From positions 1,888,001-1,952,000 of the forward strand of contig OZ250169.1 in the NCBI GenBank assembly GCA_965237955.1: a stretch of DNA of 64,000 bases, given 5' to 3'. This DNA comes from Candidatus Marinacidobacterales bacterium (GTDB taxonomy: Bacteria; Acidobacteriota; Vicinamibacteria; Marinacidobacterales; SMYC01). The notes beneath the pieces were generated by a model that was not told the origin of the DNA, searched no databases, and saw only the letters and a program-made list of their open reading frames with translations. The translations under genes were made by a program, and so were the position numbers. Shown here in pieces: positions 1 to 64,000 of the stretch. Each line of letters begins with the position of its first letter. The first letter of the stretch is position 1.

Positions 1-1212
1 TCCGTTGTCGCCCCAGTCGGTATTGATGAACCCTCGTGCACCGAACTTCTTGCCGGCCTCCGCGTGTCCCTTGATGTTGGCGACGGCGTTGTCTCCGCGT
101 GGGAAGAGAGTGTTCCAGCTCGTCGTGCCAGCACACACCATGAACGGGATGCCGTGTTTTTTGAAAACGCGCACCCGCGCGAAGTCGTGATCCGCTTCGT
201 ACCGCCAATCGAGGAGCATGAGCTCACGACTCAGTAGAGGAATCTGCTCCGGATGCTCGTGAGCGACGTCGCCCCACACCATCGTCTTTTTCCCAAACGT
301 TCTCGCGAGTGCTTCCACGCGCTCGAGGTGCGTACGGAAGACAGCGCCACGCCCGTCCTTATCCGCCCACGCTTTGGAACGACCTTGGCCGAGATCGATA
401 GGCTCGTCGCAATTCGCGTTGAACCAGGTTGAGCGAAAGTTCGGAATGTACTCCGTGTAGAGGTCCTCGAGAAGAGCATAGCTCTCCTCGACCGCCGGCG
501 AGATCGACCACCGGCGATCGCTTTCGGCGAGATGCCGATAGCGCGGAATCTTCAACAGGTGATGCATGTGCCCGAGAGACTGGAGCGTCGGCACGAGCTC
601 GACGTGACGCTCGCAAGCGTACGCATCGAGCCTACGAATCTCTGCGGCACTCATCGGCGACGCCCCCTTGCCGATCAGAGGATGCCTGCGGAATTGAAAC
701 GTGTGCTCGGTGTAGAGCATGAGCAAGTTCAGCTTGAGCTGCACCATGAGGTCGACGATCTCTTCGAGCGTCTCGAGCGTCGGCACTTTCCCGCGCGAGA
801 CGTCGATGAGTAGACCGCGTTTGTCGAGATCGGGCGCATCGTCGATGTCACACACGGGAATGGACTTGTGCGTGAGCTGCGAGAGCGTCTCGACCCCGTA
901 CCGAAGCCCGGCGGACCCGCCCCCGGTAAGGGTGACAATGTTCGAGCGCACCCGAATCCGGTACCCCTGTCCCCCATCGCCGCTCCGCCGAAGCTCGATA
1001 CGAGGCCCGAGATCCGTCGTGCGCGCATGCGTCTCAATAGCAAGACCAAAGCCGGTACGACGAGCAATAGCGTCCCGCAGAGCCAAAGCCGACCGAAAAT
1101 CGTCATCGTCGGTACGCGTGAGCACGATAGGCACCGAGGGCCCCAAACGAAACACTCCCTCCCGAAGGCGAAATTTCCGCGGCGTCGGCAAGAGCGCCAA
1201 AGACGAACGCAT
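1..1212 (-). CDS. Glycoside hydrolase family 20 (beta-N-acetylhexosaminidase-like), 3'-truncated by the window edge
   Basis: Not in the ORF track because it runs off the left edge. Manual translation from ATG 1212 gives MRSSLALLPTPRK...DAPDLDKRGLLIDVSRGKVP...LYTEHTF...QSLGH...NANCDE (catalytic DE pair)...TDWGDNG. Confidence 0.85.
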   Translation of the reverse strand, partial: MRSSLALLPTPRKFRLREGVFRLGPSVPIVLTRTDDDDFRSALALRDAIARRTGFGLAIETHARTTDLGPRIELRRSGDGGQGYRIRVRSNIVTLTGGGSAGLRYGVETLSQLTHKSIPVCDIDDAPDLDKRGLLIDVSRGKVPTLETLEEIVDLMVQLKLNLLMLYTEHTFQFRRHPLIGKGASPMSAAEIRRLDAYACERHVELVPTLQSLGHMHHLLKIPRYRHLAESDRRWSISPAVEESYALLEDLYTEYIPNFRSTWFNANCDEPIDLGQGRSKAWADKDGRGAVFRTHLERVEALARTFGKKTMVWGDVAHEHPEQIPLLSRELMLLDWRYEADHDFARVRVFKKHGIPFMVCAGTTSWNTLFPRGDNAVANIKGHAEAGKKFGARGFINTDWGDNG

Positions 1213-1225
1213 AAGGTGGATTGTA

Positions 1226-1270
1226 CCGAATGCCGAATGCCGAATGCCGACAACTGGATGCTGAATGCTG
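1226..1270. repeat. Heptamer tandem repeat (CCGAATG)n, degenerate
   Basis: ccgaatg ccgaatg ccgaatg ccgacaa ctggatg ctgaatg, in the divergent GH20/rpiA intergenic gap. Confidence 0.7.
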
Positions 1271-1288
1271 CTATCCTGCACACTGAGC

Positions 1289-1960
1289 ATGACCGACATC
1301 TGGCCCGCGGCCGAGCATGCCGCCGATATGGTCGAGCCCGACATGGTCGTGGGTCTCGGTACGGGACGCGCCGCGGCCATGTTCGTGCGCGCGCTCGCCC
1401 GCCGCGTCCACGACGGTCTGTCGATCCGCGGAATCCCGACGTCGCTGAAAACCGCCGAGCTCGCCAAGGAGCTCTCGGTGCCGCTCACGACGCTCGACGA
1501 GGTCGAAAGCATCGATATCGACGTCGACGGCGCCGACGAGGTGGATCCCACCCTCAACCTTATTAAGGGACACGGTGGGTCACTCTTGAGAGAGCGTGTT
1601 GTAGCGTCGGTGTCGAAACGCTTCGTGGTCCTCGTCGGTGAGGAAAAGCTCGTACCGCATCTCGGAGCCAAGATGGCGGTGCCCGTGGAGGTCGTACCGT
1701 TCGCGGTTCCCGTGGCCCGCGCGGCGCTTCTCCGGCTGGGCGCCGACGTGGCCCTCCGCACGAACAGCGACGGTCCTTTCGAGTCCGACAACGGCAATCA
1801 AATCCTCGACGCGCGATTCGACAAGATCGCCGACCCCGGCGATCTCGAACGTCGCATCGACGAGCTCCCAGGGGTCGTCGACAATGGGCTCTTCATCGGC
1901 ATGGCCGATCTCGTGCTCGTGCATGACAGCGATCGCTTTCGCACCATGGAGCACTCGTAA
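1289..1960 (+). CDS. rpiA: Ribose-5-phosphate isomerase A
   Basis: Motifs VGLGTG, DGADEVD, LIKGHGG and PGVVDNGLF. Confidence 0.92.
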   Translation: MTDIWPAAEHAADMVEPDMVVGLGTGRAAAMFVRALARRVHDGLSIRGIPTSLKTAELAKELSVPLTTLDEVESIDIDVDGADEVDPTLNLIKGHGGSLLRERVVASVSKRFVVLVGEEKLVPHLGAKMAVPVEVVPFAVPVARAALLRLGADVALRTNSDGPFESDNGNQILDARFDKIADPGDLERRIDELPGVVDNGLFIGMADLVLVHDSDRFRTMEHS

Positions 1961-1975
1961 GCTCCGAGCGAACGG

Positions 1976-2740
1976 ATGGCCGGCCCTGCCGTCGAGCTTC
2001 GAGACGTCAGCAAGTCGTTCGATGGCGATCGACCCGCGCTATCGGGAATATCGCTCGCGGTCGAGACCGGGGAGACCGTCGTTTTACTGGGTTCGTCCGG
2101 CTCCGGAAAAACGACGACCCTGAAGATGATCAACCGTCTCGTCACCCCGGACGAGGGGGAGGTCTTCGTTCGCGGACAAGAAGTTCGTGCCTGGGATCCG
2201 ATCGAGCTGAGACGACAGACCGGCTACGTGATTCAAGAAGTCGGTCTTCTCCCGCACCTATCCGTCGAAGACAACATCGGCCTCGTGCCCCGGCTCTCGG
2301 GCTGGCCCGAGGACCGGCGACGAGAGAGAACGCTAGAGCTTCTCGAGCTGGTGTCGCTCCCGCCCGACGCGTTCGCGCACAAGCGTCCTTCGGAGCTCTC
2401 CGGCGGCCAGCGGCAACGTGTGGGTGTCGCGCGGGCGCTCGCGGCGGACCCGCCACTGCTTCTAATGGACGAGCCGTTCGGCGCGCTCGATCCCATCAAC
2501 CGCCGCCGCCTGCAGGACGAGTTCTCGGCACTCCGAGACCGACTCGGAAAGACGATCGTGTTCGTCACCCACGATGTGCCGGAAGCGCTCAAGCTTGCCC
2601 ACCGTATTGGGGTGATGCACGATGGAAAGCTCTTGCAGTTGGCCGCGCCGGAGACGATACTGGACGAGCCCGCCGACGAGTTCGTCCGCGAATTGGTTCG
2701 ACTCGATACCAAAGAAGCCGTCCTCGGCTCACGTTCGTGA
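1976..2740 (+). CDS. Osmoprotectant (glycine betaine/choline) ABC transporter ATP-binding subunit
   Basis: Walker A GSSGSGKTT, signature LSGGQRQR, LLMDEPFGALDP, and OpuCA/OsmV-like KMINRL and GYVIQ. Confidence 0.9.
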   Translation: MAGPAVELRDVSKSFDGDRPALSGISLAVETGETVVLLGSSGSGKTTTLKMINRLVTPDEGEVFVRGQEVRAWDPIELRRQTGYVIQEVGLLPHLSVEDNIGLVPRLSGWPEDRRRERTLELLELVSLPPDAFAHKRPSELSGGQRQRVGVARALAADPPLLLMDEPFGALDPINRRRLQDEFSALRDRLGKTIVFVTHDVPEALKLAHRIGVMHDGKLLQLAAPETILDEPADEFVRELVRLDTKEAVLGSRS

Positions 2741-3384
2741 AAGAGGGATTCATGGATATTTTCCAGTTCTTTGTCGAGCGGCACGACCAGATACTCGCCA
2801 AGACGTGGGAGCACCTGCAGCTCGTCGGTATGTCGATGGGCATCGCCGTGCTCGTCGGCGTGCCCCTCGGCTTGTTGCTGACGCGGAAGCAAAACCTGGC
2901 GCCGCCCGTGCTCGGCTTTGCCGACGTCATCCAAACGGTGCCGAGCCTGGCGCTCTTCGGCTTTTTGATTCCGATACCCCTTATCGGGGGGATCGGGATG
3001 CGATCGGCGACGATCGCTCTCGTTTTGTACGCGCTTCTCCCCATCTTGCGGAACACCTACATCGGAATTCAGTCCGTCGATGCCGCGGTGGTCGAGGCGG
3101 GCAAGGGGATGGGTATGACCGAGCTCCAAAGGCTTCGTCTGATCGAAGTGCCGCTGGCACTACCCACGGTTTTGGCCGGCGTTCGCATCGCCACCGTGCT
3201 CACCGTCGGTCTGGCCACGATTGCTTCGGCGATTGGGGCCGGCGGCCTGCGCGATTTCATTTTCAGAGGCGTGACGATGGTGGACAGCCGACTCATTTTC
3301 GCGGGCGCGTTGCCCGCAGCGATGCTGGCGATAGGTCTCGACGCACTGTTGGGCCGAGCCGAGAAGATGTTGGCGGCGGCCTAA
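2737..3384 (+). CDS. Osmoprotectant ABC transporter permease
   Basis: Hydrophobic; QTVPSLAL, EAA loop EAGKGMGMT and IGAGGL. Start may be ATG 2752. Confidence 0.9.
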   Translation: MKEGFMDIFQFFVERHDQILAKTWEHLQLVGMSMGIAVLVGVPLGLLLTRKQNLAPPVLGFADVIQTVPSLALFGFLIPIPLIGGIGMRSATIALVLYALLPILRNTYIGIQSVDAAVVEAGKGMGMTELQRLRLIEVPLALPTVLAGVRIATVLTVGLATIASAIGAGGLRDFIFRGVTMVDSRLIFAGALPAAMLAIGLDALLGRAEKMLAAA

Positions 3385-4310
3385 TGAGACTGATGAGCCT
3401 GACGAGCATGATGCGATCCTGTAAAGCGCTATCGCTCGCCCTCTTCGTGTCGTTGGCAACGGGGGCAGCCTGGGCAGCCTGTTCGGGCGGACCCCGCCCG
3501 GTGGTCGTCGGTTCGAAGAACTTCACCGAGCAAGTCATTCTCGGTGAGATCGTGGCCCAGCTACTCGAAGCGCACGACGTCCCGGTCGACCGCCGTTTGA
3601 ACCTCGGTGGGAGCTTCATTTGCCATCAAGCGCTCGTTTCGGGAGGTCTCGATATCTACGTGGAGTACACCGGCACCGCGCTCACCGCTATTCTCCGAGA
3701 GCCTTTCGACTACGACGCGCAGAAAGTCTACGAGCGTGTCCGAGACGTCTATCGTGATGACCTGAACCTCGAGTGGAGTGCGCCTCTCGGATTCAACAAT
3801 ACGTTCGCGATCATCGTGACGCGGGCGCGAGCGGGCGAGTTGGGCGCTACCAAGATCTCCGACCTCGCGGAGCACCAGACCACGATTCGCCCGGGCGCGG
3901 GACACGAGTTCCTCGAGCGAGAGGACGGTCTTCGCGGGCTCACGGAAGCTTACGAGCTGGAGTTTTCGATCGCGCCCCGGGGGATGGAGCTCGGTCTCAT
4001 CTACCAAGCTCTCGTCGAAGGTCAAGTGGACTTCGTCGCCGGGAACTCGACCGACGGTCTCATCGAGAAGTTCAATCTGGTCGTTCTCGAAGACGACAGG
4101 CGTTTCTTCCCGCCCTACGACGCCGCGGCTGTCTACCGGCCGGACGCGGTGGAGCGGTATCCGGCGCTCGGTGACGTGCTCGAGATATTGGGCGGTGGGA
4201 TCGACGAGCCGGCGATGCGGCGTCTCAACCGGCTGGTGGACGACGAGCGGAGGGCGGTGCGAGACGTGGTCTCGGAGTTCTTGCAAGAGCGGGGCTGGGG
4301 GCCGTCGTAA
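3384..4310 (+). CDS. Osmoprotectant ABC transporter substrate-binding lipoprotein (OpuCC/OsmX-like)
   Basis: Lipobox-like WAAC, VGSKNFTEQ, YVEYTGT, GFNNTF and FFPPYDA. ATG overlaps the permease stop. Confidence 0.9.
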   Translation: MRLMSLTSMMRSCKALSLALFVSLATGAAWAACSGGPRPVVVGSKNFTEQVILGEIVAQLLEAHDVPVDRRLNLGGSFICHQALVSGGLDIYVEYTGTALTAILREPFDYDAQKVYERVRDVYRDDLNLEWSAPLGFNNTFAIIVTRARAGELGATKISDLAEHQTTIRPGAGHEFLEREDGLRGLTEAYELEFSIAPRGMELGLIYQALVEGQVDFVAGNSTDGLIEKFNLVVLEDDRRFFPPYDAAAVYRPDAVERYPALGDVLEILGGGIDEPAMRRLNRLVDDERRAVRDVVSEFLQERGWGPS

Positions 4311-4330
4311 GACCTGTTTCAGGGGTCGAC

Positions 4331-4359
4331 TTGACGGCGGCCGGAGGCGATCCTAATCT
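4331..4359 (+). promoter_or_regulatory. Putative sigma70 promoter
   Basis: TTGACG-17 bp-TAATCT, 24 bp upstream of the FHA gene. Confidence 0.5.
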
Positions 4360-4383
4360 GTACGCTCGTTTCGAACGCCGATC

Positions 4384-5565
4384 ATGATCCGATATTTCGC
4401 GCTCGCTTCGCTGGTCTTTGTTGCGAGCGGAGCCTACCCGCAAGAACAGCCGGTTGCGGTTCAGAAAGCAACTGAAGAGAAACCTTGGGGCTACGTCTAC
4501 GTATTTCGTTCGCTCCGTGCCTACCCGCTGACGGGAGAGGATAATCGCTTCGGCCGTCTCCTCGAGAACGAGATCTCGCTCACATCGCCCCGGGTGTCCC
4601 GGCGTCATGCGGCGATTCGGCGAACCGACGAGGGCATCGAGCTCGTCGACGTCGGAAGCTCCAACGGGAGCCGGGTGAATGGCACCGAGTTGCGCGCCCG
4701 GGTTCCGGTCTCCCTGAATCCCGGGGATCGGATTCACCTCGCGGACGAGACGATCTTGTTCCACACCTCACTCGACGGACTGTGGAACGCCGAGCTCCGA
4801 ATGCGCTTGCTGTCGAGCATGGTCAACTTGAACGCGCATCTTCCGCAGGATTACACGAGAAAATCTCTCGGCAGGGAAGAAGTGATACCGGTTGAGACCG
4901 AAGCACTCATGAACCTCGAGGCGGGTACGGTCGAGCTCACGCTTTCGGTCAAGCTCAGCCCAGACTCGGGATTCTTGCAGGAGACGACTGCGTTCGTTGG
5001 CAATGTGCTCCTCGACGACGGGGTGCTCGAGCTCAGCTTGTGGTCGATCGAAGGTGCCGGCTCGATGACGTCTCGCCGTGCCTCGATCTCCCGGTTGAAA
5101 CACACGACGCTCAAGATCGCGATCGATGACGAAGCGAACGCGACCACGCGCAACCTCCAGCCGTGGTTTCCCCAGCAGTACTTGAACAACTTGTTCGACG
5201 TTCATCCTGACGCGCGCGATATCAGTTTGCGGTTCGCGACGAGCCTCGCGAGTCAAGAACGGCCGGTCGCCCTCCGCGACGCCTCCGCGACGCTCGCGTT
5301 CCGTCATACGCTTTCCAGAAAACCGGAGTGGAAGCTTCTCGCCCTGTCCGCGCAAGCCGGCGGCGCGTGGGTAGAGCGGGCGGTTTTGAAGCGACGGATG
5401 AGCCTCACTCAAATCGAGCGTAGTGCTCTTGCCGAAGCGCTCGAAAACAGCCGCTCTCGGCTCGAGAGCGCGCGTGCTCTCGGCGCCAAAGGCCAGCCCG
5501 CCGATGATGCGGCATCAGCGATCGAGCGCGCTGAAAGCCGATTGGCGGCCCTCGACGCGCGGTAA
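4384..5565 (+). CDS. FHA-domain protein with N-terminal signal peptide and unknown C-terminal region
   Basis: FHA motifs FGR, VSRRHA and DVGSSNGSRVNG follow the hydrophobic leader MIRYFALASLVFVASGAYP. Confidence 0.75.
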   Translation: MIRYFALASLVFVASGAYPQEQPVAVQKATEEKPWGYVYVFRSLRAYPLTGEDNRFGRLLENEISLTSPRVSRRHAAIRRTDEGIELVDVGSSNGSRVNGTELRARVPVSLNPGDRIHLADETILFHTSLDGLWNAELRMRLLSSMVNLNAHLPQDYTRKSLGREEVIPVETEALMNLEAGTVELTLSVKLSPDSGFLQETTAFVGNVLLDDGVLELSLWSIEGAGSMTSRRASISRLKHTTLKIAIDDEANATTRNLQPWFPQQYLNNLFDVHPDARDISLRFATSLASQERPVALRDASATLAFRHTLSRKPEWKLLALSAQAGGAWVERAVLKRRMSLTQIERSALAEALENSRSRLESARALGAKGQPADDAASAIERAESRLAALDAR

Positions 5566-5570
5566 CCCTG

Positions 5571-6512
5571 GTGCATGTGATGCGTTGGGTCCTTTGGGTG
5601 TTCACACCGGCCCTGGTGGCAACGACGTCGCTCGCGCAAGAGCCCGACGTTCCCCGCTTTCGTGTCGGGGTGGACACCGTGAGCCTGTCGATCACGCTCC
5701 TCGACGAAGGCGGCCGCCTCATCACCGGGTTGCCCGAGGAAAACTTCACCGTCTACGAGGACGGTGTCCAGCAGGACATCCACTTTTTTGCCCACGGTGA
5801 GCTCCCGTTGAAAATGGTGATCTTGCTCGACGTCTCCTCGAGCATGCGGCAAAAGATCGAAATGGCTCAAGAGGCCGCCGTAAGGTTCGTCGACTCCCTT
5901 AAGCCGGGCGATGAAGTTCAAGTGGTCGAGTTCGGCGACCGCGTGTTGACGCTCGTCGAGTTCACCCCGGACTTCACCGAAGTGGCGGACGCCATCCGCT
6001 CGACCACGGTCGCCGGCGCGACCCCGCTCTACAACGCAATCTATATTTCGCTCAAAGACCTCGAAGCGTACCGAAGCGACCAGCTCGACCGGCGCGCCAT
6101 CGTGGTGCTCTCGGACGGTAACGATACCCAGTCTGTCCTCCGATTCGAAGACGTGAAAGAGGAAGCGCGCAAGAGTAACATCATCATCTACGCGATCTCG
6201 CTCCGTGCCAGCGAAGCCGACCTTAGGAAGGAGAAGTACCGCAACGCGAAGTACGAGCTGGACATGTTGGCCGAGGAAAGTGGCGGTGTGTCCTACGCGC
6301 CCGAGAAGTTGAACGACCTGTCCGGCGTCTATGAAGTTATTCTCGAAGAGCTGAAAGGTCAATACACCCTGGGCTACGTGTCGATGAACACCGAGCACGA
6401 CGGCAAGTGGAGACATCTTCAGATCCTCACCGCTGAGCCAGGCACGAGCGTCCGCACTCGAGGGGGCTACTACGCTCCACGAAAGTCCAGACGCCGCCGC
6501 CGCACCCACTGA
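5571..6512 (+). CDS. VWA domain protein, Acidobacterial VWFA-related type, exported
   Basis: Signal peptide, FRVGVDTV, FTVYEDGV.Q, MIDAS DVSSSM, TPLYNA, LSDGND and QYTLGY...GYYA. Confidence 0.85.
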   Translation: MHVMRWVLWVFTPALVATTSLAQEPDVPRFRVGVDTVSLSITLLDEGGRLITGLPEENFTVYEDGVQQDIHFFAHGELPLKMVILLDVSSSMRQKIEMAQEAAVRFVDSLKPGDEVQVVEFGDRVLTLVEFTPDFTEVADAIRSTTVAGATPLYNAIYISLKDLEAYRSDQLDRRAIVVLSDGNDTQSVLRFEDVKEEARKSNIIIYAISLRASEADLRKEKYRNAKYELDMLAEESGGVSYAPEKLNDLSGVYEVILEELKGQYTLGYVSMNTEHDGKWRHLQILTAEPGTSVRTRGGYYAPRKSRRRRRTH

Positions 6513-6554
6513 GCGCCGCTGCGGTGAGTTTTTCTTTCGGGCGCGGGAAGGGGA

Positions 6555-7334
6555 TCAGCGGAGATGGGCGGGGATCTTGCACACCGGGATGGGATCCATC
6601 TTGTGCCGATTGGCCGCGTGATGGCGCTGGTAGATCGCGAGCACTTCGCGCTGTCTTTCGTCGAGTGCGTCTTCGTCGCCCGAGAACGTCATCGCCCATT
6701 CGAGCTCGGGATAGCTCGCGCCTATTTGATCTTCGTCGGTTCGGTTGTCTCCCCAGAGTCCGTCGGTGGGTGGTGCTTTCAGGATCGAGTCGCAGACTGG
6801 GAGCGCTTTCCCGAGAGCGTAGACCTCCGATTTGGTGAGGTCGGCGATCGGGCTCAAGTCCACGCCGCCGTCACCGTACTTGGTGTAGAAGCCGACGCCG
6901 AAATCTTCGACTTTGTTGCCGGTTCCCACGACGAGGTCTCTATCGAGCGCGGCGAAGTAGTACAGGGTCGTCATGCGAAGTCGCGCACGCGTGTTTGCCA
7001 GCGACAGCTCGCCTCGGTTGGCATCGCCCGTTTCCGGCAGGGCATCGGTCAGAGTTTCGAGTACTCGGGTGAGATCGACTTCGACGGACGAAACGTTGTC
7101 GTAGCGGGTCTCCAACTGCTCGATGTGCTCGCGGGCGCGGCTACGCTGCGGGGACGCTTGGTGGATCGGCATCTCTACCGTGAGGAGCGGGCGGCCCGTC
7201 ATCGCGGCGAGGGTCGATGTGACGGACGAGTCGATGCCGCCGGAGACGCCGACGACGAAACCGCGCATCCCCGAACGTTCGGCATAGTCTCTCAGCCAGC
7301 TCGCAATGTGGTCGGCGATCTCTCGGGTTTTCAT
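6555..7334 (-). CDS. nadE: NH3-dependent NAD+ synthetase
   Basis: GVSGGIDS, NTRARLRM, GTGNKVE, TKYGDGGVD and PPTDGLW...TDEDQIG. Confidence 0.93.
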   Translation of the reverse strand: MKTREIADHIASWLRDYAERSGMRGFVVGVSGGIDSSVTSTLAAMTGRPLLTVEMPIHQASPQRSRAREHIEQLETRYDNVSSVEVDLTRVLETLTDALPETGDANRGELSLANTRARLRMTTLYYFAALDRDLVVGTGNKVEDFGVGFYTKYGDGGVDLSPIADLTKSEVYALGKALPVCDSILKAPPTDGLWGDNRTDEDQIGASYPELEWAMTFSGDEDALDERQREVLAIYQRHHAANRHKMDPIPVCKIPAHLR

Positions 7335-7341
7335 GAGCAGC

Positions 7342-8676
7342 TCACTGAATGTATCCGAGTGAGCGAAGCTCTTCGATGGTGCGCTCGTCGATCTCTCGGT
7401 CGCGCCGGTGCTCCTTGGGTGTCATCAGCTCGCGAGCGTAGCGTTGTCGGTTGACGGCGCGCTCGAACCCGAGCGCGGTCGTGAGTGGCTCGCCGTCCAT
7501 CGTCTCTCCGACGGGTAGCGCATACAAGTGCAAGATCGTCGGCGCGATGTCGTAGACGCTCACGGACGGCACCCGGCCGGCTACGACGTCCGGCCCCATC
7601 ATGAGGAAAATGCCCGCGGGCGCTTTCGTTGCTTCCGGAATGTGGTAGTGGTCGTAGCCGCCACGATGAAGTGTGAACCCGTGGTCTGACACCACGATGA
7701 GGTAAGTGTCGTTCGGCAGTGTGCGCGCGTAGGCGTCGATGATGGACTCCATGTAGCCGTAAAACGGCTCCAGCACCGAAGCGAGCCGCTTCCGAAATGC
7801 CATTCGTTCGGCTTCGGTGAGCTCCCCTCGTCGGAGCTTCTGGAGTGTGGTGTCGACGTAGTCGGTCTCGATCAGCGTGAGCGCGACGTGGCTCACGATG
7901 TCGGGCAAACGAAAATACGTCGCGAACAGATCGTAGTCTTCGGTCTCGTAGAGATAGCGAGAGACGTTCTCGGTGAGCGCTTCTTGCAACACGTAAATCC
8001 AGTAGTCCTTGAGCACCGGAATCTGGGTGGCGTCGTTCGACGCGGCGAGGCTTTCGTGTAGCCGAGCGATATCGGGAAGCTCTCTGGCTCGACGGATGTC
8101 GTCGTAGTCCAGGCTCAGGAACGGTTGAAGCGCGCTGAAATATTGCGGAGGGTGCACCGAATCCGCCATACGGGCGCGTCGCTCCTCGGGCAGCAACAAG
8201 GTTTTGCGAAAACGGTTCGAGACCATGATGCCGTCGATCGCGTCGGGCGGATAGGTGACGAACCAGTTCACCACCACTGAGCGCCGGTCGAAATGGTCGA
8301 GGATCTGCCAAATAGAGGGCTCCCGCCTTTCGGAGTTGCTGTAGGGAACCTGGATGTTGTTTTTCTCCATGAAGACGAAGTCGAGGATCCCGTGCTTCGT
8401 CATCGATTTTCCGGTGGCGATGCTCGTCCAGATCACCGGCGATTTCGTGGGCTTGAACGTCTCGAGCGGGCCCCAGGCAGCGTCTTGCTTGAGCCGGGCG
8501 AGCACCGGGAGCTTCCCCGCTTCGATGAGAGGGTCGATGGTGTCCCATGAAGCGCCGTCGAAGCCCAGGACGACGACCTTGGTGTGGTTGCGGCCGTCCG
8601 GAGAACAGGACAACGGGGCGAACGTGCTCATGATCGTGACCACGACGAGCCCCGTCGCGATCGTCAGGTGACGCAC
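7342..8676 (-). CDS. Alkaline phosphatase superfamily / type I phosphodiesterase-nucleotide pyrophosphatase
   Basis: LGFDGASW, TKSPVIWTSIATG, VVSDHGF, DIAPTIL...MDG and C-terminal LRSLGYI. Confidence 0.82.
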   Translation of the reverse strand: MRHLTIATGLVVVTIMSTFAPLSCSPDGRNHTKVVVLGFDGASWDTIDPLIEAGKLPVLARLKQDAAWGPLETFKPTKSPVIWTSIATGKSMTKHGILDFVFMEKNNIQVPYSNSERREPSIWQILDHFDRRSVVVNWFVTYPPDAIDGIMVSNRFRKTLLLPEERRARMADSVHPPQYFSALQPFLSLDYDDIRRARELPDIARLHESLAASNDATQIPVLKDYWIYVLQEALTENVSRYLYETEDYDLFATYFRLPDIVSHVALTLIETDYVDTTLQKLRRGELTEAERMAFRKRLASVLEPFYGYMESIIDAYARTLPNDTYLIVVSDHGFTLHRGGYDHYHIPEATKAPAGIFLMMGPDVVAGRVPSVSVYDIAPTILHLYALPVGETMDGEPLTTALGFERAVNRQRYARELMTPKEHRRDREIDERTIEELRSLGYIQ

Positions 8677-8760
8677 GCGAGAAGTCTAGCACTAAGCCCT
8701 GAAGCCGTGAAGCTTGCGCCATGCGCGCCTGCATGCAAATCGATGCAGGGTTTGTCCATG

Positions 8761-8804
8761 TAAGTCGTTGAAAACAAGAGTGCGAACCCTGGAACGGCTC
8801 TTGC
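8761..8804 (+). promoter_or_regulatory. Putative sigma54 promoter with upstream IHF-like site
   Basis: TGGAACGGCTCTTGC (GG-N10-GC) at 8790-8804 and IHF-like TAAGTCGTTGAAA at 8761-8773. Confidence 0.55.
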
Positions 8805-8831
8805 TCTAGTGAGTGGGCAGGAGAGGTCACG

Positions 8832-10682
8832 ATGAGCCAGCCGAACCAGTTTGAATTATTGAGAGAGCGCCGCTTCGGCCCACTGTTTTGGACCCAGTTT
8901 CTCGGCGCGTTGAACGACAACCTGTTCAAGACGGCGTTCATCTTCCTTATTACTTACGGTGTCCTCGCCGAGTCCAGAGACGCTGCTTTGTGGACGCCGA
9001 TGCTCAACGGGCTCCTCATTCTCCCGTTCTTCCTGTTCTCGGCGACGGCCGGCCAGCTCGCGGACAAGCTCGAAAAGGCTAGGCTGATTCGCTGGATCAA
9101 GCTCTGGGAAGTCGCGGTCATGGGAGTCGCGGCGGTGGGATTTCTCACGAACAACGCGTGGCTCCTCGCGGGTACTTTGTTCCTCATGGGAACGCAGTCG
9201 GCGTTTTTCGGCCCAGTGAAATACGCCATCCTTCCTCAGGCGTTGGGCAAGGACTCGCTGGTCTCTGGAAACGCTCTTATCGGGACGGCGACGTTTCTCG
9301 CCATACTTCTCGGCAGCATGGGCGGTGGACTCCTCATCGAGACGGGTTTTGCCTCGGCGATGACGGCGGGACTCGTGCTGGTCATCGCCAGCGTGGGATT
9401 CCTCGTTAGTCGTCGTATACCCGATGCGCCCGCGAGCGATCCCGGACTTCGATTCGATTGGAACACGATGCGACAAGCGGTTCGGGTGTGCGGCTACGCC
9501 GCCGCCGATCCGTCGGTGTGGCGCGCTACTCTCGGAGTGTCCTGGTTCTGGTTCTTTGGCGCGACGCTGCTCACGCTTTTTCCGACATATGGGAAGAACG
9601 TCCTGCACGTGAACGAACAAGTCGTGACCTTCTTTCTGATGGTGTTTTGTGTCGGCATCGGTCTCGGTGCGCTCCTGTGCGGGCGGATCGCGCGCCATCG
9701 TGTCGAGCTCGGGCTCGTACCGGCGGGCGCGGCCGGACTCAGCCTGTTCGTTCTCGATCTTTTCTTCGCGAGCCTTGCCTATGAACCGACGGCGGCGCTC
9801 GCCGGACTCGGTGGATTCTTGTCGAGCGCTGGAAGTGTGCGCATCGTGGCCGACCTCCTGGGTCTCGCCGTTTGTGGCGGTGCGTACATCGTCCCGCTGA
9901 ACGCTCTGATACAGGCGCGCGCCCCCGCTACCAAGCGCTCTCGGATCGTCTCTGCGAACGGCATCCTTTCGGCGCTCTTCATGGTCGTGTCAGCGGGGAT
10001 GACGCTCTTGTTCGCGTCGATTGGCATCCCGTCGGTGTTCACCTATCTCGTTCTCGCGCTCATGAACGCCGCGGTCTTCGTCTACATCGTGCGACAACTA
10101 CCGGAGCTCTTCCTTCGATTCCTCGTTTGGATTCTCGTGAGGGTCTTCTACCGTCTGCAGGTTTCCGGGCTCGACAACGTTCCCGAGAAGGGTCCCGTCG
10201 TTCTCGCTGCGAACCACGTGACCTACGTCGACGCGTTGATCCTCTCGGCGGCGCTCGCTCGTCCGATTCGCTTCGTGATGTATTACAAGTTTGTGGATTT
10301 ACCATTGGCAGGACGGATCTTGAAACGGGCCCGCGTGATCCCGATCGCGAGCCAGCGGGAAAACCCCGAGCTCTTACGGCGGGCGCTGGATGAGATCGCC
10401 AACGCGCTTGGTAACGGCGAGGCCGTTTGTATCTTCCCTGAGGGAGCGCTCACCAACGACGGCGAGATGCGTGAGTTCAGAAAAGGCATCGAGCGCATCG
10501 TCGAGCGCACGAGCGCGCCGGTGGTGCCGTTGGGCCTTCGCGGGTTGTGGGGGAGCTTGTTCTCTCGAGCGCGAAGGCGATTCGGGTTCTGGACGCGCAT
10601 CGGCGTTGCTGTCGGCACCCCGATCGAAAGGAGCGACGTGTCGGCGAGGCGCGTCCAGGAACGCGTCGCCGCTCTGGTGTGA
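8832..10682 (+). CDS. MFS lysophospholipid transporter fused to a PlsC-type acyltransferase (LplT/Aas-like)
   Basis: TQFLGALNDN, GQLADK, FGPVKYAILP; acyltransferase motifs NHVTYVD and IFPEG. Confidence 0.88.
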   Translation: MSQPNQFELLRERRFGPLFWTQFLGALNDNLFKTAFIFLITYGVLAESRDAALWTPMLNGLLILPFFLFSATAGQLADKLEKARLIRWIKLWEVAVMGVAAVGFLTNNAWLLAGTLFLMGTQSAFFGPVKYAILPQALGKDSLVSGNALIGTATFLAILLGSMGGGLLIETGFASAMTAGLVLVIASVGFLVSRRIPDAPASDPGLRFDWNTMRQAVRVCGYAAADPSVWRATLGVSWFWFFGATLLTLFPTYGKNVLHVNEQVVTFFLMVFCVGIGLGALLCGRIARHRVELGLVPAGAAGLSLFVLDLFFASLAYEPTAALAGLGGFLSSAGSVRIVADLLGLAVCGGAYIVPLNALIQARAPATKRSRIVSANGILSALFMVVSAGMTLLFASIGIPSVFTYLVLALMNAAVFVYIVRQLPELFLRFLVWILVRVFYRLQVSGLDNVPEKGPVVLAANHVTYVDALILSAALARPIRFVMYYKFVDLPLAGRILKRARVIPIASQRENPELLRRALDEIANALGNGEAVCIFPEGALTNDGEMREFRKGIERIVERTSAPVVPLGLRGLWGSLFSRARRRFGFWTRIGVAVGTPIERSDVSARRVQERVAALV

Positions 10683-10683
10683 G

Positions 10684-11913
10684 CTACTTGCGAACTCGGA
10701 TTTCGTTCCGCACGGTGCGCACGCCGAACGTCGTGCGCACGATCGCTTCCACGCTCATCCGCAGAATGAGCGCGTTGACGACGCCGGTCAGCGTCACGTG
10801 CTTCGACTCGACGATGATGTGGATAGGAGGGTTCGGTGCGTCGACGAACTCCGCGAACGACGGGTCCTCGTAGATGCGTCGGAAGAGCCGCTCCCTCAAA
10901 CTTTGATCCTCGGACGAGTCCGACAGAACGCGGAGCTCGTTCTGCACTCCTCGGACTCCGGGAACGCTCGCCACCGCACTTTCGAGGTTGTCCTTCTTGG
11001 TGGCGGAGGTCACCGAGCCCTGCAGGATGACCTCACTGCCCTCGAGAGAGAACTGGACGTGGTCGAAAACCGTGAAATCCGAGCTCGTCGTGATTTGGTC
11101 GGCGATGTTCTGAGGCAAGTCGGCGCGCGGCGGCGGTTGAGGTAGGTCGAGCGCTTCCTTGCTGGAAGTGGTTGGTTCGGGTTCCGGTTCGGGCATGGGC
11201 TGCGGTTCCGGCGCGGGTTCGGGTTTGGGCTCAGGTTCCGGCTCGGCCTTGGGTTCAGGTTCGGGCTCCGGTTCCGGCTCGGGTGCTGGTTCCGGTTCGG
11301 GCATGGGCGCGGGTTCGGGCTCAGGTTCCGGTTCGGGCATGGGCGCGGGTTCGGGCTCAGGTTCCGGTTCGGGCTCGGGTTCAGGCTCGGGGGGCGGGGC
11401 AGTGGGCTCTAGCTGGGCGAGCGTCACGCTTTTGATGACGATCGTGCTGTTGACGGCGGCCACACCTTGCGCCTGTCGCGCGATCGAATGAACTCGGTCG
11501 CGTGTCGCCTCGTCGACGACTTGCCCGCTCAAGCTGGCGACGCCGTTTTTGACGATGACCTGGTCGATACCAGAGTCGAGGCCCTTCTGGAGCAACGTGA
11601 ACCAAATCTCCTCTTCCACTTCGGGTGTCACCCCAACGCGGAGGCGGAGCTCGGTGTCGATCGCCTCGACGTCGGCGACGCTGAAGGCCGCTTCGATCGC
11701 GAGAATCTTCTCTCTCGCGCTCTGGACGACACCCGACAAGACGACGACGCCGTCGTCGGCGCGCACGTTGACGGATTGGAGGCCGTCTTGGGCGAGGGCC
11801 CGCCGGACCCGTTCGGCGAGCTGCTCATCGCTCGGCGATTGGGACGCAAAAAGCCCGGGCGCGCAAACGACTCCAAAAGCGAGAAACAGAACCAGCGTAA
11901 ACCGTTGCATCAT
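10684..11913 (-). CDS. Exported multi-BON domain protein with Pro/Glu-rich linker
   Basis: Signal peptide; repeated BON signatures ([21 protein letters not shown]...[16 protein letters not shown]...GVRTVRNEI); central (PE)n tract. Confidence 0.8.
11165..11400 (-). repeat. Coding (PE)n / [12 protein letters not shown] repeat
   Basis: Hexamer-based repeat including the duplicated unit ggttccggttcgggcatgggcgcgggttcgggctca. Confidence 0.85.
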
Positions 11914-12128
11914 CCCCTATTCTAGCTTGGTGCCCACACCAAAGGGAGGGCGCTCCCCGGTGAAGCGCGCAGGCCGCCGTCGCGACGTTGCCTTCGCAGC
12001 CGACGAAACTGTGCCTAATCTCACGTCCGCTAGGGCCGCTTCTGCAAGGTGGCGCGATACGCGATGCCCAAGTCCCCGAGTGTGTCGTCCGATCGAATTT
12101 CCATTGAAAGCCCTCCGAGAGAAACCGC

Positions 12129-13700
12129 GTGATTGGTGAGACACTGCGACACTACCGTGTCGACGCGGAAATCGGCGCCGGAGCGATGGGGATCGTTTAC
12201 CGTGCGTTCGACACCGTGCTCGAGCGTCCCGTCGCGATCAAGATTCTGAGTGAGAGGCCCGATCAGGAGATCGACGGAGCGCGGCTCGTCGACGAAGCCC
12301 GGAACGTCTCGGCGCTCAACCATCCCAACATCTGCACCATCCACGATGTCGGCGAAGATCACAATCGTACGTTCATCGTCATGGAGTTCATCGAAGGGCA
12401 ACCGTTGACGCCGATTTCAAGACCGACGTGTGGTCGCTCGGCATCGTTCTCTAGTGTTGGTGCTTCCGTTCGCGGATCGATCGCCGGCCGGTGACAACGA
12501 GCACCTTGCCGACGGCCTCACCGAGGAGATCATCACCGACCTTTCGAATGTCGAGAGCGTTCGCGTGATTTCGCGAACCTCGAGCTTACGCCTCAAGGAC
12601 AGCTCGGACGACATCACCCGCATCGGTGAGCAGCTCAAAGTGCAATACGTCGTCGAGGGCAGTGTGCGCAAGGCAGGCAACAAGCTTCGGGTCACCGTGA
12701 ACGTCGTCGACGTTGACACCGACTCGCCTATCTGGGGAAACAAATACAGCGGCGAAGTCGAAGACGTCTTCGACATCCAGGAGAAAGCATCTCGCAACAT
12801 CGCGGACGCGCTCGAGCTGAGACTGACTTCGGTTGAGAAACGCAGAATGGCCGCTCATCCCATTGCCGACGTACGCGTCTACGAGTGCTATTTGAGAGCG
12901 AAGCAGGAGATGCACCGCTTTTCTTCCGATGCGCTCGAGCGGGCTCTCGATCACTTGCGAGCCGGCGCCGCAATCGACGAAGACAACCTGTTGCTGCTGT
13001 CGGCGACGGGCGAGGCGCACTGGCAATACGTCAACGAGGGCCTGTCGAGCGATCCCGAACATCTCGAGAAGGCCCGAAGCATCGCCAACGAATTCTCGAT
13101 GCGGACCCAGCCTCGGCCGCGGCGCACCGCCTTTCGGGTATGATCCGCTTCCACGAGGGCGAGACCGAGGAAGGCATTCGCCAACACCGGCGCGCGCACG
13201 AGGAAGAGCCGAACGATCCCGACACGCTCATGTGGCTCAGCGTGTTCACCGCCGTAAGCGGTAAACACGACGTTGCCACGCCTTGGGTGGCGCGACTTCT
13301 CGAGATCGATCCACTGACGCCGCTTTATCGAGTTCTTCCCGGGGTCCTCGCTTCGATGAAAGGAAACTTCGACGAAGCGAGTGAGCTCCTCTCGAAGAGC
13401 TACGTTATGAACCTCGAGAACCCGGGCGTTCGGCTTCTCTACGGGCAGGCGTTGGTCATGAGCGGGAAAATCGACGACGCGGCCGCCGTGTTCGATGCTC
13501 TGCTCTATGACATGCCGGAGAGCCCGTTTACCCACGTGGGCGCGTTCTACCGTTTTGGCTACGAGGTGATCGCGAGCGGGCTAAAGACGCCGTATCCGAA
13601 CAAACCGAGGCGGCACTCGGCACCGACCTCCAGTACTCGTGGATGCTCGCGCAGTGCTACGCGCTCATCGAAGAGAACGACCGCGCGATTCACTGGTTAC
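12129..13700 (+). pseudogene. Decayed Ser/Thr kinase-TolB-like-TPR gene
   Basis: The kinase N-lobe (GAGAMGIVY, VAIK, LNHPNI) jumps to DVWSLG with HRD/DFG missing, then to VLPF...DGLTEEII...VISRTS. The TPR part is split by further frameshifts. Confidence 0.8.
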
Positions 13701-13702
13701 AG

Positions 13703-14753
13703 AACAGACCAAAGCCAATCTCAAGAAAGATCAACTGAAGCTTTTCCGCGATGCCGGTGTGCTCGAGATCCAGCCCGGTGTCGAGAGCTTCAGCGACGCC
13801 GTGCTCCAGTTGATGCGCAAAGGCGTCAGCGCGCTGCAGAACGTCCAGCTTCTGAAGTGGTGTCGGGAGCTCTGCCTCACGGCGTATTGGAACGTCCTGT
13901 GGGGTTTTCCGGAGAGCAAGAGGAGGATTACGCGCGCATGGCGCGTCTCGTCCCCCATCTTATGCACCTGCAACCACCGGGCGGCATTGCGGGCATTCGT
14001 CTGGACCGCTTCAGCCCCAACTTTCTTCGACGCAACCAAGATGGGTTTCGTCGACGTGTCCCCGCTCCCGGCGTATCGGCACGTCTACCCGCTCGAGGAC
14101 GAGGCTCTGATGAACCTCGCCTACCATTTCACGTTTCGTTACGCCGACAATCGTGATGTGAATGCTTACATTCGCCCGTTGCTGGTTGAGCTCCGCCGCT
14201 GGATGTCGACGCATGATGCGGGTCTGTTCATGGTCGATGGCGACGGCCGGCTCGCAATTGGGGATCTTCGACCCGCGAGCATCGCGCCGTTGAGTGTTCT
14301 CTCGGGGCTCGCGCGGTTTCTCTATTTGGAATGCGATGCGATTCGGCTCTCGAGACCCTGATCCGTCGCGTGGAGGAAGAACGGGGGCGAAAGACCGAGA
14401 GCACCGAGCTTGTCCGTTGTCTCGATCCGCTCGTTGAGCGCGGCCTCATTCTCGAGCAGGATGGTCGCTATCTCAGCTTGGCGGTCCGGCTCGGTGATTA
14501 CGAACCGAGCCGTCCGGTCGTGAACCGGTTCTTCGCAGTAGCGAAGGAGCTCGGCGAGCCCACCACCGATGGGTTGCGTGTGCCCTTGAAACGTCTCAAC
14601 GGGAGCGAGGGCTATTTGACCGCTGCCGAACGAGCTCTGGCGAAGGCCGGAAGCTCGTTCCCGAGATATCGCTCTCGGCGTCTCTCACCATCGCAATTTT
14701 ATGTGGACGGCAACCGCGGTTTGCTCGTAGAATTCCGCAGGCGGTATAACTGA
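13703..14753 (+). pseudogene. C-terminal half of a RiPP-maturation B12-dependent radical SAM protein (TIGR03975-like), frameshifted
   Basis: TKANLKK...IQPGVESFS..VL.LMRKGVSALQNVQLLKWC...WNVLWGFP, then HLQPP...RLDRFSPNF, LAYHF and GRYLSLAV, spread across frames. The N-terminus with CxxxCxxC is absent. Confidence 0.75.
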
Positions 14754-14810
14754 AAGGGAAGCTGCATGGCAAAGAAGAAGGCCAAGAAGAAGGCCGCCAA
14801 GAAGAAAAAG

Positions 14811-16194
14811 GGGTCTACGCGGGTTCGTGTGGGTTGAAAACGGCATTTCTGGGTAATGGCGGAAGGAATGCCGCCACGATCTTCAGCTTGAGATATCCCT
14901 CGTCACGATAGCCGTAGGCGCGTCGTTGCAGAACACGGATTTTGTTGTTGACCCCTTCAACCAGTCCGAGACTGACTTTGTTCTCAGGATGACAGTAGGA
15001 GGCGATACCATCCCAATGGGACTCAATCATTCCGGCGAACTTCTGGTAGGGATGCAGGCGCTGCCATTTGAGGCTGTCTTTCCAACGTGTGAAAAAGGCG
15101 CGAGCCCCGCGTTCGGTGCGGTAATCCCAGAGTTGCCCGAAGGCCTCCTTCAAAACATAGGCGGTGTTCAGGCGCCGGTTGGCCTGGAGCAACTTCTTGA
15201 GTGCGCGGCGACCGTCCAGGCTCAGGTTCTCCCGCCGGGAAAGCAACGTGTAACGCTGCCCCTTGATATACGACCGGTCCTCGCCGCTGAGGCGTTTGTA
15301 CTCACGGCGCCGGACCTCATCGAGAGCCTTTGACAGGTGACGCATGATATGAAACTTGTCGAAGATGATCCGCGCATTGGGTGCGTTGTTAATCACCGAG
15401 TTCCGGAAGGGCTTCCACATATCCATGGCGGCCAGCTTGATACGGGCGCTTTTCTTCCCGCCCAGCGCCTTGAAGAACAAATCGATGTCGGTTTCTTTGC
15501 GACCCTCACCGCCCACCCAGATGGGACGCGCCCGCTCCAGGTCGCTGACAATGACACGATAGTTATGTCCCTTGCGGATGGAGATCTCATCGATACCGAT
15601 GGCCCGAGGCGCCGGCAGCCCCGCCCGCTCGACTTGCTCTTGCATGTAGAGCTTATCCAGGTCCTTCACCGTAGTGTGGTGCAGACGTTCCATCTCGGCC
15701 ACCGCCTTGTTCGGCATATCCCGGCACAGCTTGCCCACATGCGTCGCAAAGCGCTGGGTGTAGCGCGGGTTGTTCGCCAGCCAGTCCAAGTGTTCTACAT
15801 GCACACCACCGCACCCACGACAGTTGACGCGCCAACGCTCGTATTCCAGATAGATCCGCCAGCCTGCCAACGACAGGTCGCGGACCCGGCACACTTGCTT
15901 GTCATAGCGCCCCCGGCACCGATGCCCACAGTACGAGCACACGGCTGTTTTTTTCGCCTCTTGAGCTGGATGACGCGGGCGTATCGGTCACCGAATACAC
16001 CGTTCAATCGGGCGCCAGCCACGAAACCTGGTAGCGCAAAAAGCGAGCGGATCGACTGGGGATTTTTCACTCGGTTAGCCTATCCGAAAAACGGATCACT
16101 TCTCAGCACCTGATGAAGTGCTGAATACCTTTTCCACACAATGAGTTACACTATTTCTCCGTCAGCATTCGCCCACAGATTTCCGCGTAGACCC
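14811..16194 (-). mobile_element. ISL3-family insertion sequence (element 1, 1384 bp)
   Basis: Terminal IRs GGGTCTACGCGG...TGTGGG / CCCACA...CCGCGTAGACCC; 8-bp direct repeat AGAAAAAG at 14803-14810 and 16195-16202. Confidence 0.93.
14815..16070 (-). CDS. ISL3 transposase, joined by a -1 frameshift at an A7C run near 15950
   Basis: Short N-terminal ORF ...QLKRRKK, then zinc finger CSYCG...CRGC, IGIDE, AMDMW, DKFH and EGVNNKI...RRAYG. Confidence 0.85.
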
Positions 16195-16254
16195 AGAAAA
16201 AGAAGACCACCAAGAAAGCTGGAAAGAAGCGGGCGAAACGTCAGGTCTTCTGAT

Positions 16255-16565
16255 TCGATCGCGTCAGCAATCTCTTTCAGATTATTTTTTTCCGGCGCCT
16301 CGTCGCGCGTGTTTGCGGCTTGGGCCCTAATGCCCTCGAGCAAGCTCGTGCCATTAGAGCTTCCAAGTCCTGTGCACTCATCCCAGCCCGGACCGGCGGA
16401 GTATCCACCGTTGTCCCCGGAAGTAAACCGACGTAGCGCTCCGGACGATCGAAGCCGGTAGAGGCGCGGCGTCACGAACCCAAGTCGTTCGCCGGTGTCG
16501 GCCAACCCTTCATTTAGACGAGCGCCGAGACCAGCCCACAAGGGTGAGACCGCGCTCGTGACGAG
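16255..16565 (-). pseudogene. C-terminal fragment of an S53 (sedolisin/kumamolisin) peptidase
   Basis: TSAVSPLWAG..ARLN...PRLY...TSGDNGGYSAGPGWDECTGLGS; an in-frame stop lies shortly upstream. Confidence 0.7.
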
Positions 16566-16773
16566 CGCCGTCCACAGGTTCTCGTTGGCTACCGGGAAGC
16601 TCGATCATCGCGCCGTTGTGTTTGCGATTCTAGCAAGGTTGGCGAGCGAGCCGGAAAACCCAGGTTCGCTTTTCACCCCAGGGGCTGGACACAGTAGAAT
16701 TGTGTGGCTCTCGGTCAGGCTCGGCCAATCACAGACGGGAGCCGTGCCCATCTGGGGTGGGCAGCTTCGGCAG

Positions 16774-18219
16774 ATGCAGACATTTTCCGAGTTTATCGAT
16801 CAAAGCTTCGACTTCCCGCCCGAGGGGTTCCAGGTCCTCGACGACGAGCTCTATTTTCACGGGATCAACGTGATGGAGCTCATCGAGACCTACAAGACGC
16901 CGCTGCGGTTCACCTACATGCCGATTATCTCGGAGAGAGTGAGGCGGGCGCGGAAGTACTTCCACGACGCGATCGACAAGGTCGCCTACCGTGGCAACTA
17001 TACCTACACGTACTGCACGAAGAGCGCGCATTTCAAACACGTGATGGTCGAGGTGCTCAAAGCGGGGGCGCAACTAGAAACGTCGTCGGCTCTCGATATC
17101 CCGATCATCGACGTCCTCGAACGTTCCGGCCACGTCAACAAACAGATCCGGGTGTTGTGCAACGGATTCAAAGACTACGAGTACAAGCAAAACATCGTGG
17201 ACATGCTGCACGACGGCTTCGAAAACTTCGTTCCGATACTCGACAACAAAGACGAGCTCGGTTTCTACGAGCAGGAGCTCCACGTGCCGTGCACGCTGGG
17301 GATTCGGCTTGCGACCGAGGAGCCGCCGGAATCGGGTTTCTATACGAGCCGCCTCGGGATGAGAGAGGACCAGATCATTCCGTTCTACATGCAAAAGCTC
17401 TCGGATCATCCGAGCCTGGGCGTGAAGTTGCTGCATTTCTTCGTGCACACCGGCATTCAAGACACGCCGTTTTTTTGGAGCGAGCTCCGTCGCTTCGTCA
17501 ACTTCTACTGTCAGTTCAAGGTCGTCAATCCGAAGCTCGCAATGCTCGACCTCGGTGGTGGCCTGCCGTTCAGGAACTCGCTCGCGTTCGAGTACGACTA
17601 CGAGTACGTCATCGGCGAGATCGTGCGGACGGTGCAAGAGATCTGCCGGGAGAACTCGGTCGAAGAGCCCGACCTCATCACCGAGTTCGGAAGCTACACC
17701 GTGGCCGAGAGCAGCGGAACGCTCTTCAAAGTGTTGGGGAAGAAAGAGCAGAACGATCGTGAAAAGTGGCACATGATCGATGGGAGCGTCATCACCATGC
17801 TCCCTGACGTGTGGGCGCTCGGCCGCCGGTTCATGCTCCTGCCCATCAACAATTGGGACGCCGGTTACGAAAAAGTCGTCATCGGCGGTATGACGTGCGA
17901 TGCCGATGATTATTACAGCGAAGAAACCCATCGCGGCTCGATCTTCATGCCGGACACACGCTTGCAGCAATACATCGGGTTCTTCCACACCGGCGCCTAC
18001 CAGGAAGTTCTGAGCGGAGTGGGAGGCCTCCACCACTGCCTCATGCCGGATCCGAAACACGTTGTGATCTCGCTCGACGATGAAGGGCATCGCGTGTTCC
18101 GCGTGCTCAGCGAAGAGCAGGTTTCCAAGCAAGTTCTCCGGACTCTCGGCTACCGGCGTGATCCGGATGCGCCTCCGGTGCGCTCCGCGAAAGACCGGGA
18201 CAAGAAGCTCGTCGAGTAG
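16774..18219 (+). CDS. speA: Arginine decarboxylase (PLP, alanine-racemase fold, Bacteroidota-like form)
   Basis: YTYCTKSAHF (PLP Lys), LETSS, CNGFK, SRLG, DLGGG, TEFGSYTV, TCDADDYY and GAYQ. Start set at MQTFSEFIDQSFDFP. Confidence 0.85.
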   Translation: MQTFSEFIDQSFDFPPEGFQVLDDELYFHGINVMELIETYKTPLRFTYMPIISERVRRARKYFHDAIDKVAYRGNYTYTYCTKSAHFKHVMVEVLKAGAQLETSSALDIPIIDVLERSGHVNKQIRVLCNGFKDYEYKQNIVDMLHDGFENFVPILDNKDELGFYEQELHVPCTLGIRLATEEPPESGFYTSRLGMREDQIIPFYMQKLSDHPSLGVKLLHFFVHTGIQDTPFFWSELRRFVNFYCQFKVVNPKLAMLDLGGGLPFRNSLAFEYDYEYVIGEIVRTVQEICRENSVEEPDLITEFGSYTVAESSGTLFKVLGKKEQNDREKWHMIDGSVITMLPDVWALGRRFMLLPINNWDAGYEKVVIGGMTCDADDYYSEETHRGSIFMPDTRLQQYIGFFHTGAYQEVLSGVGGLHHCLMPDPKHVVISLDDEGHRVFRVLSEEQVSKQVLRTLGYRRDPDAPPVRSAKDRDKKLVE

Positions 18220-18231
18220 ACGCCCACCGGC

Positions 18232-19269
18232 ATGACGCGCGAAAACAACGTTCGCGATTTCGATCCGAACCAACCCGTCGCCACCAATACGCTCTGGGGT
18301 CTTCCGTTCGATGTGGACGACGCGGCTCTCGTCGTGCTTCCGGTGCCGTGGGAAGTGACGGTATCGTACGGTGCCGGCACCGCGAACGCACCCGCGGCCG
18401 TTCTCACGGCGTCGCGCCAGGTCGACCTCGAGAACGAGATGTATCCGAATGCGTGGAAGCAGGGGATTGCCATGGCGCCCGAGCCCTGTGACGTGAGGCG
18501 CCTGAACGACGTGACCCGACCGAAGGCTCTCGAGGTCATCGACGCGATTGCACGGGGAAATGCGGAAAGCGGGGCCGCGTCACTAGCCGAAGTGAACCGC
18601 GCTTGTGAAACGATGGTCGCCCGGGTGCGAAGCGATGCGACCGGTCTTCTCGATCGAGGCAAGCGGGTCGGCGTTCTCGGCGGTGACCATAGCGTGGCGC
18701 TTGGGCTCATGCAGGCGCTCGCCGAGCGTTACGACGATTTCGGCATCCTGCATATCGACGCCCATTGCGACCTTCGGGACGCTTACGAGGGTTTCGTACA
18801 CTCGCATGCATCGATCATGAGACACGCGCTCGGGTTACCAGGTCTTTCGAAAATGGTTCAAGTCGGCGTGCGCGACAACTGCGAAGAAGAGATCGAGGTG
18901 ATACGTGGTAGCGGAGGCGTGGTGCAACTTTTCAGTAATCACACGCTGTCGGGACGAAGCTTCCACGGTGAGACCTGGTCCGCGATGACCGACGATATCG
19001 TGCGGGAGCTTCCGGAGAATGTCTACGTGAGCTTCGACGTCGACGGGCTCGACCCGTCACTGTGCCCGGGAACGGGAACGCCGGTGCCGGGAGGGCTGGC
19101 GTACGAACAAGCGCTCTATCTCGTCGAGCGGCTGGGCGCCACCGAGCGCAACATCGTGGGCTTCGACCTGAGTGAGGTATCGCCATCGGGCGAGAGGGGA
19201 AGCGAGTGGGACGCAAACGTCGGCGCGCGGTTACTCTATCGGCTGAGCTCGGCCGCGCTATCGCGGTAA
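18232..19269 (+). CDS. speB: Agmatinase (ureohydrolase family)
   Basis: GGDHS, HIDAHCD, SHAS and SFDVDGLDP...GTGTPVPGG. Confidence 0.88.
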   Translation: MTRENNVRDFDPNQPVATNTLWGLPFDVDDAALVVLPVPWEVTVSYGAGTANAPAAVLTASRQVDLENEMYPNAWKQGIAMAPEPCDVRRLNDVTRPKALEVIDAIARGNAESGAASLAEVNRACETMVARVRSDATGLLDRGKRVGVLGGDHSVALGLMQALAERYDDFGILHIDAHCDLRDAYEGFVHSHASIMRHALGLPGLSKMVQVGVRDNCEEEIEVIRGSGGVVQLFSNHTLSGRSFHGETWSAMTDDIVRELPENVYVSFDVDGLDPSLCPGTGTPVPGGLAYEQALYLVERLGATERNIVGFDLSEVSPSGERGSEWDANVGARLLYRLSSAALSR

Positions 19270-19285
19270 GCGCGAGGAGGTGGAC

Positions 19286-20275
19286 ATGAAAAGGGAAAAA
19301 GGGCCGGTCTCTCGATTCATGGAGCACCACTTTCGCCATTTCAACGCGGCCACGGTCATCGATGCTTCGCGCGCGTACGAGGAGCTCGTCGACGGGGACG
19401 GCAAGATGATGATCACGCTCGCGGGGGCCATGAGCACGGCTGAGCTCGGACGCTCGCTCGCCGAGATGATCCGGCAGGAAAAAGTCGACATCATCTGTTG
19501 TACCGGTGCCAACCTCGAGGAAGACGTCTTCAACCTCGTCGCGCACAGCCACTACCAGCGGGTACCGCACTACCGCGAGCTCACCGCCGAGGACGAGGAG
19601 GCGCTCCTCGAGCAGCACTACAACCGCGTAACCGATACGTGCATCCCTGAGGAGGAGGCGATGCGGCGCATCGAGCACGGCATCTACGCGCTATGGGAGC
19701 GCGCCCACAAGGACAACGCACGCTATTTCCCCCATGAGTTCATCTACGAGCTCGTGCGCTCGGGCGAGCTCGAATCGTCCTACGACATCGATCCGGCAGA
19801 TAGCTGGGTCGTCGCGGCATGCGAGAGGAACCTTCCGCTCGTCGTCCCCGGTTGGGAAGACTCGACCCTCGGCAATTTCTTCGCTGCCCACTGCATCCAA
19901 AGGGAGCTGGACCCGAACGTGATGCGTAACGGGATCGAGTACATGATCGAGCTCGCGCGCTGGTACAGCGACAACGCCGAGAACGTCGAGAAAGGCGGCA
20001 TCGGGTTCTACCAAATTGGAGGCGGGATTGCGGGCGATTTTCCGATCTGCGTCGTTCCGATGCTCCACCAGGATCTTGGCAAAACCGACGTGCCCCGGTG
20101 GAGCTACTTCTGTCAGATCTCCGATTCCACCACCAGCTTCGGCTCGTACTCGGGCGCTGTCCCCAACGAGAAGATCACGTGGGGGAAACTCGGGGTCGAC
20201 ACGCCGAAATTCATCATCGAGTCGGACGCGTCGATCGTCGCCCCGCTGATGTTCGCCTGGATCCTCGGGCTGTAG
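19286..20275 (+). CDS. Deoxyhypusine synthase-like protein (probable homospermidine synthase)
   Basis: TLAGAMSTAE, CTGANLEED, PGWEDST, IGGG and GSYSGAVPNEKITWGK; RBS GAGGAGG. Confidence 0.85.
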   Translation: MKREKGPVSRFMEHHFRHFNAATVIDASRAYEELVDGDGKMMITLAGAMSTAELGRSLAEMIRQEKVDIICCTGANLEEDVFNLVAHSHYQRVPHYRELTAEDEEALLEQHYNRVTDTCIPEEEAMRRIEHGIYALWERAHKDNARYFPHEFIYELVRSGELESSYDIDPADSWVVAACERNLPLVVPGWEDSTLGNFFAAHCIQRELDPNVMRNGIEYMIELARWYSDNAENVEKGGIGFYQIGGGIAGDFPICVVPMLHQDLGKTDVPRWSYFCQISDSTTSFGSYSGAVPNEKITWGKLGVDTPKFIIESDASIVAPLMFAWILGL

Positions 20276-20276
20276 C

Positions 20277-20308
20277 CCCCCGCCTTCGCCAAGGCTACGG
20301 CGAGGCCT
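20277..20308. repeat. REP-like palindrome CCGCCTTCGCCAAGGCTACGGCG
   Basis: Short GC-rich imperfect palindrome immediately after the stop of the DHS-like gene. Confidence 0.5.
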
Positions 20309-20368
20309 TTCCGTTTTGACAAACACGCAAGTTTGCGTCGTTAAAAGATTTTTGCCTCTCCTGCCATT

Positions 20369-21589
20369 TCAGTGGATCCTCTCGAGGGTGAGACCGCCAC
20401 AGTTTAGGTAGACGAGACTGATGAGAGCTTCGGCAGAGTGGAGTCCAAAGCTGCGGTGGCTCAGCAGCCGGATTTTGTTGTTCATTCCTTCGAGTCGGCC
20501 GTTGCTGAGTCTCCACGTGACCCACGCGATGACGCCATCGAAGTGGCTGCGGATCATCTTCGCCGCGCGTTTGACGGGCTCTATCCTCGAGCTCATAGCG
20601 CGCCGCAGCCATCCTCGGAGAAACTTCTTGGCCCATGTCTCGGTTTTGTAGGTGTAGAGGTCCATGAAGTCGTCGCGCAGAAGCATGGCGCGGTAGAGGC
20701 GACGATTAGCTCGCACCTGCTCGCGGAGCACCCGTTTGTCTTTCGCGCTGCGGTTGTGTTTGGCCTTGAGAAGGGGAAACTTGGTGTTCTTGAGGTTGCG
20801 CCGGGCAGTCCCTTTGAGCTCGCGCACCAGCTCGCGCCGGGTCTTATCCACGGCCTCGTTCAGATGCTTGACGATGTGGAAGCGGTCAAAGATCACCCGT
20901 GCCTGAGGAGCCTTTTTGCCGACGACAGTTATGTACGGCTCCCACATGTCCATGCTGACCGCTTCGAGCTCCGCGGCTCTTTGTGGTCCGAGCTTGCGGA
21001 AAAACCGCAGCAGCGTCTTGGCCTTGCGCTCCTTTCCCGCCCAGACGACCCGGCCGCTGAGATGGTCTATTACCACTGTTAAGTACTTGTGGCGTTTGCG
21101 GTAGCTGATCTCGTCCATCCCAATCACCCGCAATCCATCGAGCTCGCGCCGCTCATCCCGCTGCTCGGCAACCACTCGCTGGATGATCCGTCGCACCGAA
21201 CGCCACGTCACTCGGAAATAGTTCGCTACGGCGCTGACGTCCGTCCTCTGTGCCAGCCACGCTACCTCTTGTTCGAAGCTTTTGGTAAAGCGGCTTCCCT
21301 TGTCTGCCCAAGGCACCTTTTCTCTGACCACTCCACACCGCCGACATACCACTCGTCGGATCGAGTAGCGAAGATAGGTCCGGACTCCGAACAGGTCCAA
21401 GTGCCGCCAGTAGCGATTGTAGCGATCTTTGTTCTTGCGGACCTTTCGTCCGCAAATCCCGCACAGAGGCTTCCTCCTCCGTGGTACTACATCCACCACC
21501 ACTCTGGCTTTGTCCGCCTGGAAGTAGAAACCTCGGACCCACAGGCCTTGCAATCCGATGAGCTTGTTGACTAACGTAGTAACGCGCAT
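20369..21589 (-). CDS. ISL3 transposase, intact
   Basis: CGICG...CRRCG zinc finger, IGMDE, SMDMW, DRFH and SNGRLEGMNNKI. Start MRVTTLV. Confidence 0.92.
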   Translation of the reverse strand: MRVTTLVNKLIGLQGLWVRGFYFQADKARVVVDVVPRRRKPLCGICGRKVRKNKDRYNRYWRHLDLFGVRTYLRYSIRRVVCRRCGVVREKVPWADKGSRFTKSFEQEVAWLAQRTDVSAVANYFRVTWRSVRRIIQRVVAEQRDERRELDGLRVIGMDEISYRKRHKYLTVVIDHLSGRVVWAGKERKAKTLLRFFRKLGPQRAAELEAVSMDMWEPYITVVGKKAPQARVIFDRFHIVKHLNEAVDKTRRELVRELKGTARRNLKNTKFPLLKAKHNRSAKDKRVLREQVRANRRLYRAMLLRDDFMDLYTYKTETWAKKFLRGWLRRAMSSRIEPVKRAAKMIRSHFDGVIAWVTWRLSNGRLEGMNNKIRLLSHRSFGLHSAEALISLVYLNCGGLTLERIH

Positions 21590-21714
21590 CGCGGGAACGC
21601 TCTTTTCTCTTTCGGAAAAAAAGATTCTAGCGTTCTCGCCGATGCGCATCTACACATGGCTTACCCTCTCAACCCACGGGCCTCACCAAATGCCACTGCC
21701 CCTCAGCGAGAGAC

Positions 21715-22027
21715 GAGGCTGTGGGAAACGCCCCCACGGTTCTGGTCGTTCAGACCTTGCTCACGACTGAGTTCTCTTCGAAGCCTGGAAGGGCGTTTTC
21801 CATAGCCTCCACTAATCGAGCCCCCCCTTCCTTATTCCATATGAATTAATCTTTCTTGTATATATATCAGGAGGGGCCTGTGGGCGCTCGTGGGAAACGC
21901 GAAGCGTTTTCCAAGCGATTGTGGAAAACGCCGCTCCACGTTTGTACGTGCTCACAACCTTTCCCTAAACGCCTCTCTCGCCCGGAGTTTCCGGCGTTTT
22001 CCACAATCGCGGCAGCGTCCATAGGCC
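21715..22027 (+). ncRNA. Putative structured RNA (or ssDNA) inside ISL3 element 2
   Basis: Four stems built on TG(G/T)GAAAACGC/GCGTTTTCCA; their mismatches are G-U compatible only on the + strand. Confidence 0.45.
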
Positions 22028-22149
22028 ATGCCCTCCAACACAAATCAGATCCCCCGAAACGACAGGAGAACCAGATTTTTTCCTCACACCGGCCTCTGCT
22101 TCTTGGTAAAGTACCCATACCGCTGCCCATCACGCTCGTGCTTTGGAGC

Positions 22150-23004
22150 ATGAGTATTCGGAGACGTATTGCAAGAATGGTGATTGACAAGCTAGCGGCA
22201 AGGGCCGACTGGGTTCGAGACTTCTGCGATCAATCGCGGGTCATCCAGGCGCCTTTCGCCATATTTCCACCTCACGAGAGTCAGCTTCCCGTCAAGACGT
22301 CACTCGTCCCACGAGATGGCGAGATGATTTCAGGTCAATTCGCCAAGCCGCTCTGCAACAACATGGTCGTTTTCGGCAACGGCGAGGAGGGTCGCGAGCA
22401 GGGAGCTCTGTTCATTCGAAGCTCCGACATCGGGTTGGTGCCCGAGTCGGTAGGCCGTTGGGCGCCGGACGGAGCCACCCACGTGCTGCTGACCACCGTC
22501 GTCGGTCTGACCGAGAGATTCGACTGTCTCGTGACCTATCGCTTCCTTACGTTCTGCGCTGAGCACTTCTCGACACCGCCGGCGATGGCGCTCGCCCGGG
22601 AAATGTCGAACCAGGCGTTCAAGGAAGTGAACGAGTTCGCACCGGAGCGAGCGGGTGCGGTGATCGAACTTCCCGAACAGGACTGGAAGAATTTTATTCA
22701 GCACCAGGTCGGCGCGATGGCGGCGCCGTTCGCTCTCATGAACTGCAGGAACGTCGTGCGCGAGACGGTGAGCCCTGACCACAAGCTACAACGTTCCCGT
22801 CGAAAGTCGGGCAAGATCCCGCTCTACAATTTCTCCACGCTGAAGATGAAGCCGATGGGTCGCAACGCGGGCGAAGCCGCGCGAGCGATCCACTGGGTGC
22901 GGGGCCACTTCAAGCAGTACACGCCCGACAAACCTCTGTTCGGCAAGATCGCGGGGCTCTTCTGGTGGGAGCCGCACCTCGCCGGCGCCGCCGTGGCTGA
23001 CTAG
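22150..23004 (+). CDS. Hypothetical protein with C-terminal HxVRGH motif (phage-like)
   Basis: Open frame from ATG 22150 with RBS ggag. Basic C-terminus ...RKSGK...AIHWVRGHFKQY...LFWWEPHLAG. Confidence 0.65.
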   Translation: MSIRRRIARMVIDKLAARADWVRDFCDQSRVIQAPFAIFPPHESQLPVKTSLVPRDGEMISGQFAKPLCNNMVVFGNGEEGREQGALFIRSSDIGLVPESVGRWAPDGATHVLLTTVVGLTERFDCLVTYRFLTFCAEHFSTPPAMALAREMSNQAFKEVNEFAPERAGAVIELPEQDWKNFIQHQVGAMAAPFALMNCRNVVRETVSPDHKLQRSRRKSGKIPLYNFSTLKMKPMGRNAGEAARAIHWVRGHFKQYTPDKPLFGKIAGLFWWEPHLAGAAVAD

Positions 23005-23041
23005 GTCCCGCCCTACCGCGTGCCGCGAATCGGTGAGAGTG

Positions 23042-23330
23042 TCACTTCTCCGAGATCGTCGCACCCGCGAGCTCGGCGATCGCCGCGAGCGTCGTCTGCC
23101 CGGCGTTGAGGCCTAGACGGAAGTCGTCGTCGGTGAACGTGGAGTAGAGGTCCGTCGGCTGGTGCCAGTTCGGATTCATCCGGCGCCGACGTGCGCGCCG
23201 CGGTCGTTCTCGCGGAGGCTTAACGCGGGCACGACGTTCATGAACGGAGTCGAGTCCGTGTTCGTCATGTGCGGCCCGACGGTCGCGGGATAGTCGGTCG
23301 CGTACACGTCGCTCGCCGCCTTGAAAAAGA
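23042..23330 (-). pseudogene. C-terminal fragment of a probable M28-type peptidase
   Basis: YATDYPATVGPHMTNTDSTPF...SLREN, then a frameshift to PNWHQPTDLYSTF...FRLGLNA.QTTL. Confidence 0.55.
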
Positions 23331-23451
23331 AAGCAAGCTCTCGCGCTTCGTCGGCCAGTCAACCACTCCAAGGTATACCGACGGCGTGTTGTATCATCCT
23401 CGCCCTGCGTGATATTCGGGTCCAACCGGCCCTAGGCATCCGTGAGGTAAC

Positions 23452-24931
23452 GTGATGAAACGAATCATCGGCACGCCGATCCCGTGGCTCCTCTGTTTCG
23501 GATTGACCGCGTTTGGCACCTTTGCCGCGGCGCAGGAGCTGGACCTCGTCATCGAAGGGGGCCGCGTCATGGATCCGGAGACGGGTCTCGACGCCGTCCG
23601 AAACGTCGGTATCTCGGACGGAGTGATCAGAACCATTACCGACGAAACCCTGACAGGAATCGAGAGCCTCGATGCGAGCGGCCGTGTCGTCGCTCCCGGC
23701 TTCATCGATCTGCACGCGCATGGCCAGGACCCCGTCAGCAACAAGCTTCAGGCAGCGGACGGCGTGACGAGCGCTCTGGAGATGGAGATCGGCGTCTACC
23801 CGGTCGGCGAGTGGCTCACTTCGAGAAAGGGCGATGCCCTCATCCACTATGGCGCCACCGTAGGTCACTGGCCGGCGCGGGCCCAGCTCATGGATGCCGT
23901 CGCGCTCAAGCACCTTTCCCACGCTTCCGCCGGAGGAGCAGGCGAGGCTCAACACCGGCCAGCACGCGTACAAGGAAGCCTCCGAGCAGGAACTCGAGAG
24001 ATTGAGCGCGATGCTCTCCCAGGGTCTAGACGAGGGTGGGCTCGGGATCGGCTTCGGGCTCACCTATACGCCTGGTGCGTCGCGCGTCGAGATCCTAAGG
24101 CTCTTCGAGCTTGCCGCGAGCCGCGGCGTTCCGATCTACATCCACCTTCGCGGCGAGAACTCGGGCGGAACGCTTGGCGCGTTCCAGGAGGTCATCGCGA
24201 ACGCCGCGTCGACGGGAGTCTCGGCGCATATCGTCCACATGAACAGCAGCGCGGGCGAGCTGGCAAAAGTAACGCTCGGCATGATCCGCGGCGCACGAGA
24301 GCGAGGGCTCGACGTGACCACTGAAGCCTATCCGTATACGGCGGGCTCCACGTTGATCCAATCGGCCTTGTTCGACTCGTGGCAGGACCTCACCGACGAG
24401 GACTACCAGAGGCTCCAGTGGCCGCCAACCGGCGAGCGGCTGACGACGAAGACGTTCACGAAGTACCGTGCCTATGGCGGCTGGGTCATCATCCACGGGC
24501 GCAACGAAGCCACGAACGAGTGGATCGTCGCGCAGCCGGACGTCATCGTAGCGAGCGACGGCATTCCGTACCTCTACGGGCCCGCGCATCCCCGCGGCGC
24601 GGGAACCTACTCGCGAATCCTGGGTCACTACGTACGCGAGCGGGGAACGCTCGGTCTGATGGACGCACTCGCCAAGATGACGCTTCTTCCCGCGCGAAGG
24701 CTCGAGCGTGCCGCGCCTTCGATGAAGAGAAAAGGCCGGGTTCAGGTCGGCGCCGACGCCGACCTCGCGATTTTCGATCCGCGCACCATCATCGACCGCT
24801 CGACCTACACCAAGGGAGACACGCCGTCTGCGGGCATGATCCACGTTCTCGTCGGCGGCACTTTCGTCGTACGGGATACCGAGCTTGTCCCCGACGTTTC
24901 GCCCGGACAAGCGATCCTCGGCGGGTCCTGA
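23452..24931 (+). pseudogene. Exported N-acyl-D-amino acid deacylase-like amidohydrolase with one frameshift (near 23914)
   Basis: GGRVMDPE, PGFIDLHAH, then in a second frame TEAYPY, HPRGAG and KGRVQVGADADL. Confidence 0.8.
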
Positions 24932-25220
24932 TCTGCGAGCGATCGACGGTACAAATCGTAGATAGTGAACCAGGCGGGTTCGTCCTCAAAGGAATCGAAA
25001 ACGTGGCTATCCCATTCGATCAACTCGGCGCGTCGCTCCGGCGAGACGTAGAGGCCGGCGAAAGGCGCCCGGGCCGGTAGGGCCAGTGGACATCCGTCGT
25101 CTGGAAGTGTACCCAATAAGGCTCGGCCGGGAGCTCCTCGCGAAACTGCCAGAACTCCTGGTGAAGCTCCGCCGACGAAGCCGAATGGTGCTCCGGGCCA
25201 TGATCCTGCATGTAATCCAC
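24930..25220 (-). pseudogene. Internal fragment of a sulfatase-like gene
   Basis: PYWVHFQTTDVHWPY..., frameshifted into PFAGLYV; both ends are missing. Confidence 0.45.
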
Positions 25221-25523
25221 ACCGCGCTCGAGAAGAGAACTGTGGGCGGACGGGTCTAGGTCGTCGTTACTCGCGTCAACTGCGTTTCGACGCAGTACCG
25301 TATTGGCGAAGCGTTCGCTCGCGACCCGGAGCCGAACGAGCGCATAGATCTATGGCTGCCCTGACGCCGGGCGCGAACGCGCCCAACGGGTGGTTCTGGA
25401 ACGACACCGAGGCTCGCAACGAGCTCCTGTTCACTGCTCAGGCGACCTTCCTTCCCGAGCGAGTCGGTCTCCGTGCCGGCAACCTCTACAAGCTCATCGC
25501 TCGACATCGGGTAAGCTTGTGCC

Positions 25524-25955
25524 ATGGCGAAGCGTCTCTCGCTGGGATTTCTCACCGTAGCTTCGCTCGCCATCCTCGTCATTTTCTTTGTCGAGCTTCG
25601 AGCTCTGTCGTGGCTTTTCGCGGTGCTCGTCATGGGATTCCCCATCGCCCTAGTGACGTTGGCGGTGAGTCGCGATGGGCGGCTCGGGCGCTTGCGCCTC
25701 CCTCTCGTCGTGCTGTCCGCCATGCTCCAATGCGGTGTGATCGGCGTCCTGGCGTTCGATGGTTCGGGAATCACCGGCTTTTACGGATTGCCAATCTCGC
25801 TGCACTTTCTCCTTCTTCTGATCTGGCTTGGTCCTCTGTGTGTGACCACGTTGACGTATGCGGCGACGTTTTCCGAGCTCGGCATCGATGACGAGTTGCT
25901 CGGGCGGTTGAAGCAAATGCGGCGCGACCGGCACGTCGAACCTGATCGAACGTGA
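25524..25955 (+). CDS. Small integral membrane protein, probable partner of the downstream symporter
   Basis: About 4 hydrophobic segments; the stop overlaps the symporter start (GTGA). Confidence 0.65.
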   Translation: MAKRLSLGFLTVASLAILVIFFVELRALSWLFAVLVMGFPIALVTLAVSRDGRLGRLRLPLVVLSAMLQCGVIGVLAFDGSGITGFYGLPISLHFLLLLIWLGPLCVTTLTYAATFSELGIDDELLGRLKQMRRDRHVEPDRT

Positions 25956-27466
25956 CGGGATTGGACATACCGGATAGATCACTCATCATCGGAGTGGCGA
26001 GCGTCTATCTCCTTCTCGTGCTGATGGTGGGCCTTTGGTCGGCGCGGCGGACGAAGACGGCGAAGGACTTCTGGATCGCCGGACAGAATATAGGACTCCT
26101 GACGACGGGGCTCGCCACGACGTCCGCAGCGTTCAGCGGCTTCGTCTTCCTGGGAGGGCCGGGACTCACCTACCAATTGGGCGCCGGGTCGCTTTTCATC
26201 GTCGTCGCTGGAGGCTTCACCGCCGGGTTGATTTGCTGGGTGCTGGCGAAGCGTCTTCGGCTTCTCGCGGCGGTGCGAGAGGTGTACACGATCCCCGACG
26301 CCATCTTGTGCCGGTACCGCAATCGAGCTGCCTCCGGCATAGCCGCCCTCGCCGTGCTCGCGGGGACTGTTGCCTATCTGGGCGCGCAGTTTCTGGCACT
26401 GGGACGGCTCGTCGAGGCGGTGTTCGGGACCCGCGAGCTCTTCGGCCCGCAGAGTCTCGCGATCGCGGTGAGCGCCGGGGTCGTGGTGGTCGTGCTGTAC
26501 TCCTGCCTCGGCGGCATGATCGCTGGTGTCTACACCGACCTGCTTCAGGGATCATTGATGACGCTGGTGGCCGGCGTGGTGTTCATCCACGCGATTGTGG
26601 AGGGTGGCGGCGGCGCCCGCATCGCGGAGAGTATCGCGCAGTCGGAGGCGTTCGGAGCTTCGTTTTTAGAGCCTCTGGGGCGCGTCCCGGTATTGACGGC
26701 GGTGGGTTTCTATTTCGTGTTCGCCATCGGCATCCTCGGGCAGCCGCACATGCTCCACAAGTTCTATATGATCGATGATCCGCGAAAGTTAAAGTGGATC
26801 CCGCTGGTCGTCGGTTCCACGCAAACGCTCTGTGTGCTGATTTGGCTCGGTCTCGGTCTCGTTGTACCGGCATTGGTCGCGCAAGGACGACTCGCTCCTT
26901 TGGTGCAGCCCGACGATGCGGCACCGACCTATTTGCTGGAGTTCGCCCCGACGCTCCTCGCGGGTTTGGTGTTTGCCGGCATCCTAGCCGCGATCATGTC
27001 CACCGCGGACTCATTCGTGAACATCGGCTCGGCGGCGCTCGTTCGAGACCTGCCCCGCGCCCTGGGACGCACCTTGAGCCGGGAGCTTTTCTGGGGACGG
27101 GTGGCGGTCGTGGTTATCGCGGCGGCGGCTGGGGCGTTGGCGATACTGTCCGGGGATTTGATTGCGATCCTGGGTACGTTCGCCTTCGGAACGTTCGGTG
27201 CGGCCTTGGCTCCGGCGCTGGCGGTCGGGCTCAATTGGAAGCGCGTCACGGCCAGTGCCGCTATTGCCTCGATGCTCGTGGGCATCGTCGTCAACCTCGG
27301 GCTCGAGGTACTTGCGAGGAGTGGCGTCACCGTCTTGCAGCCGGGAGTGCTACCCACCGCCGTGTCCCTCGCCGCGTCGTTTACCGTGCTTTTTCTGGTG
27401 AGCTGGTTATCGACCCCCAAGCCGGGAGCGATCGACGACGACGTGGCGTTCGTGATGGATCACTAG
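25952..27466 (+). CDS. Sodium:solute symporter (SSS; PutP/PanF-like)
   Basis: DFWIAG, SGFVFLGGPG, GGMIAGVYTD..QG, GQPH and AAIMSTADS. Confidence 0.9.
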   Translation: MTGLDIPDRSLIIGVASVYLLLVLMVGLWSARRTKTAKDFWIAGQNIGLLTTGLATTSAAFSGFVFLGGPGLTYQLGAGSLFIVVAGGFTAGLICWVLAKRLRLLAAVREVYTIPDAILCRYRNRAASGIAALAVLAGTVAYLGAQFLALGRLVEAVFGTRELFGPQSLAIAVSAGVVVVVLYSCLGGMIAGVYTDLLQGSLMTLVAGVVFIHAIVEGGGGARIAESIAQSEAFGASFLEPLGRVPVLTAVGFYFVFAIGILGQPHMLHKFYMIDDPRKLKWIPLVVGSTQTLCVLIWLGLGLVVPALVAQGRLAPLVQPDDAAPTYLLEFAPTLLAGLVFAGILAAIMSTADSFVNIGSAALVRDLPRALGRTLSRELFWGRVAVVVIAAAAGALAILSGDLIAILGTFAFGTFGAALAPALAVGLNWKRVTASAAIASMLVGIVVNLGLEVLARSGVTVLQPGVLPTAVSLAASFTVLFLVSWLSTPKPGAIDDDVAFVMDH

Positions 27467-27490
27467 AGCCGTGCGTATGTATCGAGACTC

Positions 27491-28558
27491 CTACGGTCTG
27501 AACCGCACGTACTTCACCAACCGCTGGCGGCCGACCTCGCCGGCGTAGATGTTGCCCTGGAAATCCACACCGAGAAACTCCACGCCCGTACCGTCGGGCG
27601 CTTCGGAATCGGGAATGAATGCCGTGACCCAACCGGTCTGGACGTCTCCGATCCGGATACCGCGCTCCCACCCGGGGTTCCACTGGTCGTTGGACATCCC
27701 ATCGCCCGCATAGATCACGCCTTCGGTGTCGACGAACACCGTGGATGGTCGAGAGAACTGTGTCCACACCGCGAGGAGGTTTCCTTGCTGATCTAAAATC
27801 TGGACGCGGTTGTTTCCCCGATCGGCGACGATGAGTCGGCCCTCGGCGTCCATGGCGAGGTCATGCGGATCGTTGAACTTGCCGGGATCGCCGCTCTTCG
27901 ATTCCACGCCACCGCCCACTTCCAGGAGGAATTTCGCGTCGCTCGAGAACTTGACGATGCGGTTGTTGCCGCCGCGATGCCCGTCCGCAATCCAAATGTC
28001 GCCGTTGGGCGCCACCACGACACCCGCAGGTCCGTTGAAGTGGTTCGGGCCGTGCCCCGAGACGCCGGCTTCGCCCAGCGTCATCACCACGTTGCCATCC
28101 TGGTCGAGCTTGAAGACCTGGTGCCCGAGGCCGCGCTTGAGCCCTTCGACTTCTCGACGGTCGCCGGCCGGCGCCGCTTCGGTGACCCATAAGTATCCTT
28201 CGTGGTCGAGAAAGAAACCGTGCGGAAACGAGAACATCCGCGCGCCAAAGCTCTTCACCACGTTCCCGTCCAGATCGAACTTGAAAATGGCGTCCTGATC
28301 CGAGCTCGCGCAATGGTTCGCGCCGCACCTGGACAAGATCCACATGTGCTCGCCGTCGGGATCGGGGAAGATGCCGCTCGGCACTCCGAGCTTCCAACCG
28401 TTGGGCATCTTCTCCCAGCCGTGAACGGCGTGATACGGATTGTTGGCGACCGATTGAGCGGGTGAGCTCGCACCCCACGTCACGACCAGCGCTGCCATAA
28501 CTAGCACGAATACCCGAGTGGACTGAAACGTCACGACACGACCTCCTCTCTCAATCAA
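27491..28558 (-). CDS. Exported NHL-repeat protein (peptidyl-alpha-hydroxyglycine amidating lyase-like)
   Basis: Repeats FSFPHG, FNGPAGV..IWIADG..NNRIVKF and FNDPHDL..VADRGNNRVQI; signal peptide. Exact start uncertain. Confidence 0.8.
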   Translation of the reverse strand: MIERGGRVVTFQSTRVFVLVMAALVVTWGASSPAQSVANNPYHAVHGWEKMPNGWKLGVPSGIFPDPDGEHMWILSRCGANHCASSDQDAIFKFDLDGNVVKSFGARMFSFPHGFFLDHEGYLWVTEAAPAGDRREVEGLKRGLGHQVFKLDQDGNVVMTLGEAGVSGHGPNHFNGPAGVVVAPNGDIWIADGHRGGNNRIVKFSSDAKFLLEVGGGVESKSGDPGKFNDPHDLAMDAEGRLIVADRGNNRVQILDQQGNLLAVWTQFSRPSTVFVDTEGVIYAGDGMSNDQWNPGWERGIRIGDVQTGWVTAFIPDSEAPDGTGVEFLGVDFQGNIYAGEVGRQRLVKYVRFRP

Positions 28559-30610
28559 CGGGGAGCCGCAACGCCACCAGCGACCCCGGATGCGTCCGGC
28601 TCATGATCTGCACCACGATGTACTGCTGGCCATCGTGCAGATACGTCATCATGCCGTACTGGCCCGGTGCGGGCATGTCGACGACTCCCAGGAGCTCGCC
28701 GGTCTTTTTGTCGATGGCGCGGAGTACCGGTTTCCCGCGCGCACCCTCGGCATGGATGAGGAGGCTCTTCGTGACCACGGTATTGGGATGCGAGTTTACC
28801 CCGGTGTTGGGGAGGTCTACTCCTTTTAGGGCTGGGTGGTTCTTGATGCGCTCCGGCGTGTCTCCGTTCGGGATCTGCCAGAGGTGCTAGCCCGTGTTCA
28901 TGTCGATGGCCGTAATCCGGCTGTAGGGCGGCTTGTAGATCGGAAGGCCCTGCGGCCCGTGAAAGTCTCCACGATTCGCCACCACCCAGTCCGCGACCGT
29001 TTTTCCTGTGGTCATCGGATCGTCGGGCTCGTCCATGTCGTGCCCCGGCACGATGTTCTCGGATCGACATCCGGTCCTGGAGGACACGTACAGGACCCCG
29101 GTCTCCGGATCCGCTGACGTCGGACCATAGATGTTCGTCGCGCCATTCGGACAGAGGACGAACGAGCGCAGTCCGGACGGGTGGTCCACCTGGATCGGCG
29201 CGTTGAAGATCGGCCCGGTCTTGTAGTTCTTAGTAATGTCCAGTGCCTCCCGACGAAGCTCGGGGGTGAAGTCGATGAGGTCGTCCTCGGTGAGCCCTTG
29301 CATGTCATAAGGCAGCGGCCACGTGGGGAAGGGCTGGGTGGGCGAGAGCTTCTCTCCCGGCAGGTCCGACTGCGGAACCTCGCGCTCCTCGATGGGCCAC
29401 ACCGGCTCGCCCGTCTCCCGGTTGAAGGTAAAGGCCCACGCTTGTTTCGTCGTTTGAACAAACAATCGGGGTCGGCCGTCCATCGACGGTGACATTCATG
29501 ACGACCGGGGCGGTGGGATTGTCGTAGTTCCAAATGTCGTGGTGCACCAACTGGAAGTGCCACACCCGCTCGCCCGTTTTGACGTCGAGGGCGAGCAGGC
29601 TGGTGCCGAAAAGATTGTCGCCCGGCCGGAAGCCGCCGTAGAAGTCGATAGTCGGCGGGTTGGTGGGAATGTAGACGATCCCCCCCGCTCCGGGTCGGCC
29701 GACATGGGCGCCCACGAAGAGACATCGCCGGTGGTCTTCCACGCGTCGTTCTCCCACGTCTCGTGACCGAGTTCGCCGGGACGGGGGATGACGTGGAACT
29801 TCCATAGATGTTTCCCGGTGCGCGCGTCATAGGCAAGGATGTCGCCCGGGATGTTCTCGGTGCGCGTCTGGTAGTAACCCTGCTCGTGGACGTTGCTTAC
29901 GATCACGACACCGTTCACCACGATGGGCTGCGACGAGCTGCTGAGGTTTCCGAGATCCTGCGGGATCCCGTGGTCGGGATCGTACGTATAGCCGGACTCG
30001 AGCCAAGGGTCCCAGTCGGCGACGAGGTCGGGCAGCAAATCCACGACCCCGCTTTCGGGAAAACCGGGGAGAGGCACGCGCGCTCCCCAGTTCTCGAGGT
30101 GTCGGCCGGTCTTGGCGTCGAGCGCGTGGAGAAAGAATGCATGGCTCGCGGTGAAGATCACTCCATTGCCGTCGACCTCGGCGTGGGCGACTCCCTTCCC
30201 ATAGTTATTCCGCATACCTCGCTGGTAGCGCGTCGTGTGAGACTCGCGGTGCGTCCAGATCGTCTCCCCTGTGGCCGGCTCGATGGCGATGACCGTGCGA
30301 CGTCGGCCGGCGACGGTGTACAGCAATCCATCGACATAGATCGGCGTCGACCGGAAGAGATAGTCCACGGTAGGTCCGTAGTTGTCCCCCTCCATACCCA
30401 AGCCTGCTCGAGGTCTTCGAAGTTCGCCGCGTTGATCTGGTCGAGGGGTGAGTACCGGGTGTGCCCGGCGTCGCCACCGATGTATCGCCACTCGCCTTCC
30501 GGGCTGCCGCGCTCCTGGGTGGCGGCCGGAACCGGCGCAAAAGCGATGAGGCCCAGCGCGAGTGGGAAGTACAACGCGAACGTGAGTGGACCGTTTGCTC
30601 TCGTCTTCAT
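28551..30610 (-). pseudogene. PQQ-dependent (quinoprotein glucose-type) dehydrogenase with about 3 frameshifts and an in-frame TAG
   Basis: EWRYIGGD...[42 protein letters not shown] and SPTQPFP; stop in AIDMNTG*HLWQIP at 28887-28889. Confidence 0.85.
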
Positions 30611-30702
30611 CGTTCGCTCCTCTTCACGGAAACGAGTACGACGAGAGCGAGTCTATTGATCCGCGGGCGCGTATTCAATCAGCTGTTCGCGGTACGAGAC
30701 GC

Positions 30703-32338
30703 TCACGGGGAATTCCTGCGGCGCACGATCCTTCGGCACGAGTCTTTGTTGCGTTCACTCTTGGGCACGGGGCAACGACGTGCGCGACGAAGCCGCCACG
30801 ATTGAGACGCCGCCGCTAGATCGACCGCGGTGACGGACGCCGCCCGCCAGCGCGTGATCTGCTGAGAGCCGGAATCATCGAAGCGGTGCACGCCCTTGAG
30901 ATCGTCATCGTCGAACAGAGCACCGACATACGTGTCCGCGGGCGCAAGCTCCGTGGGCTCGGACGCCGACAGCTCCACCCAGCTCGTTTCGTCTTCGAAA
31001 CGGTAGAGACCGCGTCCTCGAAACGCGGCGAGAAGGTCGTCGTCGAGATGCGAGAGAAGGTAAGGATCCCAGGGGGTTACTTGTGTACCGTTGAGCCGGT
31101 TCCCTTCTGCGACACCGAGATCTAAGGCGAAGTTATACCCGTAGAGGTTTCTCCGGAACTCCAGCGCGGCCTCCGGAGCGGACGGGTCGAACGGCATCCA
31201 CCAGATCCGCGGTTTGTGCAGGTCGCCGACGACAATCCATTGCGCGCCCTGACCATCCACGAGGTCCGCGATCAAGAATCGACCGGCGTAAATGAAGCTC
31301 GGGTCTTGGTCGGAGAGCCTCGTCCATCCGAGAGGCTTCCAAAAAAACCACACTCCCTCGGGTCCGAAATCGACGAGGAGCTTGTTCCCTTGGACCTCCA
31401 TCGCCTCCGGTCCCCACGTCGCGATCTGCATCCACTCGGTTTCGTCCCAGTACCATACGCCTGGCTGGGAGCGAAACCGCGCGACGAGGCCGCCTTCAAT
31501 CGGGAGAACCTCGGTCGCAGTCCATCTGGCGATGCGTGTCCACCCCGCGTCGTCGAGATGGTAAAGCCCCTTCTTCCGCTTGAAGGTCGCGAGAAGCGTC
31601 TCCCCCCGAGCGCGGACGAGGACGGGGTTCGACCGGGCCAGCCGAATCCAACCGTAGGCTCCGTCATAGCGCCACAGTCCGCGGCGACCGAAGTCCACGG
31701 CGACGGCCGGTCGGGGCACTTCGAGCAAATCCGTGGCGATGGGTATCGGGCATGCGGTTTCCGCTCCGGTCGCGTCGTAGTGCATGCGCCCCGAGCCATC
31801 GATGGCGAACGCGCGCTGCCCCTCGACCGTCAACACTTCGGGAATCGTGTTGTAGCAGTAGTTCATCACGCTGTTGGGATCCGAGGCGGGGATGGGATTG
31901 GACCTAGAGCCTGGGGTCCAGATGTGGAAATATCCGTCTTTGGCAAACGGCGAGGTTCTGATCCCCCGAGGCGGGGATGGGATTGGACCTAGAGCCTGGG
32001 GTCCGGAAATATCCGTCTTTGGCAAACGGCGAGGTTCTGCCCAAATCGGCCGGAAGGGGAGCGGTTTCGGGATAGCCGGGAATACCAATGCCGCTACACT
32101 CGGGTCCCGAGCGGCACAGGTTCGTCACGTCCGAGTAGTATCCGAAGTTCGCGGCGGCGTAAGCTTCCTCGGCTCGGTAGACGGTGCGCGCGTCCGCGAT
32201 GGCCTGCGCTTCGTCGGAGGCGACGTCGGCGCGCAGAAGCTTCGGCGCGAGAATCGCTGCTCCTAATGCGATGAACGCGAAAAGGACAATCAGCTCCGCA
32301 CGCGTCAGGTAACCCCGTTCTACTGTGTGGCAGTTCAC
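30703..32338 (-). pseudogene. Type IV pilin-like N-terminus fused to a Trp/Gly-rich repeat (beta-propeller-like) domain, frameshifted by a tandem duplication
   Basis: Prepilin-like RGYLTRAELIVLFAFIALGAAILAP...EAQAIADARTV..AEEAY; repeats DFGxxGLWxY...WxxL...P. An extra 79 bp at 31961-32039 shifts the frame. Confidence 0.7.
31881..32039. repeat. Imperfect tandem duplication (about 79 bp)
   Basis: ccgaggcggggatgggattggacctagagcctggggtcc[agatgt]ggaaatatccgtctttggcaaacggcgaggttctg occurs twice; the second copy lacks agatgt. Confidence 0.92.
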
Positions 32339-32380
32339 CGCTTCTCCTCATCGGAAAGGGCCGGGGTTGAGAGGACATAG

Positions 32381-32397
32381 TGCAAGTTCAGTGCCAA
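32381..32397 (-). promoter_or_regulatory. Sigma54 promoter of the pilin-like gene
   Basis: Minus strand TTGGCACTGAACTTGCA, a near-consensus -24/-12 site about 40 bp upstream of the start. Confidence 0.7.
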
Positions 32398-32556
32398 TCG
32401 GGCGGCGTGGCTAAGTCAAGCTAAACGAGTTGGATACGTCACTCGTGCGCCACAACCGTGTCGCCGGCGACAATTTTTTGTAACGCGGGGTGCCGCAATT
32501 TGAGGTTGTGCGACCGTATACCTTGTCATGACCGGATACAATGAGACAGGGATTCG

Positions 32557-33084
32557 GTGGATTTCGTAAAGGTCTTGAAACAACTGTCGGAGTTTCTAGA
32601 GGGGCGGAAGTATCCCTATGCCGTCATCGGTGGGGTCGGGCTTGCCGGCTACGGAATGTCGCGGGCGACCGTGGATTTGGATCTCGTGCTCGATGCGAGT
32701 GCGCAGCCAGAAATGATCGCGTTTCTCGAATCCCTCGGCTACGAGACGCTTCATCGCTCGACGGGTTATTCGAACCACCGACATGGCGAGCCCGAGATGG
32801 GAAGCGTCGACCTGGTTTATGTACGCGACGAAACAAGCCGGAGGGTCTTCGACGCGACTCGTGTTCTCCAAGGGCCGGGAGGTTTGAAGATTCCCATTCC
32901 GAGCCCGGAGCATCTGATCGCCATGAAAGTGGTCGCGATGAAGAACGATCCGTCGCGAACGTACCAGGATTTAGCCGACATTCGTTTTCTTCTGACGCTT
33001 AACCACGTGGACCGCGAGCACGTTCGGGCTCAATTTGAAAAACACGGACTTTTGGAGCGCTATCATGAGTTCGAAGCATCCTGA
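32557..33084 (+). CDS. Nucleotidyltransferase (DUF6036/AbiEii-like), putative toxin
   Basis: IGGVGLAGYGMSRATVDLDL motif and C-terminal MKVVA...R..QDLADI. Confidence 0.72.
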   Translation: MDFVKVLKQLSEFLEGRKYPYAVIGGVGLAGYGMSRATVDLDLVLDASAQPEMIAFLESLGYETLHRSTGYSNHRHGEPEMGSVDLVYVRDETSRRVFDATRVLQGPGGLKIPIPSPEHLIAMKVVAMKNDPSRTYQDLADIRFLLTLNHVDREHVRAQFEKHGLLERYHEFEAS

Positions 33085-33265
33085 ACCACTGGACCTCGAG
33101 AGAGATTTGCCGACCACGCCGGAAGACGTGGCCGCGCTCAAACGGATTCGGGAGCGCCAACGGCTCGGCTTTGCCGACTATCTGGAGTTTCTCTCCCGGC
33201 TCGAGCTTCCGACTCACGGAGTCCGCCGGAAAACGCACAAGGGATACGAGCCGTTCGAGCTCTGA
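33065..33265 (+). CDS. Small hypothetical protein overlapping the nucleotidyltransferase (putative antitoxin)
   Basis: 66 aa, LDLERDLPTTPEDVAAL...YLEFL...EPFEL; 20-nt overlap with the upstream gene. Confidence 0.6.
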   Translation: MSSKHPEPLDLERDLPTTPEDVAALKRIRERQRLGFADYLEFLSRLELPTHGVRRKTHKGYEPFEL

Positions 33266-33295
33266 GCCTCGTCGCGGCGCCGCAATGCTCTTGAG

Positions 33296-33652
33296 CTAGC
33301 GCTCGGCGTCCTTCGTCTCCTCGAGATGCAGCTTGTGCAGCATGCGATGGAGCGCAGGTGCGACCAAGATCGCGGTGAGGGACACGAACAAAAGTCGGGC
33401 GTAAAGAATGAAAACGCCGGCGAATACCCGTGCGCCAGCCGAATCAGCAATGTGGTCGACGTCGTGCTGTCCGAGGACGAGGCACGCACGATGGAAAGCT
33501 TCCGACCAACTCATCTGATAGAAATAAACCATCCCGAGCGTGCCCCCGAGCAAGGACATGCCGACGAGCGCGAGCGTTGCGAGGAACGCGCGCGCCATGC
33601 GGCCGATGAACTGCCGGCGTGCGAGGAGCGGCTCTTTGCGATGCTCGAACAT
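33296..33652 (-). CDS. Small two-TM membrane protein (ion-channel-pore-like hypothetical)
   Basis: MFEHRKEPLL..., TM helix, WSEAF pore-like helix, second TM and APALHRMLHKLH. Confidence 0.65.
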   Translation of the reverse strand: MFEHRKEPLLARRQFIGRMARAFLATLALVGMSLLGGTLGMVYFYQMSWSEAFHRACLVLGQHDVDHIADSAGARVFAGVFILYARLLFVSLTAILVAPALHRMLHKLHLEETKDAER

Positions 33653-33751
33653 GGGGACGCGGAGCACGGAAACGTTCTAGAATCGATCGAACCATATGGA
33701 TGACGAATTGTCGACCGCGGGGTTTTCGGGAGTGCGCTCGACGAAGGCGCG

Positions 33752-34237
33752 TTGAACGAGGTGAATAGAGCGAACGTGAGAAACACCAAGCGTTCAAAGC
33801 CGACAGTGAGCGTCGGCACGTTTCGTGACGATCCGCTCTGCCAACGAATCGCGCGCACTGTGGAGCAGATACTGGCGCGGGGCAAGGTCGTGGCCCCCGT
33901 CGATGTCCTGATCGGCATGGACTTGCTCACGCCCGAGCGCCTCGAGGATTGGCGTCGCGGACGGGTGCCGTACCTGGAGAAAGTCATCAACTGCAACCTC
34001 AACCGGCTCTCCAAACTCCTGCGAATCCTCCGGTTCCACGCCCACGATCTCAACCTCGTGCCCTCGATCACGGTGTATACACGCTGGAGCAAAGGTCCGA
34101 AGCGGCGGCTGCGATTCACCAAGAATGCCGATCCCAAGCTCGAGGAAGCCTACGCGAGGCACTTCGTGTGGCCCGGCAAGGAGCCGTTCCATCTACCCGC
34201 TCCTCGAGAGAAGAATGTCCCAGCTCTCCCTCGATAG
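33752..34237 (+). CDS. Basic hypothetical protein upstream of SNF2 helicase
   Basis: VAPVDVL..M..L....LEDWRRGRVPYLEKV...LRFTK...LEEAYARHFV; overlaps the SNF2 start. Exact start uncertain. Confidence 0.7.
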   Translation: MNEVNRANVRNTKRSKPTVSVGTFRDDPLCQRIARTVEQILARGKVVAPVDVLIGMDLLTPERLEDWRRGRVPYLEKVINCNLNRLSKLLRILRFHAHDLNLVPSITVYTRWSKGPKRRLRFTKNADPKLEEAYARHFVWPGKEPFHLPAPREKNVPALPR

Positions 34238-36950
34238 CGCCCCTGACAAAAGCGGCACCCTCGTTTGCGGATTGACCCCGAGCGGTCACATCGACGTCCA
34301 CCCCGGCTCGCCGGATGAGGACGAGGGCCCCAGCCTGTCCACCGCAGTTGAACGGCGCATTGTCGATGCGTTCAACGTCGGGCGCGGGCATGGAGTGCTG
34401 CACCTCGGCGCGGGCGAGCTGAGCACCGACCTTCACCCGACCCTTTCGTATTGGCGCGACATCGGGCGGTCCTTCGTGGCCGGAGTCTGCGGTGCGCTGG
34501 ACCCGCCCGACCCGAAATCCTTGGTCATCCCCGCCCTCGCCCCGGACGAGCTCGCGGTTTTCTGCGAGGCGACGCCTCCCATGCAGGGCGCCGAGCTGGT
34601 CACGGCCGCGCTGCTTGGCGACCTGTGGTCCGACATCGGCGAGGCGCTGGCGGCCGAAGCAGCGCGGTACGAGGACGGGGTCCAGGGCTATCTGAAGAAT
34701 CAGAGCTCGGTCTGGAACGTGGTCGGACGGGTCTGCTTTCATCTGGCCGAGAACAAGCGCGACCTTTCGTTTCCCTTCGCCTTCATCGCGACTTACGTGC
34801 ACAAGGTCTCGAGCCAGGCCAAGCTCCAGTATCTGCCGCTCGGGCGTGCGCTCGAAGACTACGCCGGGGCGAAGAACCGCCAGAAGTTGCTCGCGCTGCT
34901 CTCTCCACTGTCGCGCGCGTCTGAGCGGAGCGAATTCGTCCGCGAGCTGGTCGACTCCGGCGATATCTACCACCCGATGTCCTGGACACCCAAGGAGGCC
35001 CACCGTTTCCTGTGCGAGGTCGCGCTCTACGAGCAAGCCGGTCTGGTCGTACGCATGCCCGAGGGGTGGAACAAAAAGAGTCGTCCCCGCCCCAAGGTCT
35101 CCGTGTCGGTGGGCGGCAAGGCGCCGTCGACGTTGGGCATGGACGCCCTCTTGGACTTCGACGTGAAGCTGACCCTCGATGGCAAGAGCCTGTCACCGAA
35201 GGAAATGGACGCGTTGCTCGCATCCACCGAGGGCCTGGTCTTGATCAAGGGCAAGTGGGTCGAGGTGGACAAGGACAAGCTCGCCGAAGTCCTCGCTCAG
35301 TGGCGCGACGTGCAGAAGCAAGCCCGGGCGGGCGGAGTGAGCTTTGGCGAGGCCATGCGCATGCTGGCTGGCGCCGAGCTCGATTCCGGCGAGTCGGACC
35401 GCGCCGAGGACGCCCGGCCGGAATGGTCGGAGGTCATCGCCGGAAAATGGCTTGCGTCACGGCTCGACGCGCTGCGCTCGCCCGAGCTACGGGCGGAGAT
35501 CGAGGCGGACGCTGGCTTGCGGGGCGAGCTCCGACCCTACCAGAAGCTCGGTGTGCAGTGGCTTTGGACCCTGCGCGGTCTGGAGCTTGGCGGCTGCCTG
35601 GCCGACGACATGGGCCTCGGCAAGACTATCCAGGTGCTCGGCGTGCTGTCTCTGAGTCGGCGCAAAAAAGAGAAGGGCACAGCCCTCTTGGTGGTGCCGG
35701 CCTCGCTCCTCGACAACTGGCGCCTGGAGTTCGAGCGTTTCGCCCCAGAGCTCGAGGTGCTCATCGCCCACCCGTCGCGCATCCCGCCGCCAGAGCTCAA
35801 GAAGCTACCATTGAAGAAGGTGGAGACTCACGACGCGGTGATCACCACCTACGGCACCGCGATGCGCACCGAGTGGATAAAGTCCCATGTGTGGCGGTAC
35901 GTGATCCTGGACGAGGCCCAGGCCATCAAGAATCCTGGTGCCAAGCAGACCAAGGCGGTCAAGGCGTTGAACGCGAGGTGGCGCGTGGCTCTGACCGGCA
36001 CGCCGGTGGAGAACCGGCTCGGCGACCTGTGGTCGATCTTCGACTTCCTGAACCCGGGGCTTCTGGGCTCGGCCCAGGCTTTCTCCCGCCTGTCGAAGTC
36101 CATGGCGTCGAGTGGCTACGCGCCGCTGCGCAGACTGGTGCAGCCCTACATTTTGAGAAGGCTCAAGACCGACAAGAGGGTCATTTCCGATTTGCCCGAC
36201 AAGACCGAGGTCAATGCTTACTGCTTGCTGAGCAAGCGTCAAGCTGTCCTGTACGAGCAGTCGGTCGATGAGATGAAAAAGGCCCTCGCGGAGCTCGAAG
36301 GCATCGAGCGGCGCGGTGTGGTCCTGGCCTTTCTGATGCGCTTCAAGCAGATCTGCAACCACCCGTCCCAGTGGCTCGGCGACGGAAGCTACGAGGCCGA
36401 AGACAGCGGCAAGCTCTCGCGGCTCGGTGAGCTCGGCGAGTCTATCGCTGCGCGGCAGGACAAGGTGCTCGTGTTTACCCAGTTTCGCGAGATGACGGAG
36501 CCGCTGGCTTCTTTTCTGGCCGAGGTCTTTGGCAGGAGCGGCCTCGTGCTCCACGGGGGCACACCGGTCAAGAAGCGCCAGGGGATGGTCGAGCGCTTTC
36601 AAGAGGACGATCGAGTGCCGTTCATGGTGGCTTCGCTGAAGGCGGGAGGCATCGGGCTCAACCTGACCGCCGCGTCGCATGTGATCCACTTCGATCGGTG
36701 GTGGAACCCGGCGGTCGAGAACCAGGCCACGGACCGGGCCTTTCGCATCGGCCAAAAGAAGAACGTGCTCGTTCACAAGTTCGTCTGCCGGGGTACGGTG
36801 GAGGAGCGCATCGACGAGCTGATCGCCAGCAAACAGAAGCTCTCCGACGAGATCCTGTCTGGCGGCGCGGAGTCGGCCTTGACCGAGATGAGCAACGAGG
36901 AGTTGATCTCGATGGTGTCGCTCGACCTGAATAGCGCCGTGGAGCGATAG
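34215..36950 (+). CDS. SNF2-family helicase/ATPase
   Basis: LRPYQ, LADDMGLGKT, LDEAQAIKN, ALTGTPVEN, LRRLK, QICNHP, GIGLNLT and WWNPAVENQATDRAFRIGQ. Confidence 0.95.
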   Translation: MSQLSLDSAPDKSGTLVCGLTPSGHIDVHPGSPDEDEGPSLSTAVERRIVDAFNVGRGHGVLHLGAGELSTDLHPTLSYWRDIGRSFVAGVCGALDPPDPKSLVIPALAPDELAVFCEATPPMQGAELVTAALLGDLWSDIGEALAAEAARYEDGVQGYLKNQSSVWNVVGRVCFHLAENKRDLSFPFAFIATYVHKVSSQAKLQYLPLGRALEDYAGAKNRQKLLALLSPLSRASERSEFVRELVDSGDIYHPMSWTPKEAHRFLCEVALYEQAGLVVRMPEGWNKKSRPRPKVSVSVGGKAPSTLGMDALLDFDVKLTLDGKSLSPKEMDALLASTEGLVLIKGKWVEVDKDKLAEVLAQWRDVQKQARAGGVSFGEAMRMLAGAELDSGESDRAEDARPEWSEVIAGKWLASRLDALRSPELRAEIEADAGLRGELRPYQKLGVQWLWTLRGLELGGCLADDMGLGKTIQVLGVLSLSRRKKEKGTALLVVPASLLDNWRLEFERFAPELEVLIAHPSRIPPPELKKLPLKKVETHDAVITTYGTAMRTEWIKSHVWRYVILDEAQAIKNPGAKQTKAVKALNARWRVALTGTPVENRLGDLWSIFDFLNPGLLGSAQAFSRLSKSMASSGYAPLRRLVQPYILRRLKTDKRVISDLPDKTEVNAYCLLSKRQAVLYEQSVDEMKKALAELEGIERRGVVLAFLMRFKQICNHPSQWLGDGSYEAEDSGKLSRLGELGESIAARQDKVLVFTQFREMTEPLASFLAEVFGRSGLVLHGGTPVKKRQGMVERFQEDDRVPFMVASLKAGGIGLNLTAASHVIHFDRWWNPAVENQATDRAFRIGQKKNVLVHKFVCRGTVEERIDELIASKQKLSDEILSGGAESALTEMSNEELISMVSLDLNSAVER

Positions 36951-36953
36951 CTC

Positions 36954-37766
36954 ATGGGCTGGTACTCGGACGACGATTGGGACGACGACTGGCGACCCTA
37001 TGTTTCAGTGGCCGAGCGCCGCCGCAAGGCCGCGAAGAGGCTCGCCAAGATGAAAAAGGCCGGTCGCCAGATCTCGCCGGTCGAGATTGCGGGCCGCAAG
37101 ATCGCGCTCACCTTCTGGGGCGACGCCTGGTGCAAGAACCTCGAGTCCTACAGTGACTACTCGAACCGCCTGCCTCGCGGCCGGACCTACGTGCGCAACG
37201 GCTCGGTGATCGATCTGCATATCGGGGCCGGACGTGCGCGCTCTCTCGTCAGCGGGACGGACATCTACGAGGTGGACATCGAGATCCAGCCCCTCGCCGA
37301 GCAGCGGTGGACCGGCATCAAGGGCCAATGCGCGGGCCAGATCGACTCGCTGGTCGAGCTGCTGCAGGGCTCCATCTCCGAGGGCGTGATGCAGATCGTG
37401 ACCCGCAAGGGAGAGGGACTGTTCCCATCACCCCGAGAGATCTCGCTGAGCTGCTCGTGCCCCGACTGGGCGATCCTGTGCAAGCACGTGGCGGCGACGC
37501 TCTACGGCGTGGGCGCGCGCCTCGACCACGAGCCGAAGATGCTGTTCACCTTACGAGGTGTCGACCCCGCCGAGATGGTGGAGGCGGCTTTTGACCGACC
37601 ACCGAGCGGAGACAAGGCCCGGAGTAGCAGGATGCTCCCATCGGACGCGCTGTCATCGGTCTTCGGCGTCGATATCGATATGGGTGGGGTCTCTCCGGGG
37701 CTGAAGAAAGCGGCTGAGGCGAAGAAACGGACCGCGACACGAACCACCAGGCAGAGGAAGAAATAG
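36954..37766 (+). CDS. SWIM zinc-finger protein
   Basis: NRLPRGRTYVRNG and CSCPDW...CKHVAA; 3 bp after the SNF2 stop. Confidence 0.9.
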   Translation: MGWYSDDDWDDDWRPYVSVAERRRKAAKRLAKMKKAGRQISPVEIAGRKIALTFWGDAWCKNLESYSDYSNRLPRGRTYVRNGSVIDLHIGAGRARSLVSGTDIYEVDIEIQPLAEQRWTGIKGQCAGQIDSLVELLQGSISEGVMQIVTRKGEGLFPSPREISLSCSCPDWAILCKHVAATLYGVGARLDHEPKMLFTLRGVDPAEMVEAAFDRPPSGDKARSSRMLPSDALSSVFGVDIDMGGVSPGLKKAAEAKKRTATRTTRQRKK

Positions 37767-37842
37767 AAACCTATCACCTTGACAAGACGTTTTTTTTGGC
37801 GTGTGATGGAATGAACACGATTGCCAACTTCATCTGCTCACT

Positions 37843-39414
37843 ATGGTCGAGATAAACCACGCCGAGAGGTCCATGCGGGCCAAAATCGTCTACTACGGTC
37901 CCGCCACGGGCGGCAAGACGACGAACCTTCAGGTCATTCATAGCCGTTCCAAGCAAGAGAAGGACCTAGACCTTTTCTCAGTCGACACCTCACAGAACCG
38001 CACGATTCTGTTCGACCTTCTTCCGATGAGCACTCCCGCCTTTCGAAACTACCAGCTTCGATTTCAGATTCTGGGGGTGCCCGGCCAGAAGCTCTACGCC
38101 ACGACTCGGAAGATGCTGTTGAAAAACGCCGATTCGGTCGTCTTCGTCGCCAATTCCGCCGCCGACCGGTGGGATGAATCCATCGAAAGCTACAAAGAAA
38201 TGTCGGGTTTTCTCCTCGAGCAGGGCATCGATCCGACGATCGTCCCCATGGTGTTCCAGTACAACAAGCGAGACTTGGGCGACACGGTCGACATACAAGT
38301 GATGGAACGGGCGCTGAACTCTCGCGGGGCGGCGCACTTTCCGGCGGTCGCCAGTCAGGAAACGGGGGTCCTCGAGACCTTCGCCTCGGCGCTCAAAGCC
38401 ACCATGTCCGATCTCGCGAAAAGATACCGGATTGCGTCTGAGCTCACGAGCGCCCAGAGCATCGACGAGTGGGCGGAACAAACGATGCTCTTCACGTTCG
38501 GCGTGTTGAGGTTCGATGACGGTTCCGACTATGTGTCCGCGGAACCCTCGCAACCGCCTGCGGCGGCAGCCGAGCCGAAAGTCGTTCGTGTCCGGACGCC
38601 TTCCAAGAAGCGCAAGGATTTGCCGGCATCGCCCGCTCGGACGACTGGAGCGCGCGCGGACACCCCCGGCCTCGGCAGTCCTCCGTCCCTCCAGAACCCT
38701 CCGAACCACCCGAACCCTCCGGACGTCACGGCGGCCGCGACGGGCGGAGCAGACATGGCTTTGGACACCCTCTCGGCCGCCAGCGAGGTTCAGGATGCTT
38801 TTTCGGCGCAGGCCATGGTGGATAGCTACGCCGAGGCCGCGGTGGGGTTAGCCGATCACATCAGCGAGCTCCGGGAGGCGAAGGACTCGCTCGCCCGGCG
38901 CGGCGCGGACTTCTCTGTCGTGTCCGATACCGTGAGAGCTATCTTGAGCACCGCGACCACCGATGCCCTCCCTCAGCTCGAGGAAATGATACAAAGCCTC
39001 GCGGCCAACTGGGAGGCGTCGCACGCCGCGCTATACATCACGACGTCGGACGGCACGCTGGAGAAGTTGGTAAGCCACGCGCTCGAGATCGATCCTTTGA
39101 TAAGTGCGGTCGATCCCAATGGGGCCTCGGACGGTGTCTCCATCCAGAACGCCGGCAAGAGGGTCGTTCAGATGCGCGGCGAAGAAGGGCCGCTCACGAA
39201 AACCATCAAGCGCGTGGGGCCCGAATGCGTCGCCTCGGCCGCGTTCCCGCTGGGCACACCCAACCGCCGTATAGGTCTCCTCCTCTTCTGTTTCTCGCAG
39301 GGCGCCGCCGCGCTGAACCTGTCCGAATCGGAGCACCTGGACCGAGTAGCGTTCGAGCTGTCTCTCGGGCTCCACGTCCTCTCCGATCTCCGTGGCGCCT
39401 TCTGGGAATCATGA
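37843..39414 (+). CDS. MglA-like small GTPase with Pro-rich linker and C-terminal GAF-like domain
   Basis: KIVYYGPATGGKTTNL, RTILFDLLP, GVPGQ and QYNKRDL; C-terminal AFPL....RIGLLLF...LDRVAFELSLGL. Confidence 0.8.
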   Translation: MVEINHAERSMRAKIVYYGPATGGKTTNLQVIHSRSKQEKDLDLFSVDTSQNRTILFDLLPMSTPAFRNYQLRFQILGVPGQKLYATTRKMLLKNADSVVFVANSAADRWDESIESYKEMSGFLLEQGIDPTIVPMVFQYNKRDLGDTVDIQVMERALNSRGAAHFPAVASQETGVLETFASALKATMSDLAKRYRIASELTSAQSIDEWAEQTMLFTFGVLRFDDGSDYVSAEPSQPPAAAAEPKVVRVRTPSKKRKDLPASPARTTGARADTPGLGSPPSLQNPPNHPNPPDVTAAATGGADMALDTLSAASEVQDAFSAQAMVDSYAEAAVGLADHISELREAKDSLARRGADFSVVSDTVRAILSTATTDALPQLEEMIQSLAANWEASHAALYITTSDGTLEKLVSHALEIDPLISAVDPNGASDGVSIQNAGKRVVQMRGEEGPLTKTIKRVGPECVASAAFPLGTPNRRIGLLLFCFSQGAAALNLSESEHLDRVAFELSLGLHVLSDLRGAFWES

Positions 39415-39529
39415 GACCCGCGGCGACATTGCCCGAGGCTCGAGAAATGAAGCCGTAGCGCTTGAGGACGAAAAATTCGGGCCTGCCTCCCAACGAAGAA
39501 ACCACCTAGAGCCGGGTCACCTCGGTATT

Positions 39530-39612
39530 CCCGGCTTGGTGTCTTCGGCCAGATAGACATCACCCATCCCGCCCGAGCCAACCTTCTCCAAGATCTTGTA
39601 GTGCCCGAGGGG
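39530..39612 (-). pseudogene. N-terminal scrap of a Ser/Thr kinase
   Basis: [25 protein letters not shown], with nothing further. Confidence 0.7.
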
Positions 39613-39613
39613 T

Positions 39614-40636
<1,023 letters not shown>

Positions 40637-40661
40637 CGAAGAACCGCCCTGTGGACGCTGC

Positions 40662-40700
40662 AAAAAGAAAAAACCCTCCCCTCCACGAGGGAGGAGAGGG
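40662..40700 (-). terminator. Rho-independent terminator of the signalling operon
   Basis: Minus strand hairpin ccctctcctcc-ctcgt-ggaggggaggg followed by TTTTTTCTTTTT, 26 bp after the FecR gene stop. Confidence 0.7.
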
Positions 40701-40726
40701 CCGCCTCTAAAGCGAGGCGAAGTTGT

Positions 40727-41881
40727 TTACCGCAGCGCCATCGGGTAGATGAAATGCGCGGTGTGCGACCAGGCACTCTCGTAGCCATCGGCATCGAGAG
40801 TCGAGACACGCCAGAAGTACGTGCCGGGATCGAGGTCTGAGAGGTCGAGGCTCTGGACTTGCGCGGAAGTACCGGCAATCCAGGTCGCGTCGACGAGTTG
40901 CTTGAACTCGGCGTCAGCGGAAACCTCGAGGTGATAACGAGCGGCATTCGCCACCGTGGCCCACGCGAAGTTGTAGTTCGCGAGATCGCCCGCGAGAACC
41001 TGTCGGTCCTCAGGAGTGATCAGCTGAGCTGGAGAGGCGGGCAGCTGGTGAGGCTGGTCGGGCATGGCGCCCTGAGCGCTCACGAGCGAGCCGAAGTCAC
41101 CGTCCACGGAAACGTTCTGTTCGGTGTCACCAAAGTCGACACGGCCCTCGAGGACCTCTAGACGGGTCGCGCCTTCGGGCTCGACCTTCACGCGGAACTC
41201 GGTGCCGCGGATGAAGGACGTGGCCGTGGGCGTGGAGATCTCGAAGCGGGAGTCCCGCTGCGCGAGCTTCTTGACCCGAGCGAGGATGGAGCCCTGATCG
41301 AGCTTGAGCTTGGTCGTGCGGACTTCGCCGCGAGCCGTTTTGGCTTGACCGTTGGACTCGAAGAGGATCTTGGTGTTCGGACGCAACACGATGACGGTTC
41401 CATCATCCTGCTTGATCTCGACGGACGACTTGGCGCGCGTGCGAATCCAATCGCCTTCCTGGACGAGCAAATCGTCCACGACCTTGACCCATTTCCAGTC
41501 GAAGTTGCGAGCGATCTCGACACGGCCACTGAACTTGGTGACCTTGGCCGGGATCATTCCCGCTTTGAGCATATCCTTTGGAACCTTGACGGCAACTCCC
41601 TGTTGCAGGAGATTATGCTCGGTGATTTGACGCCACTCGTCGGCGCTACGCAGATACTTCTGGTAGACCTTGAGCGGAGTCGTGTCCTTGTCCGTCATGA
41701 CCACCACATAATCCTCGCCGGAGCTGTCGGACGTAGCCGCCATCTCCTTGGGAGAGTCGATCTTCGTGGCAGGTGTCGGTTTCTTTTCCTGCTCCTCAGA
41801 ACGCCCCCCATCAAATGTAGCGAGGTTTACAGCGATGGACATGGCAAACGCGAAGGTCAGGACCTTCTTCCAATTGTTCAT
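40727..41881 (-). CDS. Exported FecR-domain protein with LysM-like N-terminal and Fn3-like C-terminal domains
   Basis: Signal peptide; EWRQITEHN...G..VKVP (LysM-like); GDWIRT...DGTVIVLRPNT...FEISTPTATSFIRGTEFRV...LEGRV; Y.LEVS...GTYFWRVS. Confidence 0.8.
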   Translation of the reverse strand: MNNWKKVLTFAFAMSIAVNLATFDGGRSEEQEKKPTPATKIDSPKEMAATSDSSGEDYVVVMTDKDTTPLKVYQKYLRSADEWRQITEHNLLQQGVAVKVPKDMLKAGMIPAKVTKFSGRVEIARNFDWKWVKVVDDLLVQEGDWIRTRAKSSVEIKQDDGTVIVLRPNTKILFESNGQAKTARGEVRTTKLKLDQGSILARVKKLAQRDSRFEISTPTATSFIRGTEFRVKVEPEGATRLEVLEGRVDFGDTEQNVSVDGDFGSLVSAQGAMPDQPHQLPASPAQLITPEDRQVLAGDLANYNFAWATVANAARYHLEVSADAEFKQLVDATWIAGTSAQVQSLDLSDLDPGTYFWRVSTLDADGYESAWSHTAHFIYPMALR

Positions 41882-41977
41882 CGTGTTTACCCTCCTTGTG
41901 GAACGAAGCGTGAGCTCGTGAAGCCCACTGATTTGGTCGAGGAAACCGTTAAACTCATTCATCATGAGTGCTAAACC

Positions 41978-43264
41978 TCAGTCCAGTCCGACGGCGCGGA
42001 TGCGAGGCTGAAACGCCTCGACTTTGCCGCCGGATTCTGCTGCAGCTTGGGGGGCCGCTGCTCCCGCGCCCTCGGACGTGGGCCGGGATTTGTTGACACG
42101 AACAAAACCTTTTTCCGCGAGCTCTTTGAGCGCCGCCGCCATCTTGCGGGGCGAAAGGCCGACGAGATGAGTAAGCGTACCGAGGTCGCGCGCACCGTCG
42201 ATGTAAGCGAGCAGCTTCCACTGCATCGACGAGAGCTCGAAGGGCTCATCGTCTTTGGGCTCGTCGCGGAGCTCGGGGACAGCGTCGAAGAACGAGTCGC
42301 GCTCGAGCTTGTCCGCTTCGAACGCTACCACCCCGGCGGTGAGAAGACCGAAGATGACACGCCCGGTCTCGTGGGGATCGGTTCCGAGCGCTTCTGACAA
42401 CTGTCGAAGCGTTTTCTCGCCGTCCACGTGACTCAGCACCTTCCAATCTGCTTTGGTAAGACGGATGGGCTCGGTCGCGCCGCTCGCGGCTCGATGAGGT
42501 ACGACATCGAGGCTCGGGATCTTGGACGAAATCAGGTTCCATTCGTCCATCCGCCTCGTGGCCTCCATGAGGAGACTTTGACCGCTGGCCTCGATCGTTC
42601 GCTTGGGTGAGCTTTCACCGACTTTATAGCTGAACTGGCCCTTGTCCCAAAGTGCCAACTCGTAGAACGCGTCTTCGCCCTCGAGCTCGCCGTACTCGGC
42701 GTGGACCGCGTCGCCATCGACGAGGAAAACGTTGCCGATCTCGTCACCGTTCTTCAGCACGAGGGTACCGCTCTCGCCATAAGCCATCGCCAGCTGGAAC
42801 GCTTCGGGAACGCTTTTGTCCTCGAGCGAGCCGCTCAAAACCGCGCCGTCACCGTTGCCGTTCTCCGATGCGGTTGGGCGCTCGTAGCGCTGGCTGCGGC
42901 GGAGAATCATCTCGATGCGAGCCTGAATCTCTTCCGGGTCGACGGTCTTCACCACGTAATCGTCGGCGCCCTTGCGAATGCCTTTGACTTTGTCCGCTGT
43001 CGCTTCCAGGCCGGTGAACATAATGACCGGGATCGTTTCGGTGTCGGGGTCGCTCTTGAGCTGGTTACACGCCTCGAAGCCGTCCATGACCGGCATTTCC
43101 AGGTCGAGCAGGACGAGCGCCGGCCGCTGCTCTGCAACTTTCGCGAGCGCTTCCTTGCCGTTGGCGGCGAGCTCGACCTCATAGCCCCAGGACTCGAGGA
43201 AGTAGCGCATCATGACCCGATTATCGAGCTCGTCGTCGACCATCAGGATCAGCTGCTTAGACAT
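41978..43264 (-). CDS. Response regulator: REC plus DUF4388 (PATAN-like) plus winged-helix-like repeats
   Basis: VDDE, LLDLEMPVMDG and GADDYVVK; SGSL....VPE....GTL...G.AVHA...GEDAFY...W.KGQF...LLMEATRRMDEW. Confidence 0.85.
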   Translation of the reverse strand: MSKQLILMVDDELDNRVMMRYFLESWGYEVELAANGKEALAKVAEQRPALVLLDLEMPVMDGFEACNQLKSDPDTETIPVIMFTGLEATADKVKGIRKGADDYVVKTVDPEEIQARIEMILRRSQRYERPTASENGNGDGAVLSGSLEDKSVPEAFQLAMAYGESGTLVLKNGDEIGNVFLVDGDAVHAEYGELEGEDAFYELALWDKGQFSYKVGESSPKRTIEASGQSLLMEATRRMDEWNLISSKIPSLDVVPHRAASGATEPIRLTKADWKVLSHVDGEKTLRQLSEALGTDPHETGRVIFGLLTAGVVAFEADKLERDSFFDAVPELRDEPKDDEPFELSSMQWKLLAYIDGARDLGTLTHLVGLSPRKMAAALKELAEKGFVRVNKSRPTSEGAGAAAPQAAAESGGKVEAFQPRIRAVGLD

Positions 43265-43294
43265 GCCTCGTCATCCTCAATTGGCCTAGTTGGC

Positions 43295-46237
43295 TCAATT
43301 CGTTAACACCGCTTGTGACTCCACGTGACGGGAAGTCGTCGTCGTGGTCGGCTCCATCCCTTCGAGATGGATCGGAATCGTGAACGTGAACGTCGAGCCT
43401 TCGCCGTGCTCGGACTCCACGCTGATGATGCCGCCGTGTATTTCGATGATTTGCTTCGCGAGCGATAGCCCGAGACCGGTGCCGATGATGTCTTTCCGGT
43501 CGTCGTTGCGCACGCGGTAGAACTTCTCGAACAGGCGGGATACCGATTCCTTCGGGATGCCGAGCCCGTTGTCCTGTACCGAAACCGCCATCTGTCCGTT
43601 GCGCTGGGCGACCGAGACCCGAGCCCAAGCACCCTTGGGCGAGTATTTGATCGCGTTCGAGATCAAGTTGATGAGCACTTGCTCGACCAGGTTGCGATCG
43701 CCGAACACTTCGGGAACGGTTGCCGGAGGCGGCTGGTATTGAAGCGCGATGTTCTTTTCGTCGGCGAGCGGTTTCAGGTCGGCGACAGCGTTCTGGATCA
43801 ACTTGTCGAGGTCCACCGCAGCTTTGGTGATAACCTGGCGTCCGGACTCGATGCGGGTGATATCGAGGAAATCGTTCACTAGGTTGACCAGACGATTCGA
43901 CTGGCGGTTGATGATCTCGAGAAACTCGCCAGCTTTGTCGTTGCCGATGCCGCCTTTGAGCAGAATCTGGGCGAAGCCGCGCACGGTGGCGAGCGGCGTT
44001 CGGATCTCGTGCGTGACCATCGACATGAGATCGGTCTTCATCTGGTCCATTTCCTTGAGCTCGGTGATGTCGGAGAGCACCGCCACGACGCCTTGCACCA
44101 GGCCGTCCTTGCTCCGAACCGGTCCAAGCGACAACGTGTAAAAGCGCGTCGTCGGCAGTGAGAGCTTGATGTCCGTGCTGAAGGTCTCGCCCCGCTTGAT
44201 GATCATCTGAAACTTCTCGTGCATCAGTTCATAGGGCACGTCTTCGAAGCGCTGGATGAACTCGACTGCACTTTGTCCTATTGCGCTTTCTGCGTAAAGG
44301 CCGAGAATTTCCTTGGCCTTCGGGTTCAACAGCTGGATGGTCCCGAGAACATCGGTGACGACGACACCGTCCGCGATGCTGTCCATAATGGACGCCATCA
44401 ACGACTTCTCGCTGATCACGGCATCGTTCAATGCGCTGAGCGTTTGGATCCGCCGCTCCTGGTTCTTGTAGGTGAACGTCGCCAGCGGGTTGGCCGATTT
44501 CGCCGTGAGGCGCGCGTAGAGCAGAGCGTTGTGCCAAATCTTGCCGAACTCAGCCGACACCGCTTGGAGGAGCTCTTGGTCCTCGATGCGGAATTCCTCA
44601 TCACGCGGCTTGAACAAGCACAAAGCGCCCACGGTCTCGCCCTTGGATACGAGTGGAACGACCTGTGAGTGATAGGCCGGGACCTGCGGTCTCGGCACGA
44701 TGGCCGCTAGAGGGTGGTTTTGAAGACTGTCGACTTGAATCGGTTCCAAACTGATGAGGAGGCTGGTCAGATCCCCGGTCAGCTTGATGGTTGTCTTTTG
44801 ATTCGGATTAATGCGGGTGAGGCCATACTGCGCCGTCGGGACCAAAATGCCCTTGTCGCGCTCGACTTTTAACAAAGCCGCGGCGGGAACGCCGAGGATG
44901 TCTCGAAGCGTCGCCTCGGCAGAGCGGAACGTTTCGATGATGACTTTCTCGCCCGCCCGCTCGTTGAGCGCGGCCGACTCGGAGAGGCTCACCACCTCCT
45001 GGTCGAGAGCCACGTTCACGTGCCGCATCTTGAGCATGAGCCCGAAGATGAAGGCGATGACGAGTGCGACGATGAGCGGCGATACTTCGATCCAGAAGCC
45101 GTAGCTTCCGAACAGAAACATCTGCGTGACGACGGCGCCGCCAGAGAGAACCACTAGGCACAGCGTTGCTAGTCGTGTATCAAAGTAGAGATAGATGGCG
45201 GCGACGGCCATGGCGGCGAGCGTGGTGACGAGAACGAGCAGCCACAGCGGTGCACGTTGAATGTGCCGTCCTTCGAGGATCCCGTGGATGACGTTCGCCT
45301 GGATCTCGACTCCCGTGGTCGGGCTCCGGTCCAGGGAAAACGGCGTCATGTGCAAGTCGAAGAGTCCGGCTGCATTGCCGCCGTAGAGCACGATCTTTCC
45401 GTCGAAGTAGTTTGCCGGTACGCGTGCCGCGATGACGTCGTTCGCCGAGATGTATTCGAACGTCTCCTGGGTGCCGACGAACGGGATGTTCATCTCGTAG
45501 TCGATGACGAAGACGTCGTCGAAAGCTTCCGCGGACGCGGGCGCCGAGGTGACGGGGATCTCGATGTCGCCGAGAGCGAGGACGCCGGGCCGTACTTCGC
45601 GAATCGAGTCGTCGTCGAGATCGAGATACAACTTCAAGATTTCGAGATTTATGCCCCAGTACGTTCGCTCGGGCGTCTTTTACGCGAGGTGCACTCTCCG
45701 CACGATGCCATCGTTGCTCTGCTCGATGTGTGCGTGACCCATCCCTGCCGCGGCTGCTTGCAGATCGGGAATGGGCTCGAACGCGACCAGCTTCGTTTGG
45801 CCGTCGGTGAGGATCCTCTCCATGATGACCGGGTAGACGACGTTTCCCGCCTCACGCGTCGCCTCGACGAGCTGGAAGTCATTGTCTGGCTCGCGCCGGT
45901 CCGGCTCGAAGAAGCCAATATCCACTCCGATGACTTTGGCGCCTTGCCGGTGGATCTCGCGCACCACTTCGGCGTGGAATGCCCTCGGCCACGGCCAACT
46001 TCCGAGTGTGGCCAACGACGGCTGGTCGATGGCGACGATGACGATATTCGGCGGCGCTTGCCCGCTCGCTGACGCACGAATGTTGCGGTCGTAGAGCTGG
46101 TACTCGAGCGCCTCGAACACCTGGAAGAAATACAGCGTGCATGCGATGAGCGAGGCGAGAGCTCCCGCCAACAAACCCCGCACCGCTAGAGCTTTGCTAT
46201 CTTGCACTGCCCAACCCTTGACTCGTCGTGACCTCAC
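43295..46237 (-). pseudogene. CHASE2-GAF-PAS histidine kinase with a single in-frame TAA at 45680-45682
   Basis: CHASE2 IVIVAID...WPWPR and DGIVRR; the frame continues LA*KTPERTYWG into GVEIQAN, 3 TM, GAF, PAS, HEIRTPL, NAIKY, DNGLGI and GTGLGL. Confidence 0.85.
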
Positions 46238-47183
46238 CCATGGCTTCCTCTCGCAGGCCCCTTCGCTCCGAAAGGAAATTGCTGCCGTCGAACTTCTTCA
46301 AATACTTCTTGAGCTCCGCCGCTCGCTCCGCGATCACGTGCGTGCTCTCGAAATCCTCTTTCGCGCCGCTGACGATGGCGAGAGTAATGCTCATGATCGG
46401 AAAGTCGTCGAGCTCGCCGGCACGGTTCTCGATCTGGATGCCCTTACGCTCGAGGTCTTTGTCGTCATAGAACTCGACGATGGTCTCGTCGAATTGCTTC
46501 GCGATGGCCTTGACGATGGTGTTGTCTCGCTCCGGGGTCGTCACCACGACGAAGTCGTCACCGCCGATATGCCCGACGAAGTCATCACTGTCGCTGAGCT
46601 CGCGCACTGTGGCCATGATGACTTGCGCCGTGTGGAAGATGACTTTGTCACCGGCCTCGTAGCCGTACTTGTCGTTGTAGGCCTTGAAATTGTCGAGGTC
46701 GCAGTAGCACACGGAAAAAACGTCGCCGGTGTCGAGTCTCTTCTTGATCTCGCGCTCGAGGGCGAGGTTGCCTGGCAAGCGGGTGAGTGGGTTCGCGCCC
46801 GATTGCTCTTGGGTTCGGCGAATGACCATTTCGATGCGCGCTTGGAGCTCGAGCGGATCGACCGTCTTGATGACGTAGTCGTCGTCGCCTTTACCCAGGC
46901 CATGGACTTTGTTCTGCACTTGATCTTGGCTCGTTAGCATGATGACGGGAATGAACGACGTCGCGAAGTCGCCTTTGATCTTCTCGCACGCTTCGAAGCC
47001 GTTCATCTCTTCCATGTTGACGTCCATCAAAATCAAATCCGGCTCGACCACCTGAGCCTGTTCGACGGCTTCTTTGCCGCTCGATGCTGTCGACACTTCG
47101 TATCCCCAGGACTCCAAGAGGAACTGGGTCAGCCGCAGGATGTCCGGCTCATCGTCCACGGCCAGAATTTTCTGCGACAACAC
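46197..47183 (-). CDS. REC-GGDEF diguanylate cyclase response regulator (GGDDF variant)
   Basis: VDDE and LMDVNM; NPLTRLPGN, DLDNFKAYNDKYG..AGD and HIGGDDF; RBS GAGGAAG. Confidence 0.88.
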   Translation of the reverse strand: MLSQKILAVDDEPDILRLTQFLLESWGYEVSTASSGKEAVEQAQVVEPDLILMDVNMEEMNGFEACEKIKGDFATSFIPVIMLTSQDQVQNKVHGLGKGDDDYVIKTVDPLELQARIEMVIRRTQEQSGANPLTRLPGNLALEREIKKRLDTGDVFSVCYCDLDNFKAYNDKYGYEAGDKVIFHTAQVIMATVRELSDSDDFVGHIGGDDFVVVTTPERDNTIVKAIAKQFDETIVEFYDDKDLERKGIQIENRAGELDDFPIMSITLAIVSGAKEDFESTHVIAERAAELKKYLKKFDGSNFLSERRGLREEAMGEVTTSQGLGSAR

Positions 47184-47605
47184 CTTCCTCCTTTACGGGC
47201 AACTGGAACCCAGACCGGGTAGTAAACAGCAATATCCGTACCAGCAAATCGACGCGATGGCACTATTCCATGCTCTTGGTGCGCCCAGGACCATCGCGCG
47301 CAAGTGTCGATGAGTGAGACGGTTAAGGCGGGGGATCGAGGCCCTATTGGGAACTCCCCATCAAAACCTCGGGGTGGTCACGAGGGCTTTTCCCTCCGGC
47401 GTGCTGGTAATCCCCTACAAGCTGGGACCTTGGGATCTACCCCCCACTCGATCTCACACATGGCCCCGCATCGCCGGATTTGGGATGAGTGCGGGTGAAA
47501 TCCTATGTCGTGCGGGCCGCTTTCGGGTGGAATTGACCGCACGCTCGTCGTCATCGCCAGTACGCAAACTAGCTGCTAGCAAGCGCTTACGGTGTGTTTT
47601 CGGTT

Positions 47606-47620
47606 TGGCACACCAGTTGC
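47606..47620 (+). promoter_or_regulatory. Sigma54 promoter
   Basis: TGGCACACCAGTTGC (GG-N10-GC) 48 bp upstream of the small wHTH gene. Confidence 0.7.
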
Positions 47621-47668
47621 TATATGAACTTCGAGTGTATTTGAAAGGATCAGCAAGGAGTAAGGTCA

Positions 47669-47911
47669 ATGAGTGTCGAGAGCGTAGCTGATATCGGAGA
47701 AGAATCTCAGCTTGCCTTGCAGATCCTCGATTACTTCCGAAGTCACCCCCAGGCAAAGGACTCGGTCGAGGGTATCGCCAGGTTCTGGGTCACTGCCGAT
47801 CCTCTCGAAGTGCGACGTGCACTCGACAAGCTCGTGGAGTTGAAGCTTGTCGAGAAGCGCAAGAACGCTTCGATGGATCTCTACAGCATGTGTGCCGAAG
47901 CATCAGCTTGA
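47669..47911 (+). CDS. Small winged-helix-like hypothetical protein
   Basis: ILDYFRSHPQAKDSVEGIARFW....VRRALDKLV...LV; strong RBS AAGGAG. Confidence 0.7.
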   Translation: MSVESVADIGEESQLALQILDYFRSHPQAKDSVEGIARFWVTADPLEVRRALDKLVELKLVEKRKNASMDLYSMCAEASA

Positions 47912-47930
47912 ATCTAGAAAAGCCTGCCAG

Positions 47931-48701
47931 CTACCGTCGGTGAACGGTCGGAGTCCGCGCGCTTAGTGCCCCGTCGGCTTCGAGCGCCAACTGTCTTCGA
48001 CCCTTCCGCACCATCAAAAAAAGTGCGAGCGCTACCGAGAACAAGACGACGACGACGGCCGTCCCGAGGATGACGACGGTTGTCGCCAGCACCGAACGTC
48101 GCTCGAACCTCGCCTCGACGACGAGCTCGGTTGCATCGAAGTGCTCGGCGGCGGTGCGCTCCCAACCAATGATGTTGCCGCGCTCGATGTCGCTCCGTGA
48201 GTTGTAGTAGCGCACGGTACTCGGGAAGTGGAACCGGAGCGCGATGGTTGCGTCCGGGGAAACCCCTTCGGGGATGTCTCCCTCCGGTACGGGCAAGGTG
48301 AGATACAACTCGAGTTCGTCGTCGTCGGTGACGTCGAGACGGCACTCGCGGTCGGCGAAAGCGGGATGAGCGCACAGCTCGTTCCAGTCGGCGAACCGCC
48401 CTTGGACGTGGACGAAGATCCGTCCTTCCCGCTCGGTCTCGCGGACCGAGTCGAGCTCGAAGCCCGGACCCTCGAACCGAGAAGTCATCGACGACGCGCT
48501 CCCCCCGTCGGCCCCGTTGAGCCTGTTGAGAGCGTGGAACGCTTCCAATATCTCGGACGAGCCACTCACCCGGAGTCGACCCGAGCCGTCGACTTCGAGA
48601 AATACCTCCTCCTCGTACTCGTAGGAAGTGCACGCGGGGAGCGCGAGCGCCCAAGGGACCAGAAGTGTCAGAAGTATAGGTGCCGTCCCATGGTGTCCCA
48701 T
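47931..48701 (-). CDS. Hypothetical lipoprotein with C-terminal transmembrane anchor
   Basis: Lipobox-like LPAC; C-terminal hydrophobic helix followed by RKGRR. Confidence 0.65.
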   Translation of the reverse strand: MGHHGTAPILLTLLVPWALALPACTSYEYEEEVFLEVDGSGRLRVSGSSEILEAFHALNRLNGADGGSASSMTSRFEGPGFELDSVRETEREGRIFVHVQGRFADWNELCAHPAFADRECRLDVTDDDELELYLTLPVPEGDIPEGVSPDATIALRFHFPSTVRYYNSRSDIERGNIIGWERTAAEHFDATELVVEARFERRSVLATTVVILGTAVVVVLFSVALALFLMVRKGRRQLALEADGALSARTPTVHRR

Positions 48702-48749
48702 GGTGTCGATTCTATAGCGCGGGCATCCGCTGCGATACAATGCCCCCTC

Positions 48750-51443
48750 ATGCCAACGGGCTCGAGCTCGTCCAGGGACTCGCGCGAGCTCCTTCTGCTC
48801 GTCGACGGGAATAACTTAGTCTACCGGTCGTTTTTCGCCATTCCCCCTCTCGCGAACCGCTCGGGCATCCCGACGAACGCGGTCCTCGGCTTTGCCAACG
48901 TGCTCCGAAAGCTCCTCGCCGATGAGACGCCGGCGCTGGCCGCAGTGACCTTCGACGCAGGCGGGAAGACGTTTCGTCATGAACGGTTCGAGGCGTACAA
49001 GGCGAACCGGCCGCCGACGCCGCCCGACCTGAGGCAACAAATCCCGCATACGCGAAGACTGTGCGAAGTGCTGGGTCTAACCATCGTCGAAATTTACGGT
49101 GTCGAAGCGGACGACATCATCGGGACGCTGGCGCGCCGCGGGCTCGAGGCGGGCTACCGCGTTGACATCGTCACCTCGGACAAAGATCTGTTCCAACTCG
49201 TGGGCGATGACATCACTGTCGTCCATCCCGTCCAATACGAGCGTCTCGATGCGGCGGGCGTCGAGAAAAAGCTCGGTGTTGCTCCCGAGCGGGTGGTGGA
49301 TTTCCTCGCGATGAAGGGCGATGCGGTGGACAACGTTCCCGGCGTGCCCGGGATCGGGGACAAGGGCGCAGCGAAGCTCATCAACGAGTGGGAAACGCTG
49401 GAAGAGATTCTCGCCCATGCGGACGAGGTCAAGAACAAGCGACAGCGAGAGGCGTTGAAAGAGCACCACGATACGGCGCTGCTCTCGAAAGAGCTGGTTA
49501 CCATCGACACCAGGCTGGATTTCGAGCTCGACCCCGAAGAGCTCCGCTACAAGGGTGCGGACCGCGATGCCGCGTTCGCGCTCTTCGAAGAGCTCGAGTT
49601 CACGACACACATCAAAGATTATTTGCCAGCAGGGGAGCCCGTCGACCTCACCGCGTCGTTTCGGGCGCTCGGCTCGAAGAGCGAGCTCTCGAGCTTCGTC
49701 GATGCCGCCAAAAAACGCGGGAAGGTCTCTGTTTGGCTCGATTTGACCGAAGTGAAGCGCTTCGCTCCCTGGAATCAGCGCCTTGTCGGCCTCGGTCTCG
49801 CCGTCGAGCCCGGCGAAGGCGTGTACGCGACACTCGACGAAGCTGATCTTCTGGCAAGTTTGAAGGACATTGTGAGCGATCGCGATGTTGTCAAAGTTGG
49901 GCATGATCTGAAACAAGCGGTGACCTTCTTCGGGGCGCGTGGCATCCAATTTCGCGGTCTTGGCTTCGATACGAGAATCGCGGCTTACGTCTTGAACCCT
50001 TCGCGTCGCTCGCAGGATCTAGGCGAGCTTCTGCTGGAGTTCCTGCAAACGCCGCTCACGAAAGCGGGGGACGGGCAGGATGGGCAAGATCAGGGCGTTT
50101 TGCCAGGGCTCGCCGAGCCCGGTGCCGAAGCCACGGGGCCGCTCAACGCCGAGCGCGCGGAGCGAATCCTACGGCTCGAAGAGAAAATGGAGCGGCGCAT
50201 CGAAGACGAAGAGCTGGGCGAGGTCTTTCGAGATATCGAGATGCCCCTCATCGAAGTCCTTGCGCGTATGGAGCTCGCGGGGATCGCCATCGATCGCGAC
50301 GAGTTCATCGCGATGGCAAAGACGATCGATAGAGACATCGACGCGCTCACGAAAGAGATTCACGAGCTCGCCGGCGTCGAGTTCAACATCAACTCGCCAC
50401 GGCAGCTCGGCGAGATCCTGTTCGACAAGATGAACCTTCCATCGTTCAAGAAGACGGAGAAGCAACGAGCCGCATCGACTCGGGTGGAGGTGCTCGAGGA
50501 GCTCGCTCGAAGTTTCCCGTTTCCGCGTAAGGTTCTCGACTACCGGAGCCTGGCGAAGCTCAAAGGGACTTACGTCGACGCGCTCCCGAATCTGGTGAGC
50601 CCGGAGACAGGCCGTATCCACACCACGTTCAATCAAACGGTCGCCGCGACCGGGAGACTCTCGTCAAGCGACCCCAACCTTCAGAACATTCCGATCCGTA
50701 CTGAGCTAGGGCGGCGGCTCCGGCGTGCGTTTGTGGCCGAGCCGGGGTCGCAGTTGCTCTCGGCGGATTATTCACAAATCGAGCTTCGGGTTTTGGCACA
50801 CCTCAGCAAGGACGAGAACCTCATCAAGGCGTTTCGGGACGACGAAGACATCCACGATCGGACCGCGCAGCACGTCTTTGGTGATGTGGTGGAGCTTGAC
50901 GATATCGAGCGGCGCGAACGGCGTCGCCGGGCGAAGATCATCAACTTCAGCATTATTTATGGCAAGACGGCCTACACGCTCGGGAAGGACTTCGCCATCC
51001 CGACCCGAGAGGCGCAGGCGTTCATCGATAGCTACTTCGAACGGTACCCGAAGGTGCGCGAGCTCCTCGACGAGATCATTCTTGACGCGCGCAAGACGGG
51101 GAAAGTACGAACGCTCTTCGGCCGGCAGCGCTACGTGCCCGAGATTGGCTCCCGCAATCGCAATACCCGGGCGGGCGCCGAGCGGGTGGCGGTGAATACC
51201 CCGATTCAGGGGACGGCTGCTGACCTTATCAAGAAAGCCATGCTCGATCTGTCGTGGGGGCTCGAGGAAGGGGGACTCCGCTCGCGCTTGCTGCTGCAAG
51301 TTCACGACGAGCTCGTGCTCGAAGTGCCCGAGGATGAATTGGATAGGGCGAGCGAGCTCGTACGCACGACCATGGAGGGCGTCTATCCGATGGATGTGCC
51401 CTTGAAGGTGGATTTGGCTGTTGGGAGATCGTGGGAACACTAA
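48750..51443 (+). CDS. polA: DNA polymerase I
   Basis: LVDGNNLVYR, YKANR, EADD, GDAVDNVPGVPGIG, TGRLSSSDPNLQNIP, ADYSQIELR and LQVHDEL. Confidence 0.97.
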   Translation: MPTGSSSSRDSRELLLLVDGNNLVYRSFFAIPPLANRSGIPTNAVLGFANVLRKLLADETPALAAVTFDAGGKTFRHERFEAYKANRPPTPPDLRQQIPHTRRLCEVLGLTIVEIYGVEADDIIGTLARRGLEAGYRVDIVTSDKDLFQLVGDDITVVHPVQYERLDAAGVEKKLGVAPERVVDFLAMKGDAVDNVPGVPGIGDKGAAKLINEWETLEEILAHADEVKNKRQREALKEHHDTALLSKELVTIDTRLDFELDPEELRYKGADRDAAFALFEELEFTTHIKDYLPAGEPVDLTASFRALGSKSELSSFVDAAKKRGKVSVWLDLTEVKRFAPWNQRLVGLGLAVEPGEGVYATLDEADLLASLKDIVSDRDVVKVGHDLKQAVTFFGARGIQFRGLGFDTRIAAYVLNPSRRSQDLGELLLEFLQTPLTKAGDGQDGQDQGVLPGLAEPGAEATGPLNAERAERILRLEEKMERRIEDEELGEVFRDIEMPLIEVLARMELAGIAIDRDEFIAMAKTIDRDIDALTKEIHELAGVEFNINSPRQLGEILFDKMNLPSFKKTEKQRAASTRVEVLEELARSFPFPRKVLDYRSLAKLKGTYVDALPNLVSPETGRIHTTFNQTVAATGRLSSSDPNLQNIPIRTELGRRLRRAFVAEPGSQLLSADYSQIELRVLAHLSKDENLIKAFRDDEDIHDRTAQHVFGDVVELDDIERRERRRRAKIINFSIIYGKTAYTLGKDFAIPTREAQAFIDSYFERYPKVRELLDEIILDARKTGKVRTLFGRQRYVPEIGSRNRNTRAGAERVAVNTPIQGTAADLIKKAMLDLSWGLEEGGLRSRLLLQVHDELVLEVPEDELDRASELVRTTMEGVYPMDVPLKVDLAVGRSWEH

Positions 51444-51458
51444 AATCTAGTTGGGGCG

Positions 51459-51640
51459 GCCATCAGCCATCAGCCGTCATCTTCCTCTTGATCCGCCATC
51501 AGCCGTCCGCCATCTGCCATCAGCAGGTTTGAGCTGCACGCGTTTTGGCGGGACACGAGCAGCTCGGTGTGCCGCCGTCCGGGGTTAGGGCAGCTCCGTC
51601 CTGCTGATGGCTGATGGCCGATGGCCGATGGCGACGGCCT
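51459..51640. repeat. Inverted arrays of the heptamer GCCATCA/TGATGGC
   Basis: Left arm gccatcagccatcagccgtca...gccatcagcagg and right arm cctgctgatggctgatggccgatggccgatggc, between convergent polA and HAD genes. Confidence 0.8.
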
Positions 51641-51652
51641 TCGGGCGCGACG

Positions 51653-52291
51653 CTAGTCGAGCCTGAAGCTATCTACTAAATGTCCCGCGTGAGGCAGGAT
51701 CAAATCAGGTTCTGCTTCCTCTAAAACAGATCGTGATCCGTACTCGCTCTCGACGCCTACCGTGTACGCCCCTACTTTTTGGCCCATGACGATGTCCTCG
51801 GGGCGGTCGCCGACGTAGACCGTCGCTTGGGGCGCGACGTCGAGGTGCTCGAGTGCACGGGTCAGGGGCGCCGGGTGGGGCTTTTTCTCTTCCGTGTCTT
51901 CGAAGCAAACGACGGCGGCGAAGAACTCGCCGAGCTCGAAATCGTCCAGCTCGCGGCGAACTCGGTCGCGGTTGCCGGCCGTCACCAGCCCAAGCGTGAG
52001 CCCGGCATCGCGCAAGCGCTCGAGGAGTTGACCAACGAACGGGAAGGGCTTGGAGACTTGGTTCCGATAGGTCCGCCGCCACATCTGATCGGCGTTATCC
52101 CACTCTTCGCGCGGTACCCCGAGCTTCTCGTAGGACTCATACCAGTTGGGACTGTAGGTCTCGAGGAATCGTTCGCGGTCGATATCGATACCGTAGTGCT
52201 CGAGGACCGTGATCGAGGCACGGTAGCCCGCCGGAAACGAATCGAGCAACGTGCCGTCCCAATCGAACAGGATGGCAGTGGATTCTTTCAT
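51653..52291 (-). CDS. HAD-superfamily hydrolase (phosphoglycolate phosphatase-like)
   Basis: FDWDGTLLDS, LVTAG, KKPHP and YVGDRPEDI. Confidence 0.88.
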   Translation of the reverse strand: MKESTAILFDWDGTLLDSFPAGYRASITVLEHYGIDIDRERFLETYSPNWYESYEKLGVPREEWDNADQMWRRTYRNQVSKPFPFVGQLLERLRDAGLTLGLVTAGNRDRVRRELDDFELGEFFAAVVCFEDTEEKKPHPAPLTRALEHLDVAPQATVYVGDRPEDIVMGQKVGAYTVGVESEYGSRSVLEEAEPDLILPHAGHLVDSFRLD

Positions 52292-52419
52292 GTGGCGTCT
52301 TAACAAGCTCTTCTCCCGATAGGGTACCACCACACAACTCTCCGTGACTCGAAGTCTCCCGTGCGCCGAACGCAAGCTCGTCGGACTGTTCCACACTACT
52401 CTCTGTGACGACTACACAT

Positions 52420-52460
52420 CCCCCTCACCCCAGGCCCTCTCCCCCACGGGGGAGAGGGAG
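52420..52460. repeat. REP-like palindrome CCCTCACCCC..GCCCTCTCCCCC-GGGGGAGAGGG
   Basis: Perfect GC-rich hairpin in a divergent intergenic region. Confidence 0.65.
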
Positions 52461-52563
52461 AGTCGGATCGACGAGCGGATCCTTTTGAAAGCTCGTCGGA
52501 CTAATATTAGGCGCTTGTTCTAGAATAGATCCTCAAACCAGTTCGCTAAGGAGAGTTTGCTCT

Positions 52564-53277
52564 ATGCCCTCGACACGATTCGTTTGGCTCTTAGGCTGCG
52601 TTTTGCTCTGCGCTCTTGCCGCCGGCTGTGGCGGAGGCGGCGGTCCGGCGGCCGAACCAGAGACAGTGGCTTCCGCGCCACCATCCGTGCCTTCCGGAGA
52701 CTCCGCCGACGAAGCGGGGTTAGAGGGGCTCGAAGAGGATTCCGAAGAGGGAGGATCTGATATCGCGACCGGCGCGTATCCGGTGGTCGAGATGCGCACC
52801 AACGTCGGCACGTTGGTGCTCGAGCTCTATCCTGACAAAGCCCCGAAGACCGTCGACAACTTTCTCTCGTATGTGCGCGGAGGGTTCTACGACGGGACCA
52901 TCTTCCACCGTGTCATGCCGGGGTTCGTCATCCAAGGCGGAGGGTTTACCGCGGACATGATGAAAAAAGACACCGAGCCTCCCATCGAGAACGAAGCCGA
53001 TAACGGGCTCTTGAACCTCCGGGGAGCGATTTGCATGGCGCGCACGGACGATCCCCAAAGCGCCACATCGCAGTTCTTCATCAACACCAAAGACAATCCG
53101 GCGCTCGATTTTCTAGAGCGCTCGCCCAGAGGTTGGGGCTATGCCGTGTTCGGCAAATTGATCGAGGGAATCGAGGTATTGGATAAGATCGAAAGCGCGC
53201 CCACGACGAGCCGAGACGGCTACCAGGACGTCCCCGTCGACGTCATTGTAATCGAAAGCGCGCGCATCATTAGCTGA
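52564..53277 (+). CDS. Cyclophilin-type peptidyl-prolyl isomerase, lipoprotein
   Basis: Lipobox LAAGC, APKTVDNF, FHRV, FVIQGGG, MART..PQSATSQFFIN and YAVFG. Confidence 0.92.
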   Translation: MPSTRFVWLLGCVLLCALAAGCGGGGGPAAEPETVASAPPSVPSGDSADEAGLEGLEEDSEEGGSDIATGAYPVVEMRTNVGTLVLELYPDKAPKTVDNFLSYVRGGFYDGTIFHRVMPGFVIQGGGFTADMMKKDTEPPIENEADNGLLNLRGAICMARTDDPQSATSQFFINTKDNPALDFLERSPRGWGYAVFGKLIEGIEVLDKIESAPTTSRDGYQDVPVDVIVIESARIIS

Positions 53278-53331
53278 TGAGGCGACACTGCGCGCAGTTC
53301 CGGGGGTGTCGACCAGTGGAAGAAAAAATAA

Positions 53332-53428
53332 CGCAAAGTCGCAAAGTCGCGAAGTCGCAAAGGGGTCGACGCCGCTTTGCTTCACTCGATTCGAGTTCTT
53401 TGCGCCTTTGCGTCTTCGCGCCTTTGCG
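53332..53428. repeat. Inverted arrays of the octamer CGCAAAGT/CTTTGCG
   Basis: cgcaaagtcgcaaagtcgcgaagtcgcaaag ... ctttgcgcctttgcgtcttcgcgcctttgcg. Confidence 0.75.
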
Positions 53429-53463
53429 ATTGTTTTTTGGCAACGGCCACTAGGCACTCGCAC

Positions 53464-54702
53464 TTGTCGCTGCGCGTGCTCCTGCTGCTGCCAACATCGA
53501 CTTACCGCACCCGCGACTTCATGGAAGCTGCGGCCCGACTAGGGGCTCTGGTCGTCGTCGCATCGGAAGAGCCCTCTACGATGGAGCGCCTCGCGGAAGA
53601 TTCGTTGCTGACGCTCGATTTCCTCGACGCTTCGGGATCGGCGGCGAAAGTGGTTTCGTTCCATGAGCGGTACCCGCTGAGCGCAGTCGTTTCCGTCGAC
53701 GAAGAGACGGCCGTCGTGGCCTCGACCATCTCCCAGAAGCTCGGTCTTCCTCATAACGCTCCCGAAGCCGCGATGCGAGCACGGCTCAAACACGTTATGC
53801 GCCGCGTCCTCGAAGCGGAGGGAGTTCCCGGTCCCGCGTATCGCGTGCTCGATACTGGGGACGATCCACGCCAGGCTGCGAGGCAGTTGCGCTATCCCGC
53901 CGTCGTCAAGCCGGTGTTTTTGTCAGGAAGCCGGGGAGTGCAACGGGTGAATGACGAAGAAGCGTTCGTCGGTGCGTTCGAGTGGTTGCGAAGCTTTCTC
54001 TCGCATCGCGACGTCAGAAAGCGCGGCGGCGAGCATGCAAGTGTCGTTCTACTGGAGGACTACGTACCGGGAGCCGAAGTTGCCCTCGAAGGGCTCTTGT
54101 CCGACGGGAAGCTCGAGATGCTCGCGCTCTTCGACAAACCCGATCCGCTCGAAGGCCCGTACTTCGAGGAGACGATCTACGTCACCCCGTCCCGGCTGTC
54201 GTCCGCGCTCAAAAACCAGATCGTCGAGGTCACGACACGTGCCGCTACGGCGCTTGGCTTGCGCCATGGCCCGGTCCACGCGGAGCTGAGACTGCCGCCT
54301 GAGCGCGCACCCTCGGTGATCGAGATTGCCGGAAGGTCGATCGGCGGGCTCTGCTCGCGGACGCTCCGTTTCGGTCTCGGCCTCTCTCTCGAAGAGCTGA
54401 TTTTGCGCCACGCTCTGGGTCGAGACGTGTCCGGTCTCGATCGTGAAGGGGGCGCTGCCGGCGTCATGATGATCCCAATCCCGAAAATGGGCATGCTCGA
54501 AGAGGTCACCGGCCTTGACGAAGCGAAGGCAACGGACGCGATCGAGGATGTAATCATCACCGCCCCACTTGGACGACGACTCGTACCTCTACCGGAAGGC
54601 TCGAGCTACCTGGGCTTCATCTTCGCCCGCGCCACGACACCCACCGAAGTCGAAGAGGCACTACGCGAAGCCCACCAAAAACTACGCTTCGCGATCAGCT
54701 GA
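53464..54702 (+). CDS. ATP-grasp domain protein (peptide/amide ligase-like)
   Basis: KHVMR, YPAVVKP..LSGSRGV, LLEDYVPG.E, HGPVHAE and IEIAGR; C-terminal YLGFIFA. Start TTG 53464 or GTG 53476. Confidence 0.85.
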   Translation: MSLRVLLLLPTSTYRTRDFMEAAARLGALVVVASEEPSTMERLAEDSLLTLDFLDASGSAAKVVSFHERYPLSAVVSVDEETAVVASTISQKLGLPHNAPEAAMRARLKHVMRRVLEAEGVPGPAYRVLDTGDDPRQAARQLRYPAVVKPVFLSGSRGVQRVNDEEAFVGAFEWLRSFLSHRDVRKRGGEHASVVLLEDYVPGAEVALEGLLSDGKLEMLALFDKPDPLEGPYFEETIYVTPSRLSSALKNQIVEVTTRAATALGLRHGPVHAELRLPPERAPSVIEIAGRSIGGLCSRTLRFGLGLSLEELILRHALGRDVSGLDREGGAAGVMMIPIPKMGMLEEVTGLDEAKATDAIEDVIITAPLGRRLVPLPEGSSYLGFIFARATTPTEVEEALREAHQKLRFAIS

Positions 54703-54743
54703 TGGCCGACGGCTGATGGCCGATGGCGTGTCGGCGGCCAAAT

Positions 54744-55334
54744 TCACTTCGACGGAGCGTAATAAGGGTTTCTTCCCGTCGCGTGGTCGGTCGTGTCCAT
54801 GATCGCGCCGATCTGGGGGACGGCTTGGCGGATTGATTTTTCCACACCCTGTTTCAACGTCACGTCGGCCATGCCGCAACCCTGGCACCCGCCGCCCATT
54901 TTAATGAAGACCTCGTTATTCTTGACGTCAATGAGCTCGACCCAGCCGCCGTGCGCGGCGACGGCGGGATTGATCTCGCCGTCGAGGACGCTTTGAATTT
55001 TCTTCTTGATCTCCTCGGGATCGGGAAGAGCGCGAAGCGCGTCTTCGGCGATCGGCGTCTCGTCGCTCGAAAGCACCGAGCGGATCACAGTGCCGACTTG
55101 CTTGGCGATCGGCATCCAGTTGCCGCCGGTCGCCGCGGAGACGGTGACGACGCTGTCCTGGACCAGGACCGACTCGACGGTGTCGATCGCGAAGATCTGT
55201 TCGGCTAGGGGCGAGCCCTCGGCTTGCGCCTTGGCGCCGAAATAGATGGAGCCGTCGGGATAAACGGGCCTGTCCACCGTGAAGCGACAGGTCTGGTCGT
55301 CCTTGGGCTCTGCCTGGATGCTTATCTCGTCCAT
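54744..55334 (-). CDS. nfuA: NfuA/NifU-like Fe-S cluster carrier (Nfu N-terminal plus NifU C-terminal domains)
   Basis: SPLAEQIF, INPAVAAHGG, GGGCQGC, TLKQGVE and DTTDHATGRNPYY; RBS AGGAGG. Confidence 0.85.
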   Translation of the reverse strand: MDEISIQAEPKDDQTCRFTVDRPVYPDGSIYFGAKAQAEGSPLAEQIFAIDTVESVLVQDSVVTVSAATGGNWMPIAKQVGTVIRSVLSSDETPIAEDALRALPDPEEIKKKIQSVLDGEINPAVAAHGGWVELIDVKNNEVFIKMGGGCQGCGMADVTLKQGVEKSIRQAVPQIGAIMDTTDHATGRNPYYAPSK

Positions 55335-55342
55335 TTTTCCTC

Positions 55343-56755
55343 CTAATACGGTTCCATGATACTACGGCGCGGCCCCGCTTCCGAGAGGACCAACTGGTCC
55401 TCGGTAGGCTCCGCTCAGCAAAACCACGCTTCGGTGAGGCGGGGCGCTTTGGCCGTCCCGGCTCCGAGTGGCACGTTCACACCGACGAGCTCGGCTAGAG
55501 AACGGAAAACATCAGGGTTCGACAAGCCGTCGCGCGTTCCCGACGCGACCAGGGCCGTCGCCTCTTCGTGGAGCCGATCCATCTCTGGATCGGGATGGGT
55601 CCAGCGATAGGTGAGCGCGGCGCGATCCAACTCACCGAGGTGCGGTCGAAGCCCGGGGTTTTCGAGTAGCAAGGCTCCCGGCGGCAAGAGAAGCCTCAAC
55701 GTGAGCTGGATCGGGTCGACGTGGTGGATGAGGTCCTCGTCGGCCACCCAACGAAACAGCTCGCGATAATCGTCGTAGCTCGTCCACGGGGTGAACGCCA
55801 CGAACGTGGGTCGAAGGGCAATCCCGGCTTCGCGTGTGAGCGTCAAGACTTCGCGTGCATCTCGGGCGGTGTGGCCCTTGTCGAGCTCTTCGAGCACACG
55901 GTCGCTCAACGATTCCACGGCGGAAACGATGAAGGTGCACCCTGAGTCCGCGAGCTCTTCCAAGTCGTCGCGTCGCTTGAGAATGTGCTCCACTTTCGCG
56001 GTGAAGTCGAACGTCATCGCCGGATGTTCTCGATGCATCGCGCGGACGATCTCGAGCGCGTGACGCGGTCCGTTCAGAAAATCGGGATCGGCGAAGTTGA
56101 TGTGGCGCGCGCCCGCCTCGACGAGCTGTCGGATATCGGAGAGCACGGTTTCCGGGGGCACGACGAAAAAGCGTCCGTGGTAGACCGGGGGCAGAGGGCA
56201 GTGCCTGCAGTGATGGCGGCAGCCGCGACTCGCTTCGACGGTTCCGACGATCGCGTGCGATCCGTCGGTGCGCTCGACATGAACGTAGCGGTCGAGCTTC
56301 GGGAGCTGGGCTCGCTCGGGCACGAGATAGTCGAGTCGCTTCCGAAACGGTGCCGGTACCAGGGGCACGCGCTCGTCCCGGGTGATCCAGGACACCAGCG
56401 CTTCGTCGCACTCGCCACTCAAAACGGCATCGGCTCCGGCACTATCGACGAGCATTTCCGAGTTGAGGGTGGCATAGAGCCCGTAAAAGCAAAGTTGGCA
56501 GCCTGGATTGAGCTCCAGGACGCGCTCGGCCACGAGGACACCCAGACGGAGCGCCGTGTGCATCGGGACCGATACCGCGACGAAATCCGCGCGCCGTACT
56601 TTGTCCTCGTCGAGCGGATCCACGCCCAGATCGATGGCCTCGGCCTCGATGCCAGCGCGCTCCAAAAAAGCCAGTGGGCTCGCCAGACCCAACGGCTGGT
56701 GTCCCAACTCGTAGCACGAGATCAGGAGCACGTTGGGGCGTGCGGGATGGTGCAT
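55343..56755 (-). CDS. B12-binding radical SAM selenoprotein, CUAEP-tail type (UGA at 55415-55417 read as Sec)
   Basis: N-terminal ISCYELGHQPLGLA and SVPMHTA; SRGCRHHCRHCP; C-terminal EAWFC-TGA-AEPTEDQL...PY-TAG; hairpin 3' of the UGA. Confidence 0.85.
55381..55404 (-). promoter_or_regulatory. Putative bacterial SECIS hairpin
   Basis: mRNA CCGAGGACC-AGUU-GGUCCUCUCGG begins 10 nt after the UGA; the apical loop with G is about 19 nt downstream. Confidence 0.7.
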
Positions 56756-57053
56756 GACACTATTTATGACTAATCTGGTAACAAAAGTCCAATCAAACGT
56801 TCGGGTGTTGCCCAGCCTTCGTGCCCGTGCCCTACCCCCTCCTCGATACTAAAATGATGATAGGAGCCATCGACTTCTGACTTCGAGCCCGGCTGCCGAA
56901 TGTGCGGCAATCTTGGACGTTTTGCCAGCGATGGCGCGCGAGCGAAAACGGATCGGGCACGGGCACGGGGGGTGGCAATCTAGTTATCGGGAACTGGATT
57001 CCATAAAACGGAACGTGCATAATGCACGGGCATCTACGCCGCCCATCTCACGG

Positions 57054-59240
57054 ATGAGGATATCGGGGTCTCGAATACCTGGCACTTCTGACCAACCGGG
57101 CATCGCTATCGCCGGATACACCTTACGAGGTCTCCTGTTTGCTTTTCTCCTCGTCGCTCCGGCGGAGGTCCGCGCCCAAGATGAAGTGACCCTGCAGGCG
57201 GAAACCCAGCAACAGCTGGGCGACGGTCTCGTCAAAGCTGAGGGGTACGTTTCCATCCGTGCCGGATCGGCGCACCTGACCGCGGATCGTGTCGATTATT
57301 GGCCAGATGAAGGCCGCGTCGTTGCCGAGGGCAACGTCGTGTACCAGCAAGACGACCAGAAGATCGTTGCCGCTCGGCTCGAGGTAGACCTGAATACCAA
57401 AACCGGCCGGTTCTTGAACGCTTTCGGTATGGCGGGCCGCGACTTCTACTTCTATGGGGATGTCATCGAGAAAAAGTCCGAGGACATTTACGTTATCGAG
57501 GGCGGCTGGTTTACGTCGTGCGCGCAGCCGACCCCTCGGTGGCAGTTCACTGCCGGTAAGGCGACGCTGAAGCGAGACCACCACGTATCGCTCCATCACA
57601 CGCTGTTGCGGGTGAAGTCGCTCCCGGTGTTCTACTTGCCCTATTTCTATTACCCCATCAACGACGAGGACCGCTCCACGGGGCTGTTATTGCCCCAGAT
57701 CGGGAACTCCTCGTTGAAAGGCTTCATCTACAACCAAGCGTTCTTTTGGGCGATCAACCGTTCGATGGACGCGACGTTTACCTTCGAGCGGTTTTCGGAG
57801 ATCGGAAACGGTGGCTCACTCGAATACCGCTACGTCGAAAGCCCCGGCTCACGAGGTGAGGTCGACGCGTTCTTGATTCGGAACTCGCAGGCGAACACCC
57901 AGGAGTACACCATCAACGCGTTCGTGAACCAGAGACTGCCCTGGAACTTCAAAGCGGTCGCTCGCGTCGATTTTTTCAGCAGCTTCGAGTTCCAGCAGCA
58001 GTTTCAGGAAAACTACAACCGTGCCACGAGGCGCTCCAAGAGAGCATCGGGCACGATCTCTGGATCGTTCAACCAGTACAACCTCCGTATCCTGTTCGAT
58101 CGCAACGACACGTCCTTCGGTGAGCGTGTTGCGGTCCGGAAGATCCTGCCGAGCGTGAAGCTGAGCTCGCGCCCGAGCGAGATTTTCGGCACGCCGATTC
58201 TCTTCTCGTTCAAGACGGAGGCGACATCTCTCGCGCGAACCACCCGGGGCCAGTTGTTCGAGTACGAGCGCTTCGACGTTTTCCCGACCGTGTCCTATCC
58301 GTTCACGGGCCTGAGCTATCTAACAGCGCGCCTGAGCCTCTCGGGACGATACACGCACTATACGTCGGCGTTGGCAGGCCGAGACCTCGAAGACGTGGGT
58401 ATCGACCGGAAGTACTTCGAGACGCGCATGGACGTCCGTGGCCCGACGTTCGCGAAGATTTTCAATTCTGACAACGGTGGCTACGCGGCGGCGTACAAGC
58501 ACATCATCGAGCCTCAAGTGGTGTGGAGTTATCGCTCACGCGTCGACAACTTCGACTTCATCCCCAAGTTCGACGGTCAGGACTACGTTCCGGGAACCAA
58601 CCAGGTCGCGTTCTCTCTCGTCAACCGTTTTCTTGCGAAGCGCATCGTCAACGGAAAAGAGCAGCAGACCGCGACCGCGATGCTGACGTGGACCCTCTCC
58701 CAGCGCTACTTCTTCAACATCAACGCGTCGCTCTACGACCGGCAATTCTCGACGCCCTACTATTCAGAGGGCGGTATTCCGAGTAGTCGCTCGCCGATTA
58801 CTTCCCGAGTAAACTACCGCCCGTCACGAAACCTCACCGCCAGTTGGAACTTGGACTACGACTTGAACTTCAACGCGATCCGCTCCTCGAGCACCGCGGC
58901 GACTTATGGAGGACGGTGGGGGTCGGTGCGCGGTCTGTGGACGCGCCGCAATATTCCCGATCGGGATGTCAAACGCAGCAACTTCCGGATCGGTACCGCG
59001 TTGAACGTAGCCCGCGGAACTCAAGTCAACTTTAACACGAGCTACGACGTCACTTCGAGAGAGCTCACCAACGTGCGTGCCGGCGTTGTCTACAACATCC
59101 AATGCTGTGGGTTCATGGTCGAGTTCAACCGTTTCAACTTCCGCGGGTTCCGCGAAGAGAACACGATTCGGTTCGGGATTACGCTCGCCAATATCGGGAG
59201 CTTCGGCACCTCGCTCGGCGGTTCCGGGCGCGTGTACTGA
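57054..59240 (+). CDS. lptD: LPS assembly outer membrane protein LptD
   Basis: N-terminal jellyroll (LTADRV, AEGNV), FTSC...PRW, RSTGLLLP, KHIIEP, and a beta-barrel C-terminus with QCCG. Start uncertain. Confidence 0.85.
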   Translation: MRISGSRIPGTSDQPGIAIAGYTLRGLLFAFLLVAPAEVRAQDEVTLQAETQQQLGDGLVKAEGYVSIRAGSAHLTADRVDYWPDEGRVVAEGNVVYQQDDQKIVAARLEVDLNTKTGRFLNAFGMAGRDFYFYGDVIEKKSEDIYVIEGGWFTSCAQPTPRWQFTAGKATLKRDHHVSLHHTLLRVKSLPVFYLPYFYYPINDEDRSTGLLLPQIGNSSLKGFIYNQAFFWAINRSMDATFTFERFSEIGNGGSLEYRYVESPGSRGEVDAFLIRNSQANTQEYTINAFVNQRLPWNFKAVARVDFFSSFEFQQQFQENYNRATRRSKRASGTISGSFNQYNLRILFDRNDTSFGERVAVRKILPSVKLSSRPSEIFGTPILFSFKTEATSLARTTRGQLFEYERFDVFPTVSYPFTGLSYLTARLSLSGRYTHYTSALAGRDLEDVGIDRKYFETRMDVRGPTFAKIFNSDNGGYAAAYKHIIEPQVVWSYRSRVDNFDFIPKFDGQDYVPGTNQVAFSLVNRFLAKRIVNGKEQQTATAMLTWTLSQRYFFNINASLYDRQFSTPYYSEGGIPSSRSPITSRVNYRPSRNLTASWNLDYDLNFNAIRSSSTAATYGGRWGSVRGLWTRRNIPDRDVKRSNFRIGTALNVARGTQVNFNTSYDVTSRELTNVRAGVVYNIQCCGFMVEFNRFNFRGFREENTIRFGITLANIGSFGTSLGGSGRVY

Positions 59241-59259
59241 CAGATGCCGTGAAAATCCC

Positions 59260-60123
59260 GTGAAAATCCTGGTGACGGGAGCCGGTGGGCTCGTCGGAAG
59301 CCTCGTCGTCGAGCGCGCGGCGGCGGATCATGACATCCGCGGTCTTGTGCGTGCCGAGCTCGACGTCACCGACCCGGGCGCCGTCCGGAGCGCCGTTCGG
59401 GAGTTTTCCCCGCACGTCGTGCTACACTGCGCGGCTTACACCGACGTGGACGGCGCCGAGCGCAACCCGGAGCGGGCCCTCGAAGTGAACGCGGATGCCA
59501 CCGAGCAGGTGGCGGTCGCGGCCAAAGAGCTTGGAGCGAGCCTGGTCTATGTCAGCACCGACTATGTATTCGATGGCAAAGGGGCGACGCCCTATCGAGA
59601 AAGTGACGCCACAAAACCTCTCTCGAGCTACGGGGTCTCGAAGCTCGAAGGTGAGCGACGGGTGGAGGACGCGTGTCCCGAGCGCTTCATCATCGTTCGC
59701 ACCGGTTGGCTCTACGGAGCCGGCAAAGGTTTTGTGGACTGGGCCCGCGCCCGCCTGGTCGGGTCCGAGCAGCTTCCCGTCGTCGACGATCAAAAAGGCT
59801 CGCCGACATACGCGGGCGATCTGGCCGATGCGCTTCTCGAGCTCGCCACCGGCGCTCATCGTGGCGTCTTTCATTTCGTGAACCAAGGGGAAGCAACCTG
59901 GCTCGACCTCGGCCGCGCCGTCGCCCAAGAGCTGGGCCACGGCCCGGCGAAGTTGAAGCCGATCCGTGGGGAAACGCTGCGGCGTCCGGCACCGAGACCG
60001 GCGTATTCGGCTCTGTCAGTCAGCCACTACGAGAAAACGACTGCAAAGCGCGTTCGCCCCTGGCGCGAAGCGCTGAACGCATATTTGCGGATGGCTGATG
60101 GCCGACGGCCGATGGCGGATTGA
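59260..60123 (+). CDS. rfbD: dTDP-4-dehydrorhamnose reductase
   Basis: TGAGGLVG, CAAYTDVDGAE, STDYVFDG, YGVSKLEGE, DQKGSPT and APRPAYS. Confidence 0.92.
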   Translation: MKILVTGAGGLVGSLVVERAAADHDIRGLVRAELDVTDPGAVRSAVREFSPHVVLHCAAYTDVDGAERNPERALEVNADATEQVAVAAKELGASLVYVSTDYVFDGKGATPYRESDATKPLSSYGVSKLEGERRVEDACPERFIIVRTGWLYGAGKGFVDWARARLVGSEQLPVVDDQKGSPTYAGDLADALLELATGAHRGVFHFVNQGEATWLDLGRAVAQELGHGPAKLKPIRGETLRRPAPRPAYSALSVSHYEKTTAKRVRPWREALNAYLRMADGRRPMAD

Positions 60124-60133
60124 AGGAGAACGA

Positions 60134-61096
60134 ATGAAAGCACTGATAACTGGAATCACCGGCTTCGCGGGAAGTCATCTAGCCGAGTACATCCTCGGCG
60201 AGCATCGCGACTACGAGGTCTACGGCACGATGCGGTGGCGAAGCCGAACCGAGAACATCCGAGATATCGAGTCCAAGATCCAACTGATCGAGTGCGACGT
60301 GAGGGACTCGAGCTCGGTCAAGAAGCTCATCGAGCGTGCGGAGCCCGATCGCATCTTCCACCTCGCGGCGCAAAGCTTCGTGCCGTCGTCGTGGAACGCT
60401 CCTGCGGAGTCGCTCAGCACCAACATTCTCGGTCAGCTCAACATTTTCGAAGCCGTGCGGGCACTGAACCTCGACCCGTGGATCCAGATCGCATGCTCGA
60501 GCGAAGAGTACGGGATGGTCTATGAGGACGAGCTGCCGATCAAAGAGACGAACCCGCTGCGTCCACTGTCACCGTACGCGGTGAGCAAAGTGGGGCAGGA
60601 CTATCTTGGCTACCAATACTGTCAGAGCTTCGGCATGAAAGTGATCCGCACCCGTGGGTTCAACCACGACGGCCCGCGGCGGGGCGACGTGTTCGTGTCA
60701 TCGAACTTCGCCAAGCAGCTCGTCGCGATCGAGAAAGGCAAAAAACCACCGCTCATCGAGGTGGGTAACCTCGAAGCCCGACGTGATTTCACCGACGTGC
60801 GCGACATGGTTCGAGGGTACTGGCTCGCGCTCGATGGAAACTGTGAGCCCGGTGAAGCGTACAACATCGCAAGCGGCACCGACTGGTGCATCCAGGACGT
60901 GCTCGACAAGTTGATCGATCTGTCGGGTCAGAAAGTCGAAGTCCGGGAAGATCCAGCCAGGCTGCGCCCTTCCGACGTGCCCGTGCTCCTCGGCGATGCG
61001 TCGAAGTTCAGAAAAGCCACGGGCTGGACGACCAGTATTCCCTACGAGCAAACGCTTCAGGACATGCTCGACTACTGGAGAGCGGAGATCGACTAA
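60134..61096 (+). CDS. GDP-mannose 4,6-dehydratase / Rmd-like extended SDR
   Basis: TGITGFAGSHL, HLAAQSFV, SSEEYG, SPYAVSK, FNHDGPRRG and GNLEARRDF. Confidence 0.85.
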   Translation: MKALITGITGFAGSHLAEYILGEHRDYEVYGTMRWRSRTENIRDIESKIQLIECDVRDSSSVKKLIERAEPDRIFHLAAQSFVPSSWNAPAESLSTNILGQLNIFEAVRALNLDPWIQIACSSEEYGMVYEDELPIKETNPLRPLSPYAVSKVGQDYLGYQYCQSFGMKVIRTRGFNHDGPRRGDVFVSSNFAKQLVAIEKGKKPPLIEVGNLEARRDFTDVRDMVRGYWLALDGNCEPGEAYNIASGTDWCIQDVLDKLIDLSGQKVEVREDPARLRPSDVPVLLGDASKFRKATGWTTSIPYEQTLQDMLDYWRAEID

Positions 61097-62068
61097 GTGC
61101 TGTCCCTCGTCACTGGAGCGGCTGGCTTCGTCGGCCGTCATCTCACCCGGCACTTGAAAGACCGCGGGCACGTTGTATCGGCCCTCGTCCACCCGAGCGA
61201 GCACAACGAGGACCTCGAGCTCGATGGTGTCGCCACCATCGAAGCCGCCGATCTGTTGGACGAGCGTGCGCTCGCGGGCGCCGTCGCCCGCCTCGAGCCG
61301 GATGCGATCTATCACCTCGCCGCGTTCTCGAACCCCGAGAGCTCCCTGAAGTATGCGCGCCAGACTTTGGAGACCAACATTCTCGGCACCCAAAATCTCT
61401 TGGAGGCTGCGCGCCACGGCGGACGCGCGCCCCGGATACTCCTCGTTGGCTCGGCTCAGCAGTACGGGAAGGTCACCGAAGACGAGCAACCGATTTCAGA
61501 AGAGCGTGTTCAGAAACCCCTCACCCCCTACTCGGTGAGCAAGGCGTCCCAAGAGCTTCTCGGGCAGAGCTATTTTCTTTCGGAAGGCTTGCCCGTTTTT
61601 TGGACTCGCTCGTTCAACCATACCGGCCCGGGCCAGGCGGACTTCTACGTTTGTTCCAGCTTCGCCCGGCAGGTGGCAGAGGTTGAAAACGGCAAGAGAG
61701 CTCCCGAGATCCACGTGGGAAACCTTGCCGCGCGGCGTGATTTCACCGACGTACGCGACGTCGCACGCGCGTACACGGCGATCGTCGAGCGCGGTCAGCC
61801 GGGCCGCGCCTACAACGTTTGCCGTGGAGAGGCGGTATCGATTCAGGAAGTGCTCGACACGTTGATCGAGCTTTCGACCGCGGACGTCGAAGTGCGAGTC
61901 GACCCGGAGCGCTACCACGCGCTCGATGCCCCGTTGATTTTCGGCGACGCCACCCGTCTTCGTGAAGATACCGGGTGGAGTCCCGAGTTTTCTCTCAGAG
62001 ACACCCTCTCCGACTTATTGAACGACTGGCGCGGCAAGATCAACAAGGGCGACGAAAACAACAGGTAG
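61097..62068 (+). CDS. Second extended SDR (Rmd-like GDP-4-keto-6-deoxymannose reductase)
   Basis: TGAAGFVG, HLAA, PYSVSK, FNHTGPGQ and GNLAARRDFTDVRD. Confidence 0.82.
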   Translation: MLSLVTGAAGFVGRHLTRHLKDRGHVVSALVHPSEHNEDLELDGVATIEAADLLDERALAGAVARLEPDAIYHLAAFSNPESSLKYARQTLETNILGTQNLLEAARHGGRAPRILLVGSAQQYGKVTEDEQPISEERVQKPLTPYSVSKASQELLGQSYFLSEGLPVFWTRSFNHTGPGQADFYVCSSFARQVAEVENGKRAPEIHVGNLAARRDFTDVRDVARAYTAIVERGQPGRAYNVCRGEAVSIQEVLDTLIELSTADVEVRVDPERYHALDAPLIFGDATRLREDTGWSPEFSLRDTLSDLLNDWRGKINKGDENNR

Positions 62069-62074
62069 TAACCG

Positions 62075-64000
62075 ATGCTTCTCGCGGTGGCCACCGTGGC
62101 GCTTCTCGTGGCGCTTCTCTCCGGAGTGGGAGGCGCTGTCGGGTCGATCGGAGCCACGGCGCTGTGGATGCTCGCCCTATTCAAGTTGTCCGGAAAGAGC
62201 CCGCCGACGTTCACGGCGTCCGAGACCGGGGGCGAGGCCGGGAACCGTAGCCGCGCCGCCCGATGGTTCGCTTCGGCCGTGGTCGTTTTCGCGTTCGCGC
62301 TCCGCTGGCCGATCGCTTCGCACGACGTCGAGCACTACGCCGGTCCAGATGAAGGTGAAGTCGTCGAGAACGTGCTCGAGATGCTGCGGATGGGTGACTT
62401 CGACCATCGCCATCCAGGCTATCCGGGGCTCCACTTCTACTTGCAAATGCTTCCGGCGCAAGCGCACTTGGCCGCGGCTTCTAAGACGATCCCCGAGCTT
62501 CCACGATCGGGCTTTTACCTCGGGGCGCGTCGGCTCACTCTGATGGCAGGAGTCCTTGCCGCCGGGGTTGTGTTTTGGATTGGGTGCCAGTGGCTTTCGT
62601 CTTTCAGTGCGGCCTTGGCCACGAGTTTGGTGGCGTTGTCGCCGCTCGCTTTTCGCGAATCCGGGGTGGTCAACCCGGACCTCATGCTCATGTTGTTCGT
62701 GGTCGTGTCCTTGGGTTTGTCGTTGCGCCTTTTGGAGTCCAGGTCGTGGCTTTCGTATGGGCTCGCGGGTGTGTCGGTTGGGCTCGCGAGTGCTGTCAAG
62801 TACACCGGAGTCTTCGCGCTCGTGCCGTTCTTGTTGGCTTGGCTTTTCGGGTCGAGCCCGCGACGGGACACCAGCAAGTGGATATTGGGCCTTGTGCTCT
62901 CGGGGATTGCGTTCGTGGTGACGAGCCCGTACACCCTGTTGAACGTATCTGCGTTCGTGCGTGGAGTTTCGATGCACATGGGCTATTACCAAGCGGCTCA
63001 GTTGAACGCGCCTTTCGAGCTGACGCGTCAGCTCGCGACGAGAGGCGTCGGCGTCGTCGCCGCGATCGCAGCGGTTCTCGCGGCGGCGCGAGCTCTGAGC
63101 GCTGTCGACAAAAGACTGTTGGTGCTGATGGGGTATCCACTGACCTACTGGTTCGTGTTCTCGTTCTTCGACCGCGCCTTTCCGAGACACGCACTCGTGC
63201 TGCTACCTGTCGTCGCGCTCCTCGCTGCGGATACGTTCGAGCGCGTCGCGCGTCGCGCGCCGCAAACATCGCGACTTGGGGCGCGAGTCGCGTTGGGTCT
63301 GGTTTTCGTCGCGGGTCCTCTTCTCGGCTCGATCGACCTTTGGCGCCGTGCGCACCGTGAGACTCCTGCCGAAGCCGCCCGGTCGTGGGCGACGTCCAAT
63401 TTTCCACCAGGAAGCCGCGTGCTTCAGGACGAGCACACGCCGCGCCTCGACCCCGAGAACTACCACGTGCACCGGATCCGGGTCGAGGAGAAGCAGTTCG
63501 TCGGAAATTACGATTGGGTTCTGTACTCGGGGTATCCGCCCGGGTTGAGGACGGGAGGCCTACGTGAGGTGGCTCGATTCGAGAACGAAAATGCTCTCGG
63601 GGATCTCATCATCGCGTACCAAGTCCCTGGCCGGGAAAGCCTCATGCCGAGAACTTTCCGCCGAAACCGCCGAGCCGCAGTCATCGGTGCGGGAGAGCTC
63701 CCGTTTTTCGGCAGTGGCTGGTACCCGCCGACCTCCGGCGCCTTCGAAACCTCGCGCCTATCCCAGGGCGATACCTCGGAGATCTTCTTCGTCCTAGACG
63801 AGCCCACCGACCTCGATGCGGAGCTCATGCTCGGCGCCGCCGCAACCGAAGGCGTGGTAACACTGACGCTCAACGAGCAAGAACTAGGCGAACTCGCTTA
63901 CGAAGGAGAACGCGAAACCCACAGCGTGACGATGGCGGCTGAGAGTCTGAAGGCGGGACTAAACCGTCTTGTCCTGAGCTACGACGCGACTCAAAGGCTC
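62075..64000 (+). CDS. GT-C fold membrane glycosyltransferase (ArnT/PMT-like), 3'-truncated by the window edge
   Basis: Not in the ORF track. Manual reading from ATG 62075 gives TM segments, ALRW...GPDEG...HPGYPGL, LASAVKYTG, TSPY and FPRHALVLLP. Confidence 0.75.
   Translation, partial: MLLAVATVALLVALLSGVGGAVGSIGATALWMLALFKLSGKSPPTFTASETGGEAGNRSRAARWFASAVVVFAFALRWPIASHDVEHYAGPDEGEVVENVLEMLRMGDFDHRHPGYPGLHFYLQMLPAQAHLAAASKTIPELPRSGFYLGARRLTLMAGVLAAGVVFWIGCQWLSSFSAALATSLVALSPLAFRESGVVNPDLMLMLFVVVSLGLSLRLLESRSWLSYGLAGVSVGLASAVKYTGVFALVPFLLAWLFGSSPRRDTSKWILGLVLSGIAFVVTSPYTLLNVSAFVRGVSMHMGYYQAAQLNAPFELTRQLATRGVGVVAAIAAVLAAARALSAVDKRLLVLMGYPLTYWFVFSFFDRAFPRHALVLLPVVALLAADTFERVARRAPQTSRLGARVALGLVFVAGPLLGSIDLWRRAHRETPAEAARSWATSNFPPGSRVLQDEHTPRLDPENYHVHRIRVEEKQFVGNYDWVLYSGYPPGLRTGGLREVARFENENALGDLIIAYQVPGRESLMPRTFRRNRRAAVIGAGELPFFGSGWYPPTSGAFETSRLSQGDTSEIFFVLDEPTDLDAELMLGAAATEGVVTLTLNEQELGELAYEGERETHSVTMAAESLKAGLNRLVLSYDATQRL

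What the first reader, a model, noticed from the sequence alone, without database searches (positions are those of the whole stretch)
21715..22027. Strand-specific structured non-coding element inside an ISL3 element (possible IS-encoded RNA)
Seen in sequence: about 480 bp between the transposase start and the IR is non-coding and folds extensively. Stems are 21715-21733 with 21791-21809; an outer stem 21875-21888 with 22014-22027; a hairpin TGGGAAACGC-GAA-GCGTTTTCCA; and a perfect 19-bp stem 21915-21933 with 21992-22010. All five mismatches in these stems are G-U wobbles on the + strand, antisense to the transposase, which is the pattern expected from selection on a single-stranded molecule. 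An AT-rich patch (about 21831-21868) lies just before the multibranch unit and could be its promoter. Inference: a regulatory or guide-like ncRNA, or a nested non-autonomous element. RNA guides are established for IS110 and IS200/605, but to my knowledge not for ISL3.
Basis: partly seen in the sequence, partly recalled or inferred. Interest (0 to 1): 0.75.

Follow-up and report, generated by a model that had tools for sequence, protein, structure and literature searches.

The report
Portable hairpin module carried by insertion sequences
The folded non-coding stretch in this ISL3 insertion sequence is real and strand-specific, and it is one copy of a widespread three-hairpin module that several unrelated insertion-sequence families carry antisense to their transposase genes; it likely acts as a regulatory RNA, not as a guide.

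Summary
Observation confirmed. The IS is window 20354-22072 (1719 bp, ISL3 transposase on the - strand, 8-bp target duplication). The genome holds 52 full-length copies. That strand folds far better than shuffles (z -8.6).

The interpretation needs widening. The unit 21875-22027 ("module B") is an outer stem P1 enclosing hairpins P2 and P3. It is not specific to ISL3. A covariance model finds it in 16 of 55 genomes of the order and 48 of 151 of the class. A pattern scan finds it mostly in named Acidobacteriota contigs. There it usually lies just past istB of IS21-family elements. It also lies in IS256-type, rve-type and HTH_28-type elements. It is antisense to the transposase gene in 56 of 57 scored cases.

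Covariation is strong: 29-31 of 43 pairs change on both sides. G-U outnumbers A-C by 230 to 9 cells. The model strand is the more stable one in 80 of 83 distinct sequences. Rfam 15 has no match.

The guide reading fails. The 41 target duplications all differ, loops are not conserved, and the module serves unrelated transposases. Best reading (inferred): an antisense-strand structured RNA that damps or insulates transposase expression. A single-stranded DNA role is not excluded. No expression data could be obtained.

The parts
20346..20353 (.). 8-bp target-site duplication (AGATTTTT), left copy
   Evidence: Identical 8-mer at 22073-22080. 41 of 52 full-length copies in the genome have a perfect 8-bp duplication.
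20354..20378 (.). Terminal inverted repeat at the transposase-distal end of the IS (GCCTCTCCTGCCATTTCAGTGGATC)
   Evidence: Pairs with 22048-22072 (pair I2, extended by eye). All 52 full-length BLAST hits start here.
20369..21649 (-). ISL3-family transposase ORF (426 aa). The likely true start is the in-frame ATG at 21589-21587 (406 aa).
   Evidence: Pfam DDE_Tnp_ISL3 E 1.8e-70, HTH_Tnp_ISL3 4.9e-18, Zn_ribbon_ISL3 1.1e-10. The choice of start codon is inference from the sequence.
21591..21639 (.). Imperfect hairpin abutting the likely start codon (arms 21591-21612 / 21618-21639). It could occlude the ribosome site in the transposase mRNA.
   Evidence: pair I6 (22 nt, 73% complementary). The function is inference only.
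21715..21809 (+). Hairpin A: 19-bp stem (two G-U pairs) with a 57-nt loop. It is a solitary extra copy of the P3-type box hairpin.
   Evidence: pair I4. The P3 part of model R1 recognises it (27.5 bits). Homologues in L024, L051, L016, L028, L020 and L025 keep the stem while the loop varies.
21831..21868 (+). AT-rich patch (21% G+C) ending in TTGTATATATATCAGGAGG. It is a candidate extended -10 promoter for the + strand.
   Evidence: Composition. Similar TG-n-TATAT / AGGAGG boxes lie 5' of P1 in ISL3, rve-type and IS21 contexts of the same bacterial family. It is not a sigma-70 consensus match and is not conserved in distant lineages.
21875..22027 (+). Module B: three-way junction, with outer stem P1 enclosing P2 and P3
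   Evidence: Model R1. 57 near-identical copies in the own genome. Homologues occur across order, class and named Acidobacteriota contigs. Covariation.
21875..21888 (+). P1 5' arm (pairs with 22014-22027; two G-U pairs)
   Evidence: 10 of 14 P1 pairs change on both sides in alignment A6, and 13 of 14 in A9.
21891..21913 (+). P2: 10-bp hairpin TGGGAAACGC-GAA-GCGTTTTCCA with one G-U pair
   Evidence: At the wobble pair 21894/21910 the 52 genomic copies read 48 G-U, 2 A-U and 2 G-C, with no A-C. 7 of 10 pairs change on both sides in A6.
21915..22010 (+). P3: perfect 19-bp stem with a variable 58-nt loop
   Evidence: pair I1. 12 of 19 pairs change on both sides in A6 and in A9. Loop length and sequence vary.
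22014..22027 (+). P1 3' arm
22048..22072 (.). Terminal inverted repeat at the transposase-proximal end (reverse complement GGTTCTCCTGTCGTTTCGGGGGATC)
   Evidence: pair I2. All 52 full-length copies end here.
22073..22080 (.). 8-bp target-site duplication, right copy
   Evidence: first row.

Best explanation
The folded region is the local copy of a conserved single-strand three-helix module. An outer stem P1 encloses hairpins P2 and P3, and each helix carries a UGUGGG/UCCAYA box with a G-U pair. Insertion sequences of several transposase families carry this module on the strand antisense to their transposase gene. It likely works as an RNA read antisense to the transposase transcript that damps or insulates transposase expression, probably through a shared host factor that recognises the three boxes. 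Shown: the structure, its covariation, its strand specificity, its position inside bona fide mobile units of ISL3, IS21 and IS256-type elements, and its antisense orientation. Inferred: that the active molecule is RNA and not single-stranded DNA, that it is transcribed (in this IS from the AT-rich TGTATATAT box just 5' of P1), and that its effect is on transposase expression. In this ISL3 the module sits in the 483-nt leader between the transposase start and the near inverted repeat. Any transposase transcript started at or beyond that end would therefore carry its perfect complement. In IS21-type elements it sits a few tens of nucleotides past the istB stop codon, so it would be complementary to the 3' end of the istAB transcript.
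For: Structure. The + strand z-score is -8.6 against -3.2 for the - strand. In the model-fitted alignment A6 (24 distinct sequences from the order), 96.2% of cells pair. 29 of 43 pairs change on both sides, against 14.5 +/- 1.9 in shuffles and at most 12 in slid controls. In the separately fetched set A9 (53 distinct sequences), 94.2% pair and 31 of 43 pairs change on both sides, against 18.9 +/- 1.8 and at most 20. RNAalifold on a plain MAFFT alignment, with no model, recovers P1, P2 and the P3 core; 13 of 33 pairs are compensatory. Strand. G-U/U-G against A-C/C-A is 85 to 9 cells in A6 (24 against 7 columns) and 230 to 9 in A9 (26 against 8 columns). The model strand is more stable in 80 of 83 distinct sequences, with mean difference -14.6 kcal/mol. 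The architecture (P2 5' of P3) fixes the orientation, not the wobbles. Within this genome the P2 wobble pair varies only to A-U (2 copies) or G-C (2 copies) among 52 copies. Inside mobile units. ISL3 here has 52 copies, 41 with perfect target duplications. The 2694-bp IS21 of G009 has inverted repeats and 5-8-bp duplications in 3 of 3 copies, with the module 128 nt inside its end. A 1777-bp IS256-type unit of G053 also holds it. Orientation. Of 69 model-confirmed modules from named contigs, 57 have a transposase-type neighbour, and 56 of those 57 are antisense to it. 47 of the 57 lie next to istB; 46 of them lie -15 to 116 nt from the end of the IstB match and one lies 436 nt away. The order- and class-level loci give the same picture. 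There is no conserved reading frame: a 1-nt indel occurs in L005/L024, and loop lengths do not vary in multiples of three. A promoter-like TG-n-TATAT + AGGAGG box lies just 5' of P1 in four IS contexts of the same bacterial family.
Against: The sigma-70 consensus scan finds no promoter in 20300-22150, and no terminator-like site lies at the end of the module on either strand. The promoter-like box is not conserved outside the window's own bacterial family. In this ISL3 the module is about 285 nt from the start codon and does not overlap the ribosome site, unlike IS10 RNA-OUT (recalled). Simple antisense pairing does not by itself explain why sequence and structure are conserved across unrelated IS families. 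The host-factor step is pure inference. The G-U (G-T) asymmetry and the covariation would look the same for a single-stranded DNA hairpin; DNA parameters also favour the model strand in 80 of 83 sequences. The module is dispensable for IS21 proliferation. The window's own genome has 84 IstB matches, including a lineage of about 38 copies, and none carries the module. Two cases have the same-sense orientation: L153 and L062 beside an IS110-type gene. Many counted loci are copies of the same IS lineage, so the 56 of 57 overstates the number of independent events. The pattern used for fixes part of the P2 and P3 5' arms by construction.
Confidence: 0.4

Rival explanations
1. It is a single-stranded DNA element. 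The hairpins would form on one DNA strand during transposition or replication of the IS and act in cis, for example as a priming or host-factor loading site during the replicative 'copy-out' step that ISL3, IS21, IS256, IS3/IS481 and IS110 families are thought to share (recalled from the IS literature).
For: Covariation and G-T tolerance fit DNA hairpins equally well; with DNA parameters the model strand is more stable in 80 of 83 sequences. No promoter or terminator is conserved around the module. Every IS family in which it was found belongs to the copy-out-paste-in group (the grouping is recalled). The P3 3' arm reads TTTTCCACA, which fits the relaxed DnaA-box consensus TTWTNCACA (recalled), and the P2 apex GCGAAGC is a known very stable DNA mini-hairpin (recalled). 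The module always lies inside the inverted repeats, close to an end.
Against: The position relative to strand chemistry is inconsistent. In ISL3 the module strand has its 3' end at the near IS terminus; in IS21 and IS256-type elements it has its 5' end there. If the transposase-distal end is the donor end, as reported for IS2 (recalled), the displaced strand would be the sense strand, not the module strand. The DnaA-box fit holds only for P3 and is lost in several lineages (rows). The GNA triloop is not conserved. IS orientation shows no bias with replication direction in this genome (15/14 against 18/9, p 0.29). High-copy IS21 lineages do without the module.
Confidence: 0.2
2. It acts in transcripts as a structural barrier, not as an antisense regulator. 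It would be a terminator or insulator, or a 3'-end or 5'-leader stability element. It would stop transcription that runs antisense into the transposase gene (IS21 position) or out of the IS (ISL3 position), or it would simply cap the transposase mRNA.
For: It lies -15 to 116 nt after the istB coding end in 46 of 47 istB-adjacent cases, which is where terminators sit. Both strands fold very stably (for example -83.9 and -77.9 kcal/mol). Blocking read-through is a known need of IS elements (established knowledge).
Against: No U-tract follows the structure on either strand. A three-way junction with conserved junction bases and three conserved boxes is far more elaborate than a terminator needs. 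The optimised strand is the antisense one. The implied role differs between the ISL3 position (blocking outward transcription) and the IS21 position (blocking inward transcription).
Confidence: 0.15
3. It is a selfish or neutral hitch-hiking palindromic cassette (MITE- or REPIN-like). It would spread between IS elements by insertion or recombination and have no function for them.
For: Homology borders are sharp at the P1 arms between unrelated contexts: 184-196 bp are shared between IS256-type, IS110-adjacent and non-IS loci. The number of box hairpins varies (extra P2-type hairpins in L010/L029 and L083; solitary hairpin A). Deletions occur between the repeated GCGTTTTCCA boxes (L006/L028). 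12 of 69 modules have no recognised transposase nearby.
Against: No target duplication flanks the module in the contexts inspected (by eye). No stand-alone copies exist in the window's genome; the nc region has 0 BLAST hits outside IS copies and the 10-mer occurs at chance level. No transposase with matching ends was found. The 56 of 57 antisense orientation and the conserved G-U positions and junction bases over a whole class argue for selection on one strand.
Confidence: 0.13
4. It is a guide or bridge-like RNA that programmes target choice of the ISL3 transposase.
For: A long structured non-coding region lies next to an IS end. The topology (scaffold, then IS end, then flank) superficially recalls right-end RNAs of TnpB elements and IS110 bridge RNAs (abstracts of PMC11208160 and PMC11187229 seen). 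The P3 loop holds a 7-mer equal to one IS terminus, and the hairpin A loop holds a 6-mer equal to the other.
Against: The 41 target duplications are 41 different sequences and are only AT-rich. The terminus-like loop words are absent from relatives that keep the same inverted repeats (L028, L024, L051). The same module serves IS families with unrelated ends. Its orientation relative to the near end is reversed in IS21. The transposase is an ordinary DDE ISL3 enzyme.
Confidence: 0.02

Closest known systems
IS10 RNA-OUT, IS200 art200 and ISPpu9 Asr9: cis-encoded antisense RNAs of insertion sequences
   Same: These are stable stem-loop RNAs encoded inside an IS on the strand opposite the transposase, near an IS end, that limit transposase expression. 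For art200 (PMC4513863) and ISPpu9 (PMC8450116) I saw only the abstract starts. RNA-OUT is recalled.
   Different: Each of those is specific to one IS and overlaps the transposase 5' end. This module is conserved in sequence and structure across at least five transposase families. It usually lies at the 3' end of the transposase operon, and here it is about 285 nt from the start codon. Its transcription is not shown.
IS110/IS1111 bridge RNA (seekRNA) and IS200/605 omega/right-end RNAs
   Same: These are structured non-coding RNAs encoded in the non-coding end region of an IS (abstracts of PMC11208160, PMC11187229 and PMC4615843 seen).
   Different: Those belong to DEDD or TnpB/IscB systems and carry loops or flanks that specify the target. 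Here the transposases are DDE enzymes, targets are unspecific AT-rich octamers, loops are not conserved, and there is no Rfam hit.
REP/REPIN, BOX and Correia-type palindromic repeats
   Same: These are modular, hairpin-forming repeat units with several related palindromes, sometimes with strand-specific mismatches (recalled).
   Different: Those are dispersed in intergenic DNA outside IS elements. This module has no stand-alone copy in the window's genome, and 57 of 69 sampled copies lie beside transposase-type genes.
Acido-Lenti-1 (RF01687), Acido-1 and Solibacter-1 motifs of Weinberg et al. 2010
   Same: These are orphan structured-RNA candidates from the same phylum. A sub-threshold Acido-Lenti-1-like hairpin (29.1 bits, cut-off 37) lies about 110 nt upstream of the module in one Lentisphaeria-labelled contig.
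   Different: Their seed alignments (supplement file 5 of PMC2864571, passages seen) show unrelated sequences and simple one- or two-hairpin folds. No module copy matches them.

Membership tests
ISL3-family insertion sequence (the carrier) | DDE_Tnp_ISL3 transposase with its zinc-ribbon and HTH domains | tested here: met
   Pfam E 1.8e-70, 1.1e-10 and 4.9e-18.
ISL3-family insertion sequence (the carrier) | Terminal inverted repeats and 8-bp target duplication | tested here: met
   25-nt inverted repeats (I2). 41 of 52 copies have a perfect 8-bp duplication.
IS110 bridge RNA / IS1111 seekRNA | Encoded by an element with a DEDD (IS110-type) recombinase | tested here: not met
   The transposase is a DDE ISL3 enzyme. 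Only one module copy (L062) lies beside an IS110-type gene.
IS110 bridge RNA / IS1111 seekRNA | Loops complementary to a specific target and to the IS ends | tested here: not met
   41 different target duplications. The 6-7-nt loop/terminus matches are not kept in relatives.
TnpB/IscB omega RNA | Adjacent tnpB/iscB gene, with the RNA in the same sense at the element's end | tested here: not met
   No such gene is in the IS, which has a single ISL3 ORF. The module is antisense to the neighbouring gene in 56 of 57 cases.
IS10 RNA-OUT-type antisense RNA | Encoded opposite to the transposase, inside the IS | tested here: met
   Orientation.
IS10 RNA-OUT-type antisense RNA | Overlaps the transposase translation start | tested here: not met
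   The module starts at 21875 and the likely ATG is at 21589. In IS21 contexts the module lies past the 3' end.
IS10 RNA-OUT-type antisense RNA | Own promoter and a detectable transcript | tested here: inconclusive
   A promoter-like box occurs only in the window's bacterial family. There is no consensus promoter.
Intrinsic (Rho-independent) terminator | G+C-rich hairpin followed by a U-tract | tested here: not met
   The scan reports no terminator-like site at the 3' end of the module on either strand. Flanks listed lack T-runs.
REP / REPIN repeats | Many stand-alone extragenic copies in the same genome | tested here: not met
   0 BLAST hits of the non-coding region outside IS copies. The 10-mer occurs 18 + 18 times outside IS copies, about chance for 16 Mb. 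Model R1 finds only IS-borne copies in the own genome.
MITE (miniature inverted-repeat element) for the module itself | Terminal inverted repeats plus a target duplication around the unit | tested here: inconclusive
   The P1 arms could serve as terminal repeats. No consistent flanking duplication was seen in the contexts listed (by eye). No empty sites were examined.
Any Rfam 15 family | Match at or near the gathering score | tested here: not met
   The only window hit is mir-3199 at E = 9. 17 homologous loci give no hit over the module.

The most novel reading that the evidence does not exclude
A phylum-wide, portable three-way-junction RNA that insertion sequences of at least five unrelated transposase families (IS21, ISL3, IS256-type, rve-type, HTH_28-type) carry antisense to their transposase. 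It would be a shared 'IS control RNA' whose three G-U-bearing boxes recruit one host protein. All elements that carry it would then be tied into a common, copy-number-dependent control circuit that acts across IS families.
Probability: 0.2. Interest if true: 0.85.

Novelty: new variant of a known kind. Interest (0 to 1): 0.62.

Why it matters
IS-encoded RNAs known so far are private to one element or one transposase family, whether antisense regulators or guides. Here one structure, with clear covariation and strand specificity, is shared by unrelated IS families across a large soil phylum. It has no Rfam entry, and the five literature searches I ran found no description. If it is an RNA, it is a new and abundant orphan class: about 230 contig stretches estimated from one narrow pattern, and 48 of 151 genomes of one class. 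It has an obvious experimental handle in the three boxes, the conserved G-U pairs and the transposition assays. It could show how a host or its ISs keep dozens to hundreds of copies in check. If it is a DNA hairpin, it would point to an unrecognised strand-specific step common to copy-out-paste-in elements. Either way, annotating the family would clean up IS-end annotation in Acidobacteriota genomes.

Tried and rejected
1. Small protein. An ORF opens at GTG 21881 behind AGGAGG and runs out of the IS (listed as 21856..23004). I rejected it because a 1-nt indel in L005/L024 shifts the frame, loop lengths do not vary in multiples of three, and Pfam gives nothing.

2. Guide or inverted-repeat mimic. 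See the rival explanation. The terminus-like 7-mer and 6-mer in the loops looked exciting but are not conserved.

3. Known RNA families. Rfam at E <= 10 on the window region, on 17 homologous loci and on L083 gave nothing over the module.

4. Stand-alone repeat in the own genome. None was found.

5. Replication-strand bias of IS orientation. None was found.

6. Proliferation advantage. I rejected this as a simple idea because an IS21 lineage of about 38 copies in the same genome lacks the module.

7. Chi-like, attC-like, hammerhead-like, retron-like and tRNA-acceptor-like readings. I considered these from recalled consensus sequences only and dropped them because the defining motifs or partner genes are missing. 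No tool test was run for them.

8. A broader covariance model from alignment A6 could not be built because the calibration forecast was too long. All searches therefore use R1, which was built from 4 sequences and probably misses distant members.

9. RNA-seq.

10. A literature search with an organism name that I had guessed from genome size and G+C gave nothing relevant. The guess was probably wrong, because the named contigs that carry the motif are mostly Acidobacteriota.

11. Within-genome polymorphism. Module B has 6 variable columns in 153 nt (3.9 per 100) against 4.8 per 100 in the transposase gene, which is too little variation to show selection.
Full report
**The carrier**

The region lies in an insertion sequence spanning window 20354-22072 (1719 bp). 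Its single ORF (20369..21649, - strand) is an ISL3 transposase: DDE_Tnp_ISL3 E 1.8e-70, with the family's HTH and zinc ribbon. The in-frame ATG at 21589-21587 gives the N-terminus typical of the family. This choice of start is my inference. It leaves 483 non-coding bases up to the IS end.

The ends are 25-nt imperfect inverted repeats (I2), flanked by the 8-bp duplication AGATTTTT. The window's genome (8.13 Mb, 60% G+C, one contig) holds 52 full-length copies at 97.9-100% identity, plus fragments. Of the 52, 41 have a perfect 8-bp duplication. The 41 duplications are 41 different sequences with 80% A+T.

Near-identical copies also occur in other genomes:
- at least 150 module matches in G015, the scoring cap;
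- a 99% copy in G009;
- one copy in G025, which belongs to another family.
The element has therefore moved horizontally and recently.

**The observation**

All five mismatches are G opposite T on the + strand. The + strand of 21700-22040 folds at -145.6 kcal/mol, z -8.58 against shuffles. The - strand gives z -3.22.

The stems are built from one repeated box (TGTGGGAAACGC / GCGTTTTCCAYA, D1 and D3). The five wobbles are therefore inherited copies of about two positions.

I call 21715-21809 hairpin A. I call 21875-22027 module B, which consists of:
- P1: 21875-88 / 22014-27;
- P2: 21891-900 / 21904-13;
- P3: 21915-33 / 21992-22010.

**Not a stand-alone repeat here**

Outside IS copies the non-coding region has no BLAST hit, and the core 10-mer occurs at chance frequency (18 + 18). 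The covariance model R1 was built from the window copy and three diverged homologues. In the own genome it finds:
- 57 near-identical copies;
- five diverged or partial ones;
- 35 weak echoes, which are the reverse strand of P3 or hairpin A.
The diverged ones lie in older relatives of the same IS. One (G000:991051) lies beside an rve-type transposase gene.

**The surprise: the module is not an ISL3 feature**

DNA and model searches of relatives find module B in:
- 9 of 19 genomes of the family;
- 16 of 55 of the order;
- 48 of 151 sampled genomes of the class (E <= 1e-4), often in several copies per genome.

Pfam scans of the neighbouring reading frames place it beside IstB/IstA of IS21-family elements, Transposase_mut (IS256-type), rve integrase-type transposases, HTH_28/HTH_32-type transposases and a second ISL3 lineage (37% identity). 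In one case it lies beside an IS110-type gene.

Where several copies allow the mobile unit to be delimited, the module lies inside it:
- A 2694-bp IS21 of G009 has TGT-initiated inverted repeats and 5-8-bp duplications in 3 of 3 copies. The module is 128 nt inside the end next to istB.
- A 1777-bp IS256-type unit of G053 has the module 226 nt inside its end.

One IS21-type locus of G014 (L007/L025) shares the whole composite with this ISL3 at about 72% identity: hairpin A, then a T-rich spacer, then module B. The segment has therefore been exchanged between IS families. In G008 a transposase-less miniature derivative of this IS keeps hairpin A and most of module B between the same inverted repeats (L006/L028).

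**Wider range**

Nearly all are labelled Acidobacteriota (Vicinamibacterales, Bryobacterales, Thermoanaerobaculia, Holophagae). A few short metagenome-bin contigs are labelled Lentisphaeria, Myxococcales, Gemmatimonadota, Rokubacteria or Chromatiaceae. Binning errors cannot be excluded for these.

Model R1 confirms the full module in 69 of the 80 loci that came with flanks. The 11 without a match include the Clostridium, Glutamicibacter, Chromohalobacter and archaeal records and are probably chance pattern hits.

I ran a tblastn panel of the transposase-type proteins met earlier over the 69 modules. The result:
- 57 have such a neighbour: 47 IstB, 7 HTH_28-type, 3 rve.
- 56 of the 57 are antisense to it.
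- 46 of the 47 istB-adjacent modules lie -15 to 116 nt from the end of the IstB match, and one lies 436 nt away.
- 12 have no panel hit.
Many loci are copies of the same IS lineage, so these are not 57 independent events. Among non-IS21 contexts I count roughly eight or nine separate lineages antisense and two in the same sense (L153, L062).

**Structure and strand**

In the order-level alignment A6 (24 distinct sequences, fitted to the model), 96.2% of cells pair. 29 of 43 pairs change on both sides, against 14.5 +/- 1.9 in shuffles (0 of 500 reach the observed value) and at most 12 with slid partners. An earlier subset, A5, gave 22 of 43.

The separately collected set A9 (53 distinct) gives 94.2% paired and 31 of 43, against 18.9 +/- 1.8 and at most 20. 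For A9, parts of the P2 and P3 5' arms were fixed by the search pattern.

RNAalifold on a plain MAFFT alignment of 14 diverse members recovers P1, P2 and the P3 core without any model. 13 of its 33 pairs show compensatory change.

The strand signal is the strongest result:
- G-U/U-G against A-C/C-A is 85 to 9 cells in A6.
- The same ratio is 230 to 9 in A9.
- The model strand folds more stably than its complement in 80 of 83 distinct sequences, by 14.6 kcal/mol on average.
Orientation is set by the order of P2 and P3, not by the wobbles, so this result is not circular.

Each helix carries the same box, 5'-UGUGGG / UCCA(C/U)A-3', with a G-U at the last G and, in P1, often at the second position. 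The junction bases AAG (between P2 and P3) and GGC (between P3 and P1) are conserved. The wobble positions toggle among G-U, A-U and G-C but almost never reach A-C. Among the 52 copies in this genome the P2 wobble reads 48 G-U, 2 A-U and 2 G-C.

**What it is not**

- No Rfam 15 family matches.
- The Acido-1, Acido-Lenti-1 and Solibacter-1 seed alignments of Weinberg et al. 2010 look unrelated (passages of supplement file 5).
- Five literature searches returned nothing on such an element (I saw listings and abstract starts only).
- There is no conserved ORF.
- No U-tract terminator lies at the module, and there is no sigma-70 consensus promoter.
- It is not a guide. Targets are unspecific, the loop/terminus matches are not conserved, and the host elements and the module's orientation towards the near end differ.
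- IS orientation shows no replication-strand bias.
- It is not needed for IS21 success. The window's genome has 84 IstB matches in several lineages, one with about 38 copies, and none carries the module. One of those lineages does have a different structure past istB that also favours the antisense strand. I did not follow this up.

**How it most likely works**

Shown: a single-stranded, antisense-strand structure under selection, carried inside mobile units of several IS families.

Inferred: the molecule is RNA. The one property constant across contexts is polarity relative to the transposase gene, not polarity relative to the nearest IS end. That fits something defined by transcription better than something defined by end chemistry.

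An RNA read from this strand would be perfectly complementary to the transposase transcript. In ISL3 it would match the 5' leader, provided transcription starts at or beyond the near end, as it would from a circle-junction promoter (recalled for copy-out-paste-in elements). In IS21-type elements it would match the 3' end. This is the logic of known IS antisense RNAs.

Conservation of three identical boxes, G-U pairs and junction bases across unrelated ISs suggests a common host protein partner. That step is the least supported. In the window's bacterial family a TG-n-TATAT box plus AGGAGG lies 5' of P1 in ISL3, rve-type and IS21 contexts, which fits a promoter carried along with the cassette. 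It is not seen in distant lineages.

I put 0.4 on this reading and list the rivals with their tests:
- 0.2 on a single-stranded DNA role in transposition. It is favoured by the lack of transcription signals, by the DnaA-box-like P3 arm and by the stable GCGAAGC apex (both recalled consensus features). It is disfavoured by the inconsistent relation to the ends.
- 0.15 on a terminator or insulator role.
- 0.13 on a selfish cassette.
- 0.02 on a guide.

**Verdict**

It is wrong in scope: the element is not ISL3-specific and is not guide-like.

The earlier scan note e1-1462672 records a look-alike ISL3 stretch in another genome, with nested insertions and a 'small hairpin insert'. It adds that the element occurs elsewhere, but I did not test it.

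Noticed in passing
G015, G025, G009 (loci L002-L004, L021, L031): The same 1719-bp ISL3 occurs at about 99-100% identity in other genera and in one genome of another family. G015 has at least 150 module matches (the scoring cap). This is a recent horizontal spread and burst.
   Followed up: partly
window 21856-23004 (+): A 382-aa ORF starts inside the IS (TTG 21856, or GTG 21881 behind AGGAGG) and reads through the inverted repeat in frame into the flanking gene. It is probably an artefact of the insertion, but the IS could supply an outward start to the neighbour. Pfam gives nothing.
   Followed up: partly
window 19280-20275 (+): A deoxyhypusine synthase-like gene (Pfam DS, E 5.2e-41) ends 78 nt before the IS insertion point. 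The IS sits in the AT-rich spacer after it.
   Followed up: no
window 21591-21639: An imperfect hairpin lies directly beside the likely transposase start codon. Its arms (GCGGGAACGC / GCGTTCTCGC) resemble the module box. It may occlude the ribosome site in read-through transcripts.
   Followed up: no
L006/L028 (G008:C3) and L016 (G008:C2): These are miniature, transposase-less derivatives of this IS. The left inverted repeat plus about 60 nt is joined to hairpin A. In L028 a deletion between two GCGTTTTCCA boxes removes the AT patch and half of P1 and P2.
   Followed up: partly
L052 (G000:C1:6800500-6805500) and G000:C1:4907448-4907516: One site has one copy of the IS nested beside or in an older 87%-identical relative. 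One copy has an 80-bp deletion that removes the P3 5' arm and loop.
   Followed up: no
L062 (G050:C4), module 1501-1678: An IS110-type gene ends about 35 nt before a module copy on the same strand. The module may be a preferred target of that IS110 element.
   Followed up: no
L083 1766-1797 (-): A sub-threshold Acido-Lenti-1 (RF01687) hairpin (29.1 bits, cut-off 37) lies about 110 nt upstream of a module copy in a Lentisphaeria-labelled contig.
   Followed up: partly
L077 861-968 (+): Two CRISPR-DR16-like repeats (33.1 bits, cut-off 35) lie about 600 nt from an IS21-borne module. The IS21 may sit in or beside a CRISPR array.
   Followed up: no
G000:C1:113720-114750 and about 37 similar sites: A high-copy IS21 lineage of the window's genome lacks the module. 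It has a different long structure past istB that is also much more stable on the antisense strand (-150.7 against -123.5 kcal/mol). It may be an analogous, non-homologous element.
   Followed up: no
window 21996-22004 and 21920-21928: The P3 arms read TTTTCCACA / TGTGGAAAA, a fit to the relaxed DnaA-box consensus (recalled). The P2 apex GCGAAGC equals a DNA mini-hairpin reported as unusually stable (recalled).
   Followed up: partly

Follow-up and report, generated by a model that had tools for sequence, protein, structure and literature searches.

A selenocysteine-tailed relative of ArsL and its amino-acid-ligase partner in an acidobacterial genome

Genes at the Locus

The locus described here lies in the window, the 64,000-nucleotide stretch of acidobacterial DNA that was analyzed. 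A radical SAM gene and a gene for an Nfu-type Fe-S carrier share the minus strand, and an ATP-grasp gene on the plus strand converges on this pair, as had been described in a first-pass annotation (Table 1). The convergent layout is confined to the nearest relatives. When read through its UGA codon, the radical SAM frame runs from the ATG at 56755 to ...EAWFC-TGA-AEPTEDQL...MEPY-TAG.

Table 1. Features of the locus, with positions counted along the window.
Feature	Position	Strand	Details
L-amino-acid-ligase-type ATP-grasp	53464..54702	+	412 aa, TTG start; PF13535, PF18130, PF18603
Invariant Cys297 of the ligase	54352..54354	+	in RxIGGxC; 57/57 sequences
Nfu-type Fe-S carrier	54744..55334	-	196 aa; Nfu_N PF08712 + NifU PF01106 (80 bits), CQGC
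TAG stop of read-through protein, overlapping nfu RBS	55339..55345	-	TAG = 55343-55345
Radical SAM selenoprotein gene (predicted)	55343..56755	-	470 aa including Sec447 (446 aa as cut by gene callers)
SECIS-type hairpin	55385..55402	-	7-bp stem, loop AGUU; loop begins 19 nt past UGA
Vicinal Cys446-Sec447 codons	55415..55420	-	TGC TGA; TGA = 55415-55417
CxxxCxxC cluster motif	56198..56221	-	C179, C183, C186; invariant in 90/90 aligned family members

The first letters of a TAGGAGG site come from the TAG of the read-through frame, and this site lies 8 nt ahead of the nfu start codon (ATG at 55334). If the frame is not read through, the two genes are separated by 80 nt. This overlap of stop and ribosome-binding site had been taken to imply translational coupling. 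The overlap is real in the window, but stop-to-start gaps among 15 homologous loci, with starts chosen crudely, range from overlap to 206 nt, so that strict coupling is not a conserved feature.

No promoter was found in a scan of the locus. Terminator-like sites numbered 7 vs. 3.5 expected, and none was located between the convergent genes. Contigs of relatives (mostly 88-95% alike) were found in RNA libraries: three runs covered pieces of nfu and of the radical SAM gene, and pieces of the ligase gene were covered mainly in one run; such coverage proves neither transcription nor an operon.

The Selenocysteine Codon

Comparative evidence indicates that the UGA at the end of the radical SAM gene encodes selenocysteine, as had been proposed from the window alone. 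The genome carries selA, selB and selD above their cut-offs, and a tRNA-Sec (TCA), that is selC, was found. Over 96 loci, the codon at this site is TGA in 78, TGC or TGT in 14 and unresolved in 4. On a tree of 53 sequences, rooted with four Cys-bearing ArsL proteins, the alternation takes eight parsimony steps. Residues E449 and P450, located beyond the UGA, are kept in all 90 aligned family members. Gene callers mostly cut members of this family at the UGA.

Hairpins were scored by a heuristic drawn from a bacterial SECIS rule: a loop 16-37 nt downstream, a G at the first or second loop position and a stem of at least 4 bp. A fitting hairpin follows 61 of the 78 TGA codons, including that of the window, vs. 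none of the 14 TGC/TGT codons, and the SECIS-like hairpin reported earlier is thus borne out. The folding energy of the hairpin was no better than that of shuffled sequences (z -0.15 to -0.76) and is not SECIS evidence. An Rfam scan of positions 51000-59500 returned one chance match and no SECIS element.

A Radical SAM Family Related to ArsL

The radical SAM protein matches NF040546, the model for CUAEP/CCAEP-tail radical SAM proteins, over its whole length with 601 bits when read through and 580 bits when truncated (cut-off 500), and its earlier family assignment is confirmed. A passage of one preprint calls this family uncharacterized (bioRxiv 10.1101/2022.07.06.499078), in keeping with the earlier statement that its reaction is unknown. 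The main text of that preprint contains no match for ATP-grasp, ArsL or arsinothricin, and it mentions neither a partner ligase nor Fe-S helpers. A module of enzyme, ligase and Fe-S helper was not found in the literature searched.

The protein consists of an N-terminal Rossmann-like domain, a radical SAM barrel, an insert of about 45 residues relative to ArsL, and the W-F-C-U-A-E-P tail. Among 90 aligned sequences, only five Cys/Sec positions are invariant, and the tail pair of C446 and C/U447 is kept in all of them. The residues ExWxCUAEP are invariant in the family and absent from ArsL. The AlphaFold model has a mean pLDDT of 95. In fold searches, the best match was AprD4 (Z 26.9), followed by MgmA, OxsB and TsrM at Z 24-25. 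Neither sequence nor fold search found a solved structure of ArsL or of the NF040546 family, and the top rank of AprD4 is weakened because no solved ArsL structure was in the library to compete.

Sequence comparison indicates that the nearest characterized family is ArsL and not a B12 methyltransferase. The enzyme is 31-35% identical to ArsL over 88-91% of the protein. The alignment is colinear to the last helix, and in both proteins the Cys pair takes up the same place at the terminus. The ArsL model NF040542 scored 319 bits, below its cut-off of 450, and the next model scored 57 bits. This relationship had been missed in the first-pass annotation and is the main lead of the present work.

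ArsL forms the carbon-arsenic bond of the antibiotic arsinothricin. In preprints, its tail was shown to bind As(III) and to be required for C-As bond formation, and removal of the tail left Fe/S content unchanged. Inorganic arsenite is bound by all three tail cysteines. A review, in the passages available, names the ArsL mutant MCCA as the best catalyst for methylarsenate; those passages give no definition of the name, which may denote loss of the third tail cysteine. Three roles had been offered for the Cys-Sec tail. An extra cluster is unsupported, given the Fe/S content of tail-less ArsL. A methyl acceptor is likewise unsupported, given that ArsL, the nearest characterized relative, was active in work whose main text makes no mention of cobalamin. 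Metal(loid) binding stands as the best of the three.

The genomic settings of ArsL are also informative. Genes of ars type (arsM, arsQ or another exporter, arsN, arsR) were present at all five ArsL loci examined. Four out of the five ArsL plasmid clusters also contain an ATP-grasp ligase, with arsM, arsN or aquaporin genes close by. These ligases form a separate lineage, 21-25% identical to the ligase of the window, which suggests that the pairing of an ArsL-type enzyme with a ligase arose in arsenic clusters too.

The ATP-Grasp Ligase

The ligase has the domains ATPgrasp_N, ATP-grasp_4 and LAL_C2, and its nearest structures are L-amino acid ligases. Its closest solved relative is BL00235 (3VOT; E 1e-38, TM 0.84), which accepts methionine at the N-terminal position. 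Cys297 is located two residues past the position aligned with residue 332 of the BacD substrate pocket, and by alignment both BacD and BL00235 are without a Cys at this position. Matches in the ESM Atlas were to unnamed ATP-grasp clusters only.

The ligase is present at 60 of the 96 loci. Among Acidobacteriota genomes, it occurs in 49/51 with the radical SAM enzyme vs. 11/250 without. Judged by this co-occurrence, the ATP-grasp protein is a true functional partner of the enzyme, and the link proposed earlier between the two is upheld. Five of the 11 genomes with the ligase alone were rechecked (92-99% complete), and no family member was found in them.

Fe-S Helpers and Other Neighbors

The carrier gene had been labeled nfuA and called dedicated to the radical SAM enzyme. 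Its Nfu_N and NifU domains make it an Nfu-type carrier, but it fails the NfuA model (TIGR03341, 94 bits vs. a cut-off of 269). It is also the sole NifU-domain gene found in the 8.1-Mb genome, which contradicts a dedicated role. Over the 96 loci, a NifU-domain gene is present at 45 and YggX at 20, never both at one locus. CDGSH neighbors occur in a cluster of nine loci. Neighbors seen once or twice include Mrp/ApbC, a class-V aminotransferase (desulfurase-like), rhodanese, ferredoxin, Rieske, NadA, aconitase and MoaA.

Other genes were considered as partners and rejected as lineage-local neighbors: lptD, peptidyl-prolyl isomerase, POT, SSF, MFS, CofD and a molybdopterin enzyme. POT transporters were seen at 8 of the 96 loci. 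A literature search on DUF169 returned nothing relevant among the papers listed.

A Possible Arsenic Pathway

The module likely makes a modified amino acid or a dipeptide, and its product possibly contains arsenic. In the preferred reading, to which a probability of about one in three is given, ArsL-like transfer of an ACP (3-amino-3-carboxypropyl) moiety is followed by dipeptide ligation. SAM would be cleaved by the CUAEP enzyme as in ArsL, and the ACP group would pass to trivalent arsenic bound to the Cys-Sec tail, with methylarsenite as the probable acceptor. The product, an amino acid of the arsinothricin type, would next be joined by the L-amino-acid ligase to another amino acid. The iron-sulfur cluster of the enzyme is likely maintained by Nfu (or YggX). 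That the chemistry of ArsL is shared is assumed.

Several observations are consistent with this proposal. Two conserved tail ligands would suit an arsenical with two free valences. ACP amino acids have the backbone of methionine, so a ligase whose relative takes methionine would fit. Methylarsenite could come from the products of two ArsM-like genes in the genome, and the invariant pocket Cys of the ligase is counted in favor as well.

Other observations argue against arsenic. Motifs around the active site differ from those of ArsL, and in 11 genomes the ligase occurs without the enzyme. The family is common (47/61 genomes in one phylum sample), is present in single copy and has iron and Fe-S neighbors, which resembles housekeeping rather than antibiotic production. 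No match to arsR, acr3, arsB, arsH, arsQ, aquaporin or CobW was found at any of the 96 loci. Beyond weak matches at three loci (GNAT, phosphatase, partial methyltransferase), 15 probes gave nothing over the set.

Two genome-level associations were examined and set aside. ArsM-like genes are not enriched in carriers of the enzyme (36/51 vs. 158/250 non-carriers, p 0.34). The gene acr3 is rarer in carriers (10/51 vs. 127/250), but its rates are equal within the class of the window (4/18 vs. 2/9) and its rarity thus follows lineage. In the genome of the window (98% complete), acr3, arsB and arsP were not found, which is ambiguous.

Alternative Readings

A role in sulfur or redox chemistry, itself doubtful, comes close to the arsenic reading in likelihood. 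ArsL-like ACP chemistry would here be directed at persulfide sulfur on the Cys-Sec tail, and a homocysteine-type thiol would be ligated into a thiol dipeptide for Fe-S or redox housekeeping. Nfu renews the sacrificial cluster of lipoyl synthase, and the Fe-S and iron neighbors (NifU domain, YggX, CDGSH, desulfurase-like, rhodanese) and the absence of ars genes beside the 96 loci point the same way. A 2026 preprint has proposed an electrophilic Fe-ACP species that is open to nucleophilic attack. Auxiliary-cluster cysteines are absent, however, given only five invariant Cys/Sec positions, and a radical route from SAM to homocysteine looks wasteful. As Nfu is the general carrier of the genome, its placement may only reflect co-regulation with an Fe-S client.

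It is unlikely that ligation comes first and is followed by radical SAM modification of the dipeptide, or of some other organic substrate, through ordinary 5'-deoxyadenosyl chemistry with the Cys-Sec pair as a redox arm. AprD4, which tops the fold matches, is a canonical enzyme, the 45-residue insert and ExWxCUAEP could build an organic pocket, and POT transporters occur at some loci. However, identity to AprD4 is 17%, and that to ArsL is twice as high.

Could the acceptor be another soft element? ACP transfer to antimony, tellurium, or selenium from selenophosphate, leading to a seleno- or stibo-amino acid dipeptide, is improbable. Cys-Sec pairs bind soft elements, and selA is present in 51/51 Acidobacteriota carriers vs. 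235/301 genomes overall. However, selD was found in 5/11 Cys-form vs. 10/11 TGA-form genomes (completeness not given), and the six Cys-form genomes without selD still carry the ligase, so selenophosphate is dispensable. No finding suggests Sb or Te.

Equally poor are the prospects of a cobalamin-dependent methyltransferase with a tail that takes up a methyl group or passes one on to a metal, for instance mercury. In its favor, the N-terminal Rossmann-like domain matches PF02310 weakly (27.2 bits, E 3.7e-6), MgmA, OxsB and TsrM lie within 2-3 Z units of AprD4, and the CU motif is described as shared with HgcA. Against it, PF02310 stays below its gathering cut-off of 32.1, so that the earlier "B12" label is dropped, no B12-methylase model exceeds 57 bits, and the scan of 51000-59500 returned no cobalamin riboswitch. 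The same domain is present in ArsL, for which activity was shown in a preprint that does not name cobalamin anywhere in its main text. The B12 enzymes rank behind AprD4, which is not known to bind cobalamin.

Distribution and Significance

The set of enzyme, ligase and Fe-S helper is spread across several bacterial phyla, and this sister family of ArsL is far larger, with at least 7997 clusters at E 1e-40 among 8000 candidates scored. One cultured carrier, Thermomicrobium roseum, has the radical SAM gene on a plasmid. The present analysis ties the CUAEP enzyme to one ligase family; selenophosphate and B12 are unsupported as requirements. The natural Cys forms can be expressed without Sec machinery and tested with published ArsL assays. 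In major uncultured phyla, a positive result would reveal either an organoarsenic pathway that is widespread or non-canonical SAM chemistry of a second kind.

A broader reading, rather unlikely with all its parts combined, is a selenium-dependent chromosomal organoarsenic pathway as basic equipment of bacteria that abound in soil and sediment (Methylomirabilota, Vicinamibacteria-like Acidobacteriota and some Actinomycetota). The Cys-Sec sister of ArsL would bind methylarsenite with its two ligands and convert it to arsinothricin in one step, and the Cys-bearing ligase would make an arsinothricin dipeptide. If true, this pathway would be an unrecognized sink in the arsenic cycle and the source of a new class of arsenic peptide antibiotics.

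Comparison With Known Systems

At the protein level, the radical SAM enzyme is no different from other NF040546 members, with which it shares the tail motif and the Sec/Cys alternation. Matches to AprD4, MgmA, OxsB and TsrM extend over 356-417 residues (Z 24-27), but identity is just 17-18% and those enzymes are without a Cys-Sec tail. The ligase shares its three-domain architecture and fold with BL00235, BacD/YwfE and RizA (TM 0.74-0.84), and the RxxGG-type loop aligns. These ligases are at most 26% identical to it and are without the pocket-loop Cys297, whereas the ligase of the window is tied to a radical SAM selenoprotein. The carrier shares Nfu_N and a NifU domain with CxxC with Nfu-type carriers and fails NfuA models, and in CUAEP relatives the Fe-S helper takes other forms: a NifU domain alone, an A-type fusion, or YggX.

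The closest known system is ArsL (arsQML, RCCLKC tail). Both enzymes share a two-domain colinear architecture, a single CxxxCxxC motif and a terminal vicinal Cys pair. ArsL has a third tail Cys where the CUAEP enzyme has Pro. The CUAEP family mostly has Sec, about 45 extra residues before the tail, and Fe-S helper neighbors. The active-site motifs of the CUAEP family and ArsL also differ: PMHTA vs. PLFD, GLYA vs. GQHA or GQYA, and CxHC vs. CxYC.

Reading frame and selenocysteine

The enzyme gene encodes 470 aa when its TGA is read as selenocysteine and 446 aa when it is read as a stop. Its final TAG (55343-55345) opens the TAGGAGG site located 8 nt before the nfu start codon, an overlap that the first-pass annotation had correctly described.

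Coordinates of the locus and of related features (G000:C1, contig of the window's genome; L-numbers, individual loci)
Feature	Location	Strand	Details
Radical SAM enzyme ORF	window, start 56755	minus	...EAWFC-TGA-AEPTEDQL...MEPY-TAG
nfu	window 54744-55334	minus	ATG at 55334
ATP-grasp ligase gene	window 53464-54702	plus	convergent with nfu
Tandem copies	window 54698-54725		two copies of 14 nt at the stop codon of the ligase, between the two convergent genes
Possible similar repeat	window, near 60100		suggested by ORF ends
Inverted repeat	window 53323-53437		arms of 47 nt, made of tandem 8-nt units; shortly before the ligase start
selD	L003 (G000:C1:4040942-4041856)		within a 750-codon open frame, probably a fusion
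DUF169 genes	G000:C1:2949902-2950576; 3896382-3897056		identical scores
ArsM-like gene with in-frame TGA	L135:1468-2300 (G000:C1 about 2255640-2256470)		WTG-U-IAGALL
ArsM match	G000:C1:7276402-7277316		full-length, 35%, 203 bits
Thermomicrobium roseum plasmid enzyme	L129:6935-8450		TGA-AEP form
ArsL-cluster ligases	L130:447-1670; L131:2442-3674; L133:2632-3855; L134:7464-8780		each with a small protein

At the inverted repeat, many contigs of one DNA run pile up and have loose ends, a pattern resembling that of a dispersed repeat.

Read-through of the UGA as selenocysteine is well supported by sequence comparison, on the grounds of TGA/Cys alternation, an invariant tail, a SECIS contrast and the distribution of selD. 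The window's genome, a single 8.13-Mb contig with 98% completeness and 6% contamination, carries selA, selB and selD above cut-offs together with tRNA-Sec. Homologues were compared at 96 loci. Besides the window, 15 came from a genome scan, 40 from the 50 other Acidobacteriota hits, 20 from the 26 hits found around an actinomycete, and 20 stretches from 19 of the 47 genomes with hits around a Rokubacteria genome. The expected alternation was observed, the codon being TGA in 78 loci, TGC or TGT in 14 and ambiguous in 4. With the ambiguous loci and two with a frameshift or N left out, C446, C/U447, E449 and P450 are invariant in 90/90 alignable sequences. On a tree built from 49 members, among them every Cys form and about half of the TGA forms, plus four ArsL proteins, Sec/Cys changes took eight steps. 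The hairpin proposed after the UGA has an unremarkable folding energy. Nevertheless, sequence conforming to the bacterial SECIS rule known from the literature follows 61 of the 78 TGA codons, including that of the window, versus 0 of 14 Cys codons. Among genomes tested outside Acidobacteriota, selD was found in 10/11 with TGA versus 5/11 with Cys. A cultured carrier is Thermomicrobium roseum, whose plasmid gene is annotated only up to the UGA; no ligase was found within 7 kb of it.

Gene partners of the enzyme

Neighbourhoods spanned up to about 7 kb per side, less at contig ends, and counts include the window. The ligase occurs in 60/96 loci, placed upstream or downstream or running convergently; 45 loci have a NifU-domain gene, 20 have YggX (none with NifU) and 11 have DUF169. 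Recurring iron or Fe-S neighbours among 110 chosen proteins scanned were CDGSH, Mrp, class-V aminotransferase, ferredoxins, NadA, MoaA and rhodanese. In a Methylomirabilota group (L004, L110, L112, L118-L120, L122, L124, L128), a small gene lies directly upstream of the enzyme; in two of these loci it was confirmed to encode a CDGSH iron-sulfur domain. The two DUF169 genes of the window's genome are 27% alike to the DUF169 flanking the enzyme in other lineages.

The suggested co-occurrence with the ligase held at genome level. In 301 Acidobacteriota genomes, the enzyme was found in 51, the ligase in 60 (E < 1e-60, three weaker matches at about 1e-32 set aside) and both in 49; kin genomes are not independent, so that the p-value of this pairing overstates it. 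Among actinomycete and Nitrospiria carriers the ligase was found in 21/22, 15 of which contributed to the ligase profile; in the seven outside the profile set, it lies elsewhere in the genome in six. Eleven Acidobacteriota genomes have the ligase without the enzyme, which counts against an obligate pair, and no family member was found in the five rechecked. Up to three genomes flagged unpublished (G024, G049, G152) enter the Acidobacteriota tallies, five are among 26/251 and one among 47/61 in other tallies; no locus-level claim depends on them.

The ATP-grasp protein has all three L-amino-acid-ligase domains, and its nearest solved relative is BL00235, by sequence and by fold. Its Cys297 is invariant in 57/57 near-complete sequences and lies two residues past the position that corresponds to BacD 332, which belongs to the substrate pocket (PMC6920838). 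The Nfu protein did not bear out its first description as a dedicated NfuA: it fails the NfuA models, and no other NifU-domain gene was found in the genome.

Candidate reactions

ArsL was shown to cleave SAM into methylthioadenosine and an ACP species that is bonded to tail-bound As(III); no additional cluster sits on the tail, phosphite analogues do not serve as substrates, and the main text makes no mention of cobalamin (bioRxiv 10.1101/2024.02.01.577332). A second preprint locates arsenite at each of the three tail cysteines and puts forward an Fe-ACP species of electrophilic character (10.64898/2026.04.29.721666). Methylated arsenicals are also accepted by ArsL, and a mutant named MCCA works best with methylarsenate, according to a review (PMC13598754). 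Because this mutant, going by its name, would lack the third cysteine, the two-ligand Cys-Sec tail of our enzyme may point to methylarsenite as arsenic substrate. The enzyme would convert it to arsinothricin in one step, which would also account for no arsM adjoining the enzyme. This arsenic route is tentative (probability about 0.35).

Four of five ArsL plasmid clusters have their own ATP-grasp ligase, distantly related to that of the window, which makes an ACP-arsenic amino acid plus ligase a plausible recurring design. These ligases (Bacillus, Alicyclobacillus, Priestia and Pantoea plasmids; 35-54% alike among themselves) lie near arsM, arsN, aquaporin, MFS or GTP-binding genes, were not found described in the literature searched, and may yield arsinothricin peptides.

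The evidence against the arsenic route is substantial. Fifteen arsenic-cluster probes gave only weak matches, in 3/96 loci, with no ars context. arsM is not enriched (36/51 carriers versus 158/250), and an acr3 deficit in carriers tracks lineage. The distribution is housekeeping-like, the neighbours are Fe-S genes, and the active-site motifs are unlike those of ArsL.

Two ArsM-like genes lie elsewhere in the window's genome. The TGA-containing ArsM-like gene (206 bits, below the ArsM cut-off of 263) is a probable second selenoprotein; the full-length match is to ArsM of a Pseudomonas arsinothricin cluster. ArsM-like and ArsC-like genes are present in this genome (98% complete, 8.1 Mb), and no acr3, arsB or arsP was found.

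A sulfur or thiol-dipeptide route is somewhat less likely than the arsenic route. Canonical chemistry on a dipeptide is less likely again; AprD4 is the best fold match of the predicted structure (pLDDT 95). B12 enzymes come next, but the PF02310 match falls below its cut-off, and B12 methylation is improbable. Equally improbable is another metalloid or selenium as substrate. Only five Cys/Sec are invariant in the 90-sequence alignment, which gives no hint of a second cluster.

Relation to ArsL

The enzyme scores 601 bits against NF040546 (cut-off 500), 319 against ArsL (450) and at most 57 against all other models. Its family is a curated one, called uncharacterised in bioRxiv 10.1101/2022.07.06.499078. 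No paper that connects this family with ArsL, with the ligase or with Nfu/YggX was found in the literature searched, mostly outside subscription journals; homologue networks of ArsL in such journals or in supplements may already show it. The present analysis contributes the pairing of enzyme and ligase across genomes, the contrast in SECIS hairpins between TGA and Cys codons, the selD comparison, the invariant cysteine of the ligase, the observation that ArsL clusters have ligases too, and the hypothesis of methylarsenite as substrate.

Judged by sequence, the enzyme is a selenoprotein of a known family, in a conserved module best classed with the ArsL kind. ArsL-family proteins on 36 plasmid records share 31-35% identity with it over about 90% of its length, and the alignment is colinear up to the ArsL terminus RCCLKC. 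In contrast to ArsL, members of the enzyme family carry an insert of about 45 residues before a W[FY]C[CU]AEP end that lacks the third cysteine.
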